A stretch of DNA of 34,364 nt. Origin: Candidatus Izemoplasmatales bacterium (GTDB lineage Bacteria; Bacillota_I; Bacilli_A; Izemoplasmatales; Hujiaoplasmataceae). The notes under the pieces were generated by a model, which was given only the letters and a program-made list of their open reading frames with translations, searched no databases and was not told the origin of the DNA. Below, piece after piece: positions 1 to 34,364 of the stretch. The first letter of the stretch is position 1; the number at the start of each line of letters is the position of its first letter. The stretch is from positions 1-34,364 of the forward strand of contig JBFXGX010000020.1 in NCBI GenBank assembly GCA_050177605.1, read 5' to 3'. The translations under genes and the position numbers were made by a program.

Positions 1-2023
1 TAGACTCGATGAATACAGCGTTGACTGCAAGGGTCAAATTTAAGATGTGATCACCAATAGTGACTACAGAATCAGGAATAAAAACGTAATTGACGTTCGT
101 TATACCACGGAAAGCTTCATCACCAATCGTGAGTAAACTGTCTGGCAAGATAATACTTTCAATATCTCTTAAACTTGAAAAACTATATTCTTTAATTTCT
201 GTTAGATTCGATCCTTCTTCAAAATATATCGACCGAAGATGATAGGACGTAGACAATGCATAGGCTTCAATGATTTGTACTGTAGCAGGTATCGTAAAGG
301 TATCGCTTAATGAAGCAGAAGGATATTTCACTAGAACTGTTTTGTCTTTGTTATATAGAACGCCACCCTCATCAATATAATTCGGATTTTCGGCAGCAAC
401 ATTGATTGAAACTAAATCGCTACAACCCATAAATGCACCTGGTTCAATCGTAGTTACTGAACTTGGAATGGTAATTGATACAAAATTTGCATCCCAGAAT
501 GCACGATATTCAATCGTTGTGAGTGTTGAATCATCTTCAAAGACGATCTCAGACAAAGTTCCACCAGCAAATGCTTCCGTTTTAATTGTTGTGATTGTAC
601 GAGGAACCCATAGACTAGTCATTGTGGCTTTTCCAAGCAAATCATTGGTTACTTCTGTCCATGAAGCTGGTAAATATAATGTGATTTCATGTGGGAAGAA
701 TGAACTAACGAGACTTTCATTTACCTCCGTTGTTCCTTCTGAAACAATAATTCTTGAGAAGCTGTCTGGAATATCGACATAAGTAACACCAAAGAATCGT
801 GGAAGTATCATATTAATATTGAGTGAAATGGTTAATTCTTCCATCAAGGTATCGTTAAAAAATACATTTTGTCCTAAGTTCACCGTATTGAAAGAGAATG
901 TTGCGGATTTTAGATTTGGCATATTTGCAAAACTCTTGGTTTCTAATGTTGTCAAATCCTCGTTTCCAATAATTTCTTCCAAAGTATTATTTCCTTCAAA
1001 TGCGCTTTCTTGAACTAACGTAACCGTATGAAGTGCTACTTCATTTGGAAAGACAACAACACTTGCATTTCCATCATATCCACAAATCTCAGCATGACTA
1101 TAAAACATTTCATAGATGAGGCCTGATGAATCACTCCATCTTGAAGTTAAAGAAATATCTTTCGCATAGGTAAAATTAAATGGTGCAGATAGTTTCTCTC
1201 CTTCATAGAACCAGCCCTCAAACACAAGGCCTGGAAGTGACACACTTGGTAAGCTTGTAACGACACTATCAATCGTCGTATCCACTGGAGGATAAATTGT
1301 AGAATCGATCGAATTAAAGAAGATATGGAATGTTGTTTTACTCCACTTTGCATATAACTCGACATTGCTAGACGGCATGAAGGTACCAGTGAATCTTGAA
1401 GTCAATGCTTCATCTGTGTACCAACCTTCAAATGTATACCCTGGTTCTGTCGGTACGAGCAAAGTTAGTTGTGCATCGTATTTCACATTTTTAGTCACAA
1501 CATAGTCAAGAAATGGATTATGATATATCAGTTGATACTCATTGATTTCATAAACTGCAGTTAACACGACATTATTAGATGGCATTTTAGCTGGAACGAT
1601 TCGATTCCATCCAGTAAAACGATAGCCTTCTATTTCTGGTAAATCAGTAAAGGCAGTGACTTTATCTAAATAGTCATACTCCTCAGTGAAAAGCAATGTT
1701 CCACTTGGTAGATAATATGATATTGAAAAAGATTCTTTCTCCCATGAAGCATAAAGTTCGATAGAAGAATCTTTTATTTTCGTCAAGTCTTCTTCTGTTA
1801 CTTCATCTGAAAGATCTGAATCAAGATACCATCCTAAAAAACTGTAACCCTCTTTTGAAAAATCAGAATAAAAATTTAAATTTTCCCTGTCATCATAATG
1901 AACAGTAACATCATCTTCAGTATTATTTAAATGATAGACAATTTCTATTGGTCCAGAGTAGGTACATCCTAATAAGAAAGTAAATAGAAAACCAATGATT
2001 AAACTAAACGCGAACTTCTTCAT
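1..2023 (-). CDS. Surface lipoprotein with InlB B-repeats (Flg_new) and BspA-type leucine-rich repeats; runs off the window edge
   Basis: Manual translation from ATG 2023 (GGAGGA RBS at 2031-2036) gives MKKFAFSLIIGFLFTFLLGC (lipobox). It continues with KEGYSFLGWY / PGYTFEGWYTD...LYAKW B-repeats and IPSSVTTIEPGAF / LPDSLLTIGDEAF LRR_5 repeats, with no stop before position 1. Not in the ORF track. Confidence 0.9.
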   Translation of the reverse strand, partial: MKKFAFSLIIGFLFTFLLGCTYSGPIEIVYHLNNTEDDVTVHYDDRENLNFYSDFSKEGYSFLGWYLDSDLSDEVTEEDLTKIKDSSIELYASWEKESFSISYYLPSGTLLFTEEYDYLDKVTAFTDLPEIEGYRFTGWNRIVPAKMPSNNVVLTAVYEINEYQLIYHNPFLDYVVTKNVKYDAQLTLLVPTEPGYTFEGWYTDEALTSRFTGTFMPSSNVELYAKWSKTTFHIFFNSIDSTIYPPVDTTIDSVVTSLPSVSLPGLVFEGWFYEGEKLSAPFNFTYAKDISLTSRWSDSSGLIYEMFYSHAEICGYDGNASVVVFPNEVALHTVTLVQESAFEGNNTLEEIIGNEDLTTLETKSFANMPNLKSATFSFNTVNLGQNVFFNDTLMEELTISLNINMILPRFFGVTYVDIPDSFSRIIVSEGTTEVNESLVSSFFPHEITLYLPASWTEVTNDLLGKATMTSLWVPRTITTIKTEAFAGGTLSEIVFEDDSTLTTIEYRAFWDANFVSITIPSSVTTIEPGAFMGCSDLVSINVAAENPNYIDEGGVLYNKDKTVLVKYPSASLSDTFTIPATVQIIEAYALSTSYHLRSIYFEEGSNLTEIKEYSFSSLRDIESIILPDSLLTIGDEAFRGITNVNYVFIPDSVVTIGDHILNLTLAVNAVFIES

Positions 2024-2051
2024 AATTGTTTCCTCCTCGATTTTTATATTG

Positions 2052-2576
2052 TTATTGAAGATTCCCTGGCACTAAATACTCCTCGATTTTGAGTAAACGC
2101 CCTTGTTGGTTCAGTTGATCAATTCGTTTGTTCAACTTCCCATCGAGTTTCAGAGGAATCTTTTTACTAGGGGTATTATCCATATCGACAGGATAGAGAA
2201 ATGCTTTATAGTAAGGTTTGAAATAATCGTATGCTGCTTTAATGGCTTCATAGCCGTAATGATTTCCATGAGAGGATACTTTCGTCCAAATACCAAATTC
2301 AGGGATGTCCTCTAGCAAATGATGCACGCCACCACATCCTATAAATTCATCTGTATCCTTTTTTAATATAACAAATGTGTAGTCTTTACCCTCTTTGATT
2401 TTGGGTAGGGTGGAATTGATAAACTCGTAAGTCTCATCAATGGTCAGGGCTGGAGCAGGATACATATACTTGCAGACGTCTTCATTAAACTCTGTAAAGA
2501 TCTCTTCTGCAAAACGTTTTTCAAGTGGAACAAGTTTGATATGCTCTGATTCAATGATTAAATATTCTACTTCCAT
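2052..2576 (-). CDS. GNAT family N-acetyltransferase (RimJ/RimL-like)
   Basis: IESEHIKLVPL N-terminus, FIGCGG, EFGIW...HGNHYGYEA acetyl-CoA motif, N..S.KI..KL motif. Confidence 0.85.
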   Translation of the reverse strand: MEVEYLIIESEHIKLVPLEKRFAEEIFTEFNEDVCKYMYPAPALTIDETYEFINSTLPKIKEGKDYTFVILKKDTDEFIGCGGVHHLLEDIPEFGIWTKVSSHGNHYGYEAIKAAYDYFKPYYKAFLYPVDMDNTPSKKIPLKLDGKLNKRIDQLNQQGRLLKIEEYLVPGNLQ

Positions 2577-2675
2577 AGGAATCCTCTTTTCGTTATGATT
2601 ATGATAAACATATTATCACCTTTGTTTATAGATTAACACCTTTTTACGAAATAATCAAGAATAATTTAAAATATA

Positions 2676-2704
2676 TTGCATAATTCTTAATATTGTGTTA
2701 TAAT
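2676..2704 (+). promoter_or_regulatory. SigA-type promoter TTGCAT-17-TATAAT with TGTG extended -10
   Basis: TTGCAT 2676-2681, TGTG 2694-2697, TATAAT 2699-2704; predicted start near G2711. Confidence 0.75.
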
Positions 2705-2710
2705 TTATTT

Positions 2711-2880
2711 GTCCCTGAAGGTACCTGCATATGTGAAGGGATCGCGTCACCAACTTATTTTCCTCGAAATTTCTTATCCTTTTCAATTCCCCAAAATTAA
2801 AGTTTTATTTTCTTAAATGAAGTGAAGGGTGACGCAAGCAGTAAAAAAGAGACTAGCAACAACTAGTCTCTCATTTTTTT
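2711..2880 (+). ncRNA. Putative structured small non-coding RNA, family not recognised
   Basis: Near-consensus promoter upstream and terminator downstream, with no convincing ORF. GC-rich stems GUCCCU/AGGGAU and GCGUCACC/GGUGACGC stand out against the AT-rich background. Confidence 0.6.
2843..2880. terminator. Bidirectional intrinsic terminator
   Basis: AAAAAAGAGACTAG-caacaa-CTAGTCTCT followed by a T-run. Confidence 0.8.
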
Positions 2881-3308
2881 ATTTCGCCTAACATTTTTTG
2901 CTGGACTATTTTGTTGGGAATGAGTTCTACTAATTCATCCATTTTTTGAAGTGAATATTCTAGTATAATCTCTTTACCCAGTGATTTAAACATCACGAAC
3001 CCATTTCTTTTCTTTTTTTCAATCAATACCTCGTTAATCTCTTTATATAAGATAGAAACAAACACTTTCTTTTTTTGAAAGAGAACGACTTCATTACTAG
3101 TGAATCTTACCTTTTTTTGAGAAAAAACAAAGAGTGATAAAATTCCTTCGCCAATGATTACATTGATCAAATATGCTAGCCAACTGATATGTCCATCGTC
3201 AGTGAGATTAAGAAAAGCATTGACCAAAAAAAGGAATGGTATGATAAGCATCACTAAATAGAAATATTTCATGCTTTCTTTATATTGATACATTGTTGTC
3301 TTTTTCAC
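2871..3308 (-). CDS. Hypothetical membrane protein (2 N-terminal TM segments)
   Basis: GTG start with GGAGGTG RBS; two hydrophobic stretches then a basic soluble domain. Confidence 0.7.
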   Translation of the reverse strand: MKKTTMYQYKESMKYFYLVMLIIPFLFLVNAFLNLTDDGHISWLAYLINVIIGEGILSLFVFSQKKVRFTSNEVVLFQKKKVFVSILYKEINEVLIEKKKRNGFVMFKSLGKEIILEYSLQKMDELVELIPNKIVQQKMLGEIKK

Positions 3309-3461
3309 CCGGCACCTCCATGAATATCTCTATTATATCAAATTTATCAAAAAACACATTATTTATCAAAAAAACCACAAAAATATGAGAATTTGTTCGT
3401 ATAGTTTGTTGTGTAAGTTGTAGGCATTTGATACAATGAAATTAAAAAGGGGGGATTCAAG

Positions 3462-3971
3462 ATGAGCTTCAAAGAGGAATTTGAACAAGAAAAAAAGGAG
3501 TTACTAGAAAATAAACGTCCATATGAAACTGCAGCTGCGATTATTTTCGCTGTTTTCTTCTTACAACAAGTTGGGATGTTACTCTATCGTACAGTAGAAT
3601 TTTTTATTGATCTATTCAAATCGGGTGTAACACCATTTTATTCATTTACGAGTATGACAACGCCAGTATTTTTCACACGTATCATCAACGTGGACAATAG
3701 TAGCTGGGTTTTTGTTTTACTAGGACTAGCTGCGCTTGTATTATGGTATGGACTAATCTACATCTTAGTCTTCAGGTACTGTGAGAAAAGGAAACTAGCA
3801 AAATGGACTTGGACGACTTTGATTATGTTTGGTCCAACGATTTTATTTATGCCACCGTATATCATTTACGCAGTCTATGTATTTCGTCCATACTTCTTCC
3901 GTTTTATTAAAACCGTCGTGGAAGAGTACAAAGCTTTTGATGTAAAGACTAAATTTAAAGAGGAAGAATAA
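3462..3971 (+). CDS. Hypothetical membrane protein (~3 TM)
   Basis: AGGGGGA RBS, TG-n-TACAAT -10 upstream, hydrophobic segments, terminator directly after the stop. Confidence 0.8.
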   Translation: MSFKEEFEQEKKELLENKRPYETAAAIIFAVFFLQQVGMLLYRTVEFFIDLFKSGVTPFYSFTSMTTPVFFTRIINVDNSSWVFVLLGLAALVLWYGLIYILVFRYCEKRKLAKWTWTTLIMFGPTILFMPPYIIYAVYVFRPYFFRFIKTVVEEYKAFDVKTKFKEEE

Positions 3972-4003
3972 AAAAGGACTAGTCGAAAGACTAATCCTTT
4001 TTT
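3970..4003. terminator. Bidirectional terminator between convergent genes
   Basis: AAAAAAGGACTAGTC-GAAA-GACTAATCCTTTTTT. Confidence 0.75.
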
Positions 4004-4716
4004 TGATAAATTTTAATCGAATCAATTTGAAAATCAAATGGTAAATCTTCTGGGACTAATTTTCCAGCGTACCATCCACCAACCGCTAAGTTGATGATCA
4101 GGTAATAAGGCTGATCGAATGGCCACTCTGCAAAGGTGTCGTTTTCTTCTTTTTTGATAGTCATTACTTCATCTGTGTCCACAAAGAAGTGAAGTGCTTC
4201 TTCAGTCCATTCTAAAGTATAATCATGAAATTGAAGGGATGCGTCTGCGAGCGGTGTCGTTGCCATCTTTTCAGTATGAATTTTATGGTTATAACTTTCT
4301 GTATGAATAGCACAGGTCACTTGCGATGGCCTGTTTCCTGCATATTCTAACAAGTCAATCTCACCACATCTTGGCCAAGGAATTCGTTCTTTTCCGGTGT
4401 TTCCTAAAAACCATATCGCTGGCCAGGCACCTCTTCCTGTTGGCATCTTTGCACGAAAGACAAATTTTCCATATTGGAAATGAAGTTTATCTTTTGTGAC
4501 AATTCGTGCAGATTTAAACGGACAATGTGCTTCTGGCTCATAGGTAGCCTTTATATGTAATATGGAATCGGCGATGTAACTATGTGTATCATCGTCAGTG
4601 TAACATTGAGATTCGTTGTTTGCCCACTTTTCACCGACTTGGTGTGTCCAGATAGTTTCATCTAATTTCCCATCAACTAAAAAATCGTCTTCAAATATCA
4701 ATACATATTCCTTCAT
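3991..4716 (-). CDS. Glycoside hydrolase family 16 (laminarinase-like), no signal peptide
   Basis: WANNESQCY, SARI.TK, QYG, GAWPAIW, WPRCGEIDLLE (ExDxxE catalytic motif), WPFDQPYYLIINLAVGG. Confidence 0.93.
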   Translation of the reverse strand: MKEYVLIFEDDFLVDGKLDETIWTHQVGEKWANNESQCYTDDDTHSYIADSILHIKATYEPEAHCPFKSARIVTKDKLHFQYGKFVFRAKMPTGRGAWPAIWFLGNTGKERIPWPRCGEIDLLEYAGNRPSQVTCAIHTESYNHKIHTEKMATTPLADASLQFHDYTLEWTEEALHFFVDTDEVMTIKKEENDTFAEWPFDQPYYLIINLAVGGWYAGKLVPEDLPFDFQIDSIKIYQKKD

Positions 4717-4723
4717 GGTTTAC

Positions 4724-5257
4724 TCACTTTCTAGCAAATGACGTATGAATATCTTTTGTTTCATGTAAATTAAAGATGATTTCAATGAAACTTTTATGAT
4801 AGTCGATAAATCTTCCGTCATCGATCATGTCAAATATTTGTTGTTTTGTTGCCCAAGCAACTTGTTTTACTTCTTCATATTGTAAGTGCAATGAATGGAT
4901 GTCCACATCCTCAGTGATTACATAAACATCATCAAATCCAAATGAAAATCGAAAAGTGAAGGTTGGCGTTTGATTGCTTAGGTCAATTTTAAGTCCTAAT
5001 TCTTCGAAGACTTCTCTTTCTGCAGCTTGTCTGGAAGTATCTCCCATCACCGCACTACCACCTACTGTAACATCCCATAGATTAGACCAACTTTCTTTAA
5101 AAGGTTGTCTTTGTTGAATCAACATTTGTCCTTGCTGATTAAATATACAGATGTGAACCACCGTATGGAAATATCCTTTTGGAACCTCTTCACCACGATT
5201 TATGACTACACCAGTTCTTTGACGGTCTTTATCATATAATTCCCATTTTTCAGCCAT
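4724..5257 (-). CDS. NUDIX hydrolase (IDI-like/YfcD-type)
   Basis: Nudix box GDTSRQAAEREVFEELG, H..VHI motif, LQYEEV. Start moved to ATG 5257 (MAEKWELYD) with AAGGA RBS. Confidence 0.9.
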   Translation of the reverse strand: MAEKWELYDKDRQRTGVVINRGEEVPKGYFHTVVHICIFNQQGQMLIQQRQPFKESWSNLWDVTVGGSAVMGDTSRQAAEREVFEELGLKIDLSNQTPTFTFRFSFGFDDVYVITEDVDIHSLHLQYEEVKQVAWATKQQIFDMIDDGRFIDYHKSFIEIIFNLHETKDIHTSFARK

Positions 5258-5345
5258 CTTAATCACATCCTTACCTTCAAGTATTTTATCATATCTATCG
5301 TGCTTTCTCAATAAAACAAAAAATAAAAAGGCTTTTGCAAGCCTT

Positions 5346-5777
5346 TTATCCTAATACTTCTTGATAATAGTCTTCAAATACTTTTAGATCGATTTGGAAA
5401 TAACCATCATCGCCGTTTTCATAAGCTGATTTCATCTGTTCAAAAGCATAAACTAAAGTATCGGAGCTACCAACATAGACTTCATTTGTCATTCCACTCA
5501 CAAATGTCACCAGGGTATAATAGTTGAACACATTTCCTGCGTTCGTGATACTAGATTTAATGACAACCACTGGATTATCATCTTCAAAAGTTAAATAGAT
5601 TTCACTGAGCGTTGCAGAACTAAATCCTTGATAGTCTGATTTCACACCAGAGGATAATAAAAAGACTGCTGATTTTATTTCATCTTGATACATTTCTTCT
5701 TTTGAAGCACTGGTACAGGATAGGAATGTAAGACTAATGAATAAAAGCGAGAAGATCAAAAGTATATTTTTTTTCAT
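5346..5777 (-). CDS. Hypothetical lipoprotein
   Basis: ATG 5777 with GGAGGT RBS; MKKNILLIFSLLFISLTFLSC lipobox; terminator at 5325-5347. Confidence 0.8.
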   Translation of the reverse strand: MKKNILLIFSLLFISLTFLSCTSASKEEMYQDEIKSAVFLLSSGVKSDYQGFSSATLSEIYLTFEDDNPVVVIKSSITNAGNVFNYYTLVTFVSGMTNEVYVGSSDTLVYAFEQMKSAYENGDDGYFQIDLKVFEDYYQEVLG

Positions 5778-5849
5778 AGGAACCTCCGACAATGGACTTA
5801 CTCAATATTATACACTAGAATGTTTGGTTTTACACCTAAAAATCAGTAG

Positions 5850-5880
5850 AAAAAGGGTAAACAACCTCTTGTTTACCCTT
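5850..5880 (-). terminator. Intrinsic terminator
   Basis: Minus strand AAGGGTAAACAA-gagg-TTGTTTACCCTTTTT. Confidence 0.8.
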
Positions 5881-5885
5881 CCCTT

Positions 5886-6062
5886 TTATTCATCAAATAC
5901 ATTTTTAATTTCCTCAGTAATTTTATCAATGATTGAATCGCTGTATGAAAAAATATATTCTGTTTCATCCGTGTTCGATAACGTTGAAGTATCCGCTTTA
6001 TCACAACCTACAAATAGGAAGAATAATCCTACAAATAAAACGACAATAAGGATTTTTCTCAT
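5886..6062 (-). CDS. Small 58-aa acidic lipoprotein (not in ORF track)
   Basis: MRKILIVVLFVGLFFLFVGC-DKADTSTLSNTDETEYIFSYSDSIIDKITEEIKNVFDE*. It has a GGAGGT RBS, an ATGA overlap with the upstream stop, and a terminator right after its own stop. Confidence 0.8.
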   Translation of the reverse strand: MRKILIVVLFVGLFFLFVGCDKADTSTLSNTDETEYIFSYSDSIIDKITEEIKNVFDE

Positions 6063-6625
6063 GGCGTTACCTCCGTATAGGCTGAAATGATGATTGATAA
6101 ATCTTCCTCCGTTACTAAACTTCCAGCATTCATCAGTATACTATGTCCCGTATTATCGATAAATGTAAAGGAATTATCGACGAGATTGTGATTAAACGAG
6201 ACTTCCATTTGTGCGATACTAAAATCCTTCACAACCCCTATTTCTGGGTCGACTAAGATCCATGATGCATAACTTCTTGCTTCATAAGTTTCCAAATCTG
6301 ATCCAGCAGAATTAACTAACCATCTTAGAATATCCGTGTCATCTTCAGTTGTAACAATCATGATTGAAGGCGAAGCTTCTACCATGATACCTTCCATAAT
6401 GAATTTTAATTCTCCAATATAAATGGTGAGGGTATCTCCTACTTCTACAAGACCGTACAAAACAGATGTTTCACTCGGCTCTTCGTCCACGGTAATCTCA
6501 AATTTTGTTGCGGCGATAATCGAAATCTCATCAAAAGGATATTCAATCGTATCAGCGAATAGTCCTTTTGGAAAACCTAGAATCGAAAGTAAAATGACTT
6601 GAACTAAAAAGAATATTTTTTTCAT
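6059..6625 (-). CDS. Hypothetical exported acidic protein
   Basis: MKK plus hydrophobic signal ending LFA; GAGGTG RBS; acidic mature region. Confidence 0.75.
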   Translation of the reverse strand: MKKIFFLVQVILLSILGFPKGLFADTIEYPFDEISIIAATKFEITVDEEPSETSVLYGLVEVGDTLTIYIGELKFIMEGIMVEASPSIMIVTTEDDTDILRWLVNSAGSDLETYEARSYASWILVDPEIGVVKDFSIAQMEVSFNHNLVDNSFTFIDNTGHSILMNAGSLVTEEDLSIIISAYTEVTP

Positions 6626-6682
6626 TCTATCACCTCTAATTTCATTATACGCCTATACCTAGAGAAGTTTCAATAGCGGAAG

Positions 6683-8008
6683 CTATTTTTTAATTGTGTT
6701 GATAAATCGTTTGTATTTATTCTTTTCCTGTGGAAGCGAAATCTTAGCTAGAGTGTAGGATATGACAACTTGATGACAATCGAGTTTTGCTAATTCATTA
6801 TGTAAGATTTGATTCAGAATCGTAATCACGGAATCATCCTCAACAGCCAGATCAAGTGTAATGTTGATTTCATTCTTTTTCGGTTGAACAACTTGGAACT
6901 CTTTGATCAAATCACTGGAGATAATTATCCACCTTACAAAAAGGTCAGGATAGACGATTCGCTCTTCACCAGAAGAAGTTATGAAATAGAGGAGATCATC
7001 ATGTCGCCCAAGGACTTGGTCAATCGCCCTGAAATGGGAATGACATGAGCAATTTTCTTTTAATACAACCATATCATTCATCTCATACCGAATGAGTGGC
7101 TGTGCAAAATTAACTAAATTGGTAATAATCATTTTATGGCCTATCTCACCCTTTGTTTGAATCAACTCATTTTTTTGATTATATAACTCGACAAATACGA
7201 GGTCTTCGTTGATATGTAAGGTGCCATCCTTACATGCACTCGCCATCTGTCCTTCACTCGCTTGATAAATCTCAATTACTGACGAATGAAACGCTTCTTC
7301 AAAACGATGTTTGTCTTCCTTATTTAATACTTCTGCGTAGGTTACTACTTTTTTTATTTTTACTTTGATAAGACCTGCGAATATTATTATTTGTCTTAAA
7401 AGACTTGGAGGTGCCATTAAAATGTTGATGTTCATTTCATTAATTGTTTTGATTATTGTCTCAGGGGACGCCATCGTGGACATATATTTCAGTTTTATAA
7501 AAGGAGAATTGATATCATCAAATCCTTGTGAGAAAACTCTTAATAAAAAGAGGATTCGAAAAGGTAATTCTCGTAGTCTTAGTCCACTTCTAGCTAAAAA
7601 AACAAAGGGAAGTCTTTTGGTCATTTTTTTAGGCGTAATGTAAATACCCCTGTTCCCACTTGTCCCACTAGATAATCCGACGACAAACTGATCCTGATAA
7701 TAACCATAATAATCTTTTTCTATTTCTTTTTTGATGGCATACGCTTCAACTTCTTCTTTCACCAGCAAAGAGGTATTCAGCGAAGAAAAGTTTTCCATCA
7801 TTATTTGCTTGTTTATGGTTGGAAAAAGGTAGAAATCATCGATTGTATTCAAAGGATAGCCTTCATAGTACGCCCGGTAAAATGGACTATGTTTTCGCGC
7901 GTATTTGACGATTTTTTTGATTTGTTTAAACTGATACTTTTCAATCTGTTTTTTCGAAAAATATCTTTGATGATATATTAGTCTAATGTAATCTATCAAT
8001 CCAAACAT
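6683..8008 (-). CDS. Adenylate-forming enzyme, phenylacetate-CoA ligase / F390 synthetase-related family
   Basis: GLSSGTSGNRG P-loop, SPFY, EIYQASEG, LHINEDLV, ITNL...QPLIRYEMND, GRHDD. Confidence 0.88.
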   Translation of the reverse strand: MFGLIDYIRLIYHQRYFSKKQIEKYQFKQIKKIVKYARKHSPFYRAYYEGYPLNTIDDFYLFPTINKQIMMENFSSLNTSLLVKEEVEAYAIKKEIEKDYYGYYQDQFVVGLSSGTSGNRGIYITPKKMTKRLPFVFLARSGLRLRELPFRILFLLRVFSQGFDDINSPFIKLKYMSTMASPETIIKTINEMNINILMAPPSLLRQIIIFAGLIKVKIKKVVTYAEVLNKEDKHRFEEAFHSSVIEIYQASEGQMASACKDGTLHINEDLVFVELYNQKNELIQTKGEIGHKMIITNLVNFAQPLIRYEMNDMVVLKENCSCHSHFRAIDQVLGRHDDLLYFITSSGEERIVYPDLFVRWIIISSDLIKEFQVVQPKKNEINITLDLAVEDDSVITILNQILHNELAKLDCHQVVISYTLAKISLPQEKNKYKRFINTIKK

Positions 8009-8010
8009 GA

Positions 8011-9240
8011 TTACTCCTCCAATTTATGTCTTTTTTCTGATCCTCCAAAACGTGCCATAAATCTTGTATATCCATATTCAATGCCATATGCATAATGAAC
8101 CTTTTCCCATAATATTAACATGGTTCCCCAAAAAAGAGCGATGACCAACCCTAAAAAGATTGATGTATACATCTCAAGTTGTAATCCAGGTTGAATCCAC
8201 AAGAGGATTTGCTTGACGAATGAAGAGAATAATTGCTCAATAAAGAAAACAGTCAACCCAGCAATCCCAAAGCGATAAAAGAATTTTGAAATGAAAGAAA
8301 GAGGTTTTCTAGCCGTATTCGTTTTATCATAGATAGAGATAAACAGATAAATAAGTAATTGGAATAGACCGATTTGAAATACCATGATTCCATACCATGT
8401 ATAATCAATCATTCTATCGAGCATCGTCTCTTCTGCGGTTAAATAGATGACTAATCCTGCGACAAAGAAAAGGATACCACTTGGTAAAATAGTCTGTTTC
8501 ATCTTCTTTGGATTATTTTCCAGCATTAGTGAAGCCATAAAAGATCCAAATAATCCAAATGCTAAAAACGGAAATATCGGATTATTTTTATTGACAAAGA
8601 AATTCAGCGCAATGACAACGAAATAATTTCCTTCATCTCTTGCGTTTAAATAAATCGCATATAAGGGAATACGAAACGCACTGAGAAGAAGAATGAGGGT
8701 TGCCAGAAGATAAAAAAACCAAGTCCTTTTTTTGTCGTCTTTAATAAACTTGTACGCTCCAACTGTAATCAGCCCAACCAAGATGACATTCGTTCCAATC
8801 ATCACGAGAGAATCGATATAAAGTATCCTGTCAAGAGAAGGCAAAATGAACCTCCCTGACTTGATCAGTTCTACTAACAAGCTTTGGTCCATACTTCGAG
8901 ATTCAAAGTGGATGATACCGGGTCCCGTAAACAAAAAATAAAGATAAGCAATCACAAGAACATAAAGTCCTGCAAATAACGAATACTTCATCACCATTTT
9001 ATAAGAAAAACCTTGTTCTTTGATTTTTCTTGCCACACTTAACGTATGAACAAAACCACTAATCATCGCAAATAAACCAGCAAACATCAGCACAAAACCA
9101 ATTAAAGTAATGATGAGTGGCGGGTTACTTAAATCAAGATCATAGATTCCGTCAAAATAATAAAAAGCCGTGTGTAAAATCAAAACACTAAAAATACCGA
9201 CACCACGAAGTACATCTAATCCAAACACTTGTTTTTTCAT
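8011..9240 (-). CDS. Polytopic membrane acyltransferase-like protein (HGSNAT/DUF1624/acyltransferase-3-like)
   Basis: N-terminal GLDVLRG...ILH, F..ISGF, FPFLAFGLFG; about 10 hydrophobic segments. Confidence 0.7.
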   Translation of the reverse strand: MKKQVFGLDVLRGVGIFSVLILHTAFYYFDGIYDLDLSNPPLIITLIGFVLMFAGLFAMISGFVHTLSVARKIKEQGFSYKMVMKYSLFAGLYVLVIAYLYFLFTGPGIIHFESRSMDQSLLVELIKSGRFILPSLDRILYIDSLVMIGTNVILVGLITVGAYKFIKDDKKRTWFFYLLATLILLLSAFRIPLYAIYLNARDEGNYFVVIALNFFVNKNNPIFPFLAFGLFGSFMASLMLENNPKKMKQTILPSGILFFVAGLVIYLTAEETMLDRMIDYTWYGIMVFQIGLFQLLIYLFISIYDKTNTARKPLSFISKFFYRFGIAGLTVFFIEQLFSSFVKQILLWIQPGLQLEMYTSIFLGLVIALFWGTMLILWEKVHYAYGIEYGYTRFMARFGGSEKRHKLEE

Positions 9241-9342
9241 GTCTTATCCCCTTCAACTTTATTACATCTATCTTATCATATCTAACCTATTATGGTAGGG
9301 GTTTTAAAAAAATAGCGAACAACTGTATGTTGTTCGCTCAGA

Positions 9343-10332
9343 CTAACGATATTTGTTTAACACAGAAAATGCTCTACGATATAGAAGCTTACTGACAAGT
9401 ACATTTCTTGCCCATCCAGGATTACTTCTTGTGTAGCGGTAGTATTTTTCAACTTCCATAATCAGACCAAGGTAAGCTACCATGAACGAATATCGAATTT
9501 GTTCATTCTGACCAGCAGAAATCTTTTTTTCAGCAACCTGGTTATACATCGCTAGCGTCTTTGTCTTTTTGTCTAGCGGAACTAAAAATTCAAAACAGAC
9601 AAAATCCGCAAGCGGATCTCCATAAAAACTTCTTTCAGGGTCAATCCAAGCAAGATGAATTTTACCATTCGCTTGATGACACATAATGTTGGACGGCCAT
9701 AAATCAAAATTAACCATCGTCGCGCTGACATCTTTTAATAAAATTTCATAGTGCTTGATAAACTCGAGTAACTTTTCCCCTCTTTTGGAAGGATGTCCCA
9801 CTTTCTTTGCGTCATCAAGCACATTGATAACCATTGAATAAAGAGCGTCATACCAATTATCATAAAGCTGATTTTGAATATATCCGAATTTTTCAGATTG
9901 AATCTGATGAATTTTAGAAACCATTGCGATTTGTTCAAGATGAGCCCAGTTCTTTTCTTCATCATTTTGAAATTTAAAATGTTCTAGCGAAACGCCAGGG
10001 ACCTGTTCCATCAGAAACCAAGGCGATGGTTTTTCGTTTGGATCTGTAGAGATGTAGAGTCGTTTCGGAACAGAAATATCCGTATATTTTTCAATCTGAT
10101 TATACCAATAGGTTTCTGACTGAATCATATTCTTTTCATAGGTAAGGACAGGAATCGTGTTTAAAGGTGCCATCTTTATACAGTAGATTCCGTCACCGGA
10201 ATAAACCGCATTAAATTCACCATCACCTAATGAAGTGATTTCTTTAACATCCATCTTCAAAGCTTTTTTAAATAGATCATGCAATGTCTCATTCGAAGCA
10301 ATTGTTTTCGATTTGCTCTTCAACATCCTCAC
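9343..10332 (-). CDS. Aminoglycoside phosphotransferase / choline kinase-like family protein
   Basis: LGDGEFNAVY, IK, ME..PG..L, DLWPSNIM, IDPER..YGDPLADF; alternative start ATG 10326; terminator at 9306-9338. Confidence 0.85.
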   Translation of the reverse strand: MRMLKSKSKTIASNETLHDLFKKALKMDVKEITSLGDGEFNAVYSGDGIYCIKMAPLNTIPVLTYEKNMIQSETYWYNQIEKYTDISVPKRLYISTDPNEKPSPWFLMEQVPGVSLEHFKFQNDEEKNWAHLEQIAMVSKIHQIQSEKFGYIQNQLYDNWYDALYSMVINVLDDAKKVGHPSKRGEKLLEFIKHYEILLKDVSATMVNFDLWPSNIMCHQANGKIHLAWIDPERSFYGDPLADFVCFEFLVPLDKKTKTLAMYNQVAEKKISAGQNEQIRYSFMVAYLGLIMEVEKYYRYTRSNPGWARNVLVSKLLYRRAFSVLNKYR

Positions 10333-10380
10333 CTCATCTTCTCCTTCTATTTTACCATAAGCTTCAAAAATAAAGCAGAG

Positions 10381-10411
10381 AAAAAAGACTTTAGGTGGAC
10401 CTAAAGTCTTT
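10381..10411 (-). terminator. Intrinsic terminator
   Basis: AAAAAAGACTTTAGG-tgga-CCTAAAGTCTTT. Confidence 0.8.
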
Positions 10412-10427
10412 GTCTATAAAAGTATTT

Positions 10428-13400
10428 TTATTCTACCGTGTTTTGTGCAAAAACAAGTAATGGAGGTAAGGTCTCTAAAACACCAGATAAATCCTCACTA
10501 ACCACTTTGGAAATATTAAATGCAACATATTGATAATCTCCCCAGAAGGCCTCATCAAGGTTGATAACTCCCGTTAAATTTGCGCTACGATATAATACTG
10601 AATAGGTATTATAGGAGTAATCAAGATAAATAACGCGTACTTGATACCCTTCCGCAACCGTTAATGTATCATAAACACCAACAGTTGATTTAGAAAGAAC
10701 ATTTGATGCCGCAAAACCTTTGATGAATGCTGTATCACCCGTTGTAATTGATTGCGCGTAATTATTCCAATATCCGCTTGTAAAAGATAATGGCATATCT
10801 GAATGATCAACGAGTTCTGCAGTAAACGGCGTAAAAGTTAATTTCGTTCCTAGTGTATCAACAGAAGCTGTTAAATCTGAAGTGGATGGTGCAGTTGAAA
10901 TATTGAAACCAATCCATTGGTAATCGAGATAAAGTCCATCTGTTAAAACAAATGATCCAACAAAGTTTTCGCTTCTTGCGGCTACTTTATATCCTGTTTC
11001 TGCTGAATAGGTGAAGAAAATAACGCGCACTTGATATCCTGCTTCAATTGTAACGAGTGTTCCTGCAGGAAGGACTTGTCTTGTAATAATATTGGATCCA
11101 GCATAGACTGTACTTGCAGTTAATGCAACACCATTGGTGTTCCAATATCCTAAACTAAAGTTTACACCTTCGGTCGCATAAGTTAATTTTCCAGGTAGTG
11201 ATGCTAAGACGCCTGATAAATCCTCACTAACTACTTTAGAAATGTTGAATGCGACATATTCATATTCACCCCAGAATGTTTCATCAAGTAAAATCGTTCC
11301 TGTTAAGTTCGCAGTTCTGAAAAGAACAGTGTATTCTCCATAACCATCATAGCCTAAGTAAATCACACGTACTTGATATCCTGCTTCTACTGTAATGGAA
11401 TCAATACCAGCATAGTATTCTTTTGATTGTGGTGAAGAGGCACCATATCCTTTAATAAAGGATGTATCCCCTGTCGTAATCGCATGTTTTCCTAATTCCC
11501 AATAACCCGTTGTAAAGGAAATAGCGCTGTCTGTATGAGGCACAGCCATTGGATGCATTGAAAGGATTGTATCAACGGCAGTTGATGTTAAATCTGTATC
11601 TTCATTTGTTGTAGTAAGAATGAATGCAAGCAATTCTTTACCATCCGCAAAGGTTTGATCTACGTATAAGTATTCAGTTTGGAATGAACTCACAGAATCT
11701 ACGGTATATTGTCCCATATCATAACTCAAGACAACATAAGCCATTTTATATCCACTTGCCACTTCAAAAACTGTATCATAATCATAAAATGCAGGTGTGA
11801 GTGGGTTTGAAGAAAGGTAATTTGGTGAGGTTGTTACTAAAGCATGTCCACCAACTTCCCAAAGTCCTGAAGACCAAGTTAAATCTCCATCCACATGTCC
11901 TTCACCGGTTCCTTCAGGATGATAGAGATGGAATTTACCTACAACTTCATCCAAACGATCATTAATGACAGAGGTTGGATTTGTTGTAATATTAAATCCT
12001 ACGTAATCATAATTGCCCCAGAAGGCTTCATCAATTTCAATATAAGGAACTTGATATAATGCAGTACGATAAACAACATGATAATCTTCTCCGACTTTTT
12101 CAAAGAAAATGACACGATATTGATATCCTTCTGCCATAACAATTTCAGAACCTACTGGAAGTAAATATTTAGGTATTGGCATTACTGCAGCAAAGCTATT
12201 GTATAAAGCATCAGTTGAAGGAGCAACTGCTGTTGCATTGTCATTCCAGAAACCTTGAACGTATTCAAAACTAAATTCGACACCGTTCACATCAATTGGT
12301 TCTGGCTCAGGTTCTGTAGTATAAGTCGAGTTGGTTACATTGTACATATGAGCATATGCGTTATTGACTGCTTCCATAGCGAGTTCTTGTTGGATTTGAG
12401 AAACACCTGAAGGCATATAAGCTATGGTTGTAGGGCTCACGTCAAATCCGGTAATCTCTTTGAAGAACATTAGACCTGCGATATATCTTCCTAGTGGATC
12501 TGATAAATGATATCCATCACGGTTAAAGTTATCTCCCATATAAGAAGTTCTTGCATTTTGAATCGCTGTCCCTGAAGGAATGACACCTTCAAATTGTGAA
12601 ATGGTTAAAACTTCAGTAGCGACTGTACTTGTAATTGCTTGGTACATTATAGATTGATCACTTTGATAATTTAAGAATCCAGAATGAGTTGATGTTTGTT
12701 GGTATGCCCAGGTCATATGCCAATAAAGAGCTACATTTGGATTGGTTGCATTTTCTTCGATATAGGTAACAAGACGAGATACATAATTACTATAAGAACT
12801 TGGAACTCCACTATCGTTAGATACTTGTTGGAGAGTAATAACATCCCAGTCTTCATAGGCTAATGCATCACTTAATTTCACATTATTGGTTACTTGTAAC
12901 GTTGTACTTGTATAAAGTTGGTATTGATAAGCTGCGGCATCAGTAGCCATGTTTGCTACATGTGTTGCTAAAGAACATCCACCAATATACATGTTCGCAA
13001 TCACGATATTTTCTGCTGGAATACCATAAGAAAGTGCAATTGCATACAGGTAACGTTGTGCATCTTCAGAGAAACTATTTCCAATCGATAACACTTTAAA
13101 TGAATTCATATAGTTATTTTCTGCTTTCCATTTTGCATAAAGCGTCGTGTCAGCTGTGACTTGATCGTTTCCAAAATCCCATAAAGTAGTGAACGCTGCA
13201 TCGCTATACCATCCAGCAAATACAAATCCTTCTTTTGCAGGATTTCCTGGACGATTTGCAGTCTCATTTTCTTCGACTGGTTGAGAAACAACCGCAGTTC
13301 CACCATCTGTTGAGAATGTAACAGTATAAGCAATTGGAACAAGATCCCATTTGGCATATAAAGTCATATCAGAAGTTACTGTAGAAGTATAGAAGAACCA

Positions 13401-13865
13401 TTCAGTTTCAAATGTAGCTTCTAAATACCATCCTGCGAAAGTATATCCATCTTTGGTAGGATAAGCAGGTTCTGGACAAGTTGCATTTTCATTGACGACG
13501 ATGCTATTGATCGCTGACCCACCATTTGTGTTAAAAGTAACCGTAAATGTAGTAATGTCTTGAGACCACTTAGCATATAGGGTCATATTCGATGTAACTG
13601 TATCAGAATTAAAATTCCATGATGTAGTAAAAGAATTATCTGTGTACCATCCCATAAAAGAATATCCTTCTCTTGTAGGAGTTGTCGGTACAGAAAGAAG
13701 TTCACCATCTTCTACTGTGAGGGCATCAAGACTAGTATCATCAAACAAAACAAAATTAACGGTAAATGAATCTTTGCTAACCGTTGTATCTGATGATGTC
13801 GTTTGACATGCAACAAGTGTAAAGGCTAATACAAATGACATAAAAATAAAAAGCGTTTTTTTCAT
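10428..13865 (-). CDS. Large lipoprotein: 3 InlB B-repeats, SGNH hydrolase (DUF4886-like), five ~120-aa C-terminal repeats
   Basis: ATG 13865 (AAGGGGA RBS), LVAC lipobox, three P(T/A)(R/K)(E/D)G(Y/F).F.GWY...LYAKW repeats, SGNH blocks IGNSFS / IGG / LQQ / DGYH, repeated G.W...GYQVRVI...AFNIS units. Confidence 0.88.
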   Translation of the reverse strand: MKKTLFIFMSFVLAFTLVACQTTSSDTTVSKDSFTVNFVLFDDTSLDALTVEDGELLSVPTTPTREGYSFMGWYTDNSFTTSWNFNSDTVTSNMTLYAKWSQDITTFTVTFNTNGGSAINSIVVNENATCPEPAYPTKDGYTFAGWYLEATFETEWFFYTSTVTSDMTLYAKWDLVPIAYTVTFSTDGGTAVVSQPVEENETANRPGNPAKEGFVFAGWYSDAAFTTLWDFGNDQVTADTTLYAKWKAENNYMNSFKVLSIGNSFSEDAQRYLYAIALSYGIPAENIVIANMYIGGCSLATHVANMATDAAAYQYQLYTSTTLQVTNNVKLSDALAYEDWDVITLQQVSNDSGVPSSYSNYVSRLVTYIEENATNPNVALYWHMTWAYQQTSTHSGFLNYQSDQSIMYQAITSTVATEVLTISQFEGVIPSGTAIQNARTSYMGDNFNRDGYHLSDPLGRYIAGLMFFKEITGFDVSPTTIAYMPSGVSQIQQELAMEAVNNAYAHMYNVTNSTYTTEPEPEPIDVNGVEFSFEYVQGFWNDNATAVAPSTDALYNSFAAVMPIPKYLLPVGSEIVMAEGYQYRVIFFEKVGEDYHVVYRTALYQVPYIEIDEAFWGNYDYVGFNITTNPTSVINDRLDEVVGKFHLYHPEGTGEGHVDGDLTWSSGLWEVGGHALVTTSPNYLSSNPLTPAFYDYDTVFEVASGYKMAYVVLSYDMGQYTVDSVSSFQTEYLYVDQTFADGKELLAFILTTTNEDTDLTSTAVDTILSMHPMAVPHTDSAISFTTGYWELGKHAITTGDTSFIKGYGASSPQSKEYYAGIDSITVEAGYQVRVIYLGYDGYGEYTVLFRTANLTGTILLDETFWGEYEYVAFNISKVVSEDLSGVLASLPGKLTYATEGVNFSLGYWNTNGVALTASTVYAGSNIITRQVLPAGTLVTIEAGYQVRVIFFTYSAETGYKVAARSENFVGSFVLTDGLYLDYQWIGFNISTAPSTSDLTASVDTLGTKLTFTPFTAELVDHSDMPLSFTSGYWNNYAQSITTGDTAFIKGFAASNVLSKSTVGVYDTLTVAEGYQVRVIYLDYSYNTYSVLYRSANLTGVINLDEAFWGDYQYVAFNISKVVSEDLSGVLETLPPLLVFAQNTVE

Positions 13866-13882
13866 AAATGTCCCCTTCATTT

Positions 13883-13900
13883 TATCGAAACGTTTCGATA
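13883..13900. promoter_or_regulatory. Perfect 18-bp palindrome, LacI/GalR-type operator
   Basis: TATCGAAAC|GTTTCGATA with central CG and AAAC/GTTT core, between the promoter and RBS of the SGNH lipoprotein. Confidence 0.75.
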
Positions 13901-13944
13901 TTTTTTGAAAAATTAATAGTCAGAACTTTTCTGCCTATATTTTT

Positions 13945-13973
13945 AATATACTAAAAACAAAATATTTTGTCAA
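13945..13973 (-). promoter_or_regulatory. SigA-type promoter TTGACA-17-TATATT
   Basis: Minus-strand TTGACA (13973-13968) and TATATT (13950-13945); cre-like TGTAAACCTTTTCA at 13981-13994. Confidence 0.65.
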
Positions 13974-14081
13974 TCATTTTTGTAAACCTTTTCATAAAAA
14001 ACGAAAGGATGAACATTTATTCATTAAAATGAATATCTATGAATATAAAAACTCCTATTTATTAGATAAATAGGAGAGTCT

Positions 14082-14495
14082 TTATTGGGCTACTTTGGCT
14101 AATTCTTCATAAAATATTGGGTTGTGCTTATCAAGCTTCAAAAGTTCAAAAGTGTCCGTGTCTACCGAAACAACCTTAGTTCTTCCTTTCGCTTTTAGTT
14201 CACCAGATTCATCCTTCACTTCATGAGAAAACTCAATCTGATATTTTGAGAAAGAGACAACCGAAGTATAGATATAGATGACATCTGTCACCTTAATGCT
14301 CTTTAAATAAGTACATTGAACATCTCTTAGTGGAAACATCATTCCACTTGACTCAAACTGATAATAATCGTAGCCGAGTTGTTTTAAAAAGTCGATTCTA
14401 GCGAGTTCAAAGTAAACGAAATAATTGGAGTGATGAATCACACCCATTTGATCTGTATCTTTATATCTGAGTTCAATTTTAGTTTTTGATACCAT
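14082..14495 (-). CDS. Acyl-CoA thioesterase, YbgC/4HBT hotdog family
   Basis: RYKDTDQMGVIHHSNYFVYFELAR signature; own terminator at ~14047-14078. Confidence 0.92.
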   Translation of the reverse strand: MVSKTKIELRYKDTDQMGVIHHSNYFVYFELARIDFLKQLGYDYYQFESSGMMFPLRDVQCTYLKSIKVTDVIYIYTSVVSFSKYQIEFSHEVKDESGELKAKGRTKVVSVDTDTFELLKLDKHNPIFYEELAKVAQ

Positions 14496-14561
14496 CGAAA
14501 TATCCTCGTTTCATACTGTAATTTATATATATTATATACTATAATCGACAATATAACCCAT

Positions 14562-14590
14562 AAAAAAAGCTTATCCATGATAGATAAGCT
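14562..14590 (-). terminator. Terminator closing the hydrolase-malic enzyme operon
   Basis: AAAAAAAGCTTATC-catgata-GATAAGCT. Confidence 0.75.
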
Positions 14591-14596
14591 GTTTCT

Positions 14597-15862
14597 TTAT
14601 TCAATGTCTAGTACATTTTTCACGTATTGTTCTAAGATAGCGACTCTAGAAACGGTAAGAGAACTTGGATGATAAGTATTGGTTCTTTCGTTTCCAAATA
14701 TCGTTAAGTAAAAAGTATATGCCGCAACATAACTTCCATCAATTGTCGGATGAAAATCATCCGCATAATCAAGTAAGTTAATCGTTGGTTCATTCATCGT
14801 TAATTGATAGAATACCGTTCCTACTGGCGCAAGCATTGTATTGTATAGTGCTGATGCCTCTTGATAGGCGCTTGTTAACACATTATAAAATTCAGTGTAG
14901 GTATATCCTGTGCTCGCGAGTTTACTCGAGCCATCACGATAGCTCCAAGTGGAATAAAGAATGGTCTTCGCACCGCTCGCTTCAATTAATTGATTAAGTT
15001 CACCGACCGCATCGATAAAGCCCTGCTTATCTGTCGCGGGTTTACTACTCTGTTCTTGCAAAATGACGTAATCCCAAGCACGTTCATTGATTTTACTCAC
15101 GACTTCGTCAGTTTCAGGTGTGCCAAGTGTCACATACTGAGATAATTGAAATCCACCATAGGTAATTTGTTCGACATGAACTTGATACCCGCTTGTCGAT
15201 GCCATAAGTGATAAAATCGTTGGCATATTATTATAATAGGTGAAGCTGTTACCAATAAACAGAATATTTACTTCTTCGTTCACGATGACCTCCGAATGAA
15301 TGTTAATATTTGAAATCGAAATCGTGCTATCATTGTTGAAAGTTCCGAGTCCGATAACCAAGATTCCATTAGCTAAAACAGTGATTTCTGGTGTAAATTC
15401 AAACGAAAATGTTTGAAGAGTCCCATCGAGGGTATATTGCTCATCGACAATCAAATTTGCGCTTGAATCATATACTTGAATTGAGAATTCTTCTCCAAGC
15501 GTTCCTTCTGCATCAAAGGAAACAGTATACGTCGTCCCTTCTGTAAAAGATAAAGAGTTATACGTCATCTTTCTTGCCCAAGTGGTGCTACTTCCCCAGT
15601 CTTCATCTGCTTCTTTTTGAGTGAACGTCAGTTGTCCATGATTAACACCAAACGAAGGCGATGTCTTATAGTTACTATAAAATGTCCATCCTTGATTATT
15701 ACCAACATTCAAAGATAACGGATTGAGCGTATCTGTAGCTGCTGTCGTCCTTGATGTCGTGGTTTCATTTGCAGATGTCGTTGTCGTCGTGGTTGTGTCC
15801 ATTTGACAGGATACGAGTCCTGCAATCAGAAATAACAGGAATAGAGTGATAATTTTTTTCAT
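14597..15862 (-). CDS. Lipoprotein with Thr-rich linker, CBM4/9-like domain and SGNH hydrolase (DUF4886-like)
   Basis: LVSC lipobox, poly-Thr, GTTYTVSFDA...QTFSFEFT...ISNINI beta-sandwich, ILFIGNSFTYYN / YGG / LQEQS / DDFHP. Confidence 0.85.
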   Translation of the reverse strand: MKKIITLFLLFLIAGLVSCQMDTTTTTTTSANETTTSRTTAATDTLNPLSLNVGNNQGWTFYSNYKTSPSFGVNHGQLTFTQKEADEDWGSSTTWARKMTYNSLSFTEGTTYTVSFDAEGTLGEEFSIQVYDSSANLIVDEQYTLDGTLQTFSFEFTPEITVLANGILVIGLGTFNNDSTISISNINIHSEVIVNEEVNILFIGNSFTYYNNMPTILSLMASTSGYQVHVEQITYGGFQLSQYVTLGTPETDEVVSKINERAWDYVILQEQSSKPATDKQGFIDAVGELNQLIEASGAKTILYSTWSYRDGSSKLASTGYTYTEFYNVLTSAYQEASALYNTMLAPVGTVFYQLTMNEPTINLLDYADDFHPTIDGSYVAAYTFYLTIFGNERTNTYHPSSLTVSRVAILEQYVKNVLDIE

Positions 15863-15872
15863 CTTTACTCCG

Positions 15873-17024
15873 TTAACCTTTTAAGTTGACAATCGCTTGT
15901 GAAATGTTTTTTGCGACGCTTAAGTTAAAAATATCTGGAATAATATAATCCGCTCGAAGTTCTTCTACAGGAATAATATTACTTAAAGCGTGACAAGCCG
16001 CAATTTCCATTTCTGTCGTAACTTGTTTAACTCTCGCTTCAAGAAGTCCTTTAAATAATCCAGGGAAGACTAACGCATTATTAATTTGATTCGGAATATT
16101 TGAAATACCCGCGCCATAGATTAATACACCAGCTTCAAGTGCAATGTCTCTAGCTATTTCAGGTGTAGGATTTGCCATTGGGAACATGATTGCATCTTTA
16201 TTCATTGAAGCAGCCATTTCTTTCGTGACGATATTTCCAACGCTTACGCCAACAAAGACATCAGCCCCTTGTAAAGCATCTTTTAAGGTTCCTTTTAATC
16301 CAAAAGGATTTGTCTCTTTTGCTAGATGAATTTGATACGAATTTAATGCTTGTGTTTCAGGATCTAAAATTCCAGCTTTATCACAAACAACAAGATTTTT
16401 AGCACCAAGTTCAATTAAGAATTTGCTTATCGCAATTCCAGCACTCCCTGCACCATTTAAAACAATTCGTACATCTGCAATGGATTTTTTGACAAAACGC
16501 AAAGCATTTAATAAGGCTGCACCACAAGCAATCGCAGTTCCATGTTGATCGTCATGGAAAACCGGAATATCAAGTTTTTCGCGTAAGCGACGTTCTACTT
16601 CAAAACAACGAGGAGCACTAATATCTTCTAAATTTATTCCACCAAAAGAAGGTGCTAAATAGGTAATTGTTTTGATTAGTTCTTCAGTATCTTTCGTATC
16701 TAAAACGATTGGGAATGCATTGACATCACCAAACTTTTTAAACAAAGCACATTTGCCTTCCATTACTGGAATCGCTGCTAAAGGTCCGATATCGCCTAGA
16801 CCGAGCACTGCGGTACCGTCACTAATGACAGCAACGGTATTTTTTTTCGCAGTTAAAGCATAAGCTTCTTCGGGGTTATCATGAATCAGGAGACAGCTTT
16901 GTGCAACACCTGGCGTATAGATAAGAGCAAGGTCTTCTTTGGTTTTTATTTCATATTTTGATTTAACTTCAATCTTTCCACTAAGGTCACGATGAAGTTG
17001 TACAGATTTTTCGAGTAAGTTCAT
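15873..17024 (-). CDS. NAD(P)-dependent malic enzyme (short bacterial type)
   Basis: [73 protein letters not shown]. Confidence 0.96.
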
Positions 17025-17048
17025 CAGGTTTGTCCCCTTCCTATTATT

Positions 17049-20000
17049 TTATGCTGGTTGTGTTGTCGTAAATCGATAATTAAGTTGTCCGATAGCTGGA
17101 TCTTCAAAAGTTACATAAATACTAACACTTCCAGGTCCAGTTGCACCATAGACGAAGGTAACAACGTTACCGTCAACAGTTGCTCTTGAATTGGATGTTG
17201 TAATCGTATAGTTTTGATTTGTTGCGTTTAAAGGTAAAATTTCAGTGACGTTGATGGTAGCTGTTTGACCGATTAAGACTGTCATTCTTATATCTGCATT
17301 ATTTACTTCTGGTAAAGTAAACTCATCACAAGTCACAGTAACACTGGTCACAGCGACAGCAACTGTAGTGAAATGATAAGTAAGTACTGTCATTGTAGGA
17401 TCATCAAAGGTTACGATAATATCAACCGCACCTGCACCATCTCCAAGAACGAATGTAACAACATTCCCATCAACCGTTGCTAATGCATTAGAAGCGGTAA
17501 TGGTATATCCTTGGTAAGTTGCATTCGCTGGTAAAATATCCGTTACGCTGAATGTAGCGACTGTACCAATTTCTACGGATAAAACATCCGCAACATTGTT
17601 TGCTTCTGGTAAGGTAATCTCACTTGCACTAACTGTTGCACTAGTCATATTGACTGGTTCAGTCGTCGTAAAACGATAATTTAACTGACCAATGGCACTA
17701 TCAGCGAAAGTAACATAAATACTAACACTTCCAGGCCCTGTATCACCATAGACGAAAGTTACTACATTTCCTTCTACTGTCGCTCTTGAATTAGAAGTTG
17801 TAATCGTGTAGGTTTGGTTCGTTGCGTTCGCAGGTAAGATTTCAGTGACGTTAATCGTCGCTGTTTGACCGATTAAGACTGTCATTCTTATATCTGCATT
17901 ATTTACTTCTGGTAAAGTAAACTCATCACAAGTCACAGTAACACTTGAAATAGGAACACTTACTACAGGTTCTACCGTTGTAAAACGATAGTTTAGTTCT
18001 CCAATGGCAGGATCTTCAAAGGTTACATAAATACTAACACTTCCAGGTCCTGTCGACCCATATAAGAAGGTGACGACATTTCCATCTACAGTTGCTCTGG
18101 AATTGGATGTCGTGATTGTATAATTTTGGTTGGTTGCATTTCCAGGTAATATATCTGTTACATGAAGTGTTACAGTCGTACCAATTTCGATTTCTTGACG
18201 AACTGTATCATCATTATAGACTGGTAAAGTAATCTCATCTGCTGTAACAGTAACACTCGTGATACTGACAGGTTCAATTGTCGTGAAACGATAATTTAAT
18301 TCACCGATTGCACTGTCTTCAAACGTAACTAAGATACTTACATCACCAACGCCATCACCTAAGACGAAAGTAACAACATTATCAAGAACAGTGGCTCTAT
18401 TATTAGAAGTCGTGATAGTATAAGCTTTATTCGTTGCATTTACAGGTAAGAAATCTGAAACGCTCAACGTTGCCGTTTGTCCGATGACTACAGTTAACAC
18501 ATCATTTTCTGTATTTGCAGCTGGTAAAGTTAATTCAGCTGCACTCACATTGACGCTTTCAAGTGGAACATTCACAACAGGTTCAACCGTAGTAAAACGG
18601 TAGTTTAGTTGTGCAATAGATGCATCTTCAAAAGTCACATAAACGCTTACGCTACCAGGTCCAGTTGCACCATAGACGAAGGAAACAGTATTTCCATCTA
18701 CAGTTGCGCGAGAGTTGGATGTCGTAATTGTATAATTTTGATAAGCCGCGTCAAGTGGTAAGATATCTACTGAAATCGTAATGACTGTTCCAATATCGAC
18801 AGGAAGACGATCATCGACATTATTAGCTTCTGGTAAAGTTAGTTCTGCTGCAGTAACTGTTACAGTATCTATTTTAACATAATCTTCAACAGTTACAACA
18901 ATCGTATCAGTAAATCCACCATCTCTGGTCGTAACTGTTACAGTTGCTGTTCCTGCACTCACACCTTTGATCATTCCTTCGCCTAAAATTTCGACGATGG
19001 AGTCATCACTTGATGTCCAAATAGTAAATGTATCTGGAGCATTAGATGGTGTTACAGCATATTCAATCACTGCTGTTGAACCATAAGATACAACAAGCGA
19101 ATCTAAAGTAATATTAACACCTGTGACTAAACCAGCTTGCCATTTTAATACACCAGCATTTGAGAATTGATTTCCAACTTTTGCTAAATCATCTGCAGTA
19201 AATGCAGGAAGCACTGGGGAGTCTAAATCTCCTGGTACCCAAGTAGCATTTGTCTTTGAATTGATTAATGCTTTATAAATCGTTGAAGCAGCATCAAAAC
19301 CACTTGGTGCAATTTCGTAGGTTGTCACTGTAGTTTTATCGCTAGCTTCAGTGATTTTTAATCCATTTTCATCTTTTACAGCAACCTCTGCAAAAACATA
19401 GGAGTTCGAAATGGATCCCGTTCCAAGCGTTAACCCAGTGATTCCACCGATATAGTCTCTACCACCAATCACAGCACCACCAACATAAACATTAGTAATC
19501 GTTCCTGCGTTGATTCCAGAGATACCACCAACATAGATATCACCACTAATCGAAGCTACACCTAGGTTACTAGTACTATCTGCAAGTTCATCGGCTCTTG
19601 ATTTATCGATAAATTCTTTTGCATCTAAACTACGTGCAAAAGATGAATTTGAAATAGTTCCTTCATTGTATCCAGCGATTCCACCAAAAGCAACGTTTTT
19701 GCCTTCGTTTCCATCGCCGTTGACGCTGATTGCACTTTGAGCAAAGACTCTACCAGTGACAACACATTCGTCGATTAATCCAAAGTTAAATCCAGCAATT
19801 CCACCACCATAGGAGTAAGTATTGGAACTCTTACCACTATTGACTTGGTTTCCTGCGGCAAGTGTTGCTGTCACAACTGCGCGTGTGATTGTTCCAAAGT
19901 TATAAGCTGCAACACCACCGATTCCACGACCTGCTTTAACGGCACCTGAACCAGATACTTGGACATCATTGATCACACCACCAAGACCATTGACACCAAC

Positions 20001-21020
20001 AATTGCACCAGCACCTGTTGTTAAATCTGTTGTATCAACTGTGCCTTCAAATACTGGTAATGCACCTTGAAGTCTTGTATTCACTACTGCACCACTTGAA
20101 GTAATGTTTTCAATTAAACCATAATTCGTATTTGCGATGAAACCAATCGAATAAAGATTTGTTTCTGCCGCACTAATTTGAGAAGTTGACCCAATGACGA
20201 TGTTTTTTACAACACCGTCAGCAGTAATTTCATGGAATAATCCACCGTTACCACCAAAGGATAAAGTATAACCATCCCCATCGTAAGTTCCGCTAAAAGA
20301 TATTTTTCTTGCATCATTAATTTCGATTGGATCTTCCAAAGTGGAGATAATGTCATTCATTTGTAAAAAGACTTTATCAGCCAAAGCAGGTGTTTCTAGG
20401 ATAGCAAGAACATCACTTGGATCACTTACTAAATAAGGATTTGTTAGCGTTCCAGCTCCACCGAATAATAAACTTTCTGAAGTCGCTTCATCTACACCTG
20501 TACTCACTTTGACGGTATAATATCCACCAAGTAGTGTGTCTGGTGTAAATACAACAGTATCAAGTACTGCTCCTGGAGTGATGGTAACATCCCCAGTAAC
20601 AACTGTGAACTGTGTTTGTCCTTCTGCTTGCACAGAAACCACAAATGTTTGTAAAGATGCATCAGTTTGAGTCCAAGTGATACTTGAACTAAACACGTCA
20701 TCAGTTAACACAATATTGGTTGGCGTTGAAGACACTAATATCCATTTTGCGACAAGGGTAAGGTCACTTGTAACGATATCAATACTAAAATTCCATTCTG
20801 TGTTTCCATTATAGAATCCATTAAAAACATAACCTGCCTTTTCTGGATCTGTTGGTTTTGTTACTAAACCGCCTTCAAATACTGTTTGAGAAGAAATGAT
20901 ATTCCCTCCATCGGTATCAAAAGAAACGGTATGACTAATCTGTGAAGTCGCTTGGTTATTACAAGCTGCCAAAGTAGTCACGATAAATAAAGCTGCAAAC
21001 AATAAAAATAATTTCTTCAT
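17049..21020 (-). CDS. 1323-aa surface lipoprotein: InlB B-repeat, GLUG/beta-helix region, Big_2 Ig domain, six ~100-aa Ig-like repeats
   Basis: LAAC lipobox, GAGT..NPY, F.GTYDG.GY, repeated GGIAG.N.G.I, WTSSDDSIV...G.ATVTVTT.DG, six TLP..N...IG...LP.NA....YTIT.SN..ATV..N.V.F...YRFTT repeats. Confidence 0.88.
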   Translation of the reverse strand: MKKLFLLFAALFIVTTLAACNNQATSQISHTVSFDTDGGNIISSQTVFEGGLVTKPTDPEKAGYVFNGFYNGNTEWNFSIDIVTSDLTLVAKWILVSSTPTNIVLTDDVFSSSITWTQTDASLQTFVVSVQAEGQTQFTVVTGDVTITPGAVLDTVVFTPDTLLGGYYTVKVSTGVDEATSESLLFGGAGTLTNPYLVSDPSDVLAILETPALADKVFLQMNDIISTLEDPIEINDARKISFSGTYDGDGYTLSFGGNGGLFHEITADGVVKNIVIGSTSQISAAETNLYSIGFIANTNYGLIENITSSGAVVNTRLQGALPVFEGTVDTTDLTTGAGAIVGVNGLGGVINDVQVSGSGAVKAGRGIGGVAAYNFGTITRAVVTATLAAGNQVNSGKSSNTYSYGGGIAGFNFGLIDECVVTGRVFAQSAISVNGDGNEGKNVAFGGIAGYNEGTISNSSFARSLDAKEFIDKSRADELADSTSNLGVASISGDIYVGGISGINAGTITNVYVGGAVIGGRDYIGGITGLTLGTGSISNSYVFAEVAVKDENGLKITEASDKTTVTTYEIAPSGFDAASTIYKALINSKTNATWVPGDLDSPVLPAFTADDLAKVGNQFSNAGVLKWQAGLVTGVNITLDSLVVSYGSTAVIEYAVTPSNAPDTFTIWTSSDDSIVEILGEGMIKGVSAGTATVTVTTRDGGFTDTIVVTVEDYVKIDTVTVTAAELTLPEANNVDDRLPVDIGTVITISVDILPLDAAYQNYTITTSNSRATVDGNTVSFVYGATGPGSVSVYVTFEDASIAQLNYRFTTVEPVVNVPLESVNVSAAELTLPAANTENDVLTVVIGQTATLSVSDFLPVNATNKAYTITTSNNRATVLDNVVTFVLGDGVGDVSILVTFEDSAIGELNYRFTTIEPVSITSVTVTADEITLPVYNDDTVRQEIEIGTTVTLHVTDILPGNATNQNYTITTSNSRATVDGNVVTFLYGSTGPGSVSIYVTFEDPAIGELNYRFTTVEPVVSVPISSVTVTCDEFTLPEVNNADIRMTVLIGQTATINVTEILPANATNQTYTITTSNSRATVEGNVVTFVYGDTGPGSVSIYVTFADSAIGQLNYRFTTTEPVNMTSATVSASEITLPEANNVADVLSVEIGTVATFSVTDILPANATYQGYTITASNALATVDGNVVTFVLGDGAGAVDIIVTFDDPTMTVLTYHFTTVAVAVTSVTVTCDEFTLPEVNNADIRMTVLIGQTATINVTEILPLNATNQNYTITTSNSRATVDGNVVTFVYGATGPGSVSIYVTFEDPAIGQLNYRFTTTQPA
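17260..17945. repeat. 86-bp perfect direct repeat (17260-17345 = 17860-17945) inside intragenic protein repeats
   Basis: gctgtttgaccgattaagact...aagtcacagtaacact is identical in both copies, 600 bp apart. Confidence 0.9.
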
Positions 21021-21044
21021 TTTCTTTTACTTTCCTTTCTTTTA

Positions 21045-23000
21045 TCAATTAGGTAAATAAGCTACTGAATTGCTAAGTGCCATGACGAGGAAGATACCAC
21101 AGATAATCACAGGTCCAATATAAGCGTTTCCGCTTAATTTATAGAACCAACGATTGAATAGTGGCATTAAAAACATCACTGGCAACAAGGTAAACAAGAT
21201 GTTAATGTAAAGCCATTGGGTTGTCCCATCAGGTAATTCCGTAAAGGCAATTGTTCCTGTGTTCGCAAATGTTACGTATTGTATGATAAGTAGAATCGCC
21301 AGTCCGGCAATATTCATAAAAGCTGCGAGGACCATTTTCCAAGCTTCTCCTAATTTTCCATGCATTTGACTGCCATTCACTCTGATTGAGTTTGAGAAAT
21401 AGAAGACAAAGAATAATGGGAAATACATGAGTAGTTGTAGTACGATTCTAAAATTAACATGTCGAGCAGACATGATGAAAAGGAATCTATAATCAACGTG
21501 AAGTAATGCTTGAATGATATTCAAGAGTGTAAAGTAAAGTGTTATCACAATGATTCCGAGCAAGAATGTTTTCATCACATCTTTAAATTTCATATTGATT
21601 CCCCAACTAGCCGTTGTAGGTACTTCTTTTTGTTGATTCTTTCCAATTGCTTTTGATAGAAAATGGTATCCAACAAAAAGAAAAGCAGAGAATAGGCCTG
21701 AAAGAACTGCCCATACCGCAACTGCATTGGTCATTCTTTGTGGGAAGAACCATGAGTTGACTGAGTTACTTGCCTTCTCAAATAACGTTAATGTTAGTTT
21801 GGCAGAAGGCAAATACATCAGTGCAGCGAATCCCGCTGCGAGAACAAATAGGAGTATATAAACCATTAAGTCAATTTTTGTTCTTTTTGTAAGTACGATT
21901 ACTGGTGCTTTTAATGTTTTCTTAAAGAATGGAATTTCATAAAGCATGCCTGTAAAAGGTACAAGTAATGCAAGAGAAGCGATTAAAGAAATCGTTGTAA
22001 AGATTTCTTTGTAAACCCAAATTTGATTGGATGGAGTGATTGTTTGACTTCTAAAATTCATTGCGATTTCAAAGAAGTTAATGATGTTTGTTGTAGCTGC
22101 GAGACTATAAGGTTGGAATGCATGAATTATTGGTGTGTTGAATACTTGTCTCATGTTTCTTAGATTTGGATTACCATAGATTTTTCCAAGTTCAACTTGT
22201 GTGCCATAAGAGATGGCGTCAAGTCCAGATTTTTCAAGTCCTGAGTTGACAAAATCATGCGATTCAATCATCCATGTCATATCAGAAAGAGATGTTCCAA
22301 TTGGTGCGTCCGGATTAACTTGATTACGGAAAGCTCCTTCATCATATAATGCATAGTCTATTCCCATATTACTTAATGAAAATGAAATATCTGATTGAAT
22401 GGATAATACATATCCACTAACAAACACTGAATTCACTTTACTAACACCATGGTTATTCACGGCATCTTTTCCAAAATGAATCGCAGCTTGCAGTGCAGCA
22501 TTTCCACCTGCACTGTGTCCAGTAACACCAATTCTTGTTTTATCGATAAAAGGATAAACATCATCGTTATCATAAATATAGTCTATTAAGTCGAAAGATC
22601 CATACCCTTCTAGTGTTGCGATAGATGTTCCTTGAACACCCGAACTTGATGTTGAGTCTCCCTGAGAGTAAGGGTCGATATTGAACACGACAAATCCACG
22701 TCTAGCGAACTCAAGGGCTAAATGTCCTTGCGTTTCTCTTGATCTTTGAAATCCAGCGATAATAACGATAGCAGGTGCTAAGTTATCAGTTGTTGCACTG
22801 TCTGGTACATAAAGATCATAGACAAGGGTTTGATTGTCCCTCGTATCAAGTGACTCAGTTGTTACTGTAACTTTGCCAAAGTTACTTTGAATGAGTGATG
22901 CAATAATCGAACTTAAAAGGATAACCATAAATAAAATGATGGTTATCATTCTTCTTTTTTTCGTTGTATTAATATTTTTTATACTTCCAAAATTCTTCAT
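21045..23000 (-). CDS. Membrane-bound alpha/beta hydrolase: N-terminal anchor, hydrolase domain, ~8 C-terminal TM helices
   Basis: ATG 23000 with GGAGGA RBS; AG oxyanion region, LALEFARRGFVV..ID, RIGVTGHSAGG nucleophile elbow; long hydrophobic C-terminal half. Confidence 0.85.
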   Translation of the reverse strand: MKNFGSIKNINTTKKRRMITIILFMVILLSSIIASLIQSNFGKVTVTTESLDTRDNQTLVYDLYVPDSATTDNLAPAIVIIAGFQRSRETQGHLALEFARRGFVVFNIDPYSQGDSTSSSGVQGTSIATLEGYGSFDLIDYIYDNDDVYPFIDKTRIGVTGHSAGGNAALQAAIHFGKDAVNNHGVSKVNSVFVSGYVLSIQSDISFSLSNMGIDYALYDEGAFRNQVNPDAPIGTSLSDMTWMIESHDFVNSGLEKSGLDAISYGTQVELGKIYGNPNLRNMRQVFNTPIIHAFQPYSLAATTNIINFFEIAMNFRSQTITPSNQIWVYKEIFTTISLIASLALLVPFTGMLYEIPFFKKTLKAPVIVLTKRTKIDLMVYILLFVLAAGFAALMYLPSAKLTLTLFEKASNSVNSWFFPQRMTNAVAVWAVLSGLFSAFLFVGYHFLSKAIGKNQQKEVPTTASWGINMKFKDVMKTFLLGIIVITLYFTLLNIIQALLHVDYRFLFIMSARHVNFRIVLQLLMYFPLFFVFYFSNSIRVNGSQMHGKLGEAWKMVLAAFMNIAGLAILLIIQYVTFANTGTIAFTELPDGTTQWLYINILFTLLPVMFLMPLFNRWFYKLSGNAYIGPVIICGIFLVMALSNSVAYLPN

Positions 23001-23019
23001 TAATGTCCTCCACACGGTT

Positions 23020-23033
23020 TGTAAGCGCTATAC
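23020..23033. promoter_or_regulatory. cre/LacI-like operator TGTAAGCGCTATAC
   Basis: Left half and central CG match the CcpA/LacI consensus TGTAAGCGCT; lies just downstream of the TGnTAAAAT -10 (23049-23041). Confidence 0.5.
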
Positions 23034-23110
23034 TGTCCCTATTTTAGCAGAAAAAAAAGGATATTTCTATCCTTGCTTGTTTCCATTATTTTATAAGATA
23101 TAAATTTTGT

Positions 23111-23986
23111 TTATAACTGAACGTTTTTAATATATTGGATGAATTCTTGAACATTGCTAGAAAGTTCAATATTCTTTTGCCAGAGCAATCCAATCTTGAT
23201 GACAATCGGATTGGTAAAAGGAATCCCCACAATCGTTTTATCATCTTTATCAATCAGTTCTCTAATTAAGAAAGCCCCTCCTAAATTCATCTTCACAAAA
23301 TTACGTAAGACAGAGATTTGACTTGAAACAACGACGATATTAGGTTCTGCTTCTATCTCTCGATACATATTATTGATGAGCCTTGTCTGATAAAAACCTT
23401 CTTTCATCATGACTACAGGTTCATCTTTAATATCTTCAATGGTAATCGATTGTTTTTTTGATAATGGATTATCGACAGAAACACAATACTCTAATTCCGT
23501 TTCTAACATGACGTAGCGATTATATTGTTCATGTTCTGATTCGTTTAGAATCGAGAAACCAATATCCAGTCCACGATTAAGGATTTTTTTGCGAATGTTC
23601 AACGAACCATCTTCCCATATTTCAAAATGAGCGCCAACATGTTCCATGACATATCGGTTATAAATGGTTGGAAATAAGAATGATCCAATCATGGGTGGTA
23701 CACCAACACGAATCGTGACAACATTATTAGCAATATCCTTCATATCTTTTTCAAAGTTTTCAAGACTATCTAGAAGAATCTTGGCTCTTTCGTAAAAGAT
23801 TTCTCCTTCTTTGGTTAAGGTGAGGGTATACCTAGTACGATTAAACAACTTGATACCAAATTCGGTTTCCAAGTTGGAGATTGCGGTTGATAAAGCTGGT
23901 TGTGTAACGAATAGAACTTTGCTAGCTTGTGAGAAACTGCCACTGTTACAAGTTTCAACAAAATACTTTAGTTGTAATAGTCTCAT
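23111..23986 (-). CDS. LysR family transcriptional regulator
   Basis: MRLLQLKYF...SFSQAS..LFVTQPALS..I..LE..FGIKLFNR...LT.EG; substrate-binding domain; 291 aa. Confidence 0.95.
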   Translation of the reverse strand: MRLLQLKYFVETCNSGSFSQASKVLFVTQPALSTAISNLETEFGIKLFNRTRYTLTLTKEGEIFYERAKILLDSLENFEKDMKDIANNVVTIRVGVPPMIGSFLFPTIYNRYVMEHVGAHFEIWEDGSLNIRKKILNRGLDIGFSILNESEHEQYNRYVMLETELEYCVSVDNPLSKKQSITIEDIKDEPVVMMKEGFYQTRLINNMYREIEAEPNIVVVSSQISVLRNFVKMNLGGAFLIRELIDKDDKTIVGIPFTNPIVIKIGLLWQKNIELSSNVQEFIQYIKNVQL

Positions 23987-24240
23987 AGTTGCCTCCTTGA
24001 GCGGATGGATTCTCTCTTATTATATCAAATTAGAAGTGAGTGTACATCTAAATCTATATTTTATCATTTGTGATGGGTTGTCCAAACATTCAGTTTATTA
24101 AAAAGAACAGAACAACTTGATTTTTATTATGTTGAGATCCTTATAAGTCAAAAGCAACAAGAATAACGCTATTTTTATTATATAGATAATCAATCTTTAA
24201 TCACTTATCTAACCTCTCTTTTAATTTGAAACACTTGATA

Positions 24241-24645
24241 CTAAGCACTTCCTAAAATACTGACTCCAATTAAAAAAAGAATAATATTGATGACAAAAGA
24301 AGGTAATATAAACAACGAATACATAAATATATCGATTGTATCCACATCGATTTTCATCCATGCACAAAAGACTAGCATCACCGCAAAGAAAACTAAAGCC
24401 ATGATATAAGTTCCTAATATAGAGAAAATGACTCTCAACGTTACATTAAAAGATTTATCTTTAAAATAAAGTAAATATAGTTGATAGGATGCATAGGCTA
24501 TACAGACAATGACCATAAAAAAATTGAGTGAAGTATTATTCAGGCTTTCATATAGCCAAATACTGATAACACTCATGACCAACCCACCGAGTGCAAATAG
24601 AATTTTAGTTTTGTCTCTAATGCAAAAATCCTTTAATTGTTTCAT
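24241..24645 (-). CDS. Hypothetical membrane protein (~4 TM)
   Basis: GAGGT RBS, TATAAT upstream, four hydrophobic stretches. Confidence 0.7.
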   Translation of the reverse strand: MKQLKDFCIRDKTKILFALGGLVMSVISIWLYESLNNTSLNFFMVIVCIAYASYQLYLLYFKDKSFNVTLRVIFSILGTYIMALVFFAVMLVFCAWMKIDVDTIDIFMYSLFILPSFVINIILFLIGVSILGSA

Positions 24646-24732
24646 CTAGCTGACCTCAACGAAAAATGAAATCTTTCGATTGATTATATCATTCTTAAAA
24701 TCATTTCTCAACGCTACAGGATATTATTAATT

Positions 24733-24762
24733 AAAAAAACCTATCTTTTGATGGATAGGTTT
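24733..24762 (-). terminator. Terminator after tRNA-Glu(CUC)
   Basis: AAAAAAACCTATC...GATAGGTTT. Confidence 0.7.
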
Positions 24763-24773
24763 GATCAATTAGT

Positions 24774-24849
24774 TGGTAGCCCGTACGGGGTTCGAACCCG
24801 TGAATGCTGCCTTGAGAGGGCAGTGAGTTAACCATTTCTCCAACGGGCC
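24774..24849 (-). tRNA. tRNA-Glu (anticodon CUC)
   Basis: GGCCCGTTGGAGAAATGGTTAACTCA-CTGCC-CT CTC AA-GGCAG-CATTCACGGGTTCGAACCCCGTACGGGCTACCA; 76 nt, CCA encoded. Confidence 0.95.
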
Positions 24850-24858
24850 AAGATAAGC

Positions 24859-26511
24859 CTATAAAAGGCTTAATACTTTTTGGATTCTTTGTATAACTTT
24901 TTCTTCTCCAAGGATGGAAAGAATATGATAGAAATTAGGCGTTGATTTTCTAGTCGATACCGCAATTCGAATGATTTCCGCGAAATCACCAATATGACCA
25001 GTGTACAATTCTGGGTTTTTCTTATAGTCTTTTGGACGAGGAGCGTAGTTTAATTTTTCAGCAGTTTCTTTTAGGTTATTAAACCAGTCTTCTTCGGATA
25101 GATCTAATCCTGGATTACTTAAAAAAGCATTCAAAACGTCTTTGATTTGTTCTTTCGTAAATCTTTCGTTGAACTCAAGCGGTTGTTTTAAGAACTCATT
25201 ATAATAATCATCATACATAAAATTGATGATAGGGAAAATTTCAGAATATGCAGAATAATCTTTTCTAGGTTTTTCTCCACCGCGTTCGATTGCAAGAATT
25301 TGTTCAAACATTGTTTTGTTTGACTCTATCATTTGGAAGAAAGGTACATCATATACTTCTGCCCAAGAGGTTGCTTTTTTTGAAATCGTCGCTGCATCCA
25401 TATTTCCAAGTACTTCTTTTGATATTGATTTTAGTTTTTCCATATCAAATAAAGCACCATCTAAACTCATTTTATCAAAGGCTAAATGAAAATCAAAGAT
25501 ATCAGCGACTGGGTTTTGAATACGCCACTCTTCAAAATTCGTATTAGCAATCGTCATTAAATATTCTAAGAATCCATTGATTGGATATCCTGTTGTTAAG
25601 AAATATTTAACTGATGCTTCAGGGTCTTTTCTTTTCGATAATTTACGGCGTTTTCCTTCATCAAGTTTATTAATGACTGGCAAGTGCGCATAAATTGGTT
25701 TTTCCCATCCAATTGCATCAAATAGTTGAAGATGAATTGGAACAGAAGACATCCATTCTTCTCCTCTAGAGATATGTGTTGTTCTCATAAAATGATCATC
25801 AACCAAATGAGCAAAATGATAGGTTGGAAGCAAATCGCCCTTCATAATAATGATATCTTGTGTATTTTCTGGGAATTCGATATGTCCACGAATGGCATCA
25901 TCAAATGCAACTCGCGTATCTTCCTTTCCAGGTGATTTGAACCTGATAACATAAGATTCATTGTTTTGTATCTTTTTTATCATTTCTTCGTCAGTTAAAA
26001 AACGACATACTGCATATTCACCATAATATCCAGGGTTTACTTTCAACTCTTCTTGTTTTTTGCGGATATCATCAAGTTCTTCATGAGAACAAAAACAAGG
26101 ATAAGCGAGACCTGTTGAAATCATGTGTTTTAATACGATATCATAAATCCATTTACGTTCACTTTGAACATAGGGTCCATAAGCACCACCGTGAATGACT
26201 GATTCATCAGGATTCACACCAAAAACGGATAGTTCACTTAACACTTGATCTCTTGAACCTTCAATTTCTCTTTTTTGGTCGGTATCTTCAATTCGTACAT
26301 AAAAAACGCCACCAGATTGCTTCGCAAGTCGCCAAGAAATCATCGATGCGAATAAACTTCCCATATGTAAAAACCCTGTTGGAGAAGGTGCGAACCTTGT
26401 CACAAATGCTCCTTCAGGTAAATTTCTTTTTGGATACATTCTTTCTAAATCTTCAAGAGTAAGGGTAACCTCAGGAAAGATTAAATTAGCTAACTCTATT
26501 TTTTTATTCAT
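24859..26511 (-). CDS. gltX: Glutamate--tRNA ligase (long ~550-aa form)
   Basis: TRFAPSPTGFLHMGS, RIEDTD, GPYVQSER, AYPCFC, PTYHFAHLVDDHFM, SRGEEW, KLSKR. Confidence 0.96.
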   Translation of the reverse strand: MNKKIELANLIFPEVTLTLEDLERMYPKRNLPEGAFVTRFAPSPTGFLHMGSLFASMISWRLAKQSGGVFYVRIEDTDQKREIEGSRDQVLSELSVFGVNPDESVIHGGAYGPYVQSERKWIYDIVLKHMISTGLAYPCFCSHEELDDIRKKQEELKVNPGYYGEYAVCRFLTDEEMIKKIQNNESYVIRFKSPGKEDTRVAFDDAIRGHIEFPENTQDIIIMKGDLLPTYHFAHLVDDHFMRTTHISRGEEWMSSVPIHLQLFDAIGWEKPIYAHLPVINKLDEGKRRKLSKRKDPEASVKYFLTTGYPINGFLEYLMTIANTNFEEWRIQNPVADIFDFHLAFDKMSLDGALFDMEKLKSISKEVLGNMDAATISKKATSWAEVYDVPFFQMIESNKTMFEQILAIERGGEKPRKDYSAYSEIFPIINFMYDDYYNEFLKQPLEFNERFTKEQIKDVLNAFLSNPGLDLSEEDWFNNLKETAEKLNYAPRPKDYKKNPELYTGHIGDFAEIIRIAVSTRKSTPNFYHILSILGEEKVIQRIQKVLSLL

Positions 26512-26543
26512 CGCTTTTACTCCTACGAAATTAGTTCATTAAT

Positions 26544-26572
26544 ATCTTATCACACTTATGTTGTTTTTTCAA
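26544..26572 (-). promoter_or_regulatory. gltX promoter TTGAAA-17-TAAGAT with TGTG extension
   Basis: Minus-strand TTGAAA 26572-26567 and TAAGAT 26549-26544. Confidence 0.6.
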
Positions 26573-26717
26573 AAGATATCGAAGTGAATTGAATGGAAAA
26601 AAGCACCATTCGTCTTAAAACTATCGAATCAAACCACGAATGTTTTGATTGACCTTTTCATTTTAATGAATGTTTGATATAATGCATATAATATACAAAG
26701 AATATGAGGACTTCAAA

Positions 26718-27998
26718 ATGCATTTACTCAAAAGCAACAAAGACTTCGCTTTGCTTTTTTATGGGAGTTTAGTCTCTGAAATAGGAAGCACATTATATAG
26801 TTTCGCGATTGGACTTTACATTTTGTCAAGAACTGGTTCTTCGGCGCAAATGGGGATTTTCCTGGCAGTAACGGTTGGTGTTAGACTGTTATTTAGCCCG
26901 CTCGCTGGTGTGATTGTCGATAAGTGGAATCGTATCCGAATTATTTATATGGCAGATTATATTCGAGCATTTCTATTTTTAGCTGCTGGGCTTTTTATGC
27001 TCGTTGAAGATAGTTTACAAATGATTATGGTTATGCTTTATGCAATCACGGTTATTTCCAGTATGACAGCTGCTTTCTTCGGGCCGGCTGTCTCTAGTTC
27101 AGTTCCAGAAATAGTTGGTGAGAAAGATTTACAAGCCGCAAACTCTGGAATGAGTATTATCGGTAGTATCCAATCGATTGTAGGTGTATTGATTGGTGCA
27201 GCTGTCTATAGTCTTTTCGGACTGTTTTGGATTTTGATTATTAACTCTTTTTCTTTCTTTGTATCGGCCGTTTCAGAGATGTTTATTCATCCTAAATTTA
27301 AGAAAAATTCCGTCCATCAGAGTGATGATCAATCATTCAGTGAAGGACTACGATATATTAAAAAGAGAAAGGGTTTGATTTCACTTCTTCTTCTCATTTT
27401 ATTTTTGAATTTTGCGATTACACCACTCGTAAGTATTGGTATTCCATTCCTCTTCAATAATCTTTTATTAAGACAACCCATTGAACTTGCTTTATTTGAA
27501 GTCGTTTTTAGTATATCGATGCTTGGTGCTGGAATCATTATCGGAAAGCAAGTGATTCATTCATCGAATCGCACAGTAAAAAAAGCTATATTTGGACTGA
27601 TGATTGGTTTTCTCTTGATGAGTCTGTTGATTGCTTTAATCTCAAATCAACTGATCTATTACTGGATTTTCTACACGCTCTTTCTTATGAACAATGGATT
27701 ACTGGGTGTCGTGATTATCTATGTTAACATTCCAATCCAAACTGGTATTACATTGGCGGTCGAACCACATTTTAGAGGAAGAGTATTTTCAATCACTGGT
27801 AGTGTCACACAGTTAGCGGTTCCGATTGCCTTTTTAATCGGTGGTTATATCATTGAAGCCTACAGCGTGACAGTCCTTGCTTTAGCATGTTCTTTCATTA
27901 TTATGATTCCATCAATTTTATTTATTCTGAATAAAAATGTTAAAAATCTATTTAGTGAAATCGATGCTATAACAAAAGAAGCCAGAGCCAATAGTTAA
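26718..27998 (+). CDS. MFS transporter (MFS_3/DHA3, MefA-like family)
   Basis: ATG 26718 with GAGGA RBS; NKDF.LL..G..VS.IG, GVIVDKWNR, P.FRGRVFS; 12-TM pattern. Confidence 0.9.
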   Translation: MHLLKSNKDFALLFYGSLVSEIGSTLYSFAIGLYILSRTGSSAQMGIFLAVTVGVRLLFSPLAGVIVDKWNRIRIIYMADYIRAFLFLAAGLFMLVEDSLQMIMVMLYAITVISSMTAAFFGPAVSSSVPEIVGEKDLQAANSGMSIIGSIQSIVGVLIGAAVYSLFGLFWILIINSFSFFVSAVSEMFIHPKFKKNSVHQSDDQSFSEGLRYIKKRKGLISLLLLILFLNFAITPLVSIGIPFLFNNLLLRQPIELALFEVVFSISMLGAGIIIGKQVIHSSNRTVKKAIFGLMIGFLLMSLLIALISNQLIYYWIFYTLFLMNNGLLGVVIIYVNIPIQTGITLAVEPHFRGRVFSITGSVTQLAVPIAFLIGGYIIEAYSVTVLALACSFIIMIPSILFILNKNVKNLFSEIDAITKEARANS

Positions 27999-28076
27999 CA
28001 AATATTACCACTATCAAATCCATTGTAAAAGTGCTATAATAAAGAAGAAAAAACAAGTGAGAAAGGATACTATGTT

Positions 28077-29207
28077 ATGTCTGATAAACGTATTGCATTA
28101 AGTCAAAAATTAAAAGATAAACATCCAGAAAATTTAAAAATGGTCATCGGTTTTGATGGTTTCGTTGATGAAATCATTCACGCTGTTGATAAACGCCTCG
28201 ATGCCTTAACCTTTAATCGTATCGAAACAATCGAGGCATTAGCAAAAAGAATCGAAAGAGCAAGTGGACTTTCAACGAACATAGAACTCGTTCCAGTCAT
28301 TAAAAAGATTGGTGGTAATGGTCCAATTATGTGTAATGCGCTCGCTAGACATGATGCTTCGCTTACTTATCTTGGAGCGCTAGGTGTTCCAAATATTGAT
28401 GAAGTCTTTATGGCCATGCCTAAAAATGTTACAATTCATTCCTTTGCGAACAGTGGTCATACCGATGCTTTAGAATTCGATGATGGAAAATTAATGCTTG
28501 GTAAAATGATTTCATTAAATGATGTCACTTATGATAACCTTGTTTCTACCTATGGAAAAGAAAATCTAGTCAATCTTTTATCGAATACCGATTTGCTAGC
28601 AATGGTCAACTGGTCAATGTTACCTGAACTTACGAATTTGTGGAAAAAGTTACTTCAAGAAATCGTTCCTCTTCTTCCAGAAAAAACAAAAAAACCAGTG
28701 TTATTTGTGGATCTTGCAGATCCCGAAAAACGTGAAGATGAAGAAATCACCGATGCTTTAAAGTTATTACAACAATTCAATTCAAAATTCTATACCATTG
28801 TTGGCTTCAATAAAAAAGAAGCCTACGATGTCGCGGCTGTTTTAGATTTGTTCGATGATCCAAGTCTTGAACATATGCAAGTATCCTTAGAAGACCTTAA
28901 TCAAGCACTCTATGAATACTTAGCAGTTGATTCTGTTGTCATTCATCCTGTCGATCGCAGCTGTACAGTTGTGAATGGTACCTTTTTTGAAGAAGCAGGA
29001 CCTTATGTTAAAAAACCAAAACTAACCACAGGTGCAGGAGATAACTTCAATGCTGGGTTCGTCCTTGGAATGATGTTAGGTCTTTCTCCAGATGAAGCGC
29101 TTCTTCTAGGAATGTCGACTTCAGGATTTTATGTTCGAAATGCATATAGCCCTAATTTTAAAGAATTAACCCAATTTTTAGTTGATTGGGCTGAAGATAG
29201 AGTCTAA
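28077..29207 (+). CDS. PfkB/ribokinase-superfamily carbohydrate kinase
   Basis: KIGGNG, N..EA, TTGAGDNFNAG anion-hole signature; TGnTATAAT at 28032-28040; AAGGA RBS. Confidence 0.85.
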   Translation: MSDKRIALSQKLKDKHPENLKMVIGFDGFVDEIIHAVDKRLDALTFNRIETIEALAKRIERASGLSTNIELVPVIKKIGGNGPIMCNALARHDASLTYLGALGVPNIDEVFMAMPKNVTIHSFANSGHTDALEFDDGKLMLGKMISLNDVTYDNLVSTYGKENLVNLLSNTDLLAMVNWSMLPELTNLWKKLLQEIVPLLPEKTKKPVLFVDLADPEKREDEEITDALKLLQQFNSKFYTIVGFNKKEAYDVAAVLDLFDDPSLEHMQVSLEDLNQALYEYLAVDSVVIHPVDRSCTVVNGTFFEEAGPYVKKPKLTTGAGDNFNAGFVLGMMLGLSPDEALLLGMSTSGFYVRNAYSPNFKELTQFLVDWAEDRV

Positions 29208-29208
29208 A

Positions 29209-29243
29209 TAAAACATCTGAGCAAATCACTCAGATGTTTTTTC
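29209..29243. terminator. Bidirectional terminator between convergent PfkB and GGDEF genes
   Basis: AAAACATCTGAG-caaatca-CTCAGATGTTTTTT. Confidence 0.8.
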
Positions 29244-30416
29244 TTTATTCCATACTGTTAATTGGTTTTTACCATTCTTTTTGGACTCATACATTGCTTC
29301 GTCTGTTCTAGAGATGTAATGATCAATATCTTTGATATCAAATTGCTCTGTATAGCTTATTCCAGCACTAGCAGTAATTTTAATTGAATGTTCGAGCGTT
29401 TCTGAATATGCGGATTTACATGAGCGTAATATTTCCCGTGTAAGTTCAATAACTTCTTTTTCAGAACGATTCGTTAATACAAGAAGGAACTCTTCTCCTC
29501 CCCATCTTACGGCTAAATCATGTTGATTACAGGTATCTGATAAAATCTTAGAAAAATAGACAAGCGCTTCATCTCCAACGATATGACCATACGTATCATT
29601 GATTTGCTTAAAAGAATCAATATCAAATAGAATAAACGCAAGTTGTTTGGTATAAATTCCTTTTTGATGTTCTTCTCCAAGATACTCGTAAAAATAGCGG
29701 CGATTATAAATTTTCGTTAATGGGTCCGTATTGGATAGTATTTGTAATTTTGTCGTTGTATCCTCTAGCATTAATGTCTTGAGATGAATTTCATAAAAGT
29801 TCGTATAGAAAATAACACTCACAATAAACGAACAGAAAACCGCAATGGTTCCATTAGTCAAATTTAAGACGAGTAATTCTGGATCCTTTTGAAATAGTAT
29901 CATCCCAACCACAAAGAAAAAATGACCAGAGAATAATACCATCGCCATATATTTTGGCTCGATTAAGACAAGTGCTCCAATGATAAGAACAAAGACACCA
30001 TAAAGCATAATGTTACTGGACATTCTTTGATCCATGGAATTAATTAAAGCAATACATGTGATAAATACAAAAGAGACGACAATCGCAAAAAAAGTAAATG
30101 GTACATGGTTAAATGCCTTCACTTTTTTGTTCGTTAACATTCGATAACTTCGAAATGTTCCAAATAGCGAAACGGATAAAATCATCGCATGACATAATAA
30201 GTAGTAAATTCCAAGTTCTCGAACGAGCCCATTCTGAATCAAATTGGGTACATCATAAAAAGCTATTAAAAAGAGTTCGATAATGATTCCTGTAATAAGA
30301 ATAACGAATCCTCTTTTAGCATTCAACATGGTAATTCTTCTTCGAACACCATCATCAAATAATTTGCGATACTCGGGATCTATCGTTGATGATAGTCCAA
30401 ATAAACGTTTAAACAT
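29226..30416 (-). CDS. Membrane-bound diguanylate cyclase (GGDEF domain)
   Basis: ~6 TM N-terminus; DPLTKIYNRR, FDIDSFKQINDTYGHIVGD, RWGGEEF, TASAG, Y.SK..GKN; start at 30416 with GAGGGGG RBS. Confidence 0.92.
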   Translation of the reverse strand: MFKRLFGLSSTIDPEYRKLFDDGVRRRITMLNAKRGFVILITGIIIELFLIAFYDVPNLIQNGLVRELGIYYLLCHAMILSVSLFGTFRSYRMLTNKKVKAFNHVPFTFFAIVVSFVFITCIALINSMDQRMSSNIMLYGVFVLIIGALVLIEPKYMAMVLFSGHFFFVVGMILFQKDPELLVLNLTNGTIAVFCSFIVSVIFYTNFYEIHLKTLMLEDTTTKLQILSNTDPLTKIYNRRYFYEYLGEEHQKGIYTKQLAFILFDIDSFKQINDTYGHIVGDEALVYFSKILSDTCNQHDLAVRWGGEEFLLVLTNRSEKEVIELTREILRSCKSAYSETLEHSIKITASAGISYTEQFDIKDIDHYISRTDEAMYESKKNGKNQLTVWNKEKTSE

Positions 30417-30575
30417 AAGACACCCCCTCAGCATCTATACCAAAATAAGTATATCATACAAGAACGATAAACGTTAAAATTTTTCAAAAAGAACACATTT
30501 ATGTAGAAAATTCGCTAAAAAATGATAAAAAAATAAAAAACTCACAGTATGATGTGAGTTTAAATAATATAGTGA

Positions 30576-30857
30576 TTAATTTTTTCTTGTTTTTTTGATA
30601 TAAATGCTAGCATCCATCAACAACCCTAACACCAATGAAGCAATCACAGGAATCGAATAAATAAGTCCTATCATCGACCAAGGTATGGTTTGAACCTCAT
30701 AACTTGTGGTGAATGAATAACTATAGGTCGCAATGAAAATAAGTGCTAGCACGATAGCGTGAAGAAGATAACTAACCTTCTTAGAATACTTCTTTCTAAT
30801 GATAGAACCAATTAATATCGTTACAACCGTAAGAACGATTAAGAGTGTGTCTTGCAT
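30576..30857 (-). CDS. Small hypothetical membrane protein (3 TM)
   Basis: 3 bp downstream of the upstream gene; hydrophobic; terminator at ~30536-30561. Confidence 0.65.
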   Translation of the reverse strand: MQDTLLIVLTVVTILIGSIIRKKYSKKVSYLLHAIVLALIFIATYSYSFTTSYEVQTIPWSMIGLIYSIPVIASLVLGLLMDASIYIKKTRKN

Positions 30858-30860
30858 GGA

Positions 30861-31784
30861 TTAAACGATATTATTTCTTACTTCTTCATTTTGAACTTTC
30901 TTATATACGGAGACAAGTCCAAAGAGTCCAATTAATAAACCAATACCCAAGTTTTCTAATAAGATTGGTCCAAGATCCGGATCAGTATAAACAACAATAT
31001 AATTCTCCAAAATCAAACTACCTTGATTGACCACAATCACATAAGAGGCTAAAAATACATTTGTAAATAGGATTCCAAGTAAAGTAACAATGACAATAAT
31101 AAGTTTTGTCTTGTTAGTCACTTTTCCACCAAATTTCTTATAGAAGAAAAAGGCACTATAACCAATTAAAGCGGCTAGAATACCAGCATAAAAACTGGTG
31201 TAGAGCGCAAGAAGAATCCAAGGGATGGAACCAATTAAGGCGCCGATTACAGCCCCAACTGTTCCTTCAAGATATTTATTTTCTTTTTGATCATATTTCG
31301 CCATTTCCGAAGATTGATCCTGTTTTGCCTTTTCTAAACATAGATCGTGCGCTGGAAGTAAGATATGATTAATCTTGGTTGTCGCAGTCGCTCCTTCTTC
31401 ACCACAAAATGCACATTTGTTGTATGGCATTACATTCTCATTTTGTAGTCCTTCTACAATCGTATCGAGCGCAAGTATCATTTTTTCTCCACTTAACCCT
31501 TTAAAAGCTTCAAAAATATGCGCTTCTACAAGTTGATCATTGAAGAAGAATTGAAAATTTGGTAATTCTTTTTTTCTTTCTTTAAAAAAGAGTCTTAAGT
31601 TAGTTACTTGATTTTGATTCAGTGTTTCACAAGGGATAAATAAAGCTTTGTAATTATCAGCTGTGTTCATATAGTTTAAATGTTGTTCAAGGGTGATCGT
31701 ATATCCTTTAAAAGTACCATAAGCAATCTTCTTCCCTTCAGTAATAAAACCTATTTCATGTGCGAGTTTCTCTACAGTTGCCAT
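30861..31784 (-). CDS. Hypothetical membrane protein with CxxC...HxxC motif and C-terminal TM helices
   Basis: AGGAGG RBS; KCAFCG...AHDLC; Gly-rich TM segments. Confidence 0.8.
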   Translation of the reverse strand: MATVEKLAHEIGFITEGKKIAYGTFKGYTITLEQHLNYMNTADNYKALFIPCETLNQNQVTNLRLFFKERKKELPNFQFFFNDQLVEAHIFEAFKGLSGEKMILALDTIVEGLQNENVMPYNKCAFCGEEGATATTKINHILLPAHDLCLEKAKQDQSSEMAKYDQKENKYLEGTVGAVIGALIGSIPWILLALYTSFYAGILAALIGYSAFFFYKKFGGKVTNKTKLIIVIVTLLGILFTNVFLASYVIVVNQGSLILENYIVVYTDPDLGPILLENLGIGLLIGLFGLVSVYKKVQNEEVRNNIV

Positions 31785-31928
31785 AAATCCTCCTAGTATG
31801 ATAATTCATTATTTATTATTATAACAAATTTTACCTATTTTCTAAACTAGATATTTTGAAAATTTATACTTTCAAGCTTAAATAAAAAAAAGAAGCACCA
31901 GCGCTGGTGCTTATAAGAAAAGATAAAT

Positions 31929-32459
31929 TTATCGTAAGGTTTTTAAAGCTTTTGCCCACGATTCAAGTTGAGGGAAGAAGACTGTGAGGTTAGCTTTATG
32001 TAATGCTTGAGGTTTAAAAATGGATCCATTTTCAAAATCAGTAAATAATGAAAGTAAAATATGCGTTCTTATATCCGCAACTTGTAATTCACCTAAAACT
32101 CCTCTTAAGTGTTCTGCAGCTCTAGCGCCACCTGCGGATCCATAACTAATGATTCCAGCAGCTTTGTTATTCCAAGGTTCCTTGGCTAAATCTAGCGCAT
32201 TTTTTAAGGATGCTGGCATACTGTGATTGTACTCTGCTGTCACGAAAACGAACCCATCAAGTTCTCTTAATTTTTCATTCCATTTAATAATACCATCCAT
32301 CTCACTCGATGTTCCAAGGAATGGTAGATGATAATCCTTAATATCTACTATTTCATAATTTGCTGTTCCGTATACATTCGCTTGTTCTAAAACCCAAGCT
32401 CCTACTTGTTCGCTCACTCTACCTTCTCTTGTGCTTCCTAAAATAATACCTATTTTCAT
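31929..32459 (-). CDS. NADPH-dependent FMN reductase (flavodoxin-like)
   Basis: ILGSTREGR, DGFVFVTAEYNHS..A.LKNALD, W.NK, SYG..GGARAAEHLR. Confidence 0.93.
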   Translation of the reverse strand: MKIGIILGSTREGRVSEQVGAWVLEQANVYGTANYEIVDIKDYHLPFLGTSSEMDGIIKWNEKLRELDGFVFVTAEYNHSMPASLKNALDLAKEPWNNKAAGIISYGSAGGARAAEHLRGVLGELQVADIRTHILLSLFTDFENGSIFKPQALHKANLTVFFPQLESWAKALKTLR

Positions 32460-32463
32460 ATAC

Positions 32464-33291
32464 TTATTCTCCTTTGTATGTTAATTTAATTTTTATTTTT
32501 AATGGATCTTCAAGGCAAGTGAAGTCTCCATCTTGCTCCAATTTGATACTGTTTCTAGTAAGTGTTTCTTTCACTACTTCTAATTCTTCTTTTGTTTCAT
32601 AATAAATGACAAATTCTTGAATATCTGTGACTTCTTTTTGATGTTCCTTCATTCTTTTATGGTTCCATTCGTTCACTGCTAAATGATGATGATATCCATT
32701 AAAAGACATGAAGATTGCACTTCCCATATCTAACGTAATATTAAATCCTAGATACTTGTAAAAGTTAGAAGCCTTTAAAACATCTTTTGTTTGAAGGTGA
32801 AGATGTCCAATGATAAAATTGAATTCATTCGCACCATCTGCTTTATCGAGTAATTCCTGGGTATCAAGTGGTAAAGTATCCATTTGAATACTACTGCCCA
32901 TATGTTTCCAGTTGGAGTCATCCGTATCTGTATAGACTTCAATACCGTTTCCATCGGGATCTTCTAAATAGATAGCTTTGCTGACAAGGTGATTACTTGC
33001 ACCAACAAATCGGAAGTATTGACGATTTAAGATGAGCCAATTGGCAAGTTCCGTTTCACTCTTAAGTAAAAATGCGATATGATATAGACCTTCCTCGACT
33101 GGGTGTTCACCATTACTTTTTACTAGCGTCACGAGCGCTCTATTTTGACTTCCTAAGACAATCTGAGAATCTGTTTTTGATAATAGTTCTAGTTGCATTA
33201 CATTCGTGTAAAAGTCTTCTGAGGATTCAAGATTTCCTACCGCAACAGTTACACTTTGAATCATTGATTTTGGATAATGATAATTATTCAT
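32464..33291 (-). CDS. VOC-family ring-cleaving dioxygenase, catechol 2,3-dioxygenase CatE-like
   Basis: GLYHIAFLL, GASNHLVSKAIYLEDPDGNGIEVY.D, IGHLHL, GYHHHLAVNEW. Confidence 0.88.
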   Translation of the reverse strand: MNNYHYPKSMIQSVTVAVGNLESSEDFYTNVMQLELLSKTDSQIVLGSQNRALVTLVKSNGEHPVEEGLYHIAFLLKSETELANWLILNRQYFRFVGASNHLVSKAIYLEDPDGNGIEVYTDTDDSNWKHMGSSIQMDTLPLDTQELLDKADGANEFNFIIGHLHLQTKDVLKASNFYKYLGFNITLDMGSAIFMSFNGYHHHLAVNEWNHKRMKEHQKEVTDIQEFVIYYETKEELEVVKETLTRNSIKLEQDGDFTCLEDPLKIKIKLTYKGE

Positions 33292-33303
33292 AATTTCACC
33301 TAC

Positions 33304-33316
33304 TTACTTTATGTAA
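33304..33316. promoter_or_regulatory. YodB/CatR-type operator TTAC-N5-GTAA
   Basis: TTAC-TTTAT-GTAA just downstream of the minus-strand TATAAT (33325-33320) of the catE-like operon. Confidence 0.65.
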
Positions 33317-33400
33317 CCTATTATACTTTAGTAAGTTTATTAAGTAAAGTAATTTGCTTTTTTTTTGTAATGTAGTATAATGTTTATGTGAGGTGATATC

Positions 33401-33703
33401 ATGAATGATGAAATCTGTCCTAAGTTTGAAAAAGCAACCTTATTATTAAGTAAAAGATGGAATGGGCTGATCGTTAACCAATTACTATTGCGGCCAAAAC
33501 GATTTGGTGAGTTAGAATCCGAGATTACTTTAAGTGCTAAAGTTCTGTCGCAACGACTAAAAGAACTTGAAGAAGTGGGCATCATTAAACGAAATGTGTA
33601 TCCAGAAACGCCAGTTAGAATTGAATATGAACTTACTGAAATGGGAAGATCATTAAATCCAGTAATGAAAGCAATCGAAAACTGGTCTACGACTTGGCTA
33701 TAA
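33401..33703 (+). CDS. HxlR/DUF24 (MarR-type) redox-sensing regulator, YodB/CatR-like
   Basis: N-terminal Cys6 (ICPKFE), L.KRWNGLI, RFGEL, LSQRLKELE, PVRIEYELTEMG; divergent from the catE-like gene. Confidence 0.92.
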   Translation: MNDEICPKFEKATLLLSKRWNGLIVNQLLLRPKRFGELESEITLSAKVLSQRLKELEEVGIIKRNVYPETPVRIEYELTEMGRSLNPVMKAIENWSTTWL

Positions 33704-33709
33704 TCTTTT

Positions 33710-33737
33710 AAAAGCACCGAAAATGGTGCTTTTTTTT
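33710..33737 (+). terminator. Intrinsic terminator
   Basis: AAAAGCACC-gaaaat-GGTGCTTTTTTTT. Confidence 0.75.
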
Positions 33738-33797
33738 GTATAAAAAAACACCAATTTCTTGGTGTAGTTTATAACAAAGAATAAAGTTCTTCTCCTA

Positions 33798-34049
33798 CTA
33801 GAGATGTTTTTGTGCTTTTTTAATCTTGAAATAGCGAAAACTATAAAAAATTAAACTGCTTGTAGATATAAAAGCACATCCAACAAACACAACAAAGAAA
33901 AAGATAAAGGCGAGTGCCTCATAATGAACACCCTCGGTAGCGGGACCCAGCAAGTGAATGTAATATCTCATTAATAAAGTTGCGAGAATGAAAAAAACTG
34001 AAAGAATTGCTTTGATGATGAAGATAAATTTGTTAAATGGTTTTAGCAT
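33798..34049 (-). CDS. Small hypothetical membrane protein (2 TM)
   Basis: GAGGA RBS, TGnTATAAT upstream (~34110-34118), two hydrophobic helices. Confidence 0.6.
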   Translation of the reverse strand: MLKPFNKFIFIIKAILSVFFILATLLMRYYIHLLGPATEGVHYEALAFIFFFVVFVGCAFISTSSLIFYSFRYFKIKKAQKHL

Positions 34050-34228
34050 CTCTTTGTCCTCGAAGAAGTAATCAAAAAATAATATATATTGTAACTTATA
34101 TCTTTTATTATTATACCATATAAACTTTGAGTATTGCTATGATCTCTATGATACTTATCAATGTTACACTCTCACGATATTAAATAAATAAAAAAACACC
34201 AAGAAATTGGTGTTTTTGTTGTCATTCA

Positions 34229-34304
34229 TGGTGACCTGTACGGGATTCGAACCCGTGAATGCATGCGTGAAAGGCATGTGAGTTAACCGTTTCTCCAACA
34301 GGCC
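34229..34304 (-). tRNA. tRNA-Glu (anticodon UUC)
   Basis: GGCCTGTTGGAGAAACGGTTAACTCA-CATGC-CT TTC AC-GCATG-CATTCACGGGTTCGAATCCCGTACAGGTCACCA. Confidence 0.96.
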
Positions 34305-34311
34305 ATGTAAA

Positions 34312-34364
34312 TGGCGCCCCAACTAGGACTTGAACCTAGGACCCCATGATTAACAGTCATGTGC
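34312..34364 (-). tRNA. tRNA-Asn (anticodon GUU), 5' part outside the window
   Basis: ...CATGA-CT GTT AA-TCATG-GGGTCCTAGGTTCAAGTCCTAGTTGGGGCGCCA. Confidence 0.9.

Follow-up and report, generated by a model that had tools for sequence, protein, structure and literature searches.

An intergenic spacer in an uncultured member of the Izemoplasmatales may hold an independently transcribed, non-coding RNA gene of approximately 168 nt that is confined to this species, a reading that we put forward tentatively. The spacer lies near the start of the window, by which we mean the whole 34,364-nt stretch of DNA that was analyzed (GenBank assembly GCA_050177605.1, contig JBFXGX010000020.1). The genome comprises 1.94 Mb in 66 contigs, with a GC content of 34% and a completeness of 89%. 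The candidate locus is the 294-nt gap between a GNAT acetyltransferase gene (2052-2576), beside which lies a gene for a BspA-type LRR surface protein (2-2023, minus strand), and an orphan gene for a 145-amino-acid (145-aa) protein (2871-3308). An earlier note on this DNA, made from the letters alone, had placed a stand-alone structured RNA here between two minus-strand genes, and the GNAT and 145-aa genes are indeed both on the minus strand. The candidate RNA would be read from the plus strand, as is a 169-aa membrane-protein gene farther on (3462-3971). Because the promoter of the candidate is very probably functional, we think it more probable than not that the plus strand gives rise to a discrete RNA of about 168 nt, while the structure, the anti-Shine-Dalgarno character, and any function of that RNA are unsupported.

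The strongest evidence for the candidate gene comes from promoter statistics. A sigma-A type promoter with an extended -10 element occupies positions 2676-2704 on the plus strand; read directly, it consists of TTGCAT (2676-2681), a 17-nt spacer that ends in TGTGt (2694-2698), and TATAAT (2699-2704). It has the composition by which sigma-A/sigma-70 extended -10 promoters are recognized, namely, TGnTATAAT with TTGnnn located 16 to 18 nt upstream, in a form more frequent than chance allows. The predicted 5' end of the RNA is G2711, 7 nt past the -10 box, a position that we infer from this distance. The promoter had been described earlier as near perfect; its elements are all present, but the -35 hexamer shares only 3 of its 6 positions with TTGACA, which is why the site was absent from a consensus promoter scan. 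TTGCAT serves as the -35 hexamer in 6 of the 61 strong intergenic promoters of this genome and is among the four commonest -35 hexamers, and the commonest spacer in this set is 17 nt. TTGCAT with a 17-nt spacer is therefore a native promoter form in this genome.

We counted the pattern TTGNNN-16..18-TGNTATAAT across the whole genome relative to 1,704 long reading frames, which were crudely called. Out of 73 matches, 57 were intergenic and pointed toward a gene start, 12 were in coding DNA, and 2 were at contig ends. The only 2 intergenic matches that pointed toward a gene end were the candidate RNA site and the promoter of a tRNA-Tyr. Intergenic DNA held 56 matches, compared to 1.2 ± 1.1 in dinucleotide shuffles of all 175 kb, an approximately 50-fold enrichment. 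The form carried by the candidate site, TRTGnTATAAT, was observed 16 times, compared to 0.21 in the intergenic shuffles. The enrichment of the promoter pattern, the parallel with the tRNA-Tyr site, and a terminator approximately 140 nt downstream all favor the stand-alone plus-strand transcription unit that had been proposed.

The terminator is less informative. A bidirectional intrinsic terminator spans positions 2843-2880, with an A-tract, a stem of 9 to 11 bp (2848-2871), and a T-tract, and its hairpin has a z score of -5.9 on both strands. On either strand, a stem containing G and C is followed by a run of U, as in known intrinsic terminators. The plus side has nine pairs followed by CA and seven U residues, whereas the minus side is the better one, with 11 pairs and a six-U run directly after the stem, and it serves the 145-aa gene. 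The stop codon of that gene lies within the terminator stem, and its last two Lys codons encode the plus-strand U-run. The proposal that the transcribed region ends at a terminator at 2848-2871 thus holds as far as the hairpin and U-tract are concerned, with the qualification that both are shared with the convergent 145-aa gene, for which a terminator would be expected regardless of any RNA. Under the same rule, two-sided terminators were found between 44 of 65 convergent gene pairs and between 78 of 191 tandem pairs in this genome, and the likelihood ratio of approximately 1.7 that follows favors an opposing transcript. As evidence for the candidate RNA, the terminator therefore counts only weakly.

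Two helices are predicted with confidence upstream of the terminator. The first is a 5' hairpin (2711-2742) that pairs GUCCCU (2711-16) with AGGGAU (2737-42), begins with a G·U pair, and contains the near-palindrome TGAAGGTACCTGCA (2716-2729). Its pair probabilities are 0.65 to 1.0, and its z score is -1.84 on the plus strand (17 of 300 shuffles were as good) compared to -0.36 on the minus strand. The second, P2, is a perfect 8-bp helix between GCGUCACC (2744-51) and GGUGACGC (2828-35), which encloses 76 nt and has a pair probability of approximately 1.0. The P2 region has a z score of -2.1, which 16 of 300 shuffles matched, and its fold favors neither strand. Over the whole predicted RNA (2711-2878) the fold z score is -3.0, a value carried by the terminator; the body with the terminator excluded (2711-2846) has a z score of -1.15, and a fold at least this stable was reached by 38 of 300 shuffles. 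By this modeling, the RNA body is not significantly structured.

The predictions only partly agree with the fold proposed in the earlier note, a 5' hairpin followed by a long stem. The hairpin and the 8-bp P2 helix are recovered, but the inner stem (2753-60 with 2815-23), although its arms are complementary, has a pair probability of at most 0.03. The complete proposed structure reaches -32.2 kcal/mol compared to a minimum free energy of -39.0 kcal/mol, and the long stem shrinks to the single 8-bp helix. A pseudoknot that had been suggested between CUGC and GCAG involves 4 bp, which is too short to tell from chance.

The candidate RNA belongs to no family that we could match. A search of the whole window with the Rfam 15 models at gathering scores returned three tRNAs and nothing else, and the 6S, SRP, RNase P, and tmRNA models were unmatched, in agreement with the original impression that this is not one of the housekeeping RNAs. 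At E values up to 10, both strands of 2577-2900 yielded nothing relevant and no leader or riboswitch; the five subthreshold matches were to eukaryotic snoRNAs and unrelated small RNAs (sRNAs), with E values of 0.8 to 7. No second copy was found in the candidate's own genome, and it is therefore single copy. Searches with blastn against 60 relatives returned short AT-rich matches only and nothing credible. The E values from these searches are inflated in AT-rich DNA, since 14 of the 61 genomes gave values below 0.01. The best match (43 nt at 84% identity, with an E value of 1.6e-4 per genome) falls inside the 3' end of a radical-SAM gene in genome G003, and we judged it to be chance.

More sensitive searches gave the same outcome. 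A single-sequence covariance model (R1), built on the RNA sequence and its robust helices, found no homolog in 100 relatives nor in all four other species of the genus. Its apparently full-length matches of 21 to 27 bits (the best at 27) were rejected because the alignments were carried by terminators, and a match in genome G004 was rejected because it lies inside two coding genes. Pattern scans of the genomes of 185,579 species gave one match and scans of JGI metagenomes gave four, all in DNA of 56 to 67% GC and hence judged to be chance, and plasmids and phages contained no match. The earlier note had named conservation of the stem as the check on its proposal; relatives, covariance model, and collection-wide scans provided no homolog with which the stem could be compared, and by that measure the absence of conservation speaks against an RNA under constraint. 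As far as these sequence searches reach, the candidate has no relatives anywhere and defines no new RNA class or family.

The locus appears to be young. The segment between the two conserved genes (2577-3461, 885 nt) has a GC content of 28 to 33%, compared to 35 to 41% in its flanks, and in genome G001 a 944-aa gene occupies the same spot, bordered by orthologues of the GNAT gene and the 169-aa gene. Taken together, these two observations suggest that the candidate RNA and the 145-aa gene form a single recent insert. The present genome has an orthologue of the 944-aa gene at another location, and the candidate spacer contains no trace of that gene. No comparable spacer lies upstream of the GNAT orthologues, which were found in 7 of 40 relatives; where the 169-aa gene has an orthologue (15 of 60 relatives), the leader is short and no candidate RNA lies nearby. 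The 145-aa protein is similarly isolated. Two membrane helices are predicted in it, together with a tail that weakly resembles bacterial PH domains (bPH_3, E value of 0.012, which does not reach the Pfam cutoff). It gave a single weak match and nothing else in 60 relatives, and had no relatives in JGI metagenomes. Its sole relative (P0004, 79% identity) was found in Logan contigs only, in a search of 5.8 billion clusters.

Variation among samples adds little to this picture. The sequencing runs that contain the locus are of landfill DNA, together with three runs from oil production facilities in which it has small shares of 0.06; none is listed as an RNA run. In a contig from a second sample, 16 of 2,770 nt are different, none of them between 2515 and 3077; approximately 1.7 differences would be expected in the spacer, and this is weak support. 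A 300-nt contig from another study (X4) spans 2583-2876; it carries 11 differences and one gap, among which T2803A and a deletion at 2813 are listed.

Nearly as likely as a species-restricted sRNA is the possibility that there is no functional RNA here at all. The AT-rich segment would then have been acquired recently, and the promoter-like sequence in it would be either fortuitous or a by-product of the divergent GNAT promoter region; the terminator would belong to the 145-aa gene, any transcript would be noise, and the helices would be accidental. The AT-richness of the segment, the different gene between the same flanking genes in G001, and the absence of the locus from every relative searched all speak for this explanation, and the fold is ordinary once the terminator is removed. 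The stronger side of the terminator serves the minus-strand gene, and two-sided terminators are in any case frequent between tandem genes. Approximately 0.2 to 1.2 such promoters are expected by chance in the genome's intergenic DNA, but the lower figure is the one that applies to the exact form seen here, TRTGnTATAAT with TTG at 16 to 18 nt. Two further points weigh against chance: a promoter of this kind would yield abundant transcript, at a cost to the cell if the RNA is useless, and the 5' hairpin starts exactly at the predicted +1 position.

Under the species-restricted sRNA reading, the most conspicuous feature of the transcript would be a G-poor, U/C-rich stretch at 2761-2814 (plus strand). 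Its 54 nt comprise 26 U, 14 A, 12 C, and 2 G, are predicted to be mostly unpaired, and include the C-rich motifs UCCUC (2761-65), AUCCU (2776-80), and UUCCCC (2787-92). We compared the spacer with the 333 spacers of at least 100 nt that lie between same-strand genes in this genome. Coding strands here are purine loaded, with a mean sense-strand GC skew of +0.127 across the 333 spacers, and the anti-Shine-Dalgarno appearance therefore partly mirrors normal strand composition. The overall skew of the candidate spacer is ordinary (rank 207 of 333), its G-poor run ranks 33rd, and the density of Shine-Dalgarno-like motifs on the opposite (minus) strand ranks 26th, such that its U/C richness falls within the top 8 to 10% of comparable spacers only. 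The long U/C-rich loop that had been described thus exists as a stretch with all three motifs, but it is only mildly unusual, and the inner stem that was supposed to close it is unsupported.

A close analogy is with RsaE/RoxS (RF01820) of the Bacillales. One report (PMC4409812) describes the C-rich regions of RsaE/RoxS as pairing with G-rich Shine-Dalgarno sequences, and RsaE as conserved between Staphylococcus and Bacillus. The candidate resembles these RNAs in being stand-alone, roughly 100 to 170 nt long, equipped with its own promoter and terminator, and provided with several C-rich motifs that could pair with such sequences, although in this case the motifs are only predicted to be mostly unpaired and their enrichment is limited to the top 8 to 10% of the 333 spacers. 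It would likewise act in an organism in which Hfq was not detected; neither Hfq nor CsrA was found in the genome, at its completeness of 89%. The candidate differs in having no match to RF01820, whether at the gathering score in the whole window or at E values up to 10 in 2577-2900. It also lacks the conservation that the cited report attributes to RsaE, as judged by blastn in 60 relatives and by the covariance model in 100 relatives and the four other species of the genus. Moreover, its motifs lie in one long loose stretch, whereas the C-runs of RsaE/RoxS are in defined hairpin loops. The candidate also resembles the lineage-specific "orphan" sRNA genes that emerge from promoter-terminator predictions, which likewise combine a strong intergenic promoter with an intrinsic terminator less than 200 nt farther on, lack a credible reading frame, and are without relatives beyond the species; between these genes and the candidate there is no difference in kind.

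It is also possible, although unlikely, that the promoter is real and the RNA acts locally in cis, with convergent transcription combined with pairing of the terminator hairpins or read-through antisense RNA tuning the 145-aa gene. The two transcripts would converge with approximately 38 nt in common (2843-2880), both genes apparently arrived together in the AT-rich insert, and the start region of the 145-aa gene ranks 57th of 1,700 as a pairing partner in the target prediction presented below. However, the overlap amounts to the terminator hairpin only, as in any convergent pair, and known 3'-overlapping antisense pairs overlap far more than this. Little read-through is expected from a plus-strand terminator that looks as efficient as this one, with its 9-bp stem and seven U residues, which also argues against a role in cis.

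The same geometry invites comparison with type I toxin-antitoxin loci, of which txpA/RatA and bsrG/SR4 of Bacillus subtilis are examples with a 3'-overlapping antisense RNA. As at those loci, a small RNA would converge on a gene for a small membrane protein, the 3' ends are complementary, and the segment is absent from relatives. Unlike at those loci, the protein has 145 aa rather than fewer than 60, the overlap is confined to the terminator of approximately 38 nt, and the locus is single copy. We rejected a type I toxin-antitoxin locus on account of the 145-aa product and the terminator-only overlap.

Potential targets in trans were predicted by pairing the U/C-rich loop with the crude start regions of 1,700 genes and ranking both duplex and cofold energies. 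The best predicted partner is the start region of the neighboring 169-aa membrane-protein gene (3450-3479, plus strand), which ranks first by duplex energy (-32.8; mean of -15.0 and standard deviation of 3.9) and fifth by the gain in cofold energy (-13.0; mean of -3.5 and standard deviation of 2.3). The predicted helices join AAUUCCCC (2785-92) to the ribosome-binding site GGGGGAUU (3450-57), CUUAU (2773-77) to the start codon, and UUCCUC (2760-65) to GAGGAA (3474-79) in codons 5 and 6. Only 2 of 300 shuffled loops paired as well with this region. The region does pair well with U/C-rich RNA in general, and shuffled loops ranked it between 1st and 99th, with a median of approximately 17th, among 251 start regions. 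The other top cofold targets are an ABC permease, a lipoate/biotin ligase-family protein, a YlbF/YmcA-like protein, and a protein without a family, with a TetR regulator in sixth place, and the top targets have no theme in common. On these energies, the start region of the 169-aa gene is only a lead.

If the species-restricted RNA is made, its most likely action could be pictured as follows. RNA polymerase with the housekeeping sigma factor would start at about G2711 from the extended -10 promoter, and the nascent 5' end would fold at once into the 5'-terminal hairpin. In Firmicutes-type bacteria, a hairpin in this position protects an RNA from 5' exonuclease. The 8-bp clamp (2744-51 with 2828-35) would then present the G-poor, mostly unpaired stretch with its three C-rich motifs, and transcription would stop at the bidirectional terminator in common with the convergent 145-aa gene. 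The C-rich motifs might base-pair with G-rich ribosome-binding sites independently of Hfq, with the start region of the adjacent 169-aa gene as the best predicted partner. The boldest version of this scheme is that of a newborn regulatory RNA, brought with the 885-nt AT-rich insert or arisen inside it, that already shuts off the neighboring gene, which is conserved across the order, through the three helices described above. We regard this version as decidedly unlikely; if true, it would be a dated example of a new sRNA-target pair arising. The structured, multitarget, anti-Shine-Dalgarno RNA that the earlier note envisaged is not supported, given a body with a z score of -1.15, a single 8-bp helix, U/C ranks of 26 to 33 of 333, and no homolog.

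A meaningful minus strand is a highly improbable explanation of the same letters. The spacer would in this case be a long leader of the GNAT gene, a 32-codon frame (TTG at 2753 to 2655) behind GAGGA, or the relic of a lost gene. Read in that direction, the C-rich motifs become the Shine-Dalgarno-like GAGGA, AGGAU, and GGGGAA, to which the 26th-ranked motif density refers, the 32-codon frame has a moderate Shine-Dalgarno energy of -5.9, and P2 folds as well as it does on the plus strand. The minus strand has no comparable promoter between 2660 and 2846, however, and the GNAT gene has promoter-like sites near its start (2628-2601). The Rfam searches returned no leader or riboswitch on either strand. 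The radical-SAM match in G003 has a faint echo at the protein level that would suit a relic, but it is broken by a stop codon and belongs to the searches with inflated E values, and the G001 gene has left no trace in the spacer.

The candidate RNA contains no credible reading frame. The standard genetic code applies, since the only tRNA-Trp anticodon is CCA, and under this code the sole plus-strand frame of at least 20 codons that lies wholly downstream of the predicted G2711 is a 27-codon GTG frame (2733-2816). Its Shine-Dalgarno energy is -4.2 kcal/mol, whereas 90% of the genome's genes are at -4.9 kcal/mol or stronger. The same frame has an earlier start, TTG at 2709, which would give 35 codons; its Shine-Dalgarno energy is weaker still (-1.6 kcal/mol), and it precedes the predicted 5' end by 2 nt. 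Least probable of all is that the transcript serves as an mRNA for the 27-residue peptide (GTG at 2733 to TAA at 2816): the frame is open and wholly inside the transcript, and in our reading of the frame the 1-nt deletion at 2813 in the X4 contig shifts the stop by one codon only, but the GTG start lies 11 nt past the weak Shine-Dalgarno-like GAAGG with both buried in the 5' hairpin, T2803A would turn Val into Asp, and the product is neither hydrophobic nor recognizable. A cis-regulatory leader or riboswitch was rejected because no same-strand gene lies directly 3' of the terminator; the next plus-strand gene, at 3462, is 590 nt beyond it, across the antisense of another gene, and is served by an extended -10-like site of its own, with a short leader.

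Provided that the RNA is made, it would be one more species-restricted sRNA; the bacterium is uncultured and low in GC, and its small genome (1.9 Mb) comes from landfill metagenomes. Only as a young sRNA would the candidate be of wider value: a different gene occupies this position in a sister species, which allows the origin of the RNA to be dated. It lacks a conserved structure, and general conclusions would need expression data. A methodological by-product may be of more immediate use. In this genome, the strict extended -10 pattern is an almost noise-free promoter marker, and its "orphan" copies indicate RNA genes. In addition to the tRNA-Tyr promoter, looser patterns uncovered further orphan promoters that drive a tRNA-Thr and a ROOL RNA.

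The candidate RNA lies with the orphan 145-aa gene in an AT-rich segment of 885 nt (positions 2577-3461 of the window; 28-33% GC). The genome of a relative, G001, carries a 944-aa lipoprotein-like gene in place of this segment, with the same two conserved neighbors on either side. Two other short contigs from X4, a sequencing run of another study, align solely to the promoter stretch (2662-2708), with 80-85% likeness. The unmatched flank of one of these contigs contains a 10-base string identical to the first 10 bases of the candidate RNA, located upstream of the promoter-like part; this string may reflect either chance or a rearranged relative.

Within the candidate RNA, a 14-bp near-palindrome, TGAAGGTACCTGCA (2716-2729), spans nucleotides +6 to +19 as counted from the predicted transcript start; it is symmetric at 12 of 14 positions and has the core AGGTACCT. 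This element could be an operator for a DNA-binding regulator instead of an RNA feature. The divergent promoter region separating the 145-aa gene from the 169-aa membrane-protein gene also holds two copies of a 13-nt exact direct repeat, ATTTATCAAAAAA, at 3342-3354 and 3361-3373 (19 nt apart), a possible regulator-binding site. The 169-aa gene is kept in 15 of 60 relatives. Its ribosome-binding site (3450-3457; loci L053 and L055) is an unusual G5-G6 in the genus to which the window belongs, and more distant relatives use AGAGGUG.

Promoter patterns that are not directed at a gene start also occur on other contigs of the same genome, G000. On contig C11, a TTGTTT-17-TATAAT promoter of this kind sits directly upstream of a ROOL RNA (RF03087; C11:2099-2637, or L072:100-638), whose score of 164.5 bits exceeds the gathering threshold of 99.1. 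TGnTATAAT promoters aimed at gene ends were found at C10:49577 (L068, plus strand) and C4:22570 (L067, minus strand), and short noncoding stretches with C-runs (GUCCCCCCACUC, UUUUUCCCCCUU) lie downstream of them. Neither stretch matched Rfam at E values up to 0.01, and both may be further small-RNA candidates.

The window itself encodes tRNA-Glu genes with anticodons CUC and UUC (24774-24849 and 34229-34304) and a tRNA cut off by the window end (34315-34364), all on the minus strand.
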